Shown here in pieces: positions 1 to 64,000 of a stretch of 64,000 bases of DNA. The translations under genes were made by a program, and so were the position numbers. The DNA is from an uncultured Planctomycetota bacterium. GTDB taxonomy: Bacteria > Planctomycetota > Planctomycetia > Isosphaerales > Isosphaeraceae. The DNA is taken from NCBI GenBank assembly GCA_963737655.1, contig CAVTTN010000002.1:2304001-2368000 (forward strand), written 5' to 3'. Below the pieces are notes generated by a model. It saw only the letters and a list, made by a program, of their open reading frames with translations, did not search any database and had not been told where the DNA came from. The stretch's first letter is position 1, and each line of letters starts with the position of its first letter.

Positions 1-1
1 C

Positions 2-211
2 CAGGCCCTCGCGGCCCTGGCCGGCGCCACCGGGGGCAAGGTGCTCGGGCCCGACGAGATCGCCTCGGTCCGGCCGCTGCTCAAGGGCGAGGCGACCGTC
101 ACCGAGATCCACCGCGAGGCGACCGTGTGGGACAACTGGATCGTCCTGGCCCTGCTGATGGGTCTCTACTCGATCGACGTGGGCCTGAGACGGCTCGCCG
201 GCCTGTCATGA
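2..211 (+). CDS. 3' end of a membrane-anchored protein (probably vWA/GATase-like module protein), truncated by the window edge
   Basis: Frame 2 reads QALAALAGATGGKV...VWDNWIVLALLMGLYSIDVGLRRLAGLS*, the WD-W/TM/LRR-GL C-terminal anchor typical of such proteins; the TGA overlaps an ATG of the next gene. Confidence 0.7.
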   Translation, partial: QALAALAGATGGKVLGPDEIASVRPLLKGEATVTEIHREATVWDNWIVLALLMGLYSIDVGLRRLAGLS

Positions 212-222
212 GGGAGGGGCGA

Positions 223-1302
223 ATGGGAAGCGTGTCCAGGGTGGGTGAATCTCGCCATCTCGGACGGTGCAGGAAATCCACCAGACCCACCGTGGTTGGC
301 CTGACCGTTTTCTCCCTGCTCTGGTCCCTCTCGACTCCGGGACTCGCCGATGACGCGGCCCCCTTGACCGAGGCCCAGGTGGTCGCTCGGGTCACGGGGT
401 CGATCGACCGCGCTCTCGAATATCTCGCGTCGAAGCAGAAGCCGGACGGCTCGTGGCACACGAACAACGCGGTCAACGGCCTCGCCTTGCTCGCGTTCCT
501 GGGCCGGGGCCACGTGCCGGGCCGGGGGCCGTATCGCGAGGTGGTCGATCGCGGCAAGGCGTTCATCCTGGCGTCGGCCCGGGCCGACGGCTACCTCGCG
601 TTCGACAAGATGTACGAGCACGGCCTGGCCACGCTCGCCCTGGCCGAGATGTACGGGATGGACCCCGACCCGAAGCTCCGCGAGGTCCTCCGCAAGGCCG
701 TGGACCTGATCGTCCGCAGCCAGGCCCCCAACGGCGGCTGGCGCTATCAGCCCACGCCGAACGATCACGACCTGAGCGTCACCGTGATGCAGGTCGTGGC
801 GCTCCGGGCCGCCAATAACGCCGAGATCCCGGTGCCGGCCGCGACGATCGACCGGGCCATCGCCTACGTCCGGTCGTGCGCCAATCCCAACGGCGGCTAC
901 TCCTACCAGCCCGGCAGCGGGCCCGGACCGCAGACCACGGCCGCCGGCGTCCTCTGCCTCCAGCTCCTGGGCAAGGGGGACGACCCCTCGGTCGCCAAGG
1001 GCCTTGCGCTCATGGCGAGCTACCCGGCGACGTGGGAGAATAGCGGGCTTCAATATTTTTATTATTATCACTATTACGCCATCCAGGCCTACTATCACGC
1101 CGGCGGGAAGTCGTGGGATTCCTGGCACCCGAAGGTCCGCGAGATGCTGCTCGCCAAGCAGAATTCCGACGGGAGCTGGGACGTCCCCCCCGGCACGACC
1201 GAGAACGAGGGGACCGTCGGCCCGAACAAGGTCTACTGGACCGCGATGGCCTGCCTCGTCCTGGAGATCTACACCCACTACCTGCCCGCCTATCAACGCT
1301 GA
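223..1302 (+). CDS. Prenyltransferase/squalene-oxidase repeat (QW-motif) protein, probably exported
   Basis: Repeated QxxDGSW/QxxNGGW motifs (KQKPDGSW, SQAPNGGWRY, KQNSDGSW) and MYEHGLATLALAE; GGAGG upstream of ATG 223; alternative start at 208. Confidence 0.85.
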   Translation: MGSVSRVGESRHLGRCRKSTRPTVVGLTVFSLLWSLSTPGLADDAAPLTEAQVVARVTGSIDRALEYLASKQKPDGSWHTNNAVNGLALLAFLGRGHVPGRGPYREVVDRGKAFILASARADGYLAFDKMYEHGLATLALAEMYGMDPDPKLREVLRKAVDLIVRSQAPNGGWRYQPTPNDHDLSVTVMQVVALRAANNAEIPVPAATIDRAIAYVRSCANPNGGYSYQPGSGPGPQTTAAGVLCLQLLGKGDDPSVAKGLALMASYPATWENSGLQYFYYYHYYAIQAYYHAGGKSWDSWHPKVREMLLAKQNSDGSWDVPPGTTENEGTVGPNKVYWTAMACLVLEIYTHYLPAYQR

Positions 1303-1387
1303 CCGAGGGCCCGGCGCCCTGGCCGCCGGACCCTCCGATCGGGGACAATGACCCAGGGATCGAGAGGGGATCGGGGCGAGGCGGGCC

Positions 1388-2911
1388 ATGTTCCAGGATG
1401 TCTTGCGAAGGCTCGGGATCGAGGCGTCGAATTCCGGGGTCCGGGGGAAGTCCCGGGTCGCGAATCCCTCGGGCCGGGTCGTCGAGTCGATCAATCCGGC
1501 GACCGGCTCGGCGATCGGATCGGTCACGTTCGGCTCGGCCGAGGATTACGATCGGGTCGCCGGCGATGCGGTCGAGGCGTTCGCCCGGTGGCGCGTGGTC
1601 CCCCCGCCGGCCCGGGGGGCCGTGGTCCGCGAGATCGGCGAGGCGCTTCGGGAGGCGAAGGACGACCTGGGCCTGCTCGTGACCCTGGAGACCGGCAAGA
1701 TCCTGGCCGAAGGGCGGGGCGAGGTCCAGGAGATGATCGACATGGCCGATTTCGCCGTCGGCCTGTCCCGTCAGCTCCACGGCCTGACGATCGCCAGCGA
1801 GCGGCCCGGCCATCGGATGATCGAGCAATGGCTGCCGCTGGGCCCGGTGGGGATCATCACGGCGTTCAACTTCCCGGTGGCGGTCTGGGCGTGGAACGCG
1901 ATGATCGCGGCGGTCTGCGGCGACCCGGTGGTCTGGAAGCCGTCGCCCGAGGCCCCCTTGTCGGCCGTGGCTGTCCGGAACCTCGTCGATCGCGTGGCCG
2001 AGTCCCACGGCTTCGAGGGGGTCTTCAACCTCTGCGCCGGAGACGCCGACCCCGTGGGCGAGGCGATGATCGCCGACCCGAGGTTCCCGCTGATCTCGGC
2101 CACCGGCAGTTGCCGGATGGGCCGGAGGGTGGCGGAGGTCGTGGGCCGGAGGCTCGGACGGTCGTTGCTGGAGCTCGGCGGGAACAACGCGGCGATCGTC
2201 TCGCCGTCGGCCGACCTGGAGCTGGCGATTCGCGCGATCCTGTTCGCGGCCGTCGGCACCGCCGGCCAGCGATGCACGACCCTCCGACGCCTGATCGTCC
2301 ACGAATCGATCGCCGACCGTCTGGTCGATCGGCTCGTCAGGGCGTATGGGTCGCTGCCGATCGGCGACCCGTGGGCCGAGGGGACGCTCGTCGGCCCCCT
2401 GATCGGCGAGGGGGCCGTCGAGGCGATGATTCGGGCCCTGGACCTGGCCAGGGGGCAGGGCGGCGAGGTGCTCTGCGGCGGTCGTCGGCTCGACCGGCCG
2501 GGATTCTTCGTCGAACCGGCGATCGTCCGGAGCCGCCCCGACCTGCCGATCGCGGCCGAGGAGACGTTCGCGCCGATCCTCTATGTCACGACCTACCGCG
2601 ACCTGGAGGAGGCGATCGCGATCCAGAACGGCGTGCCCCAGGGGCTGTCGTCGGCGATCTTCACCGACCGGGTGAGCGAGGCCGAGCGGTTCCTGTCGGC
2701 CGAGGGTTCCGACTGCGGGATCGCGAACGTGAACCTCGGCACCTCCGGCGCGGAGATCGGCGGGGCGTTCGGCGGAGAGAAGGCCACGGGCGGGGGGCGC
2801 GAGGCCGGCTCCGACTCGTGGAAGCTCTACATGCGCCGGCAGACCTGCACGATCAACGGCTCGACCGCCCTGCCGCTGGCCCAGGGGGTGCGGTTCGAGG
2901 TCCTGGGCTGA
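1388..2911 (+). CDS. Aldehyde dehydrogenase family 7 (antiquitin / piperideine-6-carboxylate dehydrogenase-like)
   Basis: ITAFNFPVAVWAWN, LELGGNNA, GTAGQRCTT, EETFAPIL and GAEIGGAFGGEKATGGGRE motifs. Confidence 0.93.
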   Translation: MFQDVLRRLGIEASNSGVRGKSRVANPSGRVVESINPATGSAIGSVTFGSAEDYDRVAGDAVEAFARWRVVPPPARGAVVREIGEALREAKDDLGLLVTLETGKILAEGRGEVQEMIDMADFAVGLSRQLHGLTIASERPGHRMIEQWLPLGPVGIITAFNFPVAVWAWNAMIAAVCGDPVVWKPSPEAPLSAVAVRNLVDRVAESHGFEGVFNLCAGDADPVGEAMIADPRFPLISATGSCRMGRRVAEVVGRRLGRSLLELGGNNAAIVSPSADLELAIRAILFAAVGTAGQRCTTLRRLIVHESIADRLVDRLVRAYGSLPIGDPWAEGTLVGPLIGEGAVEAMIRALDLARGQGGEVLCGGRRLDRPGFFVEPAIVRSRPDLPIAAEETFAPILYVTTYRDLEEAIAIQNGVPQGLSSAIFTDRVSEAERFLSAEGSDCGIANVNLGTSGAEIGGAFGGEKATGGGREAGSDSWKLYMRRQTCTINGSTALPLAQGVRFEVLG

Positions 2912-2926
2912 CCGAGGGGGCCCGGC

Positions 2927-3153
2927 TCAGGCCCCCTCGACCTCCCGGCGGAGGTTCTCCAGCCACCGGCGGACGGCCTCCGACACCCCCTCGCCCAGTT
3001 CCTCGCGGAGGTCGTCGATCCGTTGGAGGATCTCGCGGGCGTCGTCCTCGCGGGTCCCCGGGCCCGAGAGCAGGCGGTGGGCCTCGTGGGCCAGGTGCCT
3101 CACGTTCAGGGCTAGGGTCGCGCCCCCGCGCCGTCGTCGCTCATCCTCTTCAT
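2927..3153 (-). CDS. Small helical hypothetical protein (~75 aa), frameshifted as given
   Basis: GGAGGAGG RBS then ATG gives MKRMSDDGAG; one extra G in the G-run (C-run at ~3123-3127 on +) joins it to ATLALNVRHLAHEAHRLL...REILQRIDDLREELGEGVSEAVRRWLENLRREVEGA*. The span is 227 nt (3n-1). Confidence 0.6.
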
Positions 3154-3684
3154 GGCCTGCCTCCTCCCTTCGGTCCCTGGCCCCCGGTCCGGCGTCCTCG
3201 GATCGGGCAGCCCTCGGGTTCGCCCCTCTTCTAACAGACGTCCAAGGAGCATCAATTCCGGCGAAAAAATTCCCGTCTTCGCGATTTTGTCTGTCCGTCG
3301 AAGGGTTTTCGCATCGTCCGGGCGGTTATTAGGACGAATTCCTTCGTCGTCACTCCCCGTGCCGGCGGCCCCGAGGGGTCAGGAGTGATGGACAGCCGAA
3401 CCCTCCGCCGGGTTCGCCCGAATCGGTCGGGAATCTGGGCTGATTGCGGGGCCTTCGGGGGATTCTCTCGCCCGGAGTGGCGTCTTCGCCGCCCTTCTCG
3501 GTTCCAATTACGGGGAGTCTAGGCGACATTCCGCGGATTTTGCGGGCGATTGGCGAGTTGTCGCCGCCGGGATGCCCCGACCCGCCCCGTCCGGGATGGC
3601 TGGTCAGACCCCGGCCGGTGGCATTACAATCCGGTCCGCTCCCCGGGGCAGGGACTGCGGGGGGGCCGGGCCCGAGGACGTTTC

Positions 3685-4881
3685 ATGAGCTTTCCGTTCG
3701 ACGTCTGCGTGGTGGGCGGCTGCGGCCACGTCGGCCTCCCCCTGGCGATCACCTTCGCCCATCGCGGGATGACGGTCTCGGTCTTCGACATCAACGACGC
3801 CGCCGTGGCCACCGTCAACCAGGGCCGGATGCCGTTCCTGGAACGGGACGCGGAACCCCTGTTGAAGGAGGTCATCGGCCGGACCCTCCACGTGGCCAAT
3901 GACGCCACCCTGGTCTCGAGGGCGAGACACGTGGTGGTCGTGATCGGCACGCCCGTCGATGAGCACCTGAACCCGACGTTCCACTCGATGAGGCGGTTCT
4001 TCTCGACGATCCTCCCCCACCTGGTCGATGGCCAGTGCCTGATCCTCCGGAGCACGGTCTTCCCGGGGACGACCGAGAGGGTCCACGAGCTCGTGGCGAA
4101 CTCGGGCAAGCGGGTCTCGGTCGCGTTCTGCCCGGAACGCGTGGCCGAGGGGCACGCGATCGCCGAGCTCGCCTCGCTCCCCCAGATCGTCTCGGGCTGC
4201 GACGACCGCGCCGTGACGATGGCCGAAGACCTCTTCGGACGGGTCGCCCGCTATACCCTCCGCCTCTCGCCGAGGGAGGCCGAATTGACCAAGATCTTCG
4301 CCAACGTCTGGCGATACATCCAGTTCGCCACGGCGAACCAGTTCTTCATGATCGCCACCGAGCAGGGCCTGGACTTCTTCACGATCTACGACGCCCTGAC
4401 CCGCGACTATCCGAGGATGGCGGGGCTCCCCCGGCCCGGGTTCGCCGCCGGGCCGTGCCTGTTCAAGGACACCATGCAGCTCTCGGCGGCCGACAACAAC
4501 CATTTCTCGCTCGGCCACGCGGCGATGCTCATCAACGAGGGGCTGCCGAACTTCGTCGTCCGCCACGCCAAGGAGCGATACCCCCTGGAGACGATGACCG
4601 TCGGCCTCCTGGGGATGGCGTTCAAGGCCGACAGCGACGACCCGAGGGAGAGCCTCTCGTACAAGCTGCGAAAGGTCCTCGAATACGAGGCCGCCGCCTG
4701 CCTCTGCACCGACCCGTTCATCGACGACCCGCGATTCCTCCCCCTGGAGGACGTCCTCCGGCGGTCGGACCTCATCCTGATCGCCACCCCGCACTCGGAG
4801 TATCGCTCGTTGACGTTCCGCGAGGGGCAGCCGGTGATCGACGTCTGGAACATCTATGGCAAGGGGGCGGGCCTCTCGTGA
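3685..4881 (+). CDS. Nucleotide-sugar dehydrogenase (UDP-glucose/GDP-mannose family, WecC-like)
   Basis: GGCGHVGLPLA Rossmann motif, LRSTVFPGTT, FCPERV, catalytic GPCLFKD, GMAFKADSDDPRES. Confidence 0.92.
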   Translation: MSFPFDVCVVGGCGHVGLPLAITFAHRGMTVSVFDINDAAVATVNQGRMPFLERDAEPLLKEVIGRTLHVANDATLVSRARHVVVVIGTPVDEHLNPTFHSMRRFFSTILPHLVDGQCLILRSTVFPGTTERVHELVANSGKRVSVAFCPERVAEGHAIAELASLPQIVSGCDDRAVTMAEDLFGRVARYTLRLSPREAELTKIFANVWRYIQFATANQFFMIATEQGLDFFTIYDALTRDYPRMAGLPRPGFAAGPCLFKDTMQLSAADNNHFSLGHAAMLINEGLPNFVVRHAKERYPLETMTVGLLGMAFKADSDDPRESLSYKLRKVLEYEAAACLCTDPFIDDPRFLPLEDVLRRSDLILIATPHSEYRSLTFREGQPVIDVWNIYGKGAGLS

Positions 4882-5900
4882 AAATCCTCGTGACCGGCTC
4901 GGCCGGGTTCATCGCCGGCTATCTCGTGGAAGACCTCCTGGCGGCGGGCCACGAGGTCGTCGGCCTCGACAACTTCACCAAGTACGGCCCATTGGAACGG
5001 GGGTATGACTCCCATCCCCGCTATCGAGGGGTCGTCGGCGACGCCAAGGACGTCGGCCTCCTGGGCGACCTCCTGGCCGATTGCGACGGCTTCGTCGCCG
5101 GGGCCGCGATCATCGGCGGGATCTCCCTGTTCCACGAGCTCGCCTACGACCTGATCGCCGAGAACGAACGGATCACCGCCTCGGCCTTCGACGCCGCCAT
5201 CCGGGCCTATCGGGCCGGACGATTGCAGAAGATCACGGTGGTCTCGTCGTCGATGGTCTATGAAAGCACCTCGATTTATCCCACGCCCGAGGGGGAGCAA
5301 CGGCGGTCCCCTCCTCCGCAATCGACCTACGGCTTCCAGAAGCTCGCCACGGAGTACTTCGCCCAGGGCGCCCGGGAGCAATACGGCCTGCCGTTCACCA
5401 TCGTCCGGCCGTTCAACTGCGTGGGGATCGGCGAGAAGCGGGCCCTGTCCGACAAGGAGGTCATGTCGGGCAACGTGAAGCTGGCGATGAGCCACGTCGT
5501 CCCGGACCTGGTCCAGAAGGTGCTGAAGGGCCAGGACCCGCTGCGAATCCTGGGAGACGGGGGCCAGGTCCGCTGCTACACCTACGGAGGCGACCTCGCC
5601 CGGGGCATCCGGCTGGCGATCGAGTCCCCGGCCGCTCTGAACGAGGATTTCAACCTCTCCACGCCGGTGGCGACGACCGTCCGCGAGCTCGCCGAGCTGA
5701 TCTGGGCCAAGATCAAGGGGCCGGGCGAGCCGCTTCGGGTCGTCTCGGACTCGCCGTATTCGTATGATGTCCGGAGGCGGATTCCCTCGGTCGAGAAGGC
5801 CCGGACGCTCCTGGGGTTCGAGGCGACGACCAGCCTGTCGGAGGCCCTGGACGAGATCATCCCGTGGATCGACGGGCAGATCGCCGTCGGAGGGATCTAG
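4878..5900 (+). CDS. NAD-dependent epimerase/dehydratase (extended SDR)
   Basis: GTG start overlaps the previous TGA; KILVTGSAGFIA, SSSMVY, YGFQK (YxxxK), RPFNCVG. Confidence 0.92.
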   Translation: MKILVTGSAGFIAGYLVEDLLAAGHEVVGLDNFTKYGPLERGYDSHPRYRGVVGDAKDVGLLGDLLADCDGFVAGAAIIGGISLFHELAYDLIAENERITASAFDAAIRAYRAGRLQKITVVSSSMVYESTSIYPTPEGEQRRSPPPQSTYGFQKLATEYFAQGAREQYGLPFTIVRPFNCVGIGEKRALSDKEVMSGNVKLAMSHVVPDLVQKVLKGQDPLRILGDGGQVRCYTYGGDLARGIRLAIESPAALNEDFNLSTPVATTVRELAELIWAKIKGPGEPLRVVSDSPYSYDVRRRIPSVEKARTLLGFEATTSLSEALDEIIPWIDGQIAVGGI

Positions 5901-5963
5901 CTCGTCGGGCGCGGACCCTGCACCCCTCTTCGATTCGTTCCCGATCCGGGCGGAGGCCCACGG

Positions 5964-6635
5964 ATGAAGCTGGAAGGCGAGCTGGAACGCCTGTATGCGA
6001 ACCGATTCCCCGAGGCCGAACGCCGGGCCAAGGCCGAGCTCTGGCGGACCCTCTGCGACGCCTTCTTCGACCGGTACATCCCCGGAGACGGCGCCGTCCT
6101 GGACGTCGGGGCCGGCTACTGCGACTTCATCAATAGCGTGAGGGCAAGGCGGAAGGTCGCCGTGGACCTGAATCCCGACACCCCGAGGCACGCCGCCGAG
6201 GGGGTCGAGGTCCACTCGCTCCCCCTGGAGACCCTGGGCGACGCCATCGAGCCCGGGACGATCGACGTGGCCTTCGCCAGCAACGTCTTCGAGCACCTCC
6301 GGGGCCCCGACGCCCTCCTGGAAGTCACCTCGGCGATCCTCCGGGCGCTCAAGCCGGGCGGACGATTGATCGTGATGCAGCCCAACGTCCGGGTGCTCGG
6401 GGGCGCGTTCTACGACTTCTTCGACCACACCTTGCCGCTGTCCGAGAAGGGGATGGCCGAGGCCCTCCGCGTCGTCGGCTTCGAGATCGAGGAGATCCGG
6501 GCCCGGTTCCTGCCCTACACGACCAAGAGCCGCCTGCCCCAGGCCCCCTGGCTCGTCCGGCTGTACCTCGCGTGCCCGCCGGCGCGATGGGTGCTCGGCA
6601 AGCAGATGCTCGTGGTCGCCCGCCGCCCCCTGTGA
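5964..6635 (+). CDS. Class I SAM-dependent methyltransferase
   Basis: VLDVGAGY motif I, SNVFEHL, LKPGGRLIV. Confidence 0.9.
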   Translation: MKLEGELERLYANRFPEAERRAKAELWRTLCDAFFDRYIPGDGAVLDVGAGYCDFINSVRARRKVAVDLNPDTPRHAAEGVEVHSLPLETLGDAIEPGTIDVAFASNVFEHLRGPDALLEVTSAILRALKPGGRLIVMQPNVRVLGGAFYDFFDHTLPLSEKGMAEALRVVGFEIEEIRARFLPYTTKSRLPQAPWLVRLYLACPPARWVLGKQMLVVARRPL

Positions 6636-7381
6636 ACGATCGAGCCGACCCGCCCATGAACGCCGAGCCGGCCGCCGTCGATTTCGTGATGCCCGTGTAC
6701 AACGAGGGCGAGAACATCGGCCGGGCCCTGGCCGAGCTCTTCGCCCACGTCCCCCTGCCCAAGCGCGTCCTGGTCGTCCATGACTTCGACGAAGATAATA
6801 CCGTCCCGGCCGTCCGGGCCCTGATGCCCGAGTATCCCGGCGTCGAGCTCGTCAAGAACACGATCGGCCGGGGCGTCATCAACGCCGTCCGGGCCGGCAT
6901 CGCGGCGAGTTCGGCCGAGGTCGTCATCGTGACGATGGCCGACCTCTCCGACGACGTGAAGATCGTCCCCGAGATGGTCCGCCGGATCGTCGAGGACGGC
7001 GACGACATCGTCTGCGCCTCGCGGTACATGAAGGGCGGGCGGCAGATCGGCGGGCCGTGGCTCAAGGGGATGATGTCCCGGGCCGCCGGGGTCAGCCTCC
7101 ACTGGCTCGCCGGCTGGCCCACCCACGACGCCACCAACGCCTTCCGCGCCTATCGGCGATCGGTCCTCCTGGACCATCCGATCGAGGGGGAAGGGGGGTT
7201 CGCCTACTCCCTGGAGATCACCGCCAAGGCCATCGCCGCCGGGCGGAAGGTCACGGAAGTCCCCTCGACGTGGCGGGACCGCTCCGCCGGGCAATCGCGA
7301 TTCCAGCTGCGGAAGTGGCTGCCGCACTACCTGCGCTGGTATGGATTTGCGTTGACCCATCGGCCGAAGCCGAGGCGATGA
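6632..7381 (+). CDS. Glycosyltransferase family 2 (polyprenol-phosphate glycosyltransferase-like)
   Basis: VMPVYNEGENI, MADLSDD, ASRYMKGG, DATNAFRAY, EVPSTWRDRSAGQS; GTG 6632 overlaps the previous stop; alternative ATG at 6656. Confidence 0.9.
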   Translation: MNDRADPPMNAEPAAVDFVMPVYNEGENIGRALAELFAHVPLPKRVLVVHDFDEDNTVPAVRALMPEYPGVELVKNTIGRGVINAVRAGIAASSAEVVIVTMADLSDDVKIVPEMVRRIVEDGDDIVCASRYMKGGRQIGGPWLKGMMSRAAGVSLHWLAGWPTHDATNAFRAYRRSVLLDHPIEGEGGFAYSLEITAKAIAAGRKVTEVPSTWRDRSAGQSRFQLRKWLPHYLRWYGFALTHRPKPRR

Positions 7382-7423
7382 CCCGGGGCGCCCGGCCCCC
7401 CGCGACGATCGGCCCGTTCGGAT

Positions 7424-9100
7424 TCACGCCAGGACGGACAACGCCGGCGCGACCTCGTGCCGGGGCGGGGATTCGGCGAGGGTTTCGGCCCGGACGAACG
7501 GGATGTGACGGGCCCAGGCCGGGTCGGCGGCGGGGAAGTCCTTGCGGGTGTGGACGCCCCGCGATTCCTCCCTCGCCTTCGCCGCCGCGATCATCAGCCG
7601 GGCGACGGTGAGCATGTTCTGGAGCGTCCAGCCGGCGGGGCCGTCGAATTCTTGCGCCAGCACGTAGCGACACCAGAAATCGACCTGCTCGGCCGCCTCG
7701 GACAGGCCCGAGGCATCGCGGATGATCCCGACTTTCCGCCACATCAGGGCGCGGAGCGAGTCGCGGATGTCGGTCAGGTCCAGGGGCTCCCGGCTGGAGG
7801 GGCGTTCGGCCGAGACGACGGGAGGGACTTCCAGCCGCATCGGCCCGGATTCGCCGAGGGTCCGGGCGATGTCCTCGGCCACCCTCGCGCCGAAGACCAG
7901 CCCTTCGAGGAGGCTGTTCGAGGCCAGGCGGTTGGCCCCGTGGAGGCCGCTGCTGGTGACCTCGCCGGCCGCCCAGAGGCCGGGCACGGTGGTCCGGCCG
8001 TCGGGATCGACGGTCGCGCCCCCCATGTAGTAGTGGGCGCCGGGGCGGACCGGGATCAGGTCGCGGGTGATGTCCAGGTCGAACCCCCGGCAGAGGGCCA
8101 CGATCCCGGGGAATCGGCTGCGGAGGCGGTCGGCGTCGAGGTGGGTCAGGTCGAGATAGACGCACGGATGCTGCGTCTTCGCCATCTGCGCCGTGATCGC
8201 CCGGGAGACGTCGTCGCGGGGGGCGAGCTCGGCCAGGGGGTGATACTCGGGCATGAACCGATGGCCGTTGCGGTCGCGGAGGTGCGCCCCTTCGCCCCGC
8301 AACGCCTCGGTGATCAAATGGCGGGAGGACCCGGCGATGTAGAGGACCGTCGGATGGAACTGCATGAATTCCATGTCGCGGACCTCGGCTCCGGCCCGGT
8401 AGGCCAGGGCGTGGCCGTCGGCCGTGGCGATCGAGGGATTGGTCGATTCCCGATAGAGCTGCCCGGCCCCCCCGGTGGCCAGGATCGTGGCGCGGCTCCA
8501 GACGAGCGAGGGCCCTCGGCGCTTGTCCCAGACGATCGCCCCTCGGCAGCGGTCTTCATGAGTGAGAAGATCAATCGTGAAGCTATTTTGCCAGATCCGC
8601 ACGTTCGAGGCGTCCCGGGCGCGGGCGATCACGGCCCTCATGACTTCCCGGCCGGTGGCGTCTCCCAGGGCGTGGACGATCCGGGCGTGCGAGTGCCCGC
8701 CTTCGAGGCCCAGGGCGACGGAGCCGTTCTGGCCCTGGTCGAACCGGGTGCCCCAGTCGATCAGCTCGGCGATCCGCGACGGGGCCTCGCGGACGACCAT
8801 CTCGACGACCTCGGGGTCGCACAGGCCCTTGCCGGCGGCCAGGGTGTCGGCGATGTGGTCCTCGAAGTGGTCCTCGGGGTCGAGGACCCCGGCGATCCCG
8901 CCCTGGGCATAGGCGGAGTTGCTCTCGCGGACCTCATCCTTCGTGACGACCAGGGCCCGCAACGGCTCCGGGACGCCCAGGGCGGCGCGGAGGCCGGCGA
9001 GCCCCCCGCCGACGATCAGGACGTCGGTGAAGTGGTGCGGCAGGTCGCGCGGATCGAACGGGGCGAGGTAGCGACGAGGCAGGCGAAGCGGGTGGTCCAT
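7424..9100 (-). CDS. nadB: L-aspartate oxidase
   Basis: IVGGGLAGL, SNSAYAQGGIA, EGGHSHARIVH, QFHPT, ELAPRDDV, GLHGANRLASNSLLEG, REESRGVH. Confidence 0.95.
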   Translation of the reverse strand: MDHPLRLPRRYLAPFDPRDLPHHFTDVLIVGGGLAGLRAALGVPEPLRALVVTKDEVRESNSAYAQGGIAGVLDPEDHFEDHIADTLAAGKGLCDPEVVEMVVREAPSRIAELIDWGTRFDQGQNGSVALGLEGGHSHARIVHALGDATGREVMRAVIARARDASNVRIWQNSFTIDLLTHEDRCRGAIVWDKRRGPSLVWSRATILATGGAGQLYRESTNPSIATADGHALAYRAGAEVRDMEFMQFHPTVLYIAGSSRHLITEALRGEGAHLRDRNGHRFMPEYHPLAELAPRDDVSRAITAQMAKTQHPCVYLDLTHLDADRLRSRFPGIVALCRGFDLDITRDLIPVRPGAHYYMGGATVDPDGRTTVPGLWAAGEVTSSGLHGANRLASNSLLEGLVFGARVAEDIARTLGESGPMRLEVPPVVSAERPSSREPLDLTDIRDSLRALMWRKVGIIRDASGLSEAAEQVDFWCRYVLAQEFDGPAGWTLQNMLTVARLMIAAAKAREESRGVHTRKDFPAADPAWARHIPFVRAETLAESPPRHEVAPALSVLA

Positions 9101-9178
9101 GATGGGGCCTGGATCTCGGGCGGATGCGAGGACCGAAGGTCTTGCGAGGCCGGGGCTCCGTGTTTCGCGCGTCGAATC

Positions 9179-9266
9179 GCGGTTCTTGTCGGGTCCGCGA
9201 TTGCGGACCTCTTCGATTTCGCATCATCTCGAAGAGGTCCGCAATCGCGGACCCGACAAGAACCGC
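9179..9266. repeat. REPIN-like doublet, family A
   Basis: Perfect 38-bp inverted repeat (9179-9216 / 9229-9266); each arm contains the hairpin GTCG-GGTCCGC-GATT-GCGGACC. Confidence 0.9.
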
Positions 9267-9344
9267 CCTCGACCACGCCAAACAGGGACGACGGGGGAGA
9301 GGGCGATGGAACGCGGCGCCCGGCCTGCTGTCCCGGCTGGCGGC

Positions 9345-12300
9345 TCAGGGGTTCCGGGCCGGGGCGGTGGTCTTCGAGGTCGCGAGGCTCTTCTTGAACG
9401 CCTCGAACCGCGAGCGGTACTCGGCAGGGGCGACCGAGCGGTTGCCCTCGGCGTCTCCGGCCAGGTTGTCCTGGGCGGAGGAGCCGGGGCCTCTCTCGGC
9501 GCGTCCCCGGACGGTGTTTTGACGGATCGGGTCGGCGATCTTGCGGTTCGGGTCCATCGCCTTGGACTTGCCGAGCTGGCCCTCCAGCTCTCGGCCCTGG
9601 CCGACGGGGGGCTGGGCGGGCTTTTCGAACTTCCTGATGAACTGCTCCATCTCCTGGCGAGACATGCCGGTCTCGGCCTCCAGGGCCTTGGTATCCTTGT
9701 CGCTCTTGAGGAGGTCCTGGAGGCGGCGGAGGACCAGGTCGGTCTGAGGAGCGCCCTTGGGGGCGGGGGAATCGCCGGAATCCTTCGGCTCGGGTCCCTG
9801 GGGCTTGCGTTCGTCGGTGGGGGTCTCGGGCTTGGTGAGGTCCTCGCCGGTGCCGCCCTGTCGGCCCCCTCCGCCGTTGGAGGCGCGGTCGCCGGGGCCT
9901 CCGGGTTCCTGCCCCTCGCCGGGAGGGCCGTTCGGGCTGCCCTCGCCCTGGCCCGACTTCTGCCCACCGGATTGGCCGCCGGACTTCTGGCCGCCGGACT
10001 TCTGGCCGCCCGACTCGCCCGATTTCTGGCCCCCGCTCATCGACGGGTTGCCCTCGCCCGGCTTGCCCGAGGGCTGTCCGCCCTGAGATCCCTGTTCGCC
10101 GGACTTGCCGCCCTGGCCTCCTTGCTCACCTTGCTTGCCGCCCTGGCCTCCTTGCTCTCCCTGCTTGCCGCCCTGAGCGCCCTGTTCACCTTGTTTTCCG
10201 CCCTGAGCACCCTGCTCACCTGGCTTGCCTCCCTGGCCGCCCTGTTCGCCAGGCTTGCCGCCCTGGGCGCCTTGCTCACCTTGCTTACCGCCCTGGGCGC
10301 CTTGTTCGCCTTGCTTACCGCCCTGGGCGCCAGGCTTACCGCCCTGTTCGCCGGGCTTTCCACCCTGCTCGCCGGGCTTGCCGCCTTGCTCGCCGGGCTT
10401 TCCACCCTGCGCACCCTGCTCGCCCTGTTTTCCGCCTTGAGCACCTTGCTCGCCGGGCTTTCCGCCCTGGGACTCGTTGGCGCCCTTGCCGGCCTGACCC
10501 TGGCCTCCTTGCTTGGAGCCCATGCTGTCGTCGGACTGGGGCTTTCCGCCCTGGGCGCCTTGCTCGCCGGGTTTGCCCGCTTGGGGTTCGCCCTGGCCTC
10601 CCTGGGGCTTGGCGTCGGACGGCTTTCCGCCCTGAGCCTGGTCGTTGCCTTGAGGCTTCCCGCCCTGGGGCTGGCCCGGCTCGGCCTGCTTGCCTCCCTG
10701 AGCCTGGTCGGTCATCTTCCCGCCCTGGGGCGGTTGATCGGCCGGCTTTCCGCCCTGGGGCTGGCCTTCCTTCGAGTTGGGAGCCTGATCGGTCGGCTTC
10801 CCACCTTGCGGGGCGTCCGAGGGCTTGCCGGACGGGTCGTTGCTGTCGCCGTTCTGGGGTTTGCCACCCTGGGGCTGTCCGGCGTTGGGCTTGCCGGCTT
10901 GCGGCTGGGGCTCGCCGGGCTTGCCGGCCTGCGGGGCCTGATCGCCGCCGGATTTCGGGTTCGCGTCCGACGGCTTGCCGCCGTTGGGGGCCTGGTCGCC
11001 GGGCTTCCCGGCCTGGGGATTGCCGGGCCCTTGAGGCTTGTTGTCGTTGGGCTTGCCGGCCTGGGGGTTCTGGTCGCCGGGCTTTCCGGCTTGCGGCTGG
11101 CCGTTGCCCTTCTCGGGGTTGGGTTCGCCCGGCTTGCCGGCGTTGGGCTGACCGGCGTTGGGCTTTCCGGCCTGGGGCTGGTTGTCCATCCCGGGCTTGC
11201 CGGCCTGCGGGTTCGGCTCCCCGGCGTTGGGCTTGCCGGCCTGCGGCTGGCCGTCGGACCCCTTGGCGGGCTGGGGTTCGCCGGGCTTGCCGCCCTGGGC
11301 GTTGGGTTCGCCGGGCTTGCCTTCCTTGTCCTGAGTCTTGCCGGCCTGGGTCTGGTCTCCGGGCTTGCCGGCCTGGGTCTGGCCGTCGCCGTCCTTGCCG
11401 GGCTGAGGCTGACCGGCGGCGTTTTTCGGCTCGCCGGACTTGCCGCCCTGGGGTTGATTGTCCATGGAAGGCTTGCCCGAATGGGCCTGATCGCCGGGCT
11501 GGGTGCCGGGCTTCTGGCCGTTTTCCTTGCCGCCTTGCTGGGTCTCGTCGCCGTTCTTGGCGTCTTCGAGCTGATTTCCCGCGTTATCTTGCTGCTTGAC
11601 CGGCCCGCCGGGCTGCGAATTCGGGTCGTTCGCCTTGCCGGCCTTGGATTGCTGGTCGCCGGGCTGGCCGGCGTTCTTGGGCTTGCCGCCCCGGGCGGTG
11701 GGGTCGCCCTCCTGAGGCTGGCCGGGCTTGCGATCCTGGGGCTTCGCGGCGTTGGGGTCGTTGGGCTTGCCGCCCTGAGGCTGGCCGTCGGCGGGATCGT
11801 GGCCCTGAGTCTTGTCATTCAGCTCGGGCTTGTTCGCGCCGCCGGGATCGCCGGGCTGGCCGTTGCCCTTCTCGGGGTTGGTTTGGGGCTTGCCGGCGTT
11901 GGGGTCTCCGGGCTTGCCGGCCTGGGGGTTCTGATCGCCGGGCTTGCCGGCTTGCGGCTGGCCGTTGCCCTTCTCGGCGTTGGGTTCGCCGGGCTTGCCG
12001 GCGTTGGGCTGACCGGCGTTGGGCTGACCGGCGTTGGGCTTTCCGGCCTGGGGCTGGTTGTCCATCCCGGGCTTGCCGGCCTGCGGGTTCGGCTCCCCGG
12101 CGTTGGGCTTGCCGGCCTGCGGCTGGTTCTCGGTCCCCTTGGCGTTCGGGCGGTCGGCCGATTTGCCGGCCTGGGGCTTCTGGTCGCCGGGCTTGCCGCC
12201 CTGGGCGTTGGGTTCGCCGGCCCTGGCGCCGGATTGGTCCTTGCCGGCCTGAGACTTCCCGGCGTTCGGGGCCCCGCCTTCCGGCTTGCCGGCGGCGTTC

Positions 12301-14882
12301 TTCGGCTCGTTCGGCTTGCCGGCGGGGGCCTGGTCCTTCATCTCGGGCTTGCCGGCCTGCTTCGGGTCGGCCCCGGCCCCGGCCCCGGTTTTCCCCGATT
12401 CGCCCGGCTTCCCGCCCTGGGGGGTCTGTTCCGCGTTCTGGGGCTGGTCCGACTGCGGCTTCTGATCGCCGTTCTGGGGCTTGCCGGCTTCCGGGGTCGG
12501 CTGTCCACCCTGAGGCTTCGCCGACTGAGGGCTTTGTTCGCCATTCTGGGGCTTGCCGCCGTCTTGCGGCTTGCCGGCTTGCGGCGGCTGGCCGCCGTTC
12601 TGCGGACCCGATGGCGGCGCGGGGTCGCCGGGCTTGCCGGCTTGCGGCGGCTGGCCGCCGTTCTGGGGCTTGCCGGCCTGGGGGTTTTGCTCGTCGGGCT
12701 TGCCGCCGGGCGGTTGGGGTTGGGTCCGGTCGCCCCGGGCGACTTGCGGGTTCGAGTTCCCGTTGCTTTCGGAGGCGTCGGGGCTGGCGTTCGGCGAGTT
12801 GCCTTCCTTCTGCCCCTGCGCCGTCTTGGAATTCTCGCCCGGGTTGTTCTGGGGCGAGTTCCCCTGATTCGCGTTGTTCTTCGCGTTCTGCCGGGCGTTC
12901 TGGTCGGCGGCGGGGGAACCCTTGGGCTGGGCATTGGGCGGGGTGTTGCCCGAATTGCCCGGGTTGCCGTCCTGGGGCGGCGGGTTCCTCTTCTGGATGG
13001 CCTTTTCCAACTGAGCGAGCTTCTTCATCTCCTCGGGGGTGAGGTCTCGCTCGGGCTGGTTGCCGTTCTGGGGGGCGGCGTTGGGGTCGTCCTTGTCGCC
13101 GGGGTTGTTCTTGGCGTCACCGTTCTTGTCGGTGTCCTTCGGCTGGTCCTCGCCGCCTTCCTTGCCGGGCCTGGGGGCCTGGTCGGCCGGGTCGTCCGGG
13201 TTGGCCTCGCCGGGGTTGGGCTTGTTCTCCTGGTCGGCCTCCGACGGCGGGGGTTCCTGGGCCTTGTTCTGCTCCTCGATCTTTTCGAGCTCTTTCGGCG
13301 AGGCCGGGGCGGTCACCTCGATGATCTGGCGGACCTCGATCCGGTTGGATTGCGGCTGCTTGGTGTCCCGGACGGACAGCCAGTACTCGATCTTCGTCCC
13401 GGGCCGGGCCTTGATCGCGGCGAGGTCCAGGACGTCGTCGGCGGAGAGCTCGCGGGCCGGCGGCTTGCCTTCGAGGTAGTCCTTGGCCGGGCGGAGGACT
13501 TCCTTGCCCTCGCGGACGTGGAGCATGGCCTCCTTCACGCCGAAGTCGTCGGCCGCCTTGATCTTGAGGGCGACCTTGCCGTTGCTCGGCACCTTGATCT
13601 CGGGCCGGTCGGGCCGGACGAACGACGCCGTCGGCGGGTGGTCCTTCAGCGCCTTGACGTCGTGGAGGACCGGGTTGGGGTTCTCCTGGCCGCCGGTGGT
13701 GAGGAACTTGATCTTGTACTGGCCGCCGACGGTCACGGCGAACTTGCCGACCAGGCCGTGGGCGTCGGGATCGACGTCCATCTCCACCTTCGCCGCCTTG
13801 TCCCAGTCGGGCTTGCCGTCCTTGGTGGTCGCGGCGGTCAGGATCAGCCAGGCGGAGTCGGCCGGCTCGTTGGTCCGGGCGCGGACCGTGACGATCGTCC
13901 CTTCCAGCGCCTCGACGTTCCCCCCCTCGATCCCCGGGCGACGGGGCGTCTCGGTATACGGGGGGAAGTCCAGGTCATGCTGGACCGAGGTGACCATCGG
14001 CGCGGGGAGGACCGTGAGCCGATAGGTCTTCGAGACGGCGTCCCCGGCCGTCAGGTAGTAGTCCCAGGTCTGCTGGACGTCGGGCAGCTTGATCGACCAC
14101 GGGTCGTAATCGTTCCGGCCGCGCTCCAGGGGCTTGGTCAGGTAGGTCTGGCCGCCGTCGGCCGAATAGTGGAGCGCGACCTCGTTGGGCCGGGCCCCCT
14201 GGACCTCCGCCGAGAACGTGACCTTGGCCCCGGCCACGACCTTGGCGAGCTTCGGGTCGTCGCCGGGCTTGATGTTCACCAACCGCGTGTTCGTCGGCCG
14301 GGCCACGTCGGAGAGGAACGCGCGCTTCACCGAGTCGAGGATCGGCCGGGGCGTGAACAGCGAATAGAGGCAGAACGCCACGACGATGCCCGACAGGGCG
14401 TAGAACGTCTGCGCCAGCCTCTTCTGGTTGACGACCGTATCGACCTCGACCTTGGCCAGGTCGTCGACGGCCTTCGCCTCGACGGCCGCCATGAACGTCC
14501 GGGGCATCTCGTCGCGATGCCTCCGCAGTTCGAGGTAGTTGATCAGGCTGTTCTTGAACGCCGGGTCGGCTTCCTCGATGGTCCTCGCCGCGTACAGCCC
14601 GTTGACCTTGCGGAGCATGGGCAGGGCGATCCGGAGCGTCGAGAAGGTGACCGCCGTGGCCGCCCCGAACAGCAGGACGACCTGCCGGACGAACAGCGGG
14701 AGCCCGAAGACGTGGTCCAGGACCACTTCCAGGAACAGGATGCCGATGGCCGAGGCCAGCAGCAAGACGCTGGCCGTCAGGACGTCGGTCATCTTGATCT
14801 TGGCCCGGGTCAGCCCGATCTGGTGGTCGATGAACTGCTCATAATCGAGCAGCTTCCCTTGCGGTCTGGTGCCCAAGGCCAT
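9345..14882 (-). CDS. Giant membrane-anchored protein (~1,845 aa): N-terminal TM and beta-rich region (DUF4175-like), then >1,000 aa of Gly/Gln/Lys/Pro repeats and a short helical C-terminus
   Basis: AGGGAG RBS before MALGTRPQ; three hydrophobic segments; DDFGV motif; dozens of QAGKP/QGGKP units; C-terminal VAPAEYRSRFEAFKKSL. Confidence 0.85.
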   Translation of the reverse strand: MALGTRPQGKLLDYEQFIDHQIGLTRAKIKMTDVLTASVLLLASAIGILFLEVVLDHVFGLPLFVRQVVLLFGAATAVTFSTLRIALPMLRKVNGLYAARTIEEADPAFKNSLINYLELRRHRDEMPRTFMAAVEAKAVDDLAKVEVDTVVNQKRLAQTFYALSGIVVAFCLYSLFTPRPILDSVKRAFLSDVARPTNTRLVNIKPGDDPKLAKVVAGAKVTFSAEVQGARPNEVALHYSADGGQTYLTKPLERGRNDYDPWSIKLPDVQQTWDYYLTAGDAVSKTYRLTVLPAPMVTSVQHDLDFPPYTETPRRPGIEGGNVEALEGTIVTVRARTNEPADSAWLILTAATTKDGKPDWDKAAKVEMDVDPDAHGLVGKFAVTVGGQYKIKFLTTGGQENPNPVLHDVKALKDHPPTASFVRPDRPEIKVPSNGKVALKIKAADDFGVKEAMLHVREGKEVLRPAKDYLEGKPPARELSADDVLDLAAIKARPGTKIEYWLSVRDTKQPQSNRIEVRQIIEVTAPASPKELEKIEEQNKAQEPPPSEADQENKPNPGEANPDDPADQAPRPGKEGGEDQPKDTDKNGDAKNNPGDKDDPNAAPQNGNQPERDLTPEEMKKLAQLEKAIQKRNPPPQDGNPGNSGNTPPNAQPKGSPAADQNARQNAKNNANQGNSPQNNPGENSKTAQGQKEGNSPNASPDASESNGNSNPQVARGDRTQPQPPGGKPDEQNPQAGKPQNGGQPPQAGKPGDPAPPSGPQNGGQPPQAGKPQDGGKPQNGEQSPQSAKPQGGQPTPEAGKPQNGDQKPQSDQPQNAEQTPQGGKPGESGKTGAGAGADPKQAGKPEMKDQAPAGKPNEPKNAAGKPEGGAPNAGKSQAGKDQSGARAGEPNAQGGKPGDQKPQAGKSADRPNAKGTENQPQAGKPNAGEPNPQAGKPGMDNQPQAGKPNAGQPNAGQPNAGKPGEPNAEKGNGQPQAGKPGDQNPQAGKPGDPNAGKPQTNPEKGNGQPGDPGGANKPELNDKTQGHDPADGQPQGGKPNDPNAAKPQDRKPGQPQEGDPTARGGKPKNAGQPGDQQSKAGKANDPNSQPGGPVKQQDNAGNQLEDAKNGDETQQGGKENGQKPGTQPGDQAHSGKPSMDNQPQGGKSGEPKNAAGQPQPGKDGDGQTQAGKPGDQTQAGKTQDKEGKPGEPNAQGGKPGEPQPAKGSDGQPQAGKPNAGEPNPQAGKPGMDNQPQAGKPNAGQPNAGKPGEPNPEKGNGQPQAGKPGDQNPQAGKPNDNKPQGPGNPQAGKPGDQAPNGGKPSDANPKSGGDQAPQAGKPGEPQPQAGKPNAGQPQGGKPQNGDSNDPSGKPSDAPQGGKPTDQAPNSKEGQPQGGKPADQPPQGGKMTDQAQGGKQAEPGQPQGGKPQGNDQAQGGKPSDAKPQGGQGEPQAGKPGEQGAQGGKPQSDDSMGSKQGGQGQAGKGANESQGGKPGEQGAQGGKQGEQGAQGGKPGEQGGKPGEQGGKPGEQGGKPGAQGGKQGEQGAQGGKQGEQGAQGGKPGEQGGQGGKPGEQGAQGGKQGEQGAQGGKQGEQGGQGGKQGEQGGQGGKSGEQGSQGGQPSGKPGEGNPSMSGGQKSGESGGQKSGGQKSGGQSGGQKSGQGEGSPNGPPGEGQEPGGPGDRASNGGGGRQGGTGEDLTKPETPTDERKPQGPEPKDSGDSPAPKGAPQTDLVLRRLQDLLKSDKDTKALEAETGMSRQEMEQFIRKFEKPAQPPVGQGRELEGQLGKSKAMDPNRKIADPIRQNTVRGRAERGPGSSAQDNLAGDAEGNRSVAPAEYRSRFEAFKKSLATSKTTAPARNP

Positions 14883-15012
14883 GGCGCGGACTCCCTGGCT
14901 GGCCGGCGAGCCATCCACTCAATGACGTCTCGATTATATCCGCCCCGACCCGGCGGGGGAAACGCCCCTGCGACGAATGTCCGAAATCGGCCCGGTGACC
15001 CCGAGAATGCGG

Positions 15013-15051
15013 CCGGGTGCCATCCTTACGCGGACGTAAGCATGCCACCCG
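15013..15051. repeat. Degenerate family E palindrome
   Basis: CCGGGTGCATCCTTACG-CGGA-CGTAAGCATGCCACCCGG resembles the copies at 55229 and 61589. Confidence 0.6.
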
Positions 15052-15070
15052 GCCGCGATCCGATCCCCCT

Positions 15071-16228
15071 CTAAACCGCGCCGGCCGTCGCCTTCTGGCC
15101 GATCAGGACGGCTTGAGCGGCCACGAGTGCCCGGCCGGGCTCGACGTCGAAGCCGAGGTCGGCGAGGATCATCTCCAGGGCGGCGAGGCCGGAAATCACG
15201 TCCAGCTCATCCATGTAGCCCATGTGGCCCACCCTCACGATCTTGCCCTTCAGCTTGTCCTGGCCGCCGACGGTGGTGATCCCGAAGCGGTCGAACAGCT
15301 TGCCGCGGATCTCCGAGTCCTTCAGCCCCTCGGGCACGCGGAACGCCGTGAGCCCCTCGGCCGGCCGGGCGCTGAAAAGCTCCAGCCCCAGGGCCTGGAT
15401 GCCCGCCTGGCACGCTTCGGACATGATCTTGTGCCGCTTCCAGACGTTCTCGATCCCTTCCTCGTTGATCCTCTTGAGCGAGGCGCGCAGGGCGAGGATC
15501 AGGGTGTGGGCCGGGGTGTACGGCGTGTCGAACTCGGCCATCTTCTTGCGGGCGGACTTCAGGTTGAAGTAGAACGCCGGGGCGTCGAACGCGTCGATCT
15601 TCTTCCATGCCTTCGGACTCACGGCGACGAACGCCAGCCCCGGCGGGAGCATCAGGGCCTTCTGCGACCCGACGCACAGCAGGTCGATCCCCCATTCGTC
15701 GGTCCGGCACTCCATCGCGCCGACGCCCGAGATCCCATCGACGGCGAACACCGCGTCGGTCTCGGCGACGATCTTGCCGATCGCCTCGACGGGGTGGCCG
15801 GTCCCGGTGGAGGTCTCGCTGAGCGTGCCCATCACGCAAGTCGTGTCGGGGTGGGCCTTCAGGGCGTTGGCCACCCGCTCGGGATCGACGGGTTGGCCCC
15901 ACTCGAAATCGACCATCTCGGCGTGGATGCCATACGCGGCGCAGATCTTGGACCACCTCAGGGCGAACCACCCGGCGTTCAGGACCAGCGCCTTGCCCCC
16001 CTTCGGCACGGCGTTGACCGCGGCGGCCTCCATCGCGCCGGTGCCGGAGGCGGTGAGGATCAACACGTCGTTCTTCGTCTGGAAGACCGTCTTGAGCCCG
16101 GCGATCGAATCGACGATCACCTGCTTCGCCTCGGCCGATCGGTGGTGGATGACCGGCCGGGCCAGCTCCAGCAGGACGTCCTCGGGGACCGGGGCAGGCC
16201 CCGGGGTCATCAGGCGAGGCTTCTTCAT
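15071..16228 (-). CDS. Class V PLP-dependent aminotransferase (serine-pyruvate / alanine-glyoxylate type)
   Basis: LMTPGP, SGTGAMEAA, SETSTG, VDGISG, GSQKALMLPPGL (PLP lysine), RVGHMG. Confidence 0.93.
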   Translation of the reverse strand: MKKPRLMTPGPAPVPEDVLLELARPVIHHRSAEAKQVIVDSIAGLKTVFQTKNDVLILTASGTGAMEAAAVNAVPKGGKALVLNAGWFALRWSKICAAYGIHAEMVDFEWGQPVDPERVANALKAHPDTTCVMGTLSETSTGTGHPVEAIGKIVAETDAVFAVDGISGVGAMECRTDEWGIDLLCVGSQKALMLPPGLAFVAVSPKAWKKIDAFDAPAFYFNLKSARKKMAEFDTPYTPAHTLILALRASLKRINEEGIENVWKRHKIMSEACQAGIQALGLELFSARPAEGLTAFRVPEGLKDSEIRGKLFDRFGITTVGGQDKLKGKIVRVGHMGYMDELDVISGLAALEMILADLGFDVEPGRALVAAQAVLIGQKATAGAV

Positions 16229-16302
16229 CGCAGGCAATCTCCGATCGTAAGTCGGGCCCATCCTTGCAGCAGATCACAGCCCGAGGGAACACTCTGGTTT
16301 CC

Positions 16303-16359
16303 GTAGGGCAGGCCCTGGCCTGCCGTCTCCGCGGGTCGGCAGGCCGAGGCCTGCCCTAC
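16303..16359. repeat. REPIN-like doublet, family B
   Basis: GTAGGGCAGGCCCTGGCCTGCC-spacer-GGCAGGCCGAGGCCTGCCCTAC. Confidence 0.9.
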
Positions 16360-16486
16360 AATCCATGTGCGACCCATTCGTGACCCGCTGGTGAGTCGAA
16401 CCCATAGTCTAATCCCCAAGTTGTGATTCGGGGAGGGGACTCGGCGTCCGGCCGTCTCCGGCGATTCCTCGACGAGGGACCGACGC

Positions 16487-16882
16487 TCAGCCCTTCCGGT
16501 ACACGTCCTCGGGCCGAAACACCGGCTCTCCCTGGACTTCCAGCCCGCCGGAGCTATCGACCCGCCGGAAGAAGCACGACCGATACCCCTCGTGACACGC
16601 CCCGCCGACCTGATGGGCCCGGATCAGCAGGACATCGCCGTCACAGTCCACCCGGATCTCCTCAACGTGCTGGACGTGCCCCGAAGTCCCTCCCTTGTGC
16701 CACGACGATCGCCGAGACCGGGAATAAAAGTGGGTCTGGGCCGTCTCGACCGTCTTCAACACGGCCGGACGATCCATCCACGCCATCATCAGGACTTCGC
16801 CCGAACGGGAGTCCTGGACGATCGCCGGGATCAGTCCGTCCGCAGTCCATTTCAAAGCATCGAGGAAGGCGGGATCGGTCAT
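16487..16882 (-). CDS. hisI: Phosphoribosyl-AMP cyclohydrolase
   Basis: GLIPAIVQD, YSRSR, WHKGGTSGH, DCDGD, ACHEGYRSCF. Confidence 0.95.
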   Translation of the reverse strand: MTDPAFLDALKWTADGLIPAIVQDSRSGEVLMMAWMDRPAVLKTVETAQTHFYSRSRRSSWHKGGTSGHVQHVEEIRVDCDGDVLLIRAHQVGGACHEGYRSCFFRRVDSSGGLEVQGEPVFRPEDVYRKG

Positions 16883-16954
16883 CGCGTCGATTTCCTGGGC
16901 CGGGCTGGAGGGAGGGGCGGCGATGCGACGTCGAGACGCCCAGGGATCGCCCGA

Positions 16955-18280
16955 TCATGGCCCCACCCCTCGCCTTCGGGCGATTTCGGCGGCGAATTTC
17001 GAGGCCATTTCCTCGTCGCTGAGGACTCGCGATGACCATTCGGCCGCCGACAGGTCGGGTTCGGGGAGCGTCTCGGGGTCGAGCTTCGCCAGGTCCGCCA
17101 GGCCCATCCCGGCGATGTCCTCGGGGTCGATCGTGGACTCGTCCCGGACGGCCAGGCCGAGCCGCCTTCGGAGCCGGTCGAATGGGTAGCCCTGGTAAAG
17201 CGCGACCATCCTCGGCCGCTCGGCCAGCCCCTCGCGGAGGTTCACGACGGCCGTCAGCTTCGCCCGGAGGACCGGGTCCTCGGCCGAAGTCCGGGCCGCC
17301 CCGGCCGGAGACAGCCCGTCGAGGCCTCGCCTGGGGATCGTGATCCAGCGGTCCTCGTAATACGTCTCGATCGCCTGCCGCTCGCGGCCTTCCGACGGCT
17401 CGGCGCCTTCGGGCAGGCGGAAGAGGAAGACGGAGGCGTCGAGCAGGGGCAAGGGCAGGGGGGAGGAACGCTTCTGGAATTCGCCGGTCCCGTGGTGGGT
17501 CAGGACGGCTTCCACCTCTTCCAGGGATCGGCGGTCGGGGCTGGAAAGCCTCAGAAGCTTTGGAGTTGCGATGATCGACGCCACGACTCGGGCCGTCGGG
17601 CCATCGAGCAAGAGGGGGCGGTCGAGCCACTCGCCGACCCGGGCCTCGGTCACCGCCGGTCGGCCGGTGTTGGGATCGGCGGGCGGGGCGATCTCGCGGA
17701 CCGGGGCGAACCGGGAAAGCCAGGCGATCGGCTCGCCCCGATCCGGCGTCCAGGGGAGGGACAGGGAATAGTTCAGGTCGTCGGCGAGGTCTTCGGCCCC
17801 GGCCCCCTGGCGGAGGACCTCGGCCAGGGTCCAGGAGGTCACGGCCGCTTCGGGGAGGGCGACGGCCTCGGCCGAGACGGCGAGGTCCAGCGCCCCGACC
17901 GCCTCCGGGTTCCGGCCCGCCCAGGCCAGGCAGAGGGCGAGGTTGAACAGGGCCGCGCCGTCGGTTTCGTCCTCCATGACGAGGTCGGCGAAGGCGTCTG
18001 CGGCGCGGTCAAGGTCTTGCAGGTCCTTGCCTTCGAACGATTCGGCCCAGCGGTCGCGGGTTGCCTCGTCGGTCGGCGAGCGGAAGCGGTACGGGGCCCG
18101 GGCGGCCAGGGGGAGGTCGGGGGCCGAGGCGAGGACGTCCAGGGCTTCCCTGGCGGCCTGGTCCCCCGGGGCCTTCCGCAGGGCCTTCTGCCACGACGCC
18201 CACGCGGCGAGGGGCCTCTGGAGCTGGAGGTGCTCCCAGCCTCGGTGGACCAGGGACAGGGCATCGGCCGTCTCGGGCAT
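16955..18280 (-). CDS. TPR-containing hypothetical protein with a C-terminal W-x5-LDGxSP motif
   Basis: TPR-like ALFNLALCLAWAGRNPEAV; DRWITIPRRGLDGLSP; YPFDRLRRRLGL. Confidence 0.75.
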   Translation of the reverse strand: MPETADALSLVHRGWEHLQLQRPLAAWASWQKALRKAPGDQAAREALDVLASAPDLPLAARAPYRFRSPTDEATRDRWAESFEGKDLQDLDRAADAFADLVMEDETDGAALFNLALCLAWAGRNPEAVGALDLAVSAEAVALPEAAVTSWTLAEVLRQGAGAEDLADDLNYSLSLPWTPDRGEPIAWLSRFAPVREIAPPADPNTGRPAVTEARVGEWLDRPLLLDGPTARVVASIIATPKLLRLSSPDRRSLEEVEAVLTHHGTGEFQKRSSPLPLPLLDASVFLFRLPEGAEPSEGRERQAIETYYEDRWITIPRRGLDGLSPAGAARTSAEDPVLRAKLTAVVNLREGLAERPRMVALYQGYPFDRLRRRLGLAVRDESTIDPEDIAGMGLADLAKLDPETLPEPDLSAAEWSSRVLSDEEMASKFAAEIARRRGVGP

Positions 18281-18334
18281 GGATGGGCCTTCAAGATTCG
18301 GTCGGCTTCGCCGCGAGATCGGGGGTTGCGCCGC

Positions 18335-20578
18335 TTAACGCCCCGGGATGATCAGTTTCGATTTCTCTCCGCCCGCGGCCGGCGGCGGCCCCGCGCCGGG
18401 CGTCCAGATCCCGCCTCCGGGGGCGCCCGAGGTCTCGCCTCCGGGCGTCCAGATGCCGCTGCCCTGGGTGGCCGAGACGCCGAGGCGGCCCGAGGCCGTG
18501 GTGATCTTGGGGCCATACTTGGCCAGGACCGATTGGAGAGGCCGGGTGTCCAGGAGCATCTGGTCGGGGTTGTCGGGGTTGGGGCGCATCTGGATCAGCC
18601 CCATGTCCAGCAAGTTGGAGAAGACCGGCGAGGGCATGGTCTGCGAGTCGCTGAACCGCTCCAGGAGGACGGCCAGCGCCGGGACCCACGACTCGGGCGA
18701 TTCGGTCCGCGAGCGGAGCCGGAGCTCGACGAATTCCCAGCGGAGCAGGTTGTTCGGGTCCGTGTCGCCGCTCCGGCCCTTGCGGACCCACTCGAACGCC
18801 TCGTCGCGGGCCTGGCGGCTCAGGGCGAGGTTGGCCAGGTCGCCAAAGACCAGGACCCGGTCGATCTCGCTGCCCCCGAGCAGGTGGGGGCGATCGGCCA
18901 GGGCCCGCCCCGCCCTCTCCATCGCCAGGGGCAGCACGTAGCTGTGCGACCGGAGGAACAGGATGATCAATTTCTGGTCGTCGAGCCGATCGGCCGGGAC
19001 TCGGTGCAACCGGCCGATGTGGAGGCGGTCGATGTCGACGGTTTCCGGGTCGATCTCGGGTTCGGGATCGATGCCCATCTCCCGGCGGAAGGCCGCGAAG
19101 TCGATCGCCCCTCGCCAGAACTCCTGGCCGAATTCGAACTGGCAGAGGGCGGCGCGGAGGGGGACCTGATAGGCCCGATCCCCGTTGACGTCCTTCGGGG
19201 TCTTGCCGTCGAGGTACGGGAGTCGGGTCCTGGGCCAGACTTCGCGGATGATCCGGGTGTGCTCGGCCTTGGTCAGGCGGTTGGACTCCTCGCGAGAGAC
19301 CCCGGCCGGGAGCCACATCTCCGACCTCATGGCCTCGCTCGACCTCTGGAGCCGCTCGATGACCTTGGTCTTCGGGTGGGCCGGGGGGATGGCGGGGGCG
19401 GCGAGGTCCACGAAACGGGCGCTGAGCCGGTCGAGGCGGCGATCCTCGGCGTCCAGGAGGTCCAGGGCGACCGTGTCGGCGTGGACGATCACCCGCGCGA
19501 CGACCTGGGGGAGCTCCTGGGGCGACTTGCCGGCCACGTCCGAGACCTTCGGCCGGTCGAGCATCGCGAAGAATTCGGCCTCGGGCGACTCGGGGTTCTC
19601 CGGGTTGGAGGGGCCCTTGCCCTCGGAGTCGATCGTCGGGTCGGCTTCGAGTTTCTTGAGGAGGGCGGCGCGGTCGCGGATCGGCCAGGTGAGCTGGACC
19701 CTCTCGACGCGATCGCCCCGGGCCGGAGGGGCGATGGTCTGGCAGAGGGCTTCCAGGTCGACGGCGTCCTCGGTCTCGCCGGCCTCGGCGATGTGGCGGC
19801 GGAGGGCCTCGGCGGCGGGCCCGTCCTCGGTCAGCCAGAGGCGGAGCAGCCCGAGGTTCTTGTCGGCCCCGGGGATGCGGTCGGCCGACAGGGTCTCGAA
19901 CGCGGAGGCGGCCGAGGCCCAGAGGCCCTCGCCGGCCCAGTCCAGGGCCTCCTGGAACCGCCGGAAGACGGCCGGGTCGGCCCCCTCGGGCGGGGGGGCG
20001 AGCTCGTAGGGGTTGCGGGTCCAGGCCGGCAGGCTCGGGTTCCTCTCGATCATCCGGACCGATTGCTCGATCAGCCCTTCCTCGGTCTCGCCGGAGAGGA
20101 ACTCGGCCAGGTGGAGGTGGGCCAGGGCGGCCGGGGCGTGCTCCTGCTCGACCAGGAGGACGCCGAGGACCTGCGCCGTCAGGCCCAGGGCCTCGCGGCG
20201 GTCGGGCTTCACGGCGGAGAGGGCGTCCTGGAGCGCGGCGACCCCGGCGGTGGCCCCTTCGAGCTCCAGGGTCAAGCGGGCGAGGAAGTTGCGCGCCCCG
20301 ACGTGGTCCGGCTTCTTCGTCAGGATCGCCCGGACGGCCTCGGCGGCCTCCTTCAGCTTGCCCGTCCGGCCCAGGATGATCGCCTTGCGGATCGACAGCC
20401 AGGGCTGGGCCGGGTCCTTGCGGAGGGCGTCGTCCAGGACGACCAGCGCCGCTTCCAGTTGCCCGGAGTCGGTCAGCCTGTGGGCTTTCTCGGCCGTCGC
20501 CTCGACCTTATGGCAGCACCACTTGTATTTCTCGCCGCTGCCGCACGGACAGGGGGCATAAGGTTCGATGACGGCCAT
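18335..20578 (-). CDS. SEC-C motif + TPR protein
   Basis: N-terminal CPCGSGEKYKWCC; TPR-like helices; EVWPRTRLPYLDGKTP; IWTPG twice at the C-terminus. Confidence 0.85.
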   Translation of the reverse strand: MAVIEPYAPCPCGSGEKYKWCCHKVEATAEKAHRLTDSGQLEAALVVLDDALRKDPAQPWLSIRKAIILGRTGKLKEAAEAVRAILTKKPDHVGARNFLARLTLELEGATAGVAALQDALSAVKPDRREALGLTAQVLGVLLVEQEHAPAALAHLHLAEFLSGETEEGLIEQSVRMIERNPSLPAWTRNPYELAPPPEGADPAVFRRFQEALDWAGEGLWASAASAFETLSADRIPGADKNLGLLRLWLTEDGPAAEALRRHIAEAGETEDAVDLEALCQTIAPPARGDRVERVQLTWPIRDRAALLKKLEADPTIDSEGKGPSNPENPESPEAEFFAMLDRPKVSDVAGKSPQELPQVVARVIVHADTVALDLLDAEDRRLDRLSARFVDLAAPAIPPAHPKTKVIERLQRSSEAMRSEMWLPAGVSREESNRLTKAEHTRIIREVWPRTRLPYLDGKTPKDVNGDRAYQVPLRAALCQFEFGQEFWRGAIDFAAFRREMGIDPEPEIDPETVDIDRLHIGRLHRVPADRLDDQKLIILFLRSHSYVLPLAMERAGRALADRPHLLGGSEIDRVLVFGDLANLALSRQARDEAFEWVRKGRSGDTDPNNLLRWEFVELRLRSRTESPESWVPALAVLLERFSDSQTMPSPVFSNLLDMGLIQMRPNPDNPDQMLLDTRPLQSVLAKYGPKITTASGRLGVSATQGSGIWTPGGETSGAPGGGIWTPGAGPPPAAGGEKSKLIIPGR

Positions 20579-20724
20579 CGCAGGCTTCCTTCGCGCAGAG
20601 GGAGGTTGCCGCCCGAGGCGGAAGAAGTCAAAGTAGCAGAGCGGCAAGCCCCGCGCCAATTCCGCGAGCCGCGGGATGGCGCCGATGGGGCGGACGACCG
20701 CCCTCCCTCCCCCGAGAGACCGGC

Positions 20725-21531
20725 ATGCGATCCCCCTCCTTGCGACGCTTCGCGGCGGCCCTGACCCTGGCGGCCCTGGCCGTCTCGACCCTGACCCCCT
20801 CGGCCCTGGCCTGGGGCCGGATCGGCCACCGGGTCTCGGCCAAAGTGGCCGACGCCCGGCTCTCCCCGGCCGCCAGGGCCGCCGTCGCCGACCTCCTGGA
20901 GCCCGGCGAGACCCTGGCCGAAGCCTCGCTCTGGGCCGACATCGTCCGGCCCGACCGCAAGGAAACCGCCCCCTGGCATTACGTCAACGTCCCCTTCACC
21001 GAGGCGAAGTACGACGCAAAATATTGCCCCAAGGAGGGATGCGTCGTCGAGGCCATCGGCCGGATGAAGGCCACCTTGAAGGATTCGAGCGCCTCGAAGG
21101 TCCAGAAGCGCGAGGCCCTGCGGTTCCTCGCCCACTTCGTCCAGGACATGCACCAGCCCCTCCACGTCGGCCACCGCGACGACAAGGGCGGCAACCTCAC
21201 GCAGGTCCGCTGGTTCGATTCCGGGAGCAACCTCCACCGGGTCTGGGACTCGGGCATCATCGAGCAGTTCAGCGACGACGAGGCCGCCTGGCTCCGCGAC
21301 GTGAACGCCCTGGTCACCCCCGAATCGGCCGCGAAATGGTCCCAGGGGACCGTGGAAGACTGGGCGACCGAGAGCCTCGGCTATGCCAAAACGGCGTATC
21401 TCGACGGCAAGATCAAGTCCGGCGACAAGCTCGGCCAGGACTACGAGGACATGGCCCTGCCCATCGTCCGCCAGAGGATGGCCCAGGCCGGAGTCCGCCT
21501 GGCCATGATCCTCAACGAGATTTACCCCTGA
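20725..21531 (+). CDS. S1/P1 nuclease, exported
   Basis: Signal peptide then WGRIGH; WADIVR, WHYVN, HFVQDMHQPLH, NLHRVWDS, AGVRLA zinc-ligand motifs. Confidence 0.95.
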   Translation: MRSPSLRRFAAALTLAALAVSTLTPSALAWGRIGHRVSAKVADARLSPAARAAVADLLEPGETLAEASLWADIVRPDRKETAPWHYVNVPFTEAKYDAKYCPKEGCVVEAIGRMKATLKDSSASKVQKREALRFLAHFVQDMHQPLHVGHRDDKGGNLTQVRWFDSGSNLHRVWDSGIIEQFSDDEAAWLRDVNALVTPESAAKWSQGTVEDWATESLGYAKTAYLDGKIKSGDKLGQDYEDMALPIVRQRMAQAGVRLAMILNEIYP

Positions 21532-21755
21532 GCCGACGAGTCGGCCCGTCGGGTCGGCACGGCCAGGATCGCCCGGAGCGACACCGCCACATACGCCAGG
21601 GCCAGAACCACGGCGGTATAGCCCGAATGCTGATGGGCCTTCACCAGGTCGGCCCGCCCTCCCAGGATCAACTGGCCCAGGACGAGCTGACCGGCGATCG
21701 CAATCGCCGTGACCGAGCCGAGGACGATCAGGACGGCCTTGAGCGTGGACGTCAT
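21522..21755 (-). CDS. Small two-TM membrane protein (77 aa)
   Basis: Two hydrophobic helices flanking KAHQHSGY; converges on the nuclease gene. Confidence 0.65.
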   Translation of the reverse strand: MTSTLKAVLIVLGSVTAIAIAGQLVLGQLILGGRADLVKAHQHSGYTAVVLALAYVAVSLRAILAVPTRRADSSAQG

Positions 21756-21914
21756 CGAGGCGAAATCCTCTCTTCACGGGGCCAGAAACGAACCAGGGAC
21801 CGGGAGAGCATAGACGATCCGGCCCCGATCGTCACGATCCCCGGCCGGAACCTCCGATGGGCAAGGGCCTCCTTGACGGATCGCAATCGCGAAGCGTCGG
21901 CCGATCTCTTCCGC

Positions 21915-22091
21915 GGGTGCCCCCGGTTCCCGAACCGGGGCGGCGCTGCCGCAAGAGGCCGGGGACGCGTTCGGAGCCTGACCCCGCTCGCCTCTCGTCG
22001 CTTCGCGACCCAGGTTCGAAAACCGGGGGCACCCAGAATCCCAACGGTGTCGTCGCCATCGGGGCGCCCCCGGTCTCGAACCGGGGCACCC
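21915..22091. repeat. Family C palindromic element: degenerate doublet plus a third half-copy
   Basis: GGGTGCCCCCGGTTCCCGAACCGGGGCGGCGCTGCCGCAAGAGGC (21915-21959), a degenerate inverted arm ending GAAAACCGGGGGCACCC (to 22034), and a further copy at 22061-22091. Confidence 0.8.
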
Positions 22092-22238
22092 GAACTTCGA
22101 GGACCAACGAAAACGCGTTTCCGACCCCGACAGACACGTTCATCATCGTTGACAATCCCGATCCTCTCCTCCTATTGTGGACGAGTTTCGCCCGGATAGC
22201 CGGAGCCGTTCACGGCCGACTTGCGCACGCCGGTCTTC

Positions 22239-22297
22239 GTAGGGCAGGCCTCGGCCTGCCGTCTTCGCGGATCTCGGCAGGCCGAGGCCTGCCCTAC
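22239..22297. repeat. REPIN-like doublet, family B
   Basis: GTAGGGCAGGCCTCGGCCTGCC-GTCTTCGCGGATCTC-GGCAGGCCGAGGCCTGCCCTAC, perfect 22-bp arms. Confidence 0.92.
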
Positions 22298-22358
22298 GGG
22301 TGCGCCATCCGATCGTGAACCGCTCTCGTTTCCTTCAACCCGAACTGAACCCCTCGCC

Positions 22359-23822
22359 ATGACCGTCCGAACCCGGTTCGCCCCCAGCCCCACCGGATTC
22401 CTCCATATTGGAGGGGTGCGGACCGCCCTGTTCAACTGGCTGCTCGCCCGCCATTCGGGGGGCCAGTTCCTCCTCCGAATCGACGACACCGACAAGGAAC
22501 GCCACGTCGAGGACGCCGTCCGCCTGATCCTCGACGGCTTCCGCTGGATGGGGATGGACTGGGACGAGGGCCCCGAGGTCGGAGGCCCCCACGCCCCCTA
22601 TTTCCAGGGCCAAAGAGGCGACAAGTACAAGGCCGCCGCCGACCGCCTCGTCGCCTCGGGGCACGTCTACCGCGACTACTCGACCGAGTCCGAACGCGCC
22701 GCCGAAAAGTTCGCCGCCGAGAAGGCCAAGGTCGCCTATCGCTACCGAGGGACGCCGCCAACCCCCGAGCAGATCGCCCAGTTTGACGCCGAGGCCCGCC
22801 CGTATGCCCTGAGATTCCAGGTCCCTCTGGGCCGGACCCTCGTGCTCGACGACCTGATCAAGGGGAAGGTCGAGCAGAGGACCAACGAGATCGGCGATTT
22901 CGTGATCGTGAGGCCCGACGGCTCCCCGCTCTACAACTTCGCGAGCGTGGTGGACGACGCCGAGATGGAGATCACCCACGTCGTCCGCGCCGAGGAGCAC
23001 CTGGCCAACACCTTCCCGCAATTGCTGGTGTTCGAGGCCCTGGGCTATCCGCTCCCCCAGTTCGCCCACGTCCCGTATGTGGCCGAGCCGGGGTCCAAGA
23101 AGAAGCTCTCGAAGCGGTTCGGGGCGGTCGGGCTCGACCATTTCATCGGCCTGGGCTACTTGCCCGAGGCGATGATGAATTACCTGTCCCGGCTGGGCTG
23201 GTCGCTCGACGCCTCGTCCGAAATCTTCTCGAAGGCCGATCTGATCGAGAAATTCTCGCTCGATCGCGTGAACAGCTCCCCCGCCAGCCACGACCCCGAC
23301 AAGCTATTCTGGCTCCAGGGCGAGTGGATGAAGGAGCTGCCGATCGAAAAGAAGGTCGAAGGGGTCCTGCCGTTCCTCGAAAAGGACGGGCTGATCTCCC
23401 CGCCGGTCTCGGCCGAGCTTCGGAGCAAGATCGAGAGCGTGATCCTCGCCCTGGGCGACCGCCTGAAGGTGTTTTCCGACATCCTCAAGCTCGGCCGCTA
23501 CTTCTTCACCGAGGAGATCGCCCACGACCCCGACGCGGTCAAGAAGAGGCTCCGCAAGGAGGGCGTCCCGGCCATGCTCGGCGAGCTCAGCGACCTCCTG
23601 GCCACGGTCGAGCCGTACGACGTCCCCACCCTGGAAAAGGCGGTCCACGACTTCGCCGAGACCCGAGGGATCAAGATGGGGGACGTGGTCAACCCGCTGA
23701 GGGTCGCCACGACGGGGCAAGGCGTCGGCCCCGGGCTGTACGACTGCCTGTTTTTGCTGGGCCGAGAATCGTGCCGATCGCGGATCGCGAAGACCCGGGA
23801 GATGCTCGAACAGGCTCCATGA
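22359..23822 (+). CDS. gltX: Glutamate--tRNA ligase
   Basis: RTRFAPSPTGFLHIGG, LRIDDTD, ITHVVRAEEH, KKLSKR, C-terminal anticodon-binding domain. Confidence 0.96.
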   Translation: MTVRTRFAPSPTGFLHIGGVRTALFNWLLARHSGGQFLLRIDDTDKERHVEDAVRLILDGFRWMGMDWDEGPEVGGPHAPYFQGQRGDKYKAAADRLVASGHVYRDYSTESERAAEKFAAEKAKVAYRYRGTPPTPEQIAQFDAEARPYALRFQVPLGRTLVLDDLIKGKVEQRTNEIGDFVIVRPDGSPLYNFASVVDDAEMEITHVVRAEEHLANTFPQLLVFEALGYPLPQFAHVPYVAEPGSKKKLSKRFGAVGLDHFIGLGYLPEAMMNYLSRLGWSLDASSEIFSKADLIEKFSLDRVNSSPASHDPDKLFWLQGEWMKELPIEKKVEGVLPFLEKDGLISPPVSAELRSKIESVILALGDRLKVFSDILKLGRYFFTEEIAHDPDAVKKRLRKEGVPAMLGELSDLLATVEPYDVPTLEKAVHDFAETRGIKMGDVVNPLRVATTGQGVGPGLYDCLFLLGRESCRSRIAKTREMLEQAP

Positions 23823-23841
23823 GCGCCGAGGGACCGGACGC

Positions 23842-24348
23842 ATGAGGACGAAGACCCGTCGGCTCCTGCTCCTGACGACCCTGTTCGCCCTCCTGGCCCT
23901 CGCATTCGCGTCCCATGTCTATCTGGACCGAGGATTTCGCCTGACCCTGGAGAACCGAAGCTCGCGGACGCTGGAAAACCTCCGGTTCGTGCTCGAAGAC
24001 CAGGGCACGACGATCGAGGTGCCCCGCCTGGCGCCGGGCGAGACGGCCCGGGTCCGGTTCTCGAAGCGGAACCCCGAAGGCAGTGACCTCCTGATCGAGT
24101 TCGACTTGAAGGGGCGGCCCGGTCGCGATGAAGCCCGCCCCGTCGGGATGGGGCTCTTCGCCACTCTGGGGAAATCCGCGGACCTCCGACTGACGGACGT
24201 CCCCCTGAAGGACGGCCGGACGGGCGTCCGGATCGACGGATACTGGACCGAGGCCTTCGACGGCCGCCGATGGTTCCTGGACCTCCGCGGCGGAGGCTGG
24301 CCCGGCCGGAGGCCCTGGCCAACGACGATCCTGGACGAGGAGCCGTGA
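23842..24348 (+). CDS. Hypothetical protein with an N-terminal signal/TM segment
   Basis: 168-aa ORF 19 nt after gltX; hydrophobic N-terminus; beta-rich LTLENRS...IEVPRLAPGETA. Confidence 0.65.
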   Translation: MRTKTRRLLLLTTLFALLALAFASHVYLDRGFRLTLENRSSRTLENLRFVLEDQGTTIEVPRLAPGETARVRFSKRNPEGSDLLIEFDLKGRPGRDEARPVGMGLFATLGKSADLRLTDVPLKDGRTGVRIDGYWTEAFDGRRWFLDLRGGGWPGRRPWPTTILDEEP

Positions 24349-24918
24349 AGCCTCGGGGGCCGAGTCGTGGCGGAAATCGGGACGGATCACGGCAACGACC
24401 CTCGGACACGACCCCTCGGGACCGGCACGCCCGGCCCCCGACGCAAATCCCCCTGCCCAGGACCATCGAGACCCCACCCCCCGGCCGATCACCCAATCCG
24501 AAAATCCGATCCCCGGGCCCGTCCGAAGCCGCGACACCACGATGTCAAAATCGGCCCTCCCCAGGCCCCGAAACCGTGCCACTTCCGGGCGTTTTTCGGC
24601 GCATCGCGTCCCGATGACCGATCGCCGCGAGTTGTTGGCGGGCCGGGGTTTGGGATTTTTGGATCCACGAATGAAAACTCGATCCATTGTGCTCTGGCAC
24701 GAGTGACTGTGCGCGGGTTTCCCCTGGAAAAACCGCCCTTCGGTGAGTTTTTCGACAGAAAGTGTCGTCAACTTCCGCGGGATCAACGATCGCGGGGATC
24801 TGATGAAAATGCAATCCTCGCACCCGAGTCCGGGTCGTCGGCGACCGTGCCCCCGACCGCGATCGTCCCGGCAGGTCATCCTCTCTTGTAAGTGTTCTCA
24901 TGAAAACGTCGATTCCTT

Positions 24919-24945
24919 TCGTTCCCACGTTCCGCGTGGGAACGA
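24919..24945. repeat. Palindromic REP-like element, family G
   Basis: TCGTTCCCACG-TTCCG-CGTGGGAACGA, perfect 11-bp stem; single copy in this window. Confidence 0.65.
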
Positions 24946-25070
24946 GAGATGTTGATGTCAAAGCGGTGCGCAAGAACGGATCGTCATTTTATTATAAAAC
25001 TCAACATGCCCGCTCATTCCGTGGGCGTACGTTTTGGCGAACGGCAAAATAGGTTGCGGCGAAGTGGACC

Positions 25071-26285
25071 TTACAGGAACCGGATTTCCTCCTGGTGTTT
25101 TTGTTGCTTGTGATGTCTTCGTGCGAAGAAAAGGGCGATCGCGCCCAGGGACAGGAGGATGCCGATGAGCAATCCGATTCCCATGCGCTGTCGAAAGACC
25201 AACTTGCGCGTGTATGTGTCCGGGACCCTGACCGAGGGGAGTGCGGGGGCCGGGGCCTCTCGGTAGCCTGCCCAGAAGTTCGGGTCGGTGTCGGGGTGGC
25301 GGCCCGCCTTGAGTCGTTCGAGCATGAATTCGGTCCGGCTCCTCTGCCAGGCTTCGGCCTCGGCCCGAAGTCTCGGATAAGCCTGATCGAGATGCGAGGT
25401 TTCGATGAAGGTGGGCCCGAGGAGGTGGCGTTTCAGGTTCTCCCCCGTCGGCGCTCCGGGCAGGATTGAACACTTGCCGTCGTCGATCAGCTCGAAGCAT
25501 CGAAGGCGGGCGAGATAGGCCAGCGAGTTCCGCCCGCCGTCGCGGTCGGCGGAGAACCCCAGCGTGTCGTGCTGGAGGGCCAGGTCGAGCGCATGGAACA
25601 CATCGATGCTTTCCCAGGCATTGCCCAGGACGATCAGCCCGGCCAACCCCTTCACGGCGTCGTGGGCCACCTGGGGCTCGATCCGATAAGAAAACGTGTC
25701 GGTCGGCCATCCCACGAGGGTCGGCAGCCCATACGGACCCAACTCCGGCGGGGCGATGATCCACTCCAGCGCCTTCAACTGGTACTTTTCGCGGCCGAAG
25801 TGGGCTTCGGGGTTGATCTTGAGTGCCTCGGCGATCTCGTCGCGGGCCTGTTCCACCTCGGCGATCTTGGCCCGGTCCGAGCCTTGACGCGCCCATCGGT
25901 GGACCAGAAACGTGCCGAGATTCGCGTGATAGCGATACCATTGTTCCTTCACGGCCGGATCGGAGGCCGGGAGCGATTCGAGTTGCTCGCGTTTTCGCTT
26001 CATCCATTCGATCGCCTCGTCCCCCCGGCCCAGGCGGTCGCAGGCGACGCCGGCGTCGTCGTAGGCGGCGAGGTCTTCGGGTTCGCTCCGGAGATGCTGG
26101 GCGACCCGGGCGAGCCTCATCTCGTAGAACAGCGGCGGGTTCCTCGGGAACCGGCCGGTGATCACGGCGACGACCTCGGGCATCCCCTCCGCCTCCTCGG
26201 CCGGCGTGTCGCGGTCCCACAGGCAGGCGAGCACGGTCAGCGGCAGGCCGCCGACGAGGATCAGGATCATCAGGGCGCGTCTCAT
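25071..26285 (-). CDS. Hypothetical TPR-like protein with signal peptide and C-terminal TM anchor
   Basis: GGAGG RBS; LACLWDRDT; TPR-like YDDAGVACDRLG and ALKINPEAHFGRE; C-terminal hydrophobic helix with a basic tail. Confidence 0.8.
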   Translation of the reverse strand: MRRALMILILVGGLPLTVLACLWDRDTPAEEAEGMPEVVAVITGRFPRNPPLFYEMRLARVAQHLRSEPEDLAAYDDAGVACDRLGRGDEAIEWMKRKREQLESLPASDPAVKEQWYRYHANLGTFLVHRWARQGSDRAKIAEVEQARDEIAEALKINPEAHFGREKYQLKALEWIIAPPELGPYGLPTLVGWPTDTFSYRIEPQVAHDAVKGLAGLIVLGNAWESIDVFHALDLALQHDTLGFSADRDGGRNSLAYLARLRCFELIDDGKCSILPGAPTGENLKRHLLGPTFIETSHLDQAYPRLRAEAEAWQRSRTEFMLERLKAGRHPDTDPNFWAGYREAPAPALPSVRVPDTYTRKLVFRQRMGIGLLIGILLSLGAIALFFARRHHKQQKHQEEIRFL

Positions 26286-26379
26286 GGTCCGACACCTCCC
26301 CGGGTGCGATCGACTCCGACCCCCTCCCATCATGACCGACCCGGGATCGGGGGTATAGCGCCCGAATGTGGAGGATTTC

Positions 26380-26490
26380 GGGTGCCCCCGGTTCTCGAAC
26401 CGGGGCGGCGCCGCCGCAAGAGGCGCCGCGGGCCATTTTGCATCGGCCTCTTGCGGCGGCGCCGCCCCGGTTCGAGAACCGGGGGCACCC
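26380..26490. repeat. Family C REPIN-like doublet
   Basis: Perfect 45-bp inverted repeat (26380-26424 / 26446-26490) beginning GGGTGCCCCCGGTTCTCGAACCGGGG. Confidence 0.92.
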
Positions 26491-26623
26491 CAGAAGTTCC
26501 GGATTCCACAGCGATACCCGACGACCTTCGGAATCGCCCTGATCCGGTCGTTCGAGAGCTTGAATCGGACGGCGATTCGGGGGAGGATGGGGCGGTGGAT
26601 TCGGTGGCTTTCGGGAGTTCGCG

Positions 26624-26842
26624 ATGCTCAGGACCGTGAGAGCCGAGATCGATTCTCAGGGGGTCGTCCGGCTCCTGGAGCCGGTGGAGATCGCGGGGCC
26701 CCGGATGGCCCTGGTCACCATCCTGGATGAGGGGCCTCCGGTCCATGGCGATGCCCTGGCCCTCCTCGGCGAGACGGCCATGGCCCGGGATCGGGATCGC
26801 CCCGAGGAGGATGAGGCTTGGGCCTACCTGCCGTCGGAATGA
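26624..26842 (+). CDS. Small antitoxin-like protein (AF2212/DUF104-like N-terminus, PEEDEAW tail)
   Basis: GGGAG RBS; TVRAEIDSQGVVRLLEPVEI...ALVTIL and ARDRDRPEEDEAWAYL. Confidence 0.7.
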   Translation: MLRTVRAEIDSQGVVRLLEPVEIAGPRMALVTILDEGPPVHGDALALLGETAMARDRDRPEEDEAWAYLPSE

Positions 26843-26873
26843 TCGCGGCGGTTCCCTCGCGGATGGCATCCGC

Positions 26874-26930
26874 GTAGGGCAGGCCTCGGCCTGCCGATCC
26901 GCGAAGACGGCAGGCCGAGGCCTGCCCTAC
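26874..26930. repeat. REPIN-like doublet, family B
   Basis: Perfect 22-bp arms; spacer GATCCGCGAAGAC is the reverse complement of most of the spacer at 22261. Confidence 0.92.
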
Positions 26931-27048
26931 AATACTTCTCCATGAGCGATCCGATGCGTCCGATTCCTGCAATCGGGCGGGACGGCCCAGATCCCCTGAC
27001 CCGGCGGCGTCGCCGGACCCCCTTCTTCCTTCCGAGAGATCCAAGTTC

Positions 27049-27990
27049 ATGAGAGTCGTCGTCACCGGGTCGGTCGCCTACGATTACTTGATGGTCTTCC
27101 CCGGGCATTTTCCGGATCACATCGTCCCCGAGAAGACGCAGAGCCTGAGCGTCTCGTTCCTCGTGGATTCGCTGAAGAAGCAGCATGGCGGGACGGCGCC
27201 GAACATCGCGTACACGCTGGCGCTTCTGGGGATGAGGCCCGAGGTCGTCGCCGCCGTGGGCGAGGACTTTGAGGACTACCGCCGGAAGCTGGACCGCGAC
27301 GGCGTGGACACGTCGGGCATGATGGTCGTCCCGGGCGAGTTCACGTCGTCGTGCTTCATCAATACCGACCTCAAGAGCAACCAGATCACCGCGTTCTACT
27401 CCGGGGCGATGGGGCATGCCCACACCCTCCGGCTCGATCACCTGGGATTGACCGAGGACGACATCGTTTTGATCGCGCCCAATGACCCCCGGGCGATGGC
27501 CGAATATGCCCGGCAGTGCCGGCAGATGGGCATCGGGTACCTGTACGATCCGTCGATGCAGGCCCCTCGGCTCACGCCCGAAGACCTCCGCGAAGGCTTC
27601 AGCGGCGCGAAGATCCTGATCGGCAATGACTACGAGTTCGGCATGATGGCCGAGAAGCTCGGCGTGGACGAGGCCGGGTTGCGGGCCCAGGTGCCGATCG
27701 CCGTGGTGACGAAGGGGGCCGACGGGTCGTCGATCTTCGCCGACGGCACCGAGTACAAGATCCCGGCCGCGAAGCCCCGGGCCGTGGTCAATCCCACCGG
27801 AGCCGGCGACTCGTACCGCTCCGGTCTGATCGCCGGGATGAGCCGGGGGCTGCCGTGGGACGTCTGCGGACGCCTCGGCGCCGTCGCTTCGGTCTACGCC
27901 GTCGAGAACGTGGGCCCTCAGGAACATACCTTCACCATCGAGGAGTTCGCCGACCGCTATCGAGAGAATTTCGGCCCCCTGGAATGGTGA
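27049..27990 (+). CDS. PfkB-family carbohydrate/nucleoside kinase (adenosine kinase-like)
   Basis: TGSVAYDYLM, GGTAPNIAY, NDYE, TKGADGS, NPTGAGDSYRSG. Confidence 0.92.
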   Translation: MRVVVTGSVAYDYLMVFPGHFPDHIVPEKTQSLSVSFLVDSLKKQHGGTAPNIAYTLALLGMRPEVVAAVGEDFEDYRRKLDRDGVDTSGMMVVPGEFTSSCFINTDLKSNQITAFYSGAMGHAHTLRLDHLGLTEDDIVLIAPNDPRAMAEYARQCRQMGIGYLYDPSMQAPRLTPEDLREGFSGAKILIGNDYEFGMMAEKLGVDEAGLRAQVPIAVVTKGADGSSIFADGTEYKIPAAKPRAVVNPTGAGDSYRSGLIAGMSRGLPWDVCGRLGAVASVYAVENVGPQEHTFTIEEFADRYRENFGPLEW

Positions 27991-27999
27991 TCGGCCCTC

Positions 28000-28682
28000 A
28001 TGCCCGTCTTTCGGCTCGACCGCCGGCCCCTGTTCCCGCCTCCCGAGCTGGCCGAGCCCGACGGGTTGCTGGCCATGGGCGGGGACTTATCGGTCCCGAG
28101 GCTGCTCGAAGCCTATCGCCTCGGCATCTTCCCCTGGTACGAGCCGGGGGAAGAGATCTTGTGGTGGTCGCCGGACCCGCGATGGGTGCTCGAACCGGGG
28201 CGATTCGTCGCGTCTCGGAGCCTCCGCGCGACGATCCGCAAGGGGATTTTTGAGGTCCGGTTCGACTCGGCGTTTCGCGAGGTGATCCACTCGTGCGCCG
28301 CCATTCCGAGGAAGAACGAGGATGGGACGTGGATCAGCGGGGACATCGAACGCGCCTACTCGGCCCTGCATGACCTGGGCTTCGCCCACTCGATCGAGAG
28401 TTACGCCGACGGCGAGCTCGTCGGCGGCCTGTACGGGGTCGGGCTGGGCCGGGCGTTCTTCGGCGAGTCGATGTTTTCGACGCGGACCGACGCGTCCAAG
28501 GTCGCGCTGGCGTCCCTGGTCGAGGAGGCGAAGGCGCGGGGGATCGTCCTGATCGATTGCCAGGTCCGCAGCGAGCACCTCCGGAGCCTCGGGCCCACGG
28601 GGTCCCGCGATCGGAGTTCCTCGCCAGGCTCCGCGAGGCGCTGGACGGGCCGACGGCCCCGGGTCGGTGGACCCGGGGATAG
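28000..28682 (+). CDS. aat: Leucyl/phenylalanyl-tRNA--protein transferase, with a frameshift near 28591-28596
   Basis: DGLLAMGGDL, GIFPWY, WWSPDPR, FFGESMFS, DASKVAL, IDCQ. One extra G at GGGCCC restores the expected end LGAHGVPRSEFLARLREAL...W..G* (TAG 28680-28682). Confidence 0.92.
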
Positions 28683-28748
28683 CTCGGGATCGCCTCCCGG
28701 CGGGAAACCTCGATCAGATCCCGATCCGGGAGCGTCCTCCGGGACGGT

Positions 28749-29957
28749 TCAGGCGCCGAACTTCTGGAGGCGGCCGGCGTGGGCCATGGCCAGGGGCATG
28801 ATGCTCTTGGCGAGGATCTGCCCGAGCCCTCCCTGGAGGCACGGCCTCTCGCCGAACGTGGTCACGAAGTCGGGCCGGACCGTCGCCGGGGCCCAGATCA
28901 GCAGGGGGACCGGGTGGAAGCTGTGCGACTTCATCCGGCTGGGCGTCGAGTGGTCGCCCGTGACGATCAGGACGTCCGGCTTCAGCGCCGAGAGCTTCGG
29001 CATCTCGGCGTCGAGGGCCTCGATCATCTCGACCTTCTTGGCGAAGTTCCCGTCTTCGCCGGTGCTGTCCGTGTACTTGTAATGGAGGAAGAAGAAGTCG
29101 TATTGATCCCAGTTCGCCTTGAGGGCGTCCATCTGATCGGCCAGGGTCTTGCCCGGCTCGATCACGTCCATCCCCACGAGCTTGGCCAGGCCGCGATACA
29201 TCGGATAGACCGCGATGGCCGCCGACTTCAGCCCGTAGACGTCCTCCATCGTGGCGATGTCCGGGAACTTCGCGAAGCCTCGCATCATCAGGAAGTTGGC
29301 GGGTTTTTCGTCCTTGAGGATGGCCTTCGCGTGGCGGAGGAACTCGGCGGCGACCTTGGCGGTCTTCTCGCTCCCGGCGCTCCCGGCCTTCGGTTCGAGG
29401 GTGTGGAGGCCGGTGGAGAGGGGGTCGGTATCCGCCACCTCGTCGCCCAGACCTTCGCCCCGGAAGCGGACGACCAGGCGATACTCGCGGACCGGCTCGA
29501 CCAGGGTTTCCACGCCCTCGATCCGGATCGCGCGGAGCTTCTCGACGAGCTTCACGCAGGTCTCGGTGGGGATGCGGCCGGCCCGGCGGTCGGTGACGAT
29601 GCCTTCGCCGTCGATCGTGCAGAAGTTGCCGCGGATCGCCACGTCGTTCGGGCCGACCTCGACGCCGATCCCCAGCGCCTCCAGCACACCTCGGCCGATC
29701 TGGTGGGCGAGCGGGTCGTAGCCGAACAGGCCGAGGTGTCCGGGGCCGGAGCCGGGGGCGATCCCGTGGGCCACGGGGATGCTCAGGCCGACCGTGCCCT
29801 CGACCGCCAGGCGATCGAGGTTCGGCGTCTTCGCCGCCTCGAGCTCGGTGGGCCCGCCCGGCTCGATCGGCAGGCCGCCGAGGCCGTCGGCCACGAGCAT
29901 CACGATCTTGGTCTTGTTGTCCTCGCGAAGCTGGCGGATCAAGTCGTGCTCGTGCAT
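28749..29957 (-). CDS. apgM: 2,3-bisphosphoglycerate-independent phosphoglycerate mutase (ApgM type)
   Basis: DGLGGLP, TELEAAKTPNLD, PGSGPGHLGLFGYDP, DRRAGRI, TDSTGEDG, TGDHSTP. Confidence 0.93.
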   Translation of the reverse strand: MHEHDLIRQLREDNKTKIVMLVADGLGGLPIEPGGPTELEAAKTPNLDRLAVEGTVGLSIPVAHGIAPGSGPGHLGLFGYDPLAHQIGRGVLEALGIGVEVGPNDVAIRGNFCTIDGEGIVTDRRAGRIPTETCVKLVEKLRAIRIEGVETLVEPVREYRLVVRFRGEGLGDEVADTDPLSTGLHTLEPKAGSAGSEKTAKVAAEFLRHAKAILKDEKPANFLMMRGFAKFPDIATMEDVYGLKSAAIAVYPMYRGLAKLVGMDVIEPGKTLADQMDALKANWDQYDFFFLHYKYTDSTGEDGNFAKKVEMIEALDAEMPKLSALKPDVLIVTGDHSTPSRMKSHSFHPVPLLIWAPATVRPDFVTTFGERPCLQGGLGQILAKSIMPLAMAHAGRLQKFGA

Positions 29958-30115
29958 GGCAAGCGGGCGGCCTCGGTCGGTTTCGGTTCGAGTCGTCTCG
30001 GGGGGGTGAGCCGGTATTCTCGCCGCGACGAGGCCGATCGGTCAACCGACCTGTGAGGCCGAGTCCGGCTCCGGTAGACTCGTCCTCGACCCCGAAACCC
30101 ACCGGAGGCCCCCGG

Positions 30116-30688
30116 ATGAGCGTCTCGACCGACCTGGAACGGCTCTCCCCCGAGGAGTTCCTCGCCCGGCCCGACCACCCCCACTTCGAGCTCGTCGACG
30201 GGCAGCTTGTGGAGCTTCACGTGAGCATCCTGTCGAGCCGGGTCGGAGCGATCGTGGCTCGAACCCTGGACAATCACTGCGCTGCGAATGACCTGGGCTG
30301 GGTCTTCGGCGCCGACCTTGATTATCGATGCTTCCCGGATGATCCCGACAAGCTCAGGAAACCCGACGTCTCGTTCATCCGTCGGCAACGATTCGGCCAG
30401 ATCCAGCCGAGCGACGGGGTTTGTCGGATTCGCCCCGATCTCGTCGTGGAGGTGGTCTCGAAGAATGACCTTGCCTACGAGGTGGATGAGAAGGTCAAGG
30501 AGTATCGATCCGCACTCGTGCCCCTGGTCTGGATCGTGAATCCCGAGGCCGGGGTCGTCCGCGTCCACCGCTCCGATGGCTCCTCGGCCTGGCTCCTCGA
30601 AACGGACACCCTGACCGGCGAGGACATCCTCCCCGGCTTCTCCTGCCGGGTCGCCGACCTCTTCCCCCCGGCGGTCGTGGCCCCGTAG
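30116..30688 (+). CDS. Uma2-family (DUF820) endonuclease
   Basis: FELVDGQL, RKPDVSFI, PDLVVEVVS, KVKEY, VWIVNP, LPGF. Confidence 0.92.
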   Translation: MSVSTDLERLSPEEFLARPDHPHFELVDGQLVELHVSILSSRVGAIVARTLDNHCAANDLGWVFGADLDYRCFPDDPDKLRKPDVSFIRRQRFGQIQPSDGVCRIRPDLVVEVVSKNDLAYEVDEKVKEYRSALVPLVWIVNPEAGVVRVHRSDGSSAWLLETDTLTGEDILPGFSCRVADLFPPAVVAP

Positions 30689-30731
30689 GACGTCCCCGCC
30701 CACCGATGAGGCGGGGCGATCTCCGTATTCC

Positions 30732-30801
30732 GTAGGGTCCGCTATTGCGGACCGGATTTGTTTCGGCTTGCGTGAAGATGGTCCGCAATAGCGGACCCTA
30801 C
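30732..30801. repeat. REPIN-like doublet, family A
   Basis: GTAGGGTCCGCTATTGCGGACC (30732-30753) and its exact reverse complement (30780-30801). Confidence 0.92.
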
Positions 30802-30913
30802 GAAGAGGGGATCGATCCCCCGCCGGAATCTTCTCCGAATTCCTGCGAAGTTGAAGACAGACCGCCGCCTCGGGGCAGTACCCGGCGGATTGCGACCGTC
30901 GGAGGACTCAGCG

Positions 30914-32848
30914 ATGACGATGGCGGCGAGGCGAGGCGGGGCGGTCCCGGCGTTCCAGGCCCTCTGGGATGCGGGGACCGTGGCGGGGCTGGGCGAGGCG
31001 GAATTGCTGGCCCGGTTCGCCTCGAGGCGGGACGAGGCGGCGTTCGCGGCGCTGGTCCGGCGTCATGGGCCGAGGGTCCTGGGGGTCTGTCGGCGGGTGC
31101 TCGGCGACGAGCATGCCGCCGAGGACGCCTTCCAGGCCACCTTCCTCGTCCTGGCGAGGAAGGCCGGCTCGATCGCGTCTCCCGAAGGGCTGGGCTCGTG
31201 GCTTCACGGCGTCGCGCTGAGGACCGCGAAGAAGGCCCGGGCCGGGGCGGCGCGTCGGAGGGAAAAGGAGGCGGAGGCCGGGGCGGCGACGCTCCGGGTG
31301 CCGTCTCCCGGACCCTCGACCGACGACCTCCGCCCGGTGATCGACGAGGAGCTCGCCCGTCTGCCCGAGAAGTACCGCGCCCCGGTCCTCCTGTGCGACC
31401 TGGAAGGCTCGTCGATCGACGAGGCGGCGGCGTCCCTCGGCCTGCCGAGGGGGACCGTCGGCACTCGATTGACCCGGGCCCGCTCGCTCCTCCGATCTCG
31501 CCTGACCCGCCGAGGGCTCGCCCTGGGCGGGGGGCTGGTCGCATCCCTCGCGACGGCCGGGAACGTCCCGGCCGCGATGATCGACGAGGCGGCCCGCTCC
31601 GCGACCCTGTTCGCGGATGCGGGATCGACCTCCAGGCTCGCCACCTCGTCGGCCCTCCTGGCCCGGCGGGTGTTGAGGGGGATGACCATGACTCGATACG
31701 CGCTGCCGGCCGCCCTGATCGCGGCCGTGAGCCTCGGAGGGATCGCCCTCTTCGCGATCAAGGCCGAGGCGAAACGATCGCCCGGCGCCTCGGCCCCGAT
31801 CGACGACCCGAAGCCCAGGGCCGATCGGCCAAGAGGGGCCTGGGTCGTCACGAAGGTGACGATCAACGGCGCCGAGGAGCCGATCGTCCAGGAGGTCAAG
31901 GGCTCCGTGATGAGCTTCGCCGCCGACGTCCTGGTGATGAAGATGAAGGGGGGCCTGGAAATGGAATACACCGCCACGTTCGACCCCTCGAAGACGCCGC
32001 CGTCCCTCCGCTTCGAGTCCGCGAAGCCGGCGAAAGGTCGGAACATGAACGGCATCTATGAGATGAAGGACGGCTCGCTCCGCCTCGCCTGGTTCGAGAA
32101 CGGCGGCGACCAGGTGCCGACGGACTTCGAGACCAAGCCCGACCCGCCGGCCGGCCTGATCGTCCTGACCCTGACGCCCCAGGACAAGGCCCCGAAGCCC
32201 GATCCCGCCGCCGAGAAGGCCGAGGAAGTCACCATCGCCCGCGCCGAGGCCAACCGCAACTTGCGGATGATCGCCCTGGCCATGCACACCTACCACAGCA
32301 CCAACGACCACTTCCCGCCCGCCGCCACCCACTCGGCCGACGGCAAGCCTTTGCTGAGCTGGCGGGTCGCGATCCTCCCCTACATCGCCGAGCAGGAGCT
32401 CTACGACCAGTTCCGCCAGGACGAGCCCTGGGACAGCCCCCACAACAAGGCCCTCCTCGCCAAGATGCCGCCGGTCTTCGCCCAGAGGGGCAAGCCGAAG
32501 GACGCCACATCCACGATCTATCAGGCGATCACCGGCGCCGGGACGATGTTCGACGGCCCCGACGGCACGGCCATCGAGAAGATCACCGACGGCACGACCA
32601 ACACGATCATGGTCGTCCAGGGAGGCACGCCCGTCCCCTGGACGAAGCCCGAGGACATCGAATACCTCCCCGGAAAGCCCCTGCCAAAAATCGCCGGCCC
32701 CCTGCCCGGCGGGTTCCTCGCCGTGATGGGCTCGGGCCAGGTCCAGTTCGTTTCGAAGAAGGCCAAGGAGGCCCTGATCCGGGCCGCCTTCACCCGGAAC
32801 GGCGGCGAGTTCCTCGACATCAAGGACCTCGACCCGATCGACGAGTGA
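30914..32848 (+). CDS. ECF sigma factor with TM and C-terminal TIGR03067-like and DUF1559-like domains
   Basis: AFAALVRRHGPRV, AEDAFQATFLVL, LPEKYRAPVLLCDLEG, GTVGTRL; then FDPSKTP...GIYEMKDGSL and NLRMIALAMHTY...LSWRVAILPY...ITDGTTNTI; GGAGGA RBS. Confidence 0.9.
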   Translation: MTMAARRGGAVPAFQALWDAGTVAGLGEAELLARFASRRDEAAFAALVRRHGPRVLGVCRRVLGDEHAAEDAFQATFLVLARKAGSIASPEGLGSWLHGVALRTAKKARAGAARRREKEAEAGAATLRVPSPGPSTDDLRPVIDEELARLPEKYRAPVLLCDLEGSSIDEAAASLGLPRGTVGTRLTRARSLLRSRLTRRGLALGGGLVASLATAGNVPAAMIDEAARSATLFADAGSTSRLATSSALLARRVLRGMTMTRYALPAALIAAVSLGGIALFAIKAEAKRSPGASAPIDDPKPRADRPRGAWVVTKVTINGAEEPIVQEVKGSVMSFAADVLVMKMKGGLEMEYTATFDPSKTPPSLRFESAKPAKGRNMNGIYEMKDGSLRLAWFENGGDQVPTDFETKPDPPAGLIVLTLTPQDKAPKPDPAAEKAEEVTIARAEANRNLRMIALAMHTYHSTNDHFPPAATHSADGKPLLSWRVAILPYIAEQELYDQFRQDEPWDSPHNKALLAKMPPVFAQRGKPKDATSTIYQAITGAGTMFDGPDGTAIEKITDGTTNTIMVVQGGTPVPWTKPEDIEYLPGKPLPKIAGPLPGGFLAVMGSGQVQFVSKKAKEALIRAAFTRNGGEFLDIKDLDPIDE

Positions 32849-32908
32849 GCCCGGCCCGGGATCGCCGTTGACCACGGATCACTCTCGGATCGCGCCCGAC
32901 GGTCCTTC

Positions 32909-32966
32909 GGAGGGCAAGCCCTGGCCTGCCGATCTCGGGGGGACGGCAGCCCAGGGCCTGCCTTAC
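32909..32966. repeat. Degenerate family B doublet
   Basis: GGAGGGCAAGCCCTGGCCTGCC-GATCTCGGGGGGAC-GGCAGCCCAGGGCCTGCCTTAC. Confidence 0.8.
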
Positions 32967-33119
32967 CTTTCGTGGGCGCGATCCGAGAGCGAGACTCTCA
33001 CGAACTCGTCCTGGCTTGCCCCCTCTCGGCCCGACCGCGGCTACAATGGCGGTCGGGTCGGAGGGATTCCTCCGAAACGCCCTGAGCGTCTCGCGAGGCC
33101 ACGCCGAGAAGGAGAGCCG

Positions 33120-33482
33120 ATGGAGATCCTCACCGCCGAGCAACTGACGAAGAAGCAGTGCGTCCCGTGCGAGGGGGGCGTGCCGAAGCTGGCCCCCGAG
33201 GAGGCCGCCGCGTTCCTGGAGAACGTCCCGGGCTGGTCGCTCGTCCGCGACGGCCAGAGGATTCGCAAGGAGTGGCGGGTCAAGAACTTCCTGGCCGCGA
33301 TGGCCTTCTTCAACAAGGTCGCCGAGGTCGCCGAGGCCGAGGGGCACCACCCCGACCTGCACCTGGAAGGCTATCGCAACGTGGCCATCGAGATCTGGAC
33401 ACACGCCATCGGCGGGCTCTCGGAGAATGACTTCATCCTCGCCGCCAAGATCGACGCGTTGCCCCTCGCCGTGAAGGCTTGA
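33120..33482 (+). CDS. phhB: Pterin-4-alpha-carbinolamine dehydratase
   Basis: CVPCEGG, AEAEGHHPDL, WTHAIGGLSENDFILAAKID; AAGGAG RBS. Confidence 0.93.
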   Translation: MEILTAEQLTKKQCVPCEGGVPKLAPEEAAAFLENVPGWSLVRDGQRIRKEWRVKNFLAAMAFFNKVAEVAEAEGHHPDLHLEGYRNVAIEIWTHAIGGLSENDFILAAKIDALPLAVKA

Positions 33483-33821
33483 TGAAGCCCGGGGCGGGGC
33501 CGTCTCCGTCTCCCGGGGTCCATCGGCCGGAAGCGTTTCGGGCGGCACGGGTTCCGTCCTCGCAACCCGTGAGGGCCGGCCCACGGGTCCCGAGGACGGG
33601 ACCCGTGCCGCCCGGGAACTCGTCCGAAGAATCGTCCTCCGAGGACGAAACGGCCCCGGAGCCCGAGGCGACGGACCTTGAAGCGTCGGCTAGAATACCT
33701 TACCTTGACCGGCCATGCGTCGATGGCGCACGAAGGCGGGGGCGGTGGGTTCTCCTCGACGAAGGGCGAGGGCGGCGGTCGCGGATCGCGACGGCCGACC
33801 CGGGAGGCGACGGAAGACACG

Positions 33822-34367
33822 ATGTACGTACCCAAGCAGTTGTTCTTCACCAAGGGCGTCGGGGTCCACCGCGAGAAGCTCTCCAGCTTCGAGCTGGCCC
33901 TGAGAGACGCCAAGATCGCCTGCTACAACCTCGTCCGGGTCTCGAGCATTTTTCCGCCGAACTGCGAAGAAGTGTCGATCAAGACGGGATTGACGAAGCT
34001 GGAACCGGGGCAGATCGTCCACGTGGTCATGAGCGAATGCGCCACGGCCGAGCCCAACCGGCTGATCGCCGCCAGCGTCGGCGTGGCGATCCCCCGCGAC
34101 CGATCGACGTTCGGCTACCTGTCCGAGCACCACGCCTACGGCCAGACCGCCAAGCTCGCGGCGGACTACGCCGAGGACCTCGCCGCCGAGATGCTCGCGA
34201 CGGTCCTCGGAGTCGAGTTCGACCCGCAGAGCTCCTGGGACGAGAAGCGCGAGATCTGGAAGATCGCCGACGTGATCTACAAGACCAAGGAGATCACCCA
34301 GACGGCCATCGGCAACAAGGACGGCCTCTGGACCACCGTGATCGCCGCCGCCGTGCTCCTGGCCTGA
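33822..34367 (+). CDS. pdaD: Pyruvoyl-dependent arginine decarboxylase
   Basis: [23 protein letters not shown], self-cleavage site [28 protein letters not shown]. Confidence 0.92.
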
Positions 34368-34402
34368 GTCCGGGACCTCGACCCGTCGGAGGCGGTCGTT
34401 CG

Positions 34403-34789
34403 ATGGACGCGCTCCCCGAGTTGATCCGCGAGTACGCCGCCCTCCTCGATCGCTCCGCCGAGATCGAGGCGAGGAAGGACGAGCTGAAGGCGAAGATCCA
34501 GGAGGCCATGCACCGCGACGGCGTGGCCTTCGCCAACTCCCCCTTCGGCTCGGCCCGGAAGATGGCCCGGTTCAAGCTCTCGCCCAGGCCCGGGCCCGTC
34601 CTCGGCCTCCTCGAACGCGAGGACCTCCTGCCGTTCGCGAATTTCACCTCGGCCAGGGTGACCGAGCTGCTCGTCCCGAAGTATGGCCGAGAGCGATTGA
34701 TGCCCCTCTTCGACGTCGAAAAGACCGAATATTTGCTCGTGAAGAGGCCCTCCGAAGGCCGAGGGGACGACGATGGCCGACGGCGGTAG
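34403..34789 (+). CDS. Hypothetical protein (128 aa) with an N-terminal coiled coil
   Basis: [44 protein letters not shown]; fills the gap between pdaD and the DHS-like gene and overlaps the latter by 17 nt. Confidence 0.75.
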
Positions 34790-35978
34790 CCCCGACTTCC
34801 TCAGCACGATCAGCCAGCACCGGATCGCCCCCCCGGCCGTCACGGGCGCGGTCTCGGCCGCGGACCTGATCGACGGCGCCTTCCTCAGCTACAACGCCGG
34901 GAGGCTCCGCGAGGTCTGCGGCGTGTTCACGAAGAAGATGCTCCGGCCCGATTGCACGGTCGGCCTGACGCTCTCCGGCGCCCTGACGCCCGCCGGGCTC
35001 GGCATGAGCTGCCTGATCCCCCTGATCCGCGCCGGCTTCGTCGATTGGATCGTCTCGACCGGCGCGAACCTCTATCACGACACCCATTACGCCCTCGATT
35101 TGCCCCTCCATCAGAGCCGGCCGAACCTGGATGACTTCGCCCTCCGCGAGAACAACGTCATCCGCATCTATGACATCGTGTTCGACTACTCGACCCTCCT
35201 GGATACCGACGCCTTCTATCGCGAGCTGATCCGCGACGACGTGTTCGCCCGGTCGATGGGCACGGCCGAGTTCCACCACCTCGTCGGCCGGTATCTCCAC
35301 GGCCGGGCCTCGGCGCTGGGCAAGGAATCCAACAGCCTCCTCGCCGTGGCGTATGAATGCGGAGTCCCCGTGTTCACGTCCAGCCCCGGGGACAGCTCGA
35401 TCGGGATGAACCTGGCGGCGAGCGCTCTGGGCGGCGGGGCGTTGCAAATCGACACGCTCCGCGACGTGAACGAGACGGCGGCGATCGTCTGGAAGGCGAA
35501 GCAGGGCGGGGGCACGTCGGGCGTGTTGATCCTCGGCGGCGGCAGCCCGAAGAACTTCATCCTGCAGACCGAGCCTCAAATCCAGGAAGTGCTCGGCCTG
35601 GCCGAATCGGGCCACGATTACTTTTTGCAGATCACCGATGCGAGGCCCGACACCGGCGGGCTCTCCGGGGCCACGGCCACCGAGGCGATGACCTGGGGCA
35701 AGGTCGATCCCGACAAGCTGCCCGACTCCGTGACCTGCTACACCGACTCGACCATCGCCCTGCCTTTGCTCACGGCCTATTCGCTCGCGAGGGTCGGGGC
35801 CCGGCCGCTGAAGCGGTTGTACGACCGTCGCGACGCCGATTACGAGGCGCTCTGCGCCGCCTACGTCGAGGCCCAATCCGCCGACGTGCGGACCGGGATG
35901 GCGTCCCGGCAGTCGCAGGGCCGGCACTCTCACCAGGCCCCTCCCAAACATCCCGACACGATGGACCGCGATCGCTAG
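34773..35978 (+). CDS. Deoxyhypusine synthase-like protein (SpeY / homospermidine-biosynthesis type)
   Basis: [48 protein letters not shown] with the catalytic Lys retained. Confidence 0.9.
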
Positions 35979-35991
35979 ATCGGATCGTTTC

Positions 35992-37011
35992 ATGGACCGG
36001 CCCACCGCGATCCTGAAGGTCGATCCCGACCGTCCCGATCCCGGGCTTCTCGAAGAGGCCGCCCGGGTGATCCGGGCCGGCGGGCTCGTCGCGTTCGCCA
36101 CGGAGACGGTCTATGGCCTGGGTGCCGATGCCACGAACCCCGTTGCCGTGGCGAGGATCTTCGCCGCCAAGGGTCGGCCGTCGCGGAACCCGTTGATCGT
36201 CCACGCGAGCGACGCCGAGATGGCCCGGTCGTGCGTTGCGGCGTGGCCCGACGAGGCCGAGACGCTGGCCGATCGGTTCTGGCCCGGCCCTCTTTCGCTG
36301 GTCCTCCCCCGATCCGATCGGGTGGCCGATCTCGCGACCGCGAACCTGCCGACGGTGGGCGTGAGAGTGCCCGTTCCGGCGGTCGCTCGCGGCCTGATCG
36401 CCCGGGCCGGCGTGCCGATCGCCGCGCCCAGCGCCAATCGATCGAACGCGCTGTCGCCCACGCTCGCCGAGCACGTTTCGAGGGACCTGGATGGGCGGGT
36501 CGATCTGATCCTCGACAGCGGACCCACGACCATCGGCCTCGAATCCACGATTTTTGACGTGACGAGCCGTCCGTTCCGCGTGCTTCGGCCGGGCCCGATC
36601 ACGGCAGAGTCGCTCTCGGCGGCGATCGGGGGCGCGGAGGTCGTCTCGGCCGTCGAGGGGACCGCCTCGGACCGCCCGACGAGTCCCGGGCAACTGCCGG
36701 TCCACTACGCGCCGAGGACGCCCGCGGTGTGGCTCGAACCCGAGGAGGTCGAGGCGTTCGAGCCTCCCGAGATGACCGCGATTCTCCGGTTCGACGGCCA
36801 GGACTTTCCCGAACGTCGGGAATACGCCTTCAGTCTTTCTCTGCCCGATCCCGAGGGGGCCGCGGCCCTGCTGTACCAGAGGCTCCACGTCCTCGACGGC
36901 CTGGGGATCGACCTCATCGTGATCGTGGCGCCACCGGACCGGCCCGAATGGCGGGCGGTCCGCGACCGTCTCCGAAGGGCGACGGCCCGCGATCGCCCTT
37001 CGGGTGCATGA
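35992..37011 (+). CDS. sua5: L-threonylcarbamoyladenylate synthase (Sua5/TsaC2)
   Basis: TETVYGLGADA, KGRPSRNPLIVH, WPGPL, APSANRS, GLESTI, SPGQLPVHYAP followed by the SUA5 domain. Confidence 0.93.
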   Translation: MDRPTAILKVDPDRPDPGLLEEAARVIRAGGLVAFATETVYGLGADATNPVAVARIFAAKGRPSRNPLIVHASDAEMARSCVAAWPDEAETLADRFWPGPLSLVLPRSDRVADLATANLPTVGVRVPVPAVARGLIARAGVPIAAPSANRSNALSPTLAEHVSRDLDGRVDLILDSGPTTIGLESTIFDVTSRPFRVLRPGPITAESLSAAIGGAEVVSAVEGTASDRPTSPGQLPVHYAPRTPAVWLEPEEVEAFEPPEMTAILRFDGQDFPERREYAFSLSLPDPEGAAALLYQRLHVLDGLGIDLIVIVAPPDRPEWRAVRDRLRRATARDRPSGA

Positions 37012-37180
37012 GACGGTCGGGTGCATGAAATGCACCGTCATGTCGGGTGCATGAAATGCACCAAAAAGCGGCGGGCGAGGCCCGCCCTCCGATCCCGGTT
37101 CGGCCTCGATTTGACCTGGGAGAGCGGGGAAGGAGGGCGGCCGAGGGCCGCCGCGGGTTGGTGCATTTCATGCACCCTAC
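37002..37180. repeat. Family D REP cluster between convergent sua5 and ruvB
   Basis: GTCGGGTGCATGAAATGCACC at 37016 and 37042 (26-bp period), a partial copy at 37002, and an inverted copy GGTGCATTTCATGCACCCTAC at 37160-37180. Confidence 0.92.
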
Positions 37181-38244
37181 TCGAAGAGCCTGGGCTGCTC
37201 TTCGAGGTCCAGCTCGATCATCGGCTCGCGCAGGCCGAGGTGGCGATACGCCTTCGCGGTGGCCTTGCGGCCCCGGGGCGTGCGGACGATGAAGTGCTTG
37301 CGGAGGAGATACGGCTCGACCTCGTCGGTGAGGGTGTCCACGGCCACGCTCATGGTCGCGGCCATCGCCTCGGCTCCGGTCGGGCCTCCGTGGAAGACCT
37401 GCAAGAGCGTCTCGAGGTAGCGGCGGTCCTGCTTGTCGAGTCCCTCGGTATCGACCTCCTGCATGGCCAGGGCGTCCTGGGCGATGGTCAGGGTGATGTG
37501 GCCGTCGGCCCGGGCGGTGGCGAAGTCGCGGACCCAGCGGAGCCTCGCGTTGGCCAGCCTGGGCGTGCCTCGGCTCCTCCGGGCGAGCTCCCAGGCGGCT
37601 TCGGGCGTGACCGTGGTCTTGAGCTTCCCGGCGTTGACCTGGACGATCCGGGCGAGGTCTTCCTCGTCGTAGAATTCCAGATGCTCGTGCATGTGGAACC
37701 GATCGCGCAACGGGCCCGAGAGCATCCCGCTCCGCGTCGTGGCGCCGATCATGGTGAACTTCTTCAGGGGCAGGTTGATCGTCCGGGCGTTCATGCCCTC
37801 GCCCAGGACGATGTCCACGCGGAAGTCCTCCATCACGGGATAGATGAACTCCTCGACCGTGGCGGGGAGGCGGTGGATCTCGTCGATGAAGAGGATCGAG
37901 CCCTCGGCGGCGTTGGTCAGGTACGGCATCACGTCCGCATTCTTGGCCAGGGCCGGGCCGCTGGTCATGTTCAGCTCGACGCCCAGCTCGTTGTGAAGGA
38001 CGGTGGCGAACGTGGTCTTGCCCAGCCCCGGAGGCCCGTCGAAGAGGATGTGGGGCAGGGGCTCCTTCCTCTTCTTCGCGGCGGTCAGCGCGATCATGAG
38101 CCGTTCGGCCACGCCTCGCTGGCCGATGACCTCGTCGAGCCGTTGGGGCCGCAGCTTCTCCTCGACCGGATCGACGGGCTTCGCCTCGTCCCGTCGCCGC
38201 TTGCCCTCGTCCATCCCCCCGCCGATGATCGCTTCCCTAGCCAT
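37177..38244 (-). CDS. ruvB: Holliday junction branch migration helicase RuvB
   Basis: LRPQRLDEVIGQ, GPPGLGKTT, FIDEIHRL, GATTRSG, SRGTPR, EPYLL, RTPRGR. Confidence 0.97.
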   Translation of the reverse strand: MAREAIIGGGMDEGKRRRDEAKPVDPVEEKLRPQRLDEVIGQRGVAERLMIALTAAKKRKEPLPHILFDGPPGLGKTTFATVLHNELGVELNMTSGPALAKNADVMPYLTNAAEGSILFIDEIHRLPATVEEFIYPVMEDFRVDIVLGEGMNARTINLPLKKFTMIGATTRSGMLSGPLRDRFHMHEHLEFYDEEDLARIVQVNAGKLKTTVTPEAAWELARRSRGTPRLANARLRWVRDFATARADGHITLTIAQDALAMQEVDTEGLDKQDRRYLETLLQVFHGGPTGAEAMAATMSVAVDTLTDEVEPYLLRKHFIVRTPRGRKATAKAYRHLGLREPMIELDLEEQPRLFE

Positions 38245-38257
38245 GATCGCGGCCCCC

Positions 38258-38304
38258 GTAGGGTGCATGAAATGCACCATCATGTAGGGTGCATGAAATG
38301 CACC
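38258..38304. repeat. Family D REP tandem pair between ruvA and ruvB
   Basis: GTAGGGTGCATGAAATGCACC at 38258 and 38284 (26-bp period). Confidence 0.92.
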
Positions 38305-38367
38305 AACCAGCGGCGGGCCTCGCCCGCCCACCTCATCCTCTCCTCCGCACTCCGCACTCCGAGGCAC

Positions 38368-39018
38368 TCAACCCTCATCCCGAGTCTTGTAGATTGCATC
38401 GATCAGGTCGGCCACGCTCTTGTACTTCTTCTTGCCGGTCAGGGCGCGGTCGATGGCCTGCCTCGCCTGGCTCTCGTTGTGACCGACCGAGAGCAACGCG
38501 GCGAACGTGTCGCGGATCACGTCGGGCTCGGCGTTCTCGGGCTCGCCGTTGGTCGCGACGGGGTGGCGCTCGCCGTCGGCCCCGACGATCAGGGCGAATT
38601 TGCCGACCTTCCTCCTCAGCTTCGCCACGATCCGTTCGGCCGTGGCCTCGCCGATCCCGGGATACGTGGCCAGCGTGGTGACGTCCTGGTCCTGGACCGT
38701 CCTCGCCAGCTCGCGGACCGGCCGGACCATCGCGCGCAGCGCCTTGCGGACCCCCACGCCATCCACCGAGCAGAACACCTCGAAGAACTCGCGGTCGATC
38801 GGCGAGAGGAAGCCCACCAGCCTCGGCGTCATCCGCCCGCCCATCTGGTTCCCGTCGATGTAGAAGACCGTGTGGAGCACGATCATCTCGCCGAGCTTGC
38901 CTTGCAGGTGCCGCCTCGCCTGCTCGGGGATCAGCACCTCGACGTCGAACGGATCGACGGCCAGGATCAACTCCTCCTCGCCCACGCTCCGCAATACCCC
39001 GCGAACTTGTGAGATCAC
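38368..39018 (-). CDS. ruvA: Holliday junction branch migration protein RuvA
   Basis: GTG start MISQVRG; HhH motifs VDGVGVRKA and YPGIGEATAERI; C-terminal ALLSVG domain; adjacent to ruvB. Confidence 0.92.
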   Translation of the reverse strand: MISQVRGVLRSVGEEELILAVDPFDVEVLIPEQARRHLQGKLGEMIVLHTVFYIDGNQMGGRMTPRLVGFLSPIDREFFEVFCSVDGVGVRKALRAMVRPVRELARTVQDQDVTTLATYPGIGEATAERIVAKLRRKVGKFALIVGADGERHPVATNGEPENAEPDVIRDTFAALLSVGHNESQARQAIDRALTGKKKYKSVADLIDAIYKTRDEG

Positions 39019-39070
39019 CCTCGTGCGCTCCGTCCGGGTCGATCGGGCTCGACTGGTGTTTTGTTCATCA

Positions 39071-39099
39071 ATTGTGCCAGGAGTTCCGCCTCGTGGCAA
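39071..39099 (-). promoter_or_regulatory. Candidate sigma70 promoter for ruvAB
   Basis: TTGCCA-17 bp-CACAAT on the minus strand, ~50 bp upstream of ruvA. Confidence 0.45.
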
Positions 39100-40042
39100 G
39101 GGGGGTTCGCGACCTCCGTGGATTATGACGCGATCGAGCGGAAGGGCCATCCCAAGTGGTTTCGGAATGGCCGAGGGCCCTCCGAAGGGGGCGCCGGATC
39201 GAGGGCCGTGAGCCGGTGCGATGGCCCCTCGCCGTATCGTCGACGAAGCCTCGCCGAAAGCCTCCGCATTCCCCGGCGGATTCGACCCGCCGTTCGAGAT
39301 CGACCCGAACGGGGCTCGCCGTTGGGCTGGCCTCGCCGGAACGGGAGGCGGGCTTCGGCAAGACTTCGAGCATGACTCCGGGACGGCTCGATGGCGAACT
39401 CATCACGTAGCAACGTGCGACGAAGATCGAGCCCCAGCCGTTGACGACGACGACCGAGGGCGCTCGTCTCGTCCCCGATGATCGACTCGCCTTCGCTCGA
39501 CGCGACGAAGCTTGCGACGACGGCGCGGACGTCCTCGCGGACCTCGATGCGCGGAAGCCACGGGGCTCGTCGGGCAGTCTGTTTTCCTTCGGGGCCATCC
39601 GCCCTCGCGATGGGGCGAGCTTTGACGGCGCGAGCCTCCGCGCGAGGCCTCGTGTCTTCGAAAAAAACTTCGTGTGCGCGAGTTTTTTTCTCGCGCCCGA
39701 GATCGTGATGAGGCGCTCGCGAGATCGCGCGCGAAAGCGCGACGGCAGGGCGCGACGTGCGCGCTTCGACGCGGCGCATTCCCACTGTTTTTCGCTGTTC
39801 GTCGCGCTTCGATTAGTAAAATTGTATGAAATGACGTGGGAATTCGAAGGATTCCTTGGTGCGATCAGATTCGGAATTGACCGATGAGAGAGGCCATTTT
39901 CCGCATGAAAACCGAAAAAATCGGGGGATTCCGACCCGTCTTGATCTTCCCTACGGTGATATATTTCGCTAAGAACTCCTGGCGAGATCGACAACTTGGT
40001 GTCGATCGGCTGGAGTGTCTCCTGGATTGAGGGCCTGAAGCG

Positions 40043-40525
40043 ATGGCGGCGAAGAAGGCGAGCGAGAGCACCAAGGACGCGGCGACGACAACCAAGGCCG
40101 GCACCAAGAAGGCCGGGGTGAAGAAGACGCCCGTGAAGAAGGCGACGAAGGCCAAGGCCGAGACCGCCACGAAGTCGGGCACGCCGAAGGCGGCCAAGAA
40201 GCCCGCCGCCAAGGCCGCGGCGCCGGCCGCGGCGCCGGCCCCCAAGAAGGCGGCGGCGGCGAAGAAGGCGCCCGTCAAGCTCAACGACCGGCAGCTCGAG
40301 TTCCTCAAGAAGATCAAGGACTCGGGCGAGGCCGGCTACTCGATCGGTCAGAAGGTCGAGCAGCGCACGATCGAGGCGCTTCAGGATCGCAAGCTCCTGA
40401 AGAAGGGCCCGAAGAACAAGGAGACCGGCAAGCACCACTACATGCTCACCAAGGCCGGCGAGAAGCACCTCACCACCTCCGGCACGCCCGAGGGCGGCGC
40501 CGGCTCGACCACCACCGGCGCCTGA
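40043..40525 (+). CDS. Histone H1-like Lys/Ala-rich protein with a C-terminal winged-helix-like domain
   Basis: ~78-aa K/A/T/P tail (KAAKKPAAK, PKKAAAAKKAP), then LNDRQLEFLKKI...TIEALQDRKLL...YMLTKAGEKHL. Confidence 0.85.
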   Translation: MAAKKASESTKDAATTTKAGTKKAGVKKTPVKKATKAKAETATKSGTPKAAKKPAAKAAAPAAAPAPKKAAAAKKAPVKLNDRQLEFLKKIKDSGEAGYSIGQKVEQRTIEALQDRKLLKKGPKNKETGKHHYMLTKAGEKHLTTSGTPEGGAGSTTTGA

Positions 40526-40602
40526 GCCGGTCGCTCGCTCGCCCGCCGTCGGGCGCGATCTTCCCTCCTCATCCGACCGATCGATCCTTCCTCCAACCCT
40601 CG

Positions 40603-40636
40603 CCGCCCCGCCCGGGGCCAATCCCGGGCGGGGCGG
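40603..40636. terminator. GC-rich hairpin between convergent genes
   Basis: CCGCCCCGCCCGGG-GCCAAT-CCCGGGCGGGGCGG, perfect 14-bp stem, no U-tract. Confidence 0.5.
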
Positions 40637-40661
40637 GTCCGTTGGCTCGGCCCGGCTCCGA

Positions 40662-41726
40662 TCACTCGACCAGCGCCTCGTCATACAGCGACGCGCACTC
40701 GACCAGGCGGGCCGAGTCGCCGTCGTGGACGGCCATCTTGGCGCCGGCCCAGAGGCTGGCCCCGGCGAACCGGCCGTCCTTCGCCACGCAGTAGAACTTC
40801 ACGTCGAAGTTCGGCCGCCCCTTGGCGTCCTGGAGCCTCGGCGTCTTGTTCGTGGCGACGATCCGCCGGCACGCCTCGATCGTCGCGTCCTTCGGCGACA
40901 TCCCTCGCCTCAGCGCCTCGACGATCGTGTGGCTCGACAGGTTCAGCAAGTTCGCCTCGCCCCGGCCGGTCGATCCGGCGGAGCCGACGGTGTTGTCCAG
41001 GAACAGCCCGGCGCCCAGGATCGGCGAATCGCCCACCCGGCCGGGGATCTTGTAATAGAGGCCGCTCGTGGTGGTCACGCAGCCGAGGTCGCCGTGGGTA
41101 TCGAGCGCCGAGAGATGGATCGTCCCGTGCTCTCGGACGTACTTCTCCCCGAAGAATTTCCGGACCGCGGGGTCGAGCTCGTCGGCCGGGGGCGGGATGC
41201 GATCGTCGTCCTTGCTGTTGGTCTCCTTCCAGTAGAGCCAGATCTTGCGGGCCTCGTCGGTCAGCAGGTCGATCTCGGGGAAGCCGTGCATCCTGGCGAA
41301 CTTCAGGGCGCCCTCGCCGACGAGGAGGCAATGGTCGGTCCTCTTCATCACGAGCCTGGCCACGGCGGCGGGGTGCATGATGTTGCGGAGCGAGGCCACG
41401 GCGCCCCCTCCGTGGGTCGGCCCGTGCATCACGGCGGAGTCGAGCTCGACGACGCCGTCTTCGTTGGGGATGCCGCCGTAGCCGACGGTGTGATCGCTCG
41501 GGTCGGCCTCGACGATGGCGACGCCCGCGACGGCGGCGTCGGTGGGGTCGGCGCCGGCCTTGAGGAGCTCCATCGCCTTGGTCACGGCGGCCAGGCCGTT
41601 GGCGCTGGACACGGCCACGGGGCGCTTGGCGCCCACATCCTTCTGCGGGGCGGCCCCCAGGGCCGTCGAGGCGAGACTCGCGGCGGAGAGGCTCAGGAAG
41701 TCGCGACGATTCAAGGGGTCCAGCAT
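40662..41726 (-). CDS. N(4)-(beta-N-acetylglucosaminyl)-L-asparaginase family Ntn-hydrolase, Tat-exported
   Basis: RRDFL Tat motif; VGYGGIPN, ELDSAVMHG, nucleophile HG-TIH, TTTSG, GRVGDSPILGAG, STGRGE. Confidence 0.92.
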   Translation of the reverse strand: MLDPLNRRDFLSLSAASLASTALGAAPQKDVGAKRPVAVSSANGLAAVTKAMELLKAGADPTDAAVAGVAIVEADPSDHTVGYGGIPNEDGVVELDSAVMHGPTHGGGAVASLRNIMHPAAVARLVMKRTDHCLLVGEGALKFARMHGFPEIDLLTDEARKIWLYWKETNSKDDDRIPPPADELDPAVRKFFGEKYVREHGTIHLSALDTHGDLGCVTTTSGLYYKIPGRVGDSPILGAGLFLDNTVGSAGSTGRGEANLLNLSSHTIVEALRRGMSPKDATIEACRRIVATNKTPRLQDAKGRPNFDVKFYCVAKDGRFAGASLWAGAKMAVHDGDSARLVECASLYDEALVE

Positions 41727-41786
41727 CGGGCGAGGGCCTTCGGGTCTCGGGGCGGAGGTTGGGCTCGGACGGTGCTCGAAGATACC

Positions 41787-41893
41787 GTGGGCAGAAAGCA
41801 GTGGGCAGTGGGCAGTGAGCAGTGAGCGGTGAAGAGGAAGCCGACGGCCCGCCGTTCGTCCCTTCTGCCCACTGCTCACTGCCCACTGCTTTC
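41787..41893. repeat. Inverted arrays of heptamer repeats (CAGTGGG/CAGTGAG)
   Basis: GAAAGCAGTGGGCAGTGGGCAGTGAGCAGTGAG on the left; CTGCCCACTGCTCACTGCCCACTGCTTTC on the right. Confidence 0.85.
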
Positions 41894-42030
41894 GGCCCCA
41901 GGCTGGCCTTGGCAATCCTGGGTCGAGCGAGTAGAGTGCCGCGCCTCTTGTCCTCGCACCTCCTCGCGAACCGTTCGGTTTGTCGTCACTTCTCTATCGG
42001 CCGCCGATCGCGGCGCGGGGCGGTACGCTC

Positions 42031-42706
42031 ATGAGAGGCGGAAACACGAGGATTCGGCAGAGGGCCCGGGTCGTCCTGGCGGGGGCATTGCTCGGCTGCT
42101 CGAGCCCGGTCGGGACGACCTCGACGAGCATGCTCAAGAAGATCCACGACACGAACGACCCGAACATCCGCCACCTCGCCTACGCGAAGCTGGCCTCGCC
42201 CCGGGCGTATGACACCGAGGAGCAGAAGGCCGAAGCCGCGAAGGTCCTGGCCGATCGCCTGGCGGGCGGCCAGGAGCCGGTGGCCAGCCGCGCGGTGATC
42301 TGCCAGACCCTGGGCGAGCTGCGACGGCCCGAAGGGCGAGAGGCCCTCCTCCTGCGCCTCCAGCGATGCCGAGCCGATCGTCCGCGCCTCGGCCTGCCAT
42401 GCTCTCGGGCGGATCGGCCACGCCGAGGACGCCCTGATCCTCGCCCGGATCATGGCCGCCGACCCGGTCCGCGATACCCAGATCGCCGCCATCGAGGCGC
42501 TCGGCGAGATCAAGTCGCCCGACCCGCGGATCGACTCGGTCTTGCTCGACGGGATGGAGGACAAGGACGCCGCCATCCGCCTCGCCTCGCTCGAAGCCCT
42601 CCGCGCCACCACCGGGCAGGACATGGGCCGCGACCCGGCCGAGTGGAAGAAGCTGGTCGAGGCCCGCGCCAAGATCGCCGCCAAGGCCGAATCGACCAAA
42701 CGCTGA
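42031..42706 (+). CDS. HEAT-repeat lipoprotein, frameshifted near 42350
   Basis: Lipobox LLGC; CQTLGEL...EALL continues in the +1 frame as ASSDAEPIVRASACHALGRIG...AAIEALGEI...IRLASLEAL; span 676 nt (3n+1). Confidence 0.8.
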
Positions 42707-42783
42707 GCCCGCTTCCTTCGGGCCGATCGCACCGCGATAATGCTTCGCGACTCGAACCCGCGAGGCCCGAAGCGATCCCTCCC

Positions 42784-45471
42784 GTGACACTCGCGACCAC
42801 CGCCCCCCAGATCGATTCGGCCGAGGCGTACCAGGCGCTCCTGGCCCGAGTGGGCCGCAAGAGCCCGAAAATCCCGGCCGATCTGCTCGCCCGCCACGTC
42901 CTGAGGCTCGCCCCTCCCGAGGAATGGCCGGTGCGGCTGGAGGCGATGGAAGCCCTGCTCCGCCGGCTCGACGGCGTGAAGAAGGACGGCCTCCGGCTCG
43001 ACGCCCGACCCGGGAAAACGACCCTCGGCCTCTACACGACCCGACGCGCCAGGGCCGGCACTCGCCCGTATCGGACCCGGATCGACGGCCTCGACCCGAT
43101 CGTCTGCTCGTGCGACTGCCCCGACTTCCTCAAGAGCTCGCTGGGCGTCTGCAAGCACGGGTTCGCCGTCCTGGAACACCTCTGGGCGAAGCCCCAGCTC
43201 CTCCGGAGGGCGACGAGGGAGGCGGCCGACCGACCGCCTCGCCCCGGATTGCACTGGGGGCCGATCCGCCCGTTGACCGGGCCCGGCGATTGGCTGATCC
43301 GCGTGTTCCTGATCCGGCCCGAAGACGCCGGACGGCCGCGATCGGCGCGCGAGGTCCGCTTGCTCGGCTGGTTCCGCGGAGGCCCCGAGGAGTTCGTCCT
43401 CCGCAACGCCTTCCCGGGCCAGGACGCCAAACGCCTCGCGCTGGTCGAGGACCTGCTGAAGGCCGTCGAGCCTCGAAGGCGACGACGCCGACCCCGCGCT
43501 CTGCGCCCTGCTCGCGACCGAGCGCGACCTCCTGCGATGGCGGTCGAAGGCGTCGCTCTCGGCCTCGGAGCTCCGCCCCCTGCTCAAGGGCCTCAAGAGG
43601 CCGCTGTACCCCTATCAGAAGGAAGGCGTGGGCCGGTTCCTGGCCACGGGACGCCTCTTGCTGGCCGACGACATGGGCCTGGGCAAGACGACCCAGGCCG
43701 TCGCGTGCTGCGACCTCTTGTGGCGGAGCCGCCGGGTCCGTCGCGGCCTGATCATCGCTCCGGCGAGCCTCAAGCCGCAGTGGGAACGCGAGTGGATGAC
43801 GGTCTCGGACCTGCCCGTCCTGGTCGTCGAGGGCACGCCCGCCGAGCGGCAGGCCGTCTACCAGACGCGCAAGGCCGGCCTGTTCATCATCAATTATGAG
43901 CAGCTCCTTCGAGACCTCGACGCCATCCGCCGATGGGCCCCCGATCTCGTCGTTTTGGACGAGGCGCAGAGGATCAAGAACTGGGCGACGAAGACGGCCC
44001 TGTCGGTCAAGGGCCTCTCGCCGCCGTATCGCCTCGTCCTGACCGGGACGCCGATGGAGAACCGGATCGAAGAATTGGCGTCCGTGGTCGAGTGGGTCGA
44101 TGACATGGCGCTGGAGCCGAAATGGCGGCTCGGGCCGTTCCACTCGGTGCGATCGGACGGCCGGGCGGAGATCACCGGGGTCCGCCACCTGGACACCCTC
44201 CGCGACCGCCTCAAGGGCTGCATGCTCCGTCGGGTCCGGCAGGACGTCCTCGATCAGCTCCCGCCGAGGACCGACATCCGCGTGCCCGTCGAGCTCACGC
44301 CCCCGCAGAGGGAGGAGCACGACGCCCTGATCCAGCCGATTGCCTCGCTCGTCCAGAGGTCCAAGGCGCGCCCGCTCACCCAGGTCGAGTTCCTGCGATT
44401 GATGAGCCTGCTGACGGCGCAGAGGATCATCTCCAACGGCCTGGCGCAGCTCCGGTTCGATGAGGTCTGGCCGTCGATCCGCACGCTGAGGCCGGACGAG
44501 AACGTGCTGCTCGGCCTCTGCTCGCCGAAGCTGGGGGAGCTGCGTCAACTCGTCCGCAACGTGGTCCTCGAACAGGGCCGGAAGGTCGTGATCTTCAGCC
44601 AGTGGCGGCGGATGCTCACGCTGGCCCACTGGGCGATCGGCGACCTCCTGGCCGAGAACGGCCTCCGCGCCGGCTTCTTCACCGGGGCGGAGGGGCAGAA
44701 GCGGCGGACCCAGAACATCGTCGAGTTCCACGACGACCCGAGCTTCCGCGTCCTCCTCGCCAGCGACGCCGGAGGGGTCGGCCTGAACCTCCAGCACGCC
44801 GCGAACTGCGTGGTCAACCTGGAATTGCCGTGGAACCCGGCCGTCCTGGAACAGCGGATCGGCCGGATCTACCGATTGGGCCAGTCCCAGCCGATCGACG
44901 TCTTCAACCTCGTCTGCGAGGAGGGGATCGAGTCGCGGATCGCCGACCTCGTGGGGTCGAAGCAGGCATTCTTCAAGGGCCTGTTCGACGGCGACTCCGA
45001 GAGCGTCCAGTTCGAGCAATCCGGGTCGTTCCTCTCGCGGGTCGAGAAGATCTACGACCCCTCGACGCTCCAGGCCCTCGGCGAGACGGACCCGGACGAG
45101 GAGCTCGCGACGATCGACGAGGACGACCTCCTGGACGACGTGGCCGACCCGTTCGAGGAGATCCTGGAAGAGGCCGACGCCTCGCGAGACGGCGCCCGGC
45201 GCTGCCCTCGCCCTCGCCCGGGCGCGAGGCGGAGGCCGTCGCGCCGCCGGTCGTCGCGCCGCCGGTCGTCGAGCCGGGGAACCTCGGGCCGCCCGCATCG
45301 CAGCAGCCGGGCGACGGGGTCCGCGGCCTGTTCTCGCGGCTCCGGGTGAAGCGGGAAGCCGACGGCCGGGTCGTGATCGAGGCCCCGCCCGAGGCCGCCT
45401 CCGACCTCGCCGCCCTGTTCGAGGGGATGGCGGCCCTGATGCAATCGGTGGCGAAACCGTCGGGCGCCTGA
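42784..45471 (+). CDS. SWIM zinc finger + SNF2-family ATPase, split by two frameshifts (~43470 and ~45195)
   Basis: CSCDCPDF-x6-CKH; LYPYQKEGV, LADDMGLGKT, LDEAQRIKN, LTGTPMEN, KVVIFSQW, GGVGLNLQ, PWNPAVLEQRIGR; C-terminal RVVIEAPPEAA segment in another frame. Confidence 0.88.
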
Positions 45472-45583
45472 AATGCGGCCGTCGCCGTGAGGATACAATG
45501 GTCGGGTCGTCGCGAACCCGGGCTGAGTCCGTCGTGTCGAGAGCCGGCACGGAGGGCCCGGCCCGCCCGCCTCGTGAGGGGTC

Positions 45584-47620
45584 ATGGATACGCACACGCT
45601 CGAATTGCTCGATTTCGACAAGATCCGCGGCCTGGTCGCCGGATATGCGGCCTGCTCGCTCGGCAAGGACGGCGCCCGGGCGATGGAGCCGCTCACGGAG
45701 ATCGGCGCCATCCGCGCCCGCCAGGCCCTGACGACCGAGATGGCCGAGGCGCTCTCCTCCGGCCTGACCCCGCCCTTCGGCGGCCTCCACGACATCCGCA
45801 ACGACGTCCGCCGGGCCGCCACCGGCGCCATGCTCCTGGCCGAAGAGCTCGCCGAGGTCGTCGAGGTCCTCAAGGCGATCGCGAACCTCGACCGATGGCT
45901 CGCCCGGGTCGGCGACGAGTTCCCCCGCCTCGGCGCGATGAAGGCGGGCGTGGGCGAGTTCTCGGGCGTGGCCAACGCGATCGAGGGCTGCCTCGACGAT
46001 CGCGGCAACGTCCTGGACACCGCCAGCCGCAAGCTCTCGGCCCTTCGCCGGGAGGTCGGCGCGGCCGAGGGACGCATCCAGGAAACCCTGCGCCGGATGC
46101 TCCGGTCCGAGGCCATCAAGCGCATCCTCCGCTACCCGAATTTCACGATGGTCGGCCATCACTACGTCCTGCCGATCGCCAAGGAGCATCGCGGCGAGAT
46201 CCAGGGCTCGGTCCATCGCACCAGCGCCAGCAACGAGACCGTCTTCGTCGAGCCCCAGGCGATCGCCGAACAATCGGCGCAGCTCTCGTATCTTCGCGTG
46301 AAGGAACAGAAGGAAATCCGCCGGATCTTGCGATGGCTGAGCGCCCAGGTGGGGCAGGTCGCCGAATCCCTGCTCGCCACCCTCGAGATCCTCGCCGAGC
46401 TGGACCTGATCCACGCCCGGGGACGATACAGCCTCGATTTCCGGATGAGTCCGCCGGATTTCAACGAGGAAGGCCAGCTCCTCCTGCGGGGCGCCCGCCA
46501 CCCGATCCTCGAAAGCCTCTTTCGTGAAGAGATGAAGGCGCCGGCGGCCCCCGTCGCCGAGGGCGAGGAGCCTCCTCCGAAGCGGGAGCCGCGGACCGTC
46601 GTCCCGATCGACGTCCACCTCGGGTTCCGGTCGCGAATCCTCGTCGTGACCGGCCCGAACACCGGGGGGAAGACCGTGGCCTTGAAGACGGTGGGACTGC
46701 TGGCCGTGATGGCCCAGTCCGGACTCCACGTCCCGGCCGGCGAGGGGTCGAAGATGCCGGTCCTCGACGACGTCCTCGCGGACATCGGCGACGAGCAGAG
46801 CCTGGAACAGTCGCTCTCGACGTTCTCCTCGCACGTCAAGCGAGTCTCCGAGATCTTCTCCAAGGCGACCGAGAAATCCCTGGTGCTGATGGACGAGATG
46901 GGGGCCGGGACCGACCCGAACGAGGGGGCGGCCCTGGGCCGGGCGATCCTCGACGAGCTCGATTCGGTCGGCTGCCGGGCGATCGTCACCACCCACATCG
47001 GCGACCTGAAGACCTACGCCTTCACCAACCCCCGGGCCGAGAACGCGGCCGTCGAGTTCGACCTGGAGACCCTGCGGCCGAAATACCGGCTGATCATCGG
47101 CGACATCGGCCAGTCGAACGCCTTGCAGATCGCCCGGAGGCTGAACCTGCCCGAGCATCTCGTGGCTCGGGCGGCGAATTATCTGCAACAATCGAGGGGC
47201 GAGGAATCGCCCGAGTGGGCCATCTTGCAGAAGCTCCGCAAGGAGGCCGAGGACGCGAAAAAAGCCGCCCTCGACGCCCAGAGCGAGGCCGAGAAGACCC
47301 GCGAGGCGCTCGGCCAGAGGCTCGCCGACCTCCAGAAACAGACCGAGAACGACGCCAAGATCGACGAGGCCCGGGCCCGCCTCCAGCCCGGAGACCGCGT
47401 GGTCGTCCCCCGGTTCGGCTACGACCGTCCCGGCCGCGTGGTGAAGCTCGACCCGAGGAAGGGCATCGCCCAGGTCGCGATCAATCAAATGAAGTGGGAC
47501 GTCCCCATCGCCGAGCTGATCCCGCAGCTCGCCCGAGGGCCCGAGGCGCCGTCGCCGGCGAAAGCTCGTCCGGCGGCGAAGAATTTGCCTCGTCTGGAAG
47601 ACTTCGGCGACGAGGCGTAG
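45584..47620 (+). CDS. mutS2: MutS2-family ATPase ending in a KOW-like domain, no Smr domain
   Basis: LELLDF, TGPNTGGKT, DIGDEQSLEQSLSTFSSH, DEMGAGTDP, TTH, SNALQIARRL, QPGDRVVVP. Confidence 0.92.
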   Translation: MDTHTLELLDFDKIRGLVAGYAACSLGKDGARAMEPLTEIGAIRARQALTTEMAEALSSGLTPPFGGLHDIRNDVRRAATGAMLLAEELAEVVEVLKAIANLDRWLARVGDEFPRLGAMKAGVGEFSGVANAIEGCLDDRGNVLDTASRKLSALRREVGAAEGRIQETLRRMLRSEAIKRILRYPNFTMVGHHYVLPIAKEHRGEIQGSVHRTSASNETVFVEPQAIAEQSAQLSYLRVKEQKEIRRILRWLSAQVGQVAESLLATLEILAELDLIHARGRYSLDFRMSPPDFNEEGQLLLRGARHPILESLFREEMKAPAAPVAEGEEPPPKREPRTVVPIDVHLGFRSRILVVTGPNTGGKTVALKTVGLLAVMAQSGLHVPAGEGSKMPVLDDVLADIGDEQSLEQSLSTFSSHVKRVSEIFSKATEKSLVLMDEMGAGTDPNEGAALGRAILDELDSVGCRAIVTTHIGDLKTYAFTNPRAENAAVEFDLETLRPKYRLIIGDIGQSNALQIARRLNLPEHLVARAANYLQQSRGEESPEWAILQKLRKEAEDAKKAALDAQSEAEKTREALGQRLADLQKQTENDAKIDEARARLQPGDRVVVPRFGYDRPGRVVKLDPRKGIAQVAINQMKWDVPIAELIPQLARGPEAPSPAKARPAAKNLPRLEDFGDEA

Positions 47621-47638
47621 GGTCCGCTCTGGCGGACC
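47617..47638. repeat. Single family A REP overlapping the mutS2 stop codon
   Basis: GTAG-GGTCCGC-TCTG-GCGGACC; TAG 47618-47620 is the stop. Confidence 0.8.
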
Positions 47639-47922
47639 CTTTGGACGGAGCAACGGGGACCGGCTCCGGGAGGGCTCGCCCGGTGCCTGGCCCGCTGGCC
47701 GGAGGTCTGGCGCCGAGGTAACGGGGCCAGTCACCGTCGAGCATACCGGAGCCAGTCCGCGTTTCCTCGGCGTGACGGGAAGGAAACCGGCCGGTCCCGG
47801 GCCGGACGAGGGGTTGCCGACCCGTCGCCTTCCGGGAAAGATGGAAGGATCGGCCGGATCGGGTCGGCGTCGCCCGCCGATCCGTCGGCCTCCGCCCTCC
47901 GTCTCCGCCCGAGGCCCTCGCC

Positions 47923-49368
47923 ATGCCCGTCCTGACGACCCTGGCCCTCTCGCTCCTGAGCCTGGCCGATCCCCCCTCGCCGATCGACGTCGCCTCGGCG
48001 ATGGAGACCGCCACGATCGAGGCGATCGCCAAGGCCAGGCCCTCGGTCGTGGCGATCACCCGGGTCCGCGGCGACGACCCGGAGAAGACCTCGGCCATCC
48101 GCGGGCAGAACGGCGACCGGCCCGCCCGGAACCCCAAGGTCGCCCCCAACGGCGAGCTTCGCGCCGGCTCTCCCGGGGACTTCCGCACCGCCCCGGGCGA
48201 CTTCAGCGCCGGCGTGGTGATCGGCGACGGCGGGGAGATCCTCACCACGTTCCACACCCTGAAGGGGGCCGAGGCGATCTGGGTCCGCGGCGCCGACCGC
48301 CAGGAGTTCGAGGCCGAGATCCTCGGCGCCGACCCGAGGAGCGACCTGGCCGTGATCGCCCCGAGAGACCCGGGCGAGGTCGGCCCCCGGCTCGCGACGA
48401 TCCGCATGGGCAACGCCACCCGGCTCCGCCCCGGCGCGTTCCTCGTCGCGCTGGGCAACTCGTACAACGCCGCGAGGGACGGCAAGGCGTCGGCCTCGAT
48501 GGGCATCCTGGCCAACACCGCGAGGAAGGTCCACGCCTCCGACGACGACACGGTCGGCGATCGCGGCAAGTTCTTCCGCTTCCAACCGACGCTCCTCCAG
48601 CTCGACGCCAAGCTGAACCTGGGGATGAGCGGGGGGGCCGTCATCAACCTCAAAGGCGAGCTGGTCGGCCTGACCACGGCCGCCGCCAGCGCCGTGGCGT
48701 ATGACCTCCAGGCCGGCTACGCCATCCCGATGGACGACCTGGGCCGGAGGATCGCCGAGACCCTCCGCCAGGGCAAGGAGGTCGAGTACGGCTTCCTCGG
48801 GATCAGCCTCGAGCCCAACACGCCCAATCAGGTCGCCCAGGTCCGCCCCGGGACGCCCGCCGATCGCGCCGACCTGGTCGAGGGCGACCTGATCCTGGCC
48901 GTCGGCGACCACCCTCTGGACGAGGACGACGCCCTGACGATGGCCCTGGCCAACGTCCCGGTCGGCCAATCGGTGGCGCTCAAGGTGCTCCGCTCCGGCA
49001 AGACCCTGGAGAAGGCCATCATGGTGTCGAAGTACCCGGTGAGCCCCCGGGGGATCGTCACCAATCGGCCTCGCCCGTGGCGGGGCCTGCGGATCGATTT
49101 CACCAGCACCCTCGGCGCCGGCGGGTTCAACGCCGACATCATGGGCGCGATGTCCCGGGGGGGCATCGGCGTGATCGAGGTCGAGCCCGGCAGCCCCGCC
49201 GAGCAGGCCGGGCTGAAGAAGGACATGATCCTCACCGAGGTCGATGGCCAGGCCGTCGCCACCCCCGCCGAATTCGCCCGGGCCGTCTCCCACAAGGACG
49301 GCCAGGAGGTCACCATCACCACCCAGGGCGGGCCGATCGCCGGGCAGAAGGTGGTGGTGAAGAAGTGA
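47923..49368 (+). CDS. HtrA/DegP-like serine protease with two PDZ domains
   Basis: Triad motifs ILTTFH, RSDLAVI and NLGMSGG; YGFLGI; GTPADRA and GSPAEQAGL PDZ motifs. Confidence 0.9.
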   Translation: MPVLTTLALSLLSLADPPSPIDVASAMETATIEAIAKARPSVVAITRVRGDDPEKTSAIRGQNGDRPARNPKVAPNGELRAGSPGDFRTAPGDFSAGVVIGDGGEILTTFHTLKGAEAIWVRGADRQEFEAEILGADPRSDLAVIAPRDPGEVGPRLATIRMGNATRLRPGAFLVALGNSYNAARDGKASASMGILANTARKVHASDDDTVGDRGKFFRFQPTLLQLDAKLNLGMSGGAVINLKGELVGLTTAAASAVAYDLQAGYAIPMDDLGRRIAETLRQGKEVEYGFLGISLEPNTPNQVAQVRPGTPADRADLVEGDLILAVGDHPLDEDDALTMALANVPVGQSVALKVLRSGKTLEKAIMVSKYPVSPRGIVTNRPRPWRGLRIDFTSTLGAGGFNADIMGAMSRGGIGVIEVEPGSPAEQAGLKKDMILTEVDGQAVATPAEFARAVSHKDGQEVTITTQGGPIAGQKVVVKK

Positions 49369-49442
49369 GCGTGTCTCCTCGATCCCCACGATCCTGACCC
49401 AGGACCCGAATCCCCGAGGAGGGCCTCCGGCCCCGGACTCCG

Positions 49443-49958
49443 ATGGCCGAACGTCACACGATCGACTTCGCCCGGGACAGCGTGGCGGTCGTCAGCGATG
49501 CCGACCGGCGACGGATCACGCTCCAGTTCGAGGGCGTGAACGACGGACAACCGACGGCGAAACGGCTCTGGACGGCGTTGCAGAGGCGCTACGGCCCCGG
49601 GCCCCTCGCCCGAATCGGCCGGTGGTCGCGAGGGGAGGACCACCCCCTGATCCTCCCGGCCCGGGGGCAGCCCCACCCGGAAAGCCCCGACGTGTTCGTC
49701 GTCGAGGTCGAGATCCGGCCCGGCCCTCCGATGGAAGAGGTCCTGTCCGACCTCCTGGAGTTCTTCCGTCGCCAGCCCGGCTACGTCCGCACCTACGGAG
49801 ATCCCCTCGATCGCGACCTGGAGCGCCCACCATCGCGCCGAGGGGCGGCTCGCGAGACTTCCGAGGCGGCCAACGCGGTGCTGTGGCAGATGCTCATTCG
49901 GCGAAACGGCGAATCCGCGGTTCGCCCCGACAAGAAACGCCCGCTCGACGAACTCTAG
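49443..49958 (+). CDS. Hypothetical protein (171 aa)
   Basis: ORF fills the gap between the protease and ggt; protein-like composition. Confidence 0.6.
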   Translation: MAERHTIDFARDSVAVVSDADRRRITLQFEGVNDGQPTAKRLWTALQRRYGPGPLARIGRWSRGEDHPLILPARGQPHPESPDVFVVEVEIRPGPPMEEVLSDLLEFFRRQPGYVRTYGDPLDRDLERPPSRRGAARETSEAANAVLWQMLIRRNGESAVRPDKKRPLDEL

Positions 49959-49992
49959 GCCGGGCGGACGGGCCTCGGGGGACCTGGGCAGG

Positions 49993-51720
49993 CTAGTCCC
50001 CGGAGGCCCGGGAGGTCTCTCGCCGACGGTCGGGGACTCCGAGGAGATGGCCTTGCGCGTCGATGGCGATCGTGTGAGCGTCCCCTTGCGTGGTCTGGGT
50101 CCGGACGTCGTGGCCGAGCGCCTTGAGGGCGGCGATCGTGGCGGGGGGCCAGGCGGGGCCTTCGAGGTTCAAGCGGTCGGGGAACCACTGGTGGTGGGTC
50201 CGGGGCGCGTCCACCGCGTCTCGCGGCGAGAGCCCGAATTCCAGGACGTTCAGGATCACCCAGAGGGTGGTGTTCGGGATCGTCCGGCCTCCGGGTGAGC
50301 CCGTCACCAGCCGGACCTTGCCGTCCTTCAGGACGATGGTGGGAGATTGGGAGCTGAGCATGCGTTTGTGGGGGGCGATCCGGTTCGGCGCGGTGCCGAC
50401 CCGCCCCCGGGCGTCGGTCGGGCCGGGGACGAGGTTGAAGTCCCCCATCTCGTTATTGAGCAGGAAGCCGCAGCCCTGGACGACCGCCTTCGAGCCGTAG
50501 CCCTCTTCCAGCGTGTACGTGAGGGCGACCGCCATCCCGTTCGAGTCGATCGTGGAGAGGTGGGTCGTGTGCGAGGGCTCGGCCCCCTCGATCGGGAACG
50601 GGGCGAGCGAGGCGCTGGGCGTGGCCTTCTCCTCGGAGATCGTCCGGGCGAGATCGCGGGCGTAGTCCTTGGAGATGAGCTTCGCGACGGGGACGGCGAC
50701 GAAGTCGGGGTCGGCGATCTCGACGGCCCGGGTATAGAACGCGCGACGCATGGCCTCGGCGACCCGGTGGACGGTCCGGGGCGATCTCGGGCCGTCGGCC
50801 TTGAGGTCGAAGGGTTCGAGGACGTTGAGCATCTGAACGATCAGGATGCCTCCCGAGGCGGGCGGTCCCATGCCGATGATGTCGAACCCTCGATACGTGC
50901 CCCGGACCGGCGGCCGTTCCTTCGCGCGGTAGGCGGCGAGGTCTTCGAGGGTCATCAGGCCGTCGTGGTCGGCGTTGTACGAGGCGATCCGGCGGGCGGT
51001 CTCGCCCAGGTAGAACTCGTCGGGCCCGTCCCGGGCGATCCGGGCGAGGGTCTCGGCCAGGTCGGGCTGGACCAGGCGATCTCCGGCGACCCATCGGGAG
51101 CCGTCGGCCTTGCGGAACGCGGAGACGCTCTCGGGGAAGTCGGCGAGCCGGTCGCCCTGGGGCCCGAGGTCCTCGTCGATCCCGGCCTTGCCGGCCTGGG
51201 CGAAGAGCTGGGCGTTGAGCGACCGGGCGAGCGTCTCGGAGACGGGGAAGCCGTCCCGGGCCAGCCTCTCGGCGGGCTTCACCAGCTCGTTCCAGGCGAG
51301 CTTGCCGAGTTTCCGATGGGCCAGGCCCAGGCCGCGGACGGTCCCGGGGACTCCGGCGGCCCGGGCCCCGGCGCGATGGCCGGGCCGGGGCTTGCGGTCG
51401 GGTCCGAGGTACATGGTCTCGGTGGATCGGGCGGGGGCGGCCTCGCGGAAGTCGAAGGAGAACGCCTCGCGACGGCCCGGGTCATAGGCGACGAGGAATC
51501 CCCCTCCGCCGAGGTTCCCGGCCGCGGGATGGGTCACGGCGAGGGCCAGGGCGGTGGCCACGGCCGCATCGACCGCATTGCCGCCCTTCCTCAACGCATC
51601 GCGCCCGGCGTCCGCCGCGTTCCCTTCCTGACAAACCACCACGTGGCGGCGGAATTCCTGGGCCGCGAGGGTGGAGGTGGCGGCGAGGACGATCAGGGCG
51701 GCGATCGGGAGGCGGGGCAT
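49993..51720 (-). CDS. ggt: Gamma-glutamyltransferase
   Basis: GGNAVDAAVA, GNLGGGGF, DFREAAP, GVPGTV, H-TTHLS nucleophile, LNNEMGDF, KRMLSSQSP, GSPGG. Confidence 0.95.
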   Translation of the reverse strand: MPRLPIAALIVLAATSTLAAQEFRRHVVVCQEGNAADAGRDALRKGGNAVDAAVATALALAVTHPAAGNLGGGGFLVAYDPGRREAFSFDFREAAPARSTETMYLGPDRKPRPGHRAGARAAGVPGTVRGLGLAHRKLGKLAWNELVKPAERLARDGFPVSETLARSLNAQLFAQAGKAGIDEDLGPQGDRLADFPESVSAFRKADGSRWVAGDRLVQPDLAETLARIARDGPDEFYLGETARRIASYNADHDGLMTLEDLAAYRAKERPPVRGTYRGFDIIGMGPPASGGILIVQMLNVLEPFDLKADGPRSPRTVHRVAEAMRRAFYTRAVEIADPDFVAVPVAKLISKDYARDLARTISEEKATPSASLAPFPIEGAEPSHTTHLSTIDSNGMAVALTYTLEEGYGSKAVVQGCGFLLNNEMGDFNLVPGPTDARGRVGTAPNRIAPHKRMLSSQSPTIVLKDGKVRLVTGSPGGRTIPNTTLWVILNVLEFGLSPRDAVDAPRTHHQWFPDRLNLEGPAWPPATIAALKALGHDVRTQTTQGDAHTIAIDAQGHLLGVPDRRRETSRASGD

Positions 51721-51746
51721 GGGGGATCTCCGGGGATGGAAGGACG

Positions 51747-52158
51747 AACCGCCAAGACGCCAAGTTCGCCAAGGAGGAGAGGAGAGGAGAGGAGGAGAGA
51801 GGAGGAGATTGTTTTCAAGCATTATGCATGGGAGTTACGCACTGCCAACCGGACCACGAGTTCGGGAAGGGCCTTCGACATCCGCAGAGGACGCAGAGGA
51901 CCGCAGAGGAAAACATGAATTCTATGCTCTGTCCAAGACCCCGATCGAAGAGGTCGATCGAGTAGGTCCGACTTCAGTCGGGCCTACAAAACAAGACTCT
52001 TTTGTAGGCCCGACTGAAGTCGGACCTACTCGATTTCTGGCTTTCCACAAAGCAAGGACTTCCTCATTTCCAAGCATTCTCCTCTCATCTCCGCGCATTC
52101 TCCTCTCTCCTCCTCTCCTCCTCTTCTCCTCCTTGGCGAACTTGGCGTCTTGGCGGTT
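51747..52158. repeat. Nested inverted-repeat element
   Basis: Outer arms AACCGCCAAGACGCCAAGTTCGCCAAGGAGGAGA plus a purine tract, and their complement; inner CGCAGAGGA x3; perfect 35-bp inverted repeat at 51957-51991 / 52000-52034 (family F, GTAGGTCCGACTTCAGTCGGGCCTAC). Confidence 0.9.
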
Positions 52159-52319
52159 GGTCGTCTTCCGGCCATTGGATCACAATCGCGGGGCGAGGGC
52201 GATTGGCGTTGACCGATCCGACAGGAAAATCTAAGGTCTCGGCCGATTCGGGCCGGGACTTGAGGGATGTTTGGTCGATCGGCCCGGTTTCCTCGAACCC
52301 AAGGTCGGGAGGATCGCGG

Positions 52320-53618
52320 ATGGGCGCCAGGGATCGGCGGATGGGTCAGGGAGTGCAGTCGTGGGCCGGCGTGATGGCCGCGACGGCGGCGGGCCTGATG
52401 ATGATGGGGACGGCGGCGATGGCCCAGGGCCAGGCGCCGGGTCGAGGCTCGGCGGCGACGGCCCCGGCCGGTCGGCCCACGAGGCCGGCGGCGGGCGCCG
52501 CCCCGGCGGCGGGCGCCGCCCCGGCCGCGCCGAAGGACGACGAGGCGATGGAGGGCAAGCTGATCCGCGTCCCGGTCAAGCCGGGAGACGCCGTGGCGGT
52601 GGTCAACGGCGAGCCGATCACCCGCCAGAACCTCGCCGACGAGGCCATCGCCCGCAAGGGGGAGGAGATCCTCGACGCGATGATCTCGCGGAAGGTCCTC
52701 GACCAGGCGATCCGCAAGAAGGGCCTGGCGATCACCCCCCAGGAGATCGACGCCGAGATCGAGCGGATGGCCCAGACCATCGGCGGGGGCGTGACGGTGG
52801 ATCAGTGGCTCCTGACCTTGCAGAAGGAGCGGAAGATCAGCCCCCAGCAGTATGCCAACGACATCATCTATCCCGGGATCGCGCTGCGGAAGCTGGCGGC
52901 GCCCCGGGTCCAGGTGACCGAGAAGGACATGAAGGAAGCGTATGACGCGACCTTCGGCGACAAGCTCCGCTGCCGCCTGATCATGGTCCGGGATCAGCGG
53001 GTGGCGATGGAGATCTGGCAGAAGCTCAAGGAAACCCCGGGCTCGTTCGCCCGGATCGCCCAGGACGACCCGCGGTCGCTCGACCAGGCCACCAAGCCGT
53101 ATGGCGGCCTCCTGGGCGAGCCGATCACCCGCCACGCCTTCCCCTCGAACGTCACCGACGCCGCGTTCAAGCAGCTCGTCGATGGCGACCCGGCCGACCG
53201 CGACGCCAACAACAAGCCGAAGGACGGCGACATCACCGGGCCGATCCAGGTCGAGGAGCACGCCTGGCTGATCCTCAAGCGCGAGGGCGTGATCCCGGCC
53301 GTGGCCCACGACCCGAAAGACCCGATCATGAGGGCCAAGCACAAGGAAGTCATCTTCGAGGCCAAGCTGAAGGAGGCCATGAATGACGTCTTCACCGAGC
53401 TGGCCGACGCCGCCGCCATCGAGAACAAGCTGACCGGCAAGGTCAAGATGGCCCACGAGTCCAGCGACCCCGACCACCGGGTCGATGGCAAGGTCGAGCT
53501 GATGAGCCAGCAGGCCGTCGAGAAGAATTCCAAGCGCGTGCCGGTCCCCCCGGCGTCGCCCGAGATCCAGCAGGCCATCGACGCCAAGCTCAAGGCGGGC
53601 GCCGGCGTGAAGAAGTAA
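52320..53618 (+). CDS. PrsA/SurA-like peptidyl-prolyl isomerase (foldase), exported
   Basis: Signal peptide; VAVVNGEPITR, ITPQEIDAEI, FARIAQDD..SLD...YGG, AAF, GDITGPIQ parvulin-like motifs. Confidence 0.85.
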   Translation: MGARDRRMGQGVQSWAGVMAATAAGLMMMGTAAMAQGQAPGRGSAATAPAGRPTRPAAGAAPAAGAAPAAPKDDEAMEGKLIRVPVKPGDAVAVVNGEPITRQNLADEAIARKGEEILDAMISRKVLDQAIRKKGLAITPQEIDAEIERMAQTIGGGVTVDQWLLTLQKERKISPQQYANDIIYPGIALRKLAAPRVQVTEKDMKEAYDATFGDKLRCRLIMVRDQRVAMEIWQKLKETPGSFARIAQDDPRSLDQATKPYGGLLGEPITRHAFPSNVTDAAFKQLVDGDPADRDANNKPKDGDITGPIQVEEHAWLILKREGVIPAVAHDPKDPIMRAKHKEVIFEAKLKEAMNDVFTELADAAAIENKLTGKVKMAHESSDPDHRVDGKVELMSQQAVEKNSKRVPVPPASPEIQQAIDAKLKAGAGVKK

Positions 53619-53978
53619 GTAAGCCAGGAGGGCGGGCGATCCCGGGTCGCATGCCCACGTCCTCGTGGGATCGACCGGGAGCGCGGTCAGGCCCGCGACG
53701 ACGAGGGCAGGCGACGCAGGACGAGTGCCGACCGCCGCGATCGCGACGCGGGCCAGCCCTCCCGGACCTCTCGGTTCGGGTGGGGCTGGCCCGTCGCCGT
53801 TCTATGGCGATCCGCGCGGTGGCCCGGGCGCGAGGTGTGATCGTCCCTGGTGGCGTCGTGCGATTGACGGCCCGACGTCGCGGTGGCAGGCTTTTGTATC
53901 GACGCGGGACCGCCCCAGGGTTGGGAAATTCCCCGGCCGACCTCCCTTTGCGCCGTCTTGCCCCGGAGAATCCCCTCC

Positions 53979-54179
53979 ATGAACTGCGCCTCCTGCGAAC
54001 GACCCCTGGATTGCGACGCCTGCGCCCGCCCGTACAACCCCGAGGGCCTCGAACAATACCTCGCCCTCTCCCGACCCGAAGTCCCCATCGTCTGCCCGGC
54101 CTGCGGCAAGATCCTCGTCTGCCGGTACTGCAAATTCCCTTACGATGGCGTGGTGGACGAGGAGGACCAGGCGGATTAG
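53979..54179 (+). CDS. Small double zinc-ribbon protein (66 aa)
   Basis: GGAGA RBS; CASC-x5-CDAC...CPAC-x5-CRYC and an acidic tail. Confidence 0.75.
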   Translation: MNCASCERPLDCDACARPYNPEGLEQYLALSRPEVPIVCPACGKILVCRYCKFPYDGVVDEEDQAD

Positions 54180-54342
54180 ACGCGTTTCCCCGGGCAGGGA
54201 GGCCCGGACCGACGGGGGTCCGACGCGGCGGGAATGCCGGCCTTCGGCTTTTCCGGGACCGGCCCTACCGCCCGGAACGCCTCCTTGGAGGAGGGAAGGC
54301 CTCGCCCATCGCGAGAGCGTCGGCCCTTGAGGAGCAACACCG

Positions 54343-55203
54343 ATGAGAATGCTTCGTCCCTCGCTGGTGATCGCCTCCATCCTGGCCTTGATGGGCGGTC
54401 GGGACCTGTCCGCTCGGGGTCAGGAACCCGCGAAACCCCCGGCGATCGCGGCCGAGGACCGCCGGGCCTGTGAGGCGCTGGCCTCGGCGATCCTCCAGAG
54501 GCTCGACTCGGAATGGGAGATCAAGGCGAAGGCCCGCCGGCTCAGTCGCGAGGCGTCGTGGGTCGAGGCGGACAGGGACGAAGCTCAGCACACCCTGGAA
54601 CTCGCCGAGATCGCCCTCCAGGAGTACCAAATCGGCACCCTCCCCGCTCAAAGGCAGATGATCGAGGGCGAAATCCAGTTCGCGACCGCCGAGCTGGCCC
54701 GGGCCTCCGACCGTCTGAACGAGGCGACGAAGCAGCACGCCAACGGCGCCATCCCCGACTCGGCGCTGGCCATCGAGCAACTGACCAGGCAGAAGGCCGA
54801 GGTCACCCTGACCAACGCCCGGACCAAGAGAAAGGTCCTGGAAAACTATTCGGCGATCAAAACGACCGAGACCCTGACCAACGAGATCAAGAAGGGGAAG
54901 GCCGACCTGTCGAGAATGAGGACCGAGGCCGTGGAGATCCGGTTGGACGCGAATCGGGCCGCGCGGCGGCTGTCCGGCGAGTCCTCGGCCGAGGCGGACT
55001 CCCGGGCGATCCTGGCCCTGGCCGACGCCCTCGGCCTCTTCGACGAGGGCCGGGTCGAACCCGCCCGAGCGAAGCTGGCCGAGGCCCGCACGGCCTGGAA
55101 GGAGGCCGAGGACCGCCGGGCCGACCTCCGATGGAACGACCTGAGGCGCGACCTCCGCTCGGCCGCCTCGGAGATCCGAGCCGCCGGGCCCGCCGGGAAG
55201 TGA
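54343..55203 (+). CDS. Hypothetical exported coiled-coil protein
   Basis: GAGGAG RBS; signal peptide; long heptad helices (LELAEIALQEY..G). Confidence 0.75.
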   Translation: MRMLRPSLVIASILALMGGRDLSARGQEPAKPPAIAAEDRRACEALASAILQRLDSEWEIKAKARRLSREASWVEADRDEAQHTLELAEIALQEYQIGTLPAQRQMIEGEIQFATAELARASDRLNEATKQHANGAIPDSALAIEQLTRQKAEVTLTNARTKRKVLENYSAIKTTETLTNEIKKGKADLSRMRTEAVEIRLDANRAARRLSGESSAEADSRAILALADALGLFDEGRVEPARAKLAEARTAWKEAEDRRADLRWNDLRRDLRSAASEIRAAGPAGK

Positions 55204-55228
55204 GCGTTTCCCGGCCCGTAGGGATCTT

Positions 55229-55268
55229 CCGGGCGGCATGCTCACGTCTTCGTGAGCATGCCGCCCGG
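55229..55268. repeat. Family E palindrome between convergent genes
   Basis: CCGGGCGGCATGCTCACG-TCTT-CGTGAGCATGCCGCCCGG, perfect 18-bp stem. Confidence 0.88.
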
Positions 55269-55276
55269 GGATCGGC

Positions 55277-56436
55277 TCAGACCCCGGGCTTGCCGAACGG
55301 TTCGGGCTGGGTCGGGCCGGGGGTCCGGGTCGGGCCGGGCCCGTGGTCTCGTTCGCGATCGCGGTCCCGGTCCCGGTCGCGATCGCGGTCCCGGACGGCG
55401 GGGCCGGGGCCGGTGGGGGGATCGAGCCGGCCGAAAATCATCCGTCCGGCGCTGGTTTGCAGGACGCTGGTGACGGTCAGGCGGACGACCTCGCCGAGGT
55501 GGTGGACGCCGTGCTCGGTGACGACCATCGTGCCGTCGTCGAGGTAGCCGACCCCCTGGCCCGGCTCCTCGCCTCGTTTGATCAGCTTAACCGTCAGCCC
55601 CTCGCCCGGCAGGACGATCGGCTTCATGGCGTTGGCCAGGTCGTTGAGGTTGATGACCTCCACGCCCTGGAGCTTGGCGATCTTGTTGAGGTTGTAGTCG
55701 TTGGTCACGACCTTGCCGCCGAGGTGCTTGGCCAGGACGACGAGCTTCTGATCGACCTCGCGGATGCCGGCGAGCTCGGGGATCTCGCCGTCGTGGACCT
55801 GGACGTCGATCCCCTCGGCCTTCTGGAGCTTGTTGAGGATGTCCAGGCCGCGCCGGCCCCGGTTGCGGCGGAGCTTGTCCGAGCTGTCGGCGATCCCCTG
55901 GAGCTCCTGGAGGACGAACCGGGGGACGACCAGCGGCTGGTCGAGGATCCGGGCCTCGGCCACGTCGGCGATCCGGCCGTCGATGATCACCGAGGTGTCC
56001 AGGACGAGCGGCCGGGCCCCCGGACTTCCTTGGAGAATTCGAGGTAGGGGATGATGAACCGGAAGTCGTCCTTGGTCTGGATCAGGGTGCTCACGCAGAT
56101 GTAGCAGATGATCGCCGTGAGGACGCCCGAGACGACCGCAGGCAGGTCGGGCGGAATGGCCGACCGCGAGTAGAACATCGAGAGCGTGGGCTCGATGGCG
56201 ATCTGGAAATAGTTGCTGAGGATCAGGCCGACGATCAGGCCGATATAAACGGCGGAGATCGTCTGGACCCGCTTGCGAGGGGTCAGGACGTCCACGGTCA
56301 GGACGAGGACCGCCAGGACGATGACCCCGGGAAAGAGCAGGCTCCAGGAGACGGTCCCGCCGAAGACGCGGGCCAGGCGGACCGCCAGGCCGGCGCAGAC
56401 CAGGACGAAGACGGCACGGATCAGGTTCAGGAGCAT
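55277..56436 (-). CDS. Membrane PIN/TRAM-domain protein (YacL family), frameshifted at ~56017-56021
   Basis: Four TM helices and [13 protein letters not shown]; one extra G joins them to [54 protein letters not shown]. Confidence 0.9.
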
Positions 56437-56489
56437 CGGATCGGTCCCCAGGCCCGGGTCGTCGTCGGAGGCATCCCCAGGCCAGTCGG

Positions 56490-56999
56490 TCAAGCCGGGA
56501 GGGTCGCGGCCATCTCGGCGACGAAGCGGTCATAAAAGGCTTCGAGGCTCTCGACGATCACCTTCGTCCCGCCCAGGACCGGCATGAAGTTGGTATCGCC
56601 GTCCCATCGGGGGACGACGTGCCAGTGGAGGTGCCCCGGCAGGCCCGCCCCGGCCGACTTCCCCTGATTCAGCCCGATGTTGTACCCCTGAGGGCGGAGC
56701 ATCCGCTCCAGGACCGCCACGACGAGCCGGACCGTCTCGATCGGTTCGGTCAACGCCGCCCCCGAGAGTTCGCCCAGGGTCCCCCGATGTTGCAGGGGGC
56801 AGACCAGGAGGTGGCCATTATTGTACGGGTATTTGTTCAAGAAAACCGCCGAATTCCGGCCGCGCCAGGCCAGGAGGTTGGCCCGGTCGTCCCCCTCGGC
56901 CAGGCCGTGGCAGAGGAAGCACGCCGGCCCGGTCGTCGCCGGGGCGGACGACGAGTCCTGGATGTATTGCGAGCGCCAGGGGGCCCAGATCCGATCCAT
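56490..56999 (-). CDS. HIT-family hydrolase (FHIT/Ap4A type)
   Basis: [42 protein letters not shown]. Confidence 0.93.
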
Positions 57000-57297
57000 G
57001 ACGACGGAAACCTCGGCCGAATCGGCTCGGGAGAAGGGAATCCGGCGACGGGCGCAATCCCGCTCGCCCGGATCGTCCTTCGATCATAACCGCTCGGGAC
57101 CGCCCCGAGCAAACGCCGGGTCTGGAATTCCTCGCGACGGGACGGGCCGAGGCGCCGATCCCTCCGAATTCGAACCCCCGCCGGGACCGGGGGATCGACC
57201 GTGGCCGGCGCCTTTTACTCCGTTGCGGGGCGCGGCCCGGCTGTGTATCGTCAGGGGGGTTCGCGACGGTCTCGCGGACGATTCCCAGGGATTCACC

Positions 57298-57963
57298 ATG
57301 CCGACCTCCGATCCTTACAACCTCACGCCCCTGGTCACGATCCTGGTGAGGCTCCGACCGGGCCGGCTCCTCGACGTCGGCTGCGGCTTCGGCAAGTACG
57401 GCATGCTCTACCGCGAATATACCGACATCTGGGACCAACGGATCCCTCGGGACTCCTGGACCAGCCACATCGAGGGGATCGAGGCGTTCGAGGCGTACCG
57501 CAATCCGATCCACGATTACGCCTACAACGCCGTCCATTACAAGCCGGCTCAGGAGGTCCTGCCGACCCTCGGCCAGTTCGATGCGGTCCTGATCGCCGAC
57601 GTGATCGAACACCTGGAGCTGGCCGAGGCGAAGTCGCTGGTCGCCGAGTGCTTCGCCCGCTCGCCGATCGTGGTGATCTCCACGCCTCGCGAGTTCTACC
57701 CCCAGGAGGCGCTCTGCGACAACGAGTTCGAGAGGCATCGCTGCACGTTCACCGCCCGGGACTTCCCCGAGGGCATCCACGTGGTCACGATCCGGGTGAT
57801 GTCCTGCGACATCTTCGTCGCGAGCCGGGAGCCGTTGCCCCGGCGGATGTTCAGCCCGATCGAGCCGGCCGATTTCGTCTATCTCTATTCCCGGAAGAAG
57901 CTGGGCAACGCCGGCCTGCCGATCTCCCTGGCGCTGAAGTCGGTCAATCGGTTCCTCGGCTGA
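57298..57963 (+). CDS. Class I SAM-dependent methyltransferase
   Basis: LLDVGCGFGKYG, DVIEHL, VISTP. Confidence 0.88.
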   Translation: MPTSDPYNLTPLVTILVRLRPGRLLDVGCGFGKYGMLYREYTDIWDQRIPRDSWTSHIEGIEAFEAYRNPIHDYAYNAVHYKPAQEVLPTLGQFDAVLIADVIEHLELAEAKSLVAECFARSPIVVISTPREFYPQEALCDNEFERHRCTFTARDFPEGIHVVTIRVMSCDIFVASREPLPRRMFSPIEPADFVYLYSRKKLGNAGLPISLALKSVNRFLG

Positions 57964-57983
57964 CCGGGCCGGGCCCGGCTCGG

Positions 57984-58745
57984 TCAGAGCCAGTTCCTCC
58001 GCCAGATCGGGTAGGAACGGGCCCAGGCCCGGCCGATCAGGGCGTCTCTCGGGAGCAAGGCCAGCCCGGAGGAGTTCGTCGGCCCGGGCGTGCCGCCGGC
58101 CGGGGCGATCAGGACGCGGCCCTCCGGGACGGTCAGGCTCAGCTCGACCGGAGGCCCGTCGGGGGTGATCGGCGACCAGCCCAGGGCCCGGCCGTCCACC
58201 CGGACCTCGTCGTCGGTCCATTCGACCGACCCGCCCGCCCCGGCCACCAGCCGGCCCAGGCCGAACCCGCCGCCGGGCAGGCGATACCAGACCCAATCTC
58301 CGGGCGATGGGGCGGTGGCCCGATAGGCCCAGCGGTTGATCAGATACCCCTCGTGGGGGAGGCCGTCGCGGCGGTCCGGCCAGGCCAGCCCCGAGGCCAG
58401 GGCCAGGGCCGGGACGTAACAGCCCAGGCCCAGCCCGCACGAGGCCGAGACCGTGGGGACCCAGCGGCCGAACCCCGGGAAGGCCGCCTGGCGGATCGTG
58501 TCGGCCGCCGAGGCCACGTGGGCGACGAAGGCCAGGGCCAGCATCGCCAGACCCGCCCGGCTCCCCCAGGCGAACAGGCCCACGGTCAGCGACCCGGCGA
58601 ACGTGCCGAAGAAGACCGCCGCCCGCTCCGGCTGTCGCCAACCCCACTGCGGATAGCCCGGGACCAGCACCCGAAGGCCCGCCGGCCGGCGCCCCGGCCC
58701 CCTCGCCTCGCTCGCGACCGGAACCCGCCGAGGTGATGAGGCCAT
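57984..58745 (-). CDS. Membrane protein with a degenerate signal peptidase I (S26)-like domain
   Basis: TM helices then LINRWAY...PSPGDWVWY, GRLVAGAGGSV, VRVDG, VPEG, LIGRAW. Confidence 0.7.
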   Translation of the reverse strand: MASSPRRVPVASEARGPGRRPAGLRVLVPGYPQWGWRQPERAAVFFGTFAGSLTVGLFAWGSRAGLAMLALAFVAHVASAADTIRQAAFPGFGRWVPTVSASCGLGLGCYVPALALASGLAWPDRRDGLPHEGYLINRWAYRATAPSPGDWVWYRLPGGGFGLGRLVAGAGGSVEWTDDEVRVDGRALGWSPITPDGPPVELSLTVPEGRVLIAPAGGTPGPTNSSGLALLPRDALIGRAWARSYPIWRRNWL

Positions 58746-58858
58746 CGATCCCCACTCCGCTGTTCGGGGGTCATTCGGGCCGGCCCGTCTCGCCCGAAGA
58801 AAGGAAGGGCCCAGGGCCCCGGGGCGGACTTCGCCGGTGTCTGTGACAGTTGTCCTAG

Positions 58859-58887
58859 AGAGTACCGGGCCGGGCGAAGCCTGTCAA
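58859..58887 (-). promoter_or_regulatory. Sigma70-type promoter for the S26-like gene
   Basis: TTGACA-17 bp-TACTCT on the minus strand. Confidence 0.65.
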
Positions 58888-59206
58888 CGACGTGTCTCGA
58901 TTCGTCAAGATTTTCGTTTTTTTCGAGGAGGCCGCGGTGATCCGGCCGGTCGGCCGAGGCGGAGGGTCGCGGGGCCTGGGTCGGCGACGTGCGACCCCTT
59001 GGACGCCCGACGCCCGAGGCGCGTTCCGGGACGAGCGGGCCGACCGGGGAGATTCGCGTCGTCCCGGGGGATATTTTGGGGAATCCGGACGATTCGAGCC
59101 GAACCGGGCGCTTGACGATCTCGTAAGATAGGTTCGAGGGGAGCCGGCGGGGCCGGTGGGGCCCGTGGTGTCGGCGGCGGGCGGCGAGGGCCGTCTCGGC
59201 TTGACC

Positions 59207-59234
59207 TTGACCGAAGCGACGGTGCGGGTAGAAT
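59207..59234 (+). promoter_or_regulatory. Sigma70-type promoter for fusA
   Basis: TTGACC-16 bp-TAGAAT, ~240 nt upstream of the start codon. Confidence 0.55.
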
Positions 59235-59476
59235 GGTCCGCCTATAGCCTCGCCCGGGCCCTCCCGATGTCCTTCATCAAACCCGCACACCGCCCTCGCC
59301 CGAGGAGCCGGTGGGCCCGCTCCCCCGAAGCCTAGCCCGAACGGACCGCGCCAGCCCGCCTCGTCTCATGGTGGGTTCGGGATAGTCACCCAAGACCTCG
59401 ATCGACGGCGCGATCGGTCGATCCTCCGGGCCGGGAACCGACTGCGTTCCCTCCCCAACCGCAAGCTCCCCATCCT

Positions 59477-61567
59477 ATGGAAAACCTTCGCAACGTCCGC
59501 AACATCGGGATCTCGGCCCACATCGACTCGGGCAAGACGACGCTGACCGAGCGCGTCCTGTTCTATTCGGGCAAGAGCCATGTGATCAAGGAAGTCAAGG
59601 GCGAAGGCGCCAAGATGGACCACATGGAGCTGGAGAAGGAGCGGGGGATCACGATCACGTCCGCCGCCACCACCGTCCAGTGGCTCGACAAGAAAATCAA
59701 CATCATCGACACGCCCGGACACGTCGATTTCACCGTCGAGGTCGAGCGCTCCCTGCGCGTCCTGGACGGCGCCGTGCTGGTCCTCTGCGCCGTGGCCGGC
59801 GTCCAGTCGCAGTCGATCACCGTGGACCGCCAGATGAAGCGGTATCAGGTGCCCCGGCTCGCGTTCATCAACAAGATGGACCGCACCGGCGCCAACCCGG
59901 ACAACGTGATCGCCCAGCTCAAGAGCAAGCTCGGCCTGGCCGCCGTGCCGATCAACATGCCCATCGGCGGCGAGATCAACTTCGGCGGCGTGATCGACCT
60001 GATCACCCGCGAGGCCGTCTACTTCGACGGCGAGAAGGGCGAGGACGTCCGCCGGGGGCCGATCCCCGCCGAGCTCGTGGACAAGGCCGAGAAGGCCCGC
60101 CACGACATGCTCGAGGCCCTCTCGATGGTCTCCGACGAGATCATGGGCCTGCTCCTGGAGGAGCAGGACGTCCCCGAGGAGCTGATCCACTCGACGATCC
60201 GCGAGGGCACCATCGCCCAGACCGTCTGCCCGGTCCTGGTCGGCTCGGCGTACAAGAACAAGGGCGTCCAGTGCCTTTTGGACGCCGTGAACCGCTACCT
60301 GCCCAGCCCCCTGGACCGCGCCATCTTCGCCAAGGACAACGACAACGGGATGGCCGAGGTCCCCCTCGCCGCCGACCCCGACGGCCCGATGGTGGCGATG
60401 GCCTTCAAGCTGGTCGAGGAGCAGTTCGGCCAGGTCACCTACATGCGGATCTACCAGGGCACGCTCAAGAAGGGCACCTTCTACTTCAACAGCCGGAAGA
60501 AGCGGAAGGAGCGGATCAGCCGGATCCTCCGCGTCCACGCCGACGAGAAGGAAGACATCGACTCGGCCGGCGCCGGCGACATCGTGGCCGTGATGGGCGT
60601 CGAGTGCGCCACCGGCGACACCTACTGCGACGAGGGCACCAATTACTCGCTCGAATCGATCTACGCCGCCGAGCCCGTGATCGACCTGGCCATCAGCCCG
60701 AACAAGAGGGCCGACCAGGACAAGATGTCCAAGGCCCTGAACCGCTTCATGCGTGAGGACCCCACCTTCCGCGTCCACGTGGACAAGGAGACGAGCGAGA
60801 CGATCATCTCCGGGATGGGCGAGCTCCACCTGGAGATCTACGTCGAGCGGATCCGCCGCGAGTACAAGGTCGAGTGCACCGTCGGGATGCCCAAGGTCTC
60901 GTACCGAGAGGCCCCCACCAAGGTCACCCCGTTCAACTACAAGCACAAGAAGCAGACCGGCGGCTCCGGCCAGTACGCCCACATCGTCGGCCAGATGGAG
61001 CCCCTGGCCGAGGACTCGCCCGAGCCGTTCGTCTTCGAGGACGAGGTCACCGGAGGCCGCATCCCCCGGGAGTACATCCCCTCGGTCGAGAAGGGCTTCC
61101 GCGACTCCCTCCACAAGGGCCCCGTGGCCGGTTACGAGGTGCTCGGCGTCAAGATGGTCCTCCAGGACGGCTCGTATCACGACGTCGATTCGTCGGACAT
61201 GGCCTTCCAGATCTGCGCCCGCGACTGCTTCCGCGAGACGTTCCGCCGGGCCGACCCCGTCCTCCTTGAGCCGATCATGAAGGTCGAGATCGAGACCCCG
61301 ACGGAGTTCCAGGGGCCGGTCACCGGCACCGTCTCCAAGAAGCGAGGCGTGGTCCTCGGCACCGAGGATCGCGGCGGATTCGCCGTGATCGACGCCGAGA
61401 TCCCCCTCTCCGAGATGTTCGGCTACTCGAATGATCTCCGCAGCATGACCCAGGGCAAGGGGTCGTTCTCGATGGAGTTCCTGAAGTACCAGAAGCTGCC
61501 GACGGCCCTCCAGGAAGAGGTCGTCAAGAAGTCCCAGGCCGACGCGAAGCAGACCGTCAAGGCCTGA
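59477..61567 (+). CDS. fusA: Elongation factor G (stand-alone, spdEFG1-like)
   Basis: [69 protein letters not shown]. Confidence 0.97.
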
Positions 61568-61577
61568 GAATCGCCAG

Positions 61578-61739
61578 GGACTTCCCATCCGGGTGGCATG
61601 CTCACGCCTTCGTGAGCATGCCACCCGGGAATCCATTCTTCATCGGCCAAGTCCGACCCGACGGACTTCCCATCCGGGTGGCATGCTCACGTCTTCGTGA
61701 GCATGTCTTCCGATCGGCCGTGTCCGAAGCATGCCACCC
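61578..61739. repeat. Family E repeats downstream of fusA
   Basis: GGACTTCCCATCCGGGTGGCATGCTCACG-(C/T)CTT-CGTGAGCATG at 61578 and 61663, plus a closing AGCATGCCACCC. Confidence 0.88.
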
Positions 61740-61751
61740 CGAATTCGTGGC

Positions 61752-62636
61752 TCATCGGCCCAGGCGGACCCGATGGATCGCGGCCAGGACGCTCCGGGTG
61801 CGGTCGTCGGGGCCGCTCGTGGTCTTGCTCAGGGCGTCGATCGCCTGGGTGATCGCGTCCTTCTCGCGATCCTCCTTCGAGGCGGTCCGGGCGGCCTCCA
61901 GGTCGGGGATCGCCGCTTTCGCCGGCGTCCCGAGCCGGCCGAGGGCCGAGATCGCGCAGAGGCGAACGTAGAGCTCGCCATCCTTCAGGGCCGCCCGCAG
62001 GGCAGGGACGACCTCTCCGGCGATGGCGTCGAGCTCGCCGAGCGCCACCGCGGATTGCGCCCGGGCCGTGACCGTCGCGGTCCGGGGCTCGCCGAGGGTT
62101 TTCAATCCCGCCTCGAACCTCTGGCGGAGGTCGGACAGCTCGACGAGGTGCAGGCCCTTCGGGATCACCAGCTTGGCCGGGGCGTCCGCGTCGGCGACGA
62201 ACACCGTCAACGTCGGTCGGGCGTCGAAGACCGGGGTGCCTTCGGGCGTCTTCGCCGAGGCGAGCATTCGGAATCCGATCCCTCCGGGGACGTGGAGGGC
62301 CACGTCGTGGGGGACGGCCTTCCCCTCGAACGACTCGGTCCGGCCCGGACCCGGGCGGACCACGAGCTCACCCGCCGGTTCGGCCGTCGCGAAGGCGGCG
62401 ATCGCCGCATTCTGCGAGGCGACGTCACCCCGGAAGAACAGGTGAACATCGCCGTTGACTTCCCGCCAGTAGACCCGAGAATTCCGCTCGGCCAGCGGCT
62501 GGAGCGCCTCCGGGACCATCGCCCGGGACGGCAAAGGGTCGTTGCCGAACCCCTCCGAGCCGCTCCCCAGCGCCACCGTACCCAGGGACGCGACCGCCAG
62601 GATCGCGCCTCCGACCACTCGCATCATCGCCTGCAT
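61752..62636 (-). CDS. Exported HEAT-repeat protein
   Basis: GGAGGG RBS; signal peptide; VPALRAALKD..YVRLCAISALGRLG..AKAAIPDL. Confidence 0.8.
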   Translation of the reverse strand: MQAMMRVVGGAILAVASLGTVALGSGSEGFGNDPLPSRAMVPEALQPLAERNSRVYWREVNGDVHLFFRGDVASQNAAIAAFATAEPAGELVVRPGPGRTESFEGKAVPHDVALHVPGGIGFRMLASAKTPEGTPVFDARPTLTVFVADADAPAKLVIPKGLHLVELSDLRQRFEAGLKTLGEPRTATVTARAQSAVALGELDAIAGEVVPALRAALKDGELYVRLCAISALGRLGTPAKAAIPDLEAARTASKEDREKDAITQAIDALSKTTSGPDDRTRSVLAAIHRVRLGR

Positions 62637-62890
62637 GACGGACCCTCCTCGACCATCCGGAAAACGTTCCCGGCCGATTCGTCCACGATCGAGCCGTCGT
62701 TTTGTCCCAGGAAAACCCCCGGAGCCAGTCCCCGTTCCCGAGGCGTGACGAGGAGGAAACGGCCCTGTCTTCCCGGACGAGTTGAGGTTGCGGCGATCGT
62801 GGATCTCGGTACGATGATTGCTGCAAGGAACGTTCGTCAAGACCCGGCGAGCGGATCGGATCGCAGAGGAGCGAATCGGAGGCAGGAGCC

Positions 62891-63523
62891 ATGAGACGAC
62901 GACCCTTCCGGGGCGAGGCCGAAATCCTGGACGCCCGGACCCTGCTCACGGCGGGCCTGGTGGCGACGCTCTCGACCGATCAGGCGGTGTATTCGCCCGG
63001 CCAGTCCGTGCAGATCACCCTGACCGAGACGAACACGACCGACCAGCCCGTGTCGATCACCCAGGGGCCGAGCCTCAACGGCTTCACCGTCTCCCAGGCG
63101 GGCAGCGAGGTCTGGCGATCGAACGCCGGGCCCCAGCCCATGATCGCGATGCTCCAGACGATCGCCCCCCACCAATCGATCACCCAGACCGCCACCTGGG
63201 ACGGCTCGTTCGACGAGGCCAAGCCCGCGAACCCGTCCGGCCCGTTCGTCGTCGCGGCCGAGTCGAGCGACGCCGCGCCGGTCACGATCCACTTCCGCGA
63301 CAATTCCGGGTCCGGGACCGGCACCACCTCGCCGACGGCCCCGACCGCCACCACGACCCCGACTGCGACGACCACCGGGACCGCCTCCGGCGGAACCACC
63401 GTCGCGCACCCCTCGGCGTCGAAGACGGTCAAAGCGACGACGATCGCTCATGCGAAGGTCCACGTGAAGGCGAAGGTCCACCACCCCAAGCCTCACCCGA
63501 TCGCCAGTCACGTCAAGAAGTAA
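62891..63523 (+). CDS. Planctomycete extracellular-type protein with a BsuPI/Ig-like domain, Thr-rich linker and His/Lys tail
   Basis: N-terminal RRR...EILDARTLLT (LEPRxLL-like); STDQAVYSPGQSVQITLTETN, EVWRSN, TATWDG. Confidence 0.78.
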   Translation: MRRRPFRGEAEILDARTLLTAGLVATLSTDQAVYSPGQSVQITLTETNTTDQPVSITQGPSLNGFTVSQAGSEVWRSNAGPQPMIAMLQTIAPHQSITQTATWDGSFDEAKPANPSGPFVVAAESSDAAPVTIHFRDNSGSGTGTTSPTAPTATTTPTATTTGTASGGTTVAHPSASKTVKATTIAHAKVHVKAKVHHPKPHPIASHVKK

Positions 63524-63535
63524 CGCCGATCGCGC

Positions 63536-64000
63536 CTATCCGAAGGTCGTCACCGCCAGGCGCATCGACGACGATCCGCCGGGGGGCAGGACGCGGAGGC
63601 CGGCGTCGATCCCCCGAGGCTCCAGGTGGACCGCGTCGGTCGTCTGCGTGTACGGCTCGACCGCGACCACGCCGCCGGGACCGGGCGGGGTGAAGACGAC
63701 GATCTCGCGGAACGCCCGGTCGAACGTCAGGCGAAGCTCGGCGCCGAGCGATTCCTCCACCAATCGGCACATCCCCAGGCCGTCGGCCCCATGGTCGAGG
63801 GCCGTGAGCACGTCGTCGGCCTCCAGACCGGCCATCGCCCGGCCCTGGCGGAAGTCGGTCCGGCCCGAGACGGCCCGGCGCTCTCCGGTCGGGATTCCGC
63901 CCTCGGTCACCCATTCCTCGTTCGCCGGGATGATCACCTTGGCCCGGGCCCGGTCGCCGTCGGGGTCGAACGGCAGGTGAAAATACGAGTGGACGCCGAA
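63536..64000 (-). CDS. Aldose 1-epimerase family protein, 3' part (start lies outside the window)
   Basis: Frame open to the edge: FGVHSYFHLP, ADDVLT, VVFTP, VAVEPYT..TDA, GLRVL.PG. Confidence 0.85.
   Translation of the reverse strand, partial: FGVHSYFHLPFDPDGDRARAKVIIPANEEWVTEGGIPTGERRAVSGRTDFRQGRAMAGLEADDVLTALDHGADGLGMCRLVEESLGAELRLTFDRAFREIVVFTPPGPGGVVAVEPYTQTTDAVHLEPRGIDAGLRVLPPGGSSSMRLAVTTFG

Follow-up and report, generated by a model that had tools for sequence, protein, structure and literature searches.

The window analysed here, a stretch of 64,000 nucleotides from the genome of an uncultured planctomycete of the family Isosphaeraceae, contains a run of four tightly packed genes on the forward strand. 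The first, pdaD (33822-34367), encodes a pyruvoyl-dependent arginine decarboxylase of 181 aa, which in the profile search exceeded the cut-offs of PF01862 (208 bits) and TIGR00286 and stayed just under that of NF009064 (197.7 vs 207). It carries a Ser41-Ser42 pair that we take to be the self-cleavage site. The second gene, orf128 (34403-34789), encodes a small uncharacterised protein of 128 aa without a match in Pfam or NCBIfam. It is followed by speY (34773-35978), which encodes a deoxyhypusine synthase (DHS) homologue of 401 aa, and by sua5 (35992-37011), whose two-domain product of 339 aa (TsaC2) is the threonylcarbamoyl-AMP synthase for t6A, with 183.5 bits for TIGR00057 (cut-off 123.2), a YrdC domain (PF01300) and a Sua5 C-terminal domain (PF03481). 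The coordinates, with gaps of 35, -17 and 13 nt, bear out the co-directional arrangement described in the first-pass annotation. Convergent with sua5 on the reverse strand are the ruvB and ruvA ORFs (37177-39150; NF000868, TIGR00635 and TIGR00084 above cut-off), which are annotated from upstream GTG/ATG codons and have their true starts further in.

The codon-position composition is similar in all four genes, with a GC3 of 0.84-0.93 and a GC2 of 0.42-0.55. Since orf128 falls within the same range as its three neighbours, it has a coding signature. We infer that pdaD, orf128, speY and sua5 are co-transcribed. A scan of the locus for transcription signals returned no promoters and three terminator-like sites compared to 2.0 expected, none of them above chance.

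Subfamily and active site of SpeY

SpeY is the only DHS-family gene found in the source genome and belongs to the PRK00770 subfamily, with 560.8 bits for NF001980 (cut-off 450) and 161.5 bits for NF002699, which is below the cut-off of 500. NF001980 was passed by none of 14 control genomes, Thermus among them. The phage collection contained no match to speY, and five plasmid records matched it at about 33 % identity, of which the two that were classified both belong to PRK02492.

As the first-pass annotation had stated, the catalytic lysine is intact: it is K310 within the EAMTWGK motif, and 118 of the 119 close homologues share the Leu...WGK span. SpeY shares the fold and the catalytic Lys/Trp/Glu motif with the eukaryotic and archaeal deoxyhypusine synthases that act on eIF5A and aIF5A (PDB matches with E-values from 3e-16 to 1e-8). 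However, its score for the deoxyhypusine synthase family TIGR00321 is far below the cut-off (167.4 vs 304.25 bits), and the acidic spermidine-binding residues Asp243 and Asp316 of the human enzyme are replaced by Met212 and Leu297, which are CdmS-type substitutions, while His288 corresponds to Asn261. The equivalents of Asp143, Glu293 and Lys299 of CdmS are retained, the residues noted including D146, E304 and K310. Judged from these residues, the active site is CdmS-like rather than DHS-like.

A limitation of this comparison is that the CdmS numbering, which stems from Thermus, fits the other subfamily, PRK02492, rather than PRK00770. Two of the four CdmS guanidinium contacts (Ser67, Glu136, Asp143 and Glu293), which derive from a docking model and not from a structure, are kept in SpeY, whereas Ser67 corresponds to Ala70 and Glu136 to Tyr139; these positions were mapped by residue offsets via a PRK02492 homologue (L191) and not via the CdmS sequence itself. 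SpeY is likely to be an NAD+-dependent, agmatine-coupling synthase of homospermidine synthesis, with N1,N9-bis(guanidino)homospermidine (G44G) as its predicted product.

Predicted agmatine supply and candidate finishing enzymes

The arginine decarboxylase required by the SpeY pathway is encoded in the source genome by pdaD, in the same gene run as speY, and the only AR-fold decarboxylase of this genome has LysA as its best match. Among Isosphaeraceae genomes that hold both genes, pdaD and speY are linked in 95 of 96. Outside the family, pdaD is paired with other DHS subfamilies in 2 of 29 loci and with ureohydrolases in 11 of 29.

The first-pass annotation had noted that an agmatinase is absent and proposed a genome search for speB or aguAB. 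The absence extends to the whole source genome (87.7 % complete), in which no arginase-family ureohydrolase (PF00491) was found. The search did recover an AguA-like gene at C2:2918743 (PF04371, 394 bits) and an AguB-like gene at C2:2479599 (TIGR03381, 292 bits, under the cut-off of 410), although both proteins score below the NCBIfam cut-offs. The two genes are 438 kb apart and both are unlinked to speY. Because they are present, the missing hydrolase is not a puzzle, and it was dismissed as such. PF16653 and SpeE gave nothing over cut-off in the same 87.7 % complete genome, and most matches in a PF01564 scan of the Isosphaeraceae were weak or partial and fell in long frames.

The same picture holds across the family. 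aguA is found in 114 and an aguB orthologue in 110 of 121 Isosphaeraceae genomes, and both occur in all 47 high-quality ones, compared to 15 of 121 and one of 47 for PF00491. In 88 of 108 genomes, aguA and aguB are at most 5 kb apart. The genus g285 appears to have cleanly lost speY, since none of its nine genomes has a match, while pdaD, aguA and aguB are retained. For this reason, the AguA of g285 probably acts on a substrate other than G44G, and the genus provides a natural control for polyamine profiling.

Proposed pathway and related systems

The most probable explanation, in which we place good but not full confidence, is a route from arginine to homospermidine with sua5 and orf128 as passengers. 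PdaD would make agmatine from arginine, and SpeY would couple two agmatines in an NAD+-dependent reaction via an imine on Lys310, giving G44G. The AguA-like iminohydrolase encoded elsewhere would convert G44G to a bis-carbamoyl intermediate (C44C), from which the AguB-like amidohydrolase may then release homospermidine. The activities assigned to these particular PdaD, SpeY, AguA and AguB proteins are by analogy with characterised enzymes and should be read as predictions. All seven SpeYs tested, from diverse phyla, form G44G from agmatine (PMC13625781). For such SpeYs, ureohydrolases and iminohydrolases have also been shown to hydrolyse G44G, and the published route reaches homospermidine via a ureohydrolase or via AguA plus a presumed AguB step (PMC10981699, PMC13625781). 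In Isosphaera pallida, homospermidine is the only polyamine listed (PMC4334474 Table 8).

The suggestion of the first-pass annotation that the enzyme uses agmatine directly to make a guanidino-polyamine is thus the published SpeY/CdmS mechanism (PMC10981699; PMC13625781). For the same reason, the locus does not represent an undescribed system, as had been proposed. In addition to the DHS fold, the catalytic lysine and the hydrophobic residues at the positions of human Asp243 and Asp316, it shares with the SpeY/CdmS (caldomycin, diagmatine) pathway an arginine decarboxylase just upstream, the lack of a match to a putrescine-dependent HSS, and the predicted finishing by an iminohydrolase and an amidohydrolase where a ureohydrolase is absent. 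It differs in the subfamily of SpeY and in the changed Ser67 and Glu136 equivalents, and the published accounts consulted (PMC10981699; PMC13625781) do not mention sua5 or orf128 as neighbours.

The closest layouts are those of the planctomycete Gimesia maris, with an arginine decarboxylase gene preceding speY (speDA-speY) and aguA/aguB elsewhere (PMC10407285), and of Rhizorhabdus wittichii, with ADC-speY, AIH/NCPAH elsewhere and a SpeY that forms G44G (PMC13625781). Both share with this locus a decarboxylase immediately 5' of speY, no linked agmatinase, and unlinked aguA/aguB. However, the decarboxylase here is a PdaD-fold pyruvoyl enzyme and not SpeDA or an AR-fold protein, and the large distance between aguA and aguB in the source genome is a further difference. 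A pyruvoyl arginine decarboxylase clustered with speY is also found in Caldilinea aerophila (pylADC-speY-speB), whose SpeY forms G44G (PMC13625781), but there the G44G ureohydrolase is linked.

If the proposed pathway is correct, the Isosphaeraceae join a pathway described between 2023 and 2026, their homospermidine is explained without an agmatinase, and the result is of value for annotation. The locus as a whole is likely mostly ordinary, combining a published homospermidine route with a housekeeping gene for tRNA modification and a small gene of patchy distribution.

Alternative substrates and products

Confidence in the agmatine-coupling step is tempered by the fact that none of the assayed SpeYs could be placed in PRK00770, a subfamily that perhaps has never been directly assayed, and that Ala70 and Tyr139 differ from the modelled CdmS contacts. 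Also weighing against the proposed pathway are the sub-cut-off scores of AguA and AguB, their retention in the speY-less g285, the contact of pdaD with sua5 in genomes that lack PRK00770 speY, and the 87.7 % completeness of the source genome. An alternative that we consider possible but rather unlikely is that PRK00770 SpeY uses putrescine, or agmatine and putrescine via a mono-guanidino intermediate. Homospermidine would still be the product, while AguA and AguB would act upstream by converting agmatine to putrescine. Besides the two changed positions, the retention of pdaD, aguA and aguB in the g285 genomes is compatible with this, as is the occurrence of ODC-like AR-fold decarboxylase genes beside PRK00770 speY in 6 of 29 loci in other Planctomycetota (best PDB match lysine/ornithine decarboxylase 5gjm, E-value 5e-86). 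PMC13625781 reports a pairing of speY with ODC only for alpha-Proteobacteria and Coxiella; it calls the mechanism of SpeY in cyanobacteria not known, and an Anabaena SpeY does not appear in its list of tested proteins. However, all six of these genomes also carry pdaD, and several ODC homologues adjoining speY proved to be arginine decarboxylases (PMC13625781). The uniform formation of G44G by the tested SpeYs argues in the same direction. The CdmS contacts stem from docking, and a homologue (L168) from a pdaD-speY-ureohydrolase cluster likewise has alanine at position 70. Use of putrescine by PRK00770, if true, would break the 'mutually exclusive', agmatine-only rule of PMC13625781.

There is also a slight chance that G44G (diagmatine) is itself the end product, with AguA restricted to agmatine and the guanidino-polyamine accumulating. 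The absence of a ureohydrolase from the source genome and from 46 of 47 high-quality family genomes would agree with this, as would the presence of AguA where speY is missing, but of nine iminohydrolases expressed together with a SpeY, every one turned G44G into the bis-carbamoyl product (PMC13625781 Table 5), and homospermidine is common in planctomycetes.

The link to sua5 and translation

The first-pass annotation took the sua5 neighbour as a hint of a role in translation and considered the modification of a protein lysine by SpeY; neither idea was supported. Taken together, they would describe a four-gene system linked to translation. In one version, a lysine of EF-P or a conserved lysine of orf128 would receive a (guanidino)butyl group from SpeY, in a bacterial counterpart of hypusine modification; in the other, agmatine would supply a tRNA modification connected with Sua5, or agmatine or a SpeY product would modify or regulate tRNA or Sua5. 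We regard this as very improbable. It is favoured by the tight packing of the genes, by the linkage of speY and sua5 in 99 of 102 Isosphaeraceae genomes, and by pdaD directly abutting sua5 in 11 of 13 family genomes with pdaD but without PRK00770 speY, a persistence that it would explain. Beyond the Isosphaeraceae, efp is encoded within 1.5 kb of speY, on the opposite strand, in 2 of 29 loci. However, sua5 was seen near neither speY (0 of 29 loci) nor pdaD (0 of 29 loci) outside the Isosphaeraceae. The block also extends into the convergent ruv genes, with ruvB adjoining sua5 in 10 of the 14 loci selected from relatives, and in one genome (G360) pdaD, the DHS homologue and sua5 are all unlinked.

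The candidate substrates point the same way. The loop tip of EF-P, a position presumed from the Pro-Gly-Lys motif, is Asn in the source genome, and EfpL has no tip lysine; both proteins were located by the Pfam search after a hand-made EF-P motif search had given no match. EF-P was rejected as a SpeY substrate because the tip lysine is absent. The archaeal PdaD-TiaS system, responsible for the agmatidine modification of tRNA-Ile, shares with this locus a PdaD-type agmatine source beside a tRNA-modification gene. However, the source genome (87.7 % complete) has no match to TiaS (PF08489), which four archaeal controls do match, and it contains TilS; agmatidine modification was therefore also rejected. 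The translation link of the locus is weak. sua5, with a single match in the source genome and present in all 47 high-quality family genomes, is likely an inherited neighbour and co-located passenger, and ruvB/ruvA are functionally unrelated genes that belong to this conserved block of synteny.

Distribution and predicted fold of orf128

orf128 is likely a passenger as well. It is present in 19 of 121 Isosphaeraceae genomes, with eight copies in the speY operon, between pdaD and speY in genomes spanning five genera, and 11 copies elsewhere. It is absent from the other 102, one of which comes from the source's own genus and is 96 % complete. Since 96 of 104 speY-bearing genomes have the operon without it, it was rejected as an essential component, and the same count argues against its being a lysine target. 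orf128 has 31 other homologous clusters with 50-71 % identity, and 35 representatives were found at E<=0.001 among 1.84 billion sequences. Lys25 is invariant and Lys93 nearly so (30 of 31), which would suit the modification of a lysine. In the tree of 22 rows, 6 of 19 inner branches are well supported and the position beside speY needs two to three changes, a pattern that, on this sequence-based phylogeny, fits one insertion with losses or several insertions alike.

The protein has no entry in the ESM Atlas; its predicted structure (pLDDT 83) consists of a long N-terminal helix followed by a beta-hairpin and a helical domain. A PDB fold search returned only coiled-coil matches (best Z 4.5), which show neither a new nor a known fold. 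In BFVD, 19 entries matched at E<=0.001, the majority of them viral and uncharacterised, with TM-scores up to about 0.67, and 20 of 31 members match phrog_434 (best E-value 3e-4), the helix alone being covered. The modelled fold is nearer to phage proteins than to eIF5A and suggests a resemblance to small uncharacterised phage proteins, possibly Gp157-like ones, and to a RecE-like exonuclease tail.

The pdaD-orf128-speY-sua5 locus

The pdaD-orf128-speY-sua5 locus is most likely a further case of the already known SpeY pathway. The tight packing described in the first-pass annotation was recovered at the same forward-strand positions (pdaD 33822-34367, orf128 34403-34789, speY 34773-35978, sua5 35992-37011; gaps 35, -17 and 13 nt), and all four genes have a GC profile of coding type. 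Family profiles identify a pyruvoyl arginine decarboxylase (TIGR00286, over cut-off) and a Sua5 of the two-domain form, and the 128-aa orf128 product was assigned no family in these scans. The deoxyhypusine synthase (DHS) homologue scores 560.8 bits with NF001980, the model named 'homospermidine biosynthesis protein', whose cut-off of 450 no control genome reached, Thermus among them; it fails TIGR00321, the true DHS model. It is a SpeY member by family model and, judged from its sequence, would work like SpeY. Judged by the names of close homologues at about 78-84% identity, the source genome would belong to Isosphaeraceae (Planctomycetota).

Residue mapping is given for two references. In human DHS, Asp243, Asp316 and His288 correspond to Met212, Leu297 and Asn261 of the window SpeY, and Glu323, Trp327 and Lys329 are retained. 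For CdmS, the Thermus DHS homologue, all six residue offsets from the catalytic Lys fit a homologue of the PRK02492 subfamily exactly, through which the positions were mapped; Asp143, Leu286, Glu293 and Lys299 are retained in the window SpeY, and Phe204, Ser67 and Glu136 are replaced by Met, Ala70 and Tyr139.

CdmS joins two agmatines (PMC10981699), and formation of N1,N9-bis(guanidino)homospermidine (G44G) was demonstrated for seven SpeYs, one clustering with a pyruvoyl arginine decarboxylase (ADC) and another having iminohydrolase and amidohydrolase genes elsewhere in its genome (PMC13625781). The main text of that study does not mention planctomycetes. Gimesia maris has ADC-speY with aguA/aguB elsewhere (PMC10407285), and homospermidine is the only polyamine listed for Isosphaera pallida in Table 8 of PMC4334474. 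In the literature searched, with subscription journals outside its coverage, no paper joined sua5, deoxyhypusine synthase and arginine decarboxylase, no title or abstract concerned this operon, and seven papers found did not mention Singulisphaera.

Proposed route and alternatives

The lack of an agmatinase in the first-pass annotation extends to the whole source genome (87.7% complete), where the search for speB or aguAB gave no PF00491 (arginase/ureohydrolase) match and revealed a single AguA-like gene (C2:2918743-2919792, adjoining a transaldolase-like ORF read from sequence) and an AguB-like gene (C2:2479599-2480435). Both proteins score under the NCBIfam equivalog cut-offs, and their genes lie 438 kb apart. 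Among 121 genomes of the order, all of one family, aguA occurs in 114 and an aguB orthologue in 110, each including all 47 high-quality genomes; PF00491 occurs in 15 (1/47 high-quality). The AguB identity is supported by the distance of less than 5 kb between aguA and aguB in 88 of the 108 genomes having both.

The most likely reading, which we hold with fair confidence, is that PdaD would turn arginine into agmatine, SpeY, with NAD+ and Lys310, would couple two agmatines to G44G, and AguA followed by AguB would take G44G to homospermidine. In the source genome, SpeE gave nothing over cut-off and PF16653 (saccharopine dehydrogenase/HSS/CASDH-type) had no match, the control set for the latter being without a known HSS.

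Coupling of putrescine, or mixed coupling, by PRK00770, the subfamily of the window SpeY, is an unlikely alternative. Counting against the main reading, among the 29 best speY loci of other Planctomycetota (60 crude ORF calls scanned), PRK00770-type speY adjoins an agmatinase in one and an ODC-like AR-fold gene of about 380 aa in six (L022:220-1374, L023:2680-3822, L024:290-1471, L026:1-1383, L029:166-1347, L030:232-1422); the best PDB match of the L023 protein is the lysine/ornithine decarboxylase 5gjm. All six genomes also have pdaD, and the only AR-fold decarboxylase found in the source genome is LysA-like. PMC13625781 reports SpeY with an AR-fold ODC only for alpha-Proteobacteria and Coxiella.

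That G44G itself is the end product is very improbable; in PMC13625781 iminohydrolases turned G44G into the bis-carbamoyl compound, and the final amidohydrolase step was not assayed in that study. Least probable of all is a translation-linked modification, hinted at by sua5, a housekeeping gene with a single match in the source genome: the EF-P there has Asn at the loop tip, its second paralogue is EfpL-like, TilS is present, and TiaS was not found (87.7% complete). In favour of such a link, an opposite-strand efp with an Asn tip lies less than 1.5 kb from PRK00770-type speY in 2/29 loci of other Planctomycetota (L005:3217-3789 and L010:2702-3280, two genomes of one family). A native planctomycete EF-P with an unknown modification and a sporadic EfpL in Isosphaeraceae have been described (PMC11388002).

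Conservation of gene order

Conservation of the neighbourhood across Planctomycetota held within the family and was not seen in the loci sampled outside it. Linkage was counted by script from located gene coordinates; redundant copies in G382 were excluded, as were some short fragments, and eight rows of a distant DHS subfamily were treated separately. A close speY is present in 104/121 family genomes; speY and sua5 lie within 1.5 kb on the same strand in 99/102, the three misses having the genes on different contigs, and pdaD-speY linkage was found in 95/96. Since these genomes are kin, the linkage reflects inheritance and is not independent support. Convergent ruvB comes next in 10 of 14 chosen sua5 loci, so conservation of this block follows neither gene function nor strand. 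Outside the family, pdaD, sua5 and orf128 were all absent within 1.5 kb of the 29 best speY loci (300-genome phylum sample), and among the 29 best pdaD loci, taken from 80 matching genomes, sua5 was present at none, a ureohydrolase-like gene at 11 and a DHS homologue at two.

Among 13 genomes with pdaD and without a close speY, pdaD directly abuts sua5 (24-74 nt) in 11, including all nine of the genus g285; five such loci without speY between are L172-L176 (G389, G393, G390, G378, G379). Clean speY loss from an ancestral three-gene run would be a simple explanation of this abutment. The g285 genomes keep pdaD, aguA and aguB and have neither speY nor a PF16653 match, so AguA need not be G44G-specific, which counts against the proposed route.

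A different DHS-like subfamily occurs at an unlinked site in G360, G378 and G379 (L178, L180, L181; PRK02492 over cut-off for L178 and L180), which suggests that in part of the family one SpeY subfamily has taken the place of another; in G360, pdaD, its DHS homologue and sua5 are all unlinked. In G382, the four-gene block lies on three contigs (C14, C18, C31), two in pieces, probably through assembly redundancy. In G345 (L133), pdaD-orf128-speY is preceded, at a distance of about 1.6 kb, by a PF16653 gene (C3:38552-39346).

orf128 and other features of the window

orf128 is likely a phage-derived passenger. Its family is small (32 clusters at 90% identity, itself included; 35 representatives at 50%), and it occurs in 19/121 family genomes, in eight between pdaD and speY (five genera) and in 11 elsewhere. 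One relative in the same genus, with a genome 96% complete, lacks it, and two of 15 GTDB loci lie in a pdaD-speY operon, the rest having varied neighbours (55 ORFs from 11 loci scanned). The predicted model (pLDDT 83) is similar to a phage PD-(D/E)XK protein and to small viral proteins that are uncharacterised, and its first helix has a weak match to a RecE-like PHROG. Lys25 is invariant among homologues, and Lys93 is found in 30/31. In two genomes (L072, L079), homologues lie divergently next to a broken gene for an Lhr-type helicase, with a pair of genes for a Ser/Thr kinase and a PP2C close by.

Elsewhere in the window, an ORF at 28000-29082 resembles, as read by eye, a leucyl/phenylalanyl-tRNA-protein transferase and looks unrelated past about residue 200, possibly through a frameshift. 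Short repeated elements with a TGCATGAAATGCAC-like palindromic core can be made out, from the sequence and from ORF translations, in the sua5-ruvB gap (37020-37160) and near the ruvB start (about 38270-38310). A 160-aa Lys/Ala-rich histone-like protein is encoded at 40043-40525, its C-terminal part being conserved near ruvA in several relatives.
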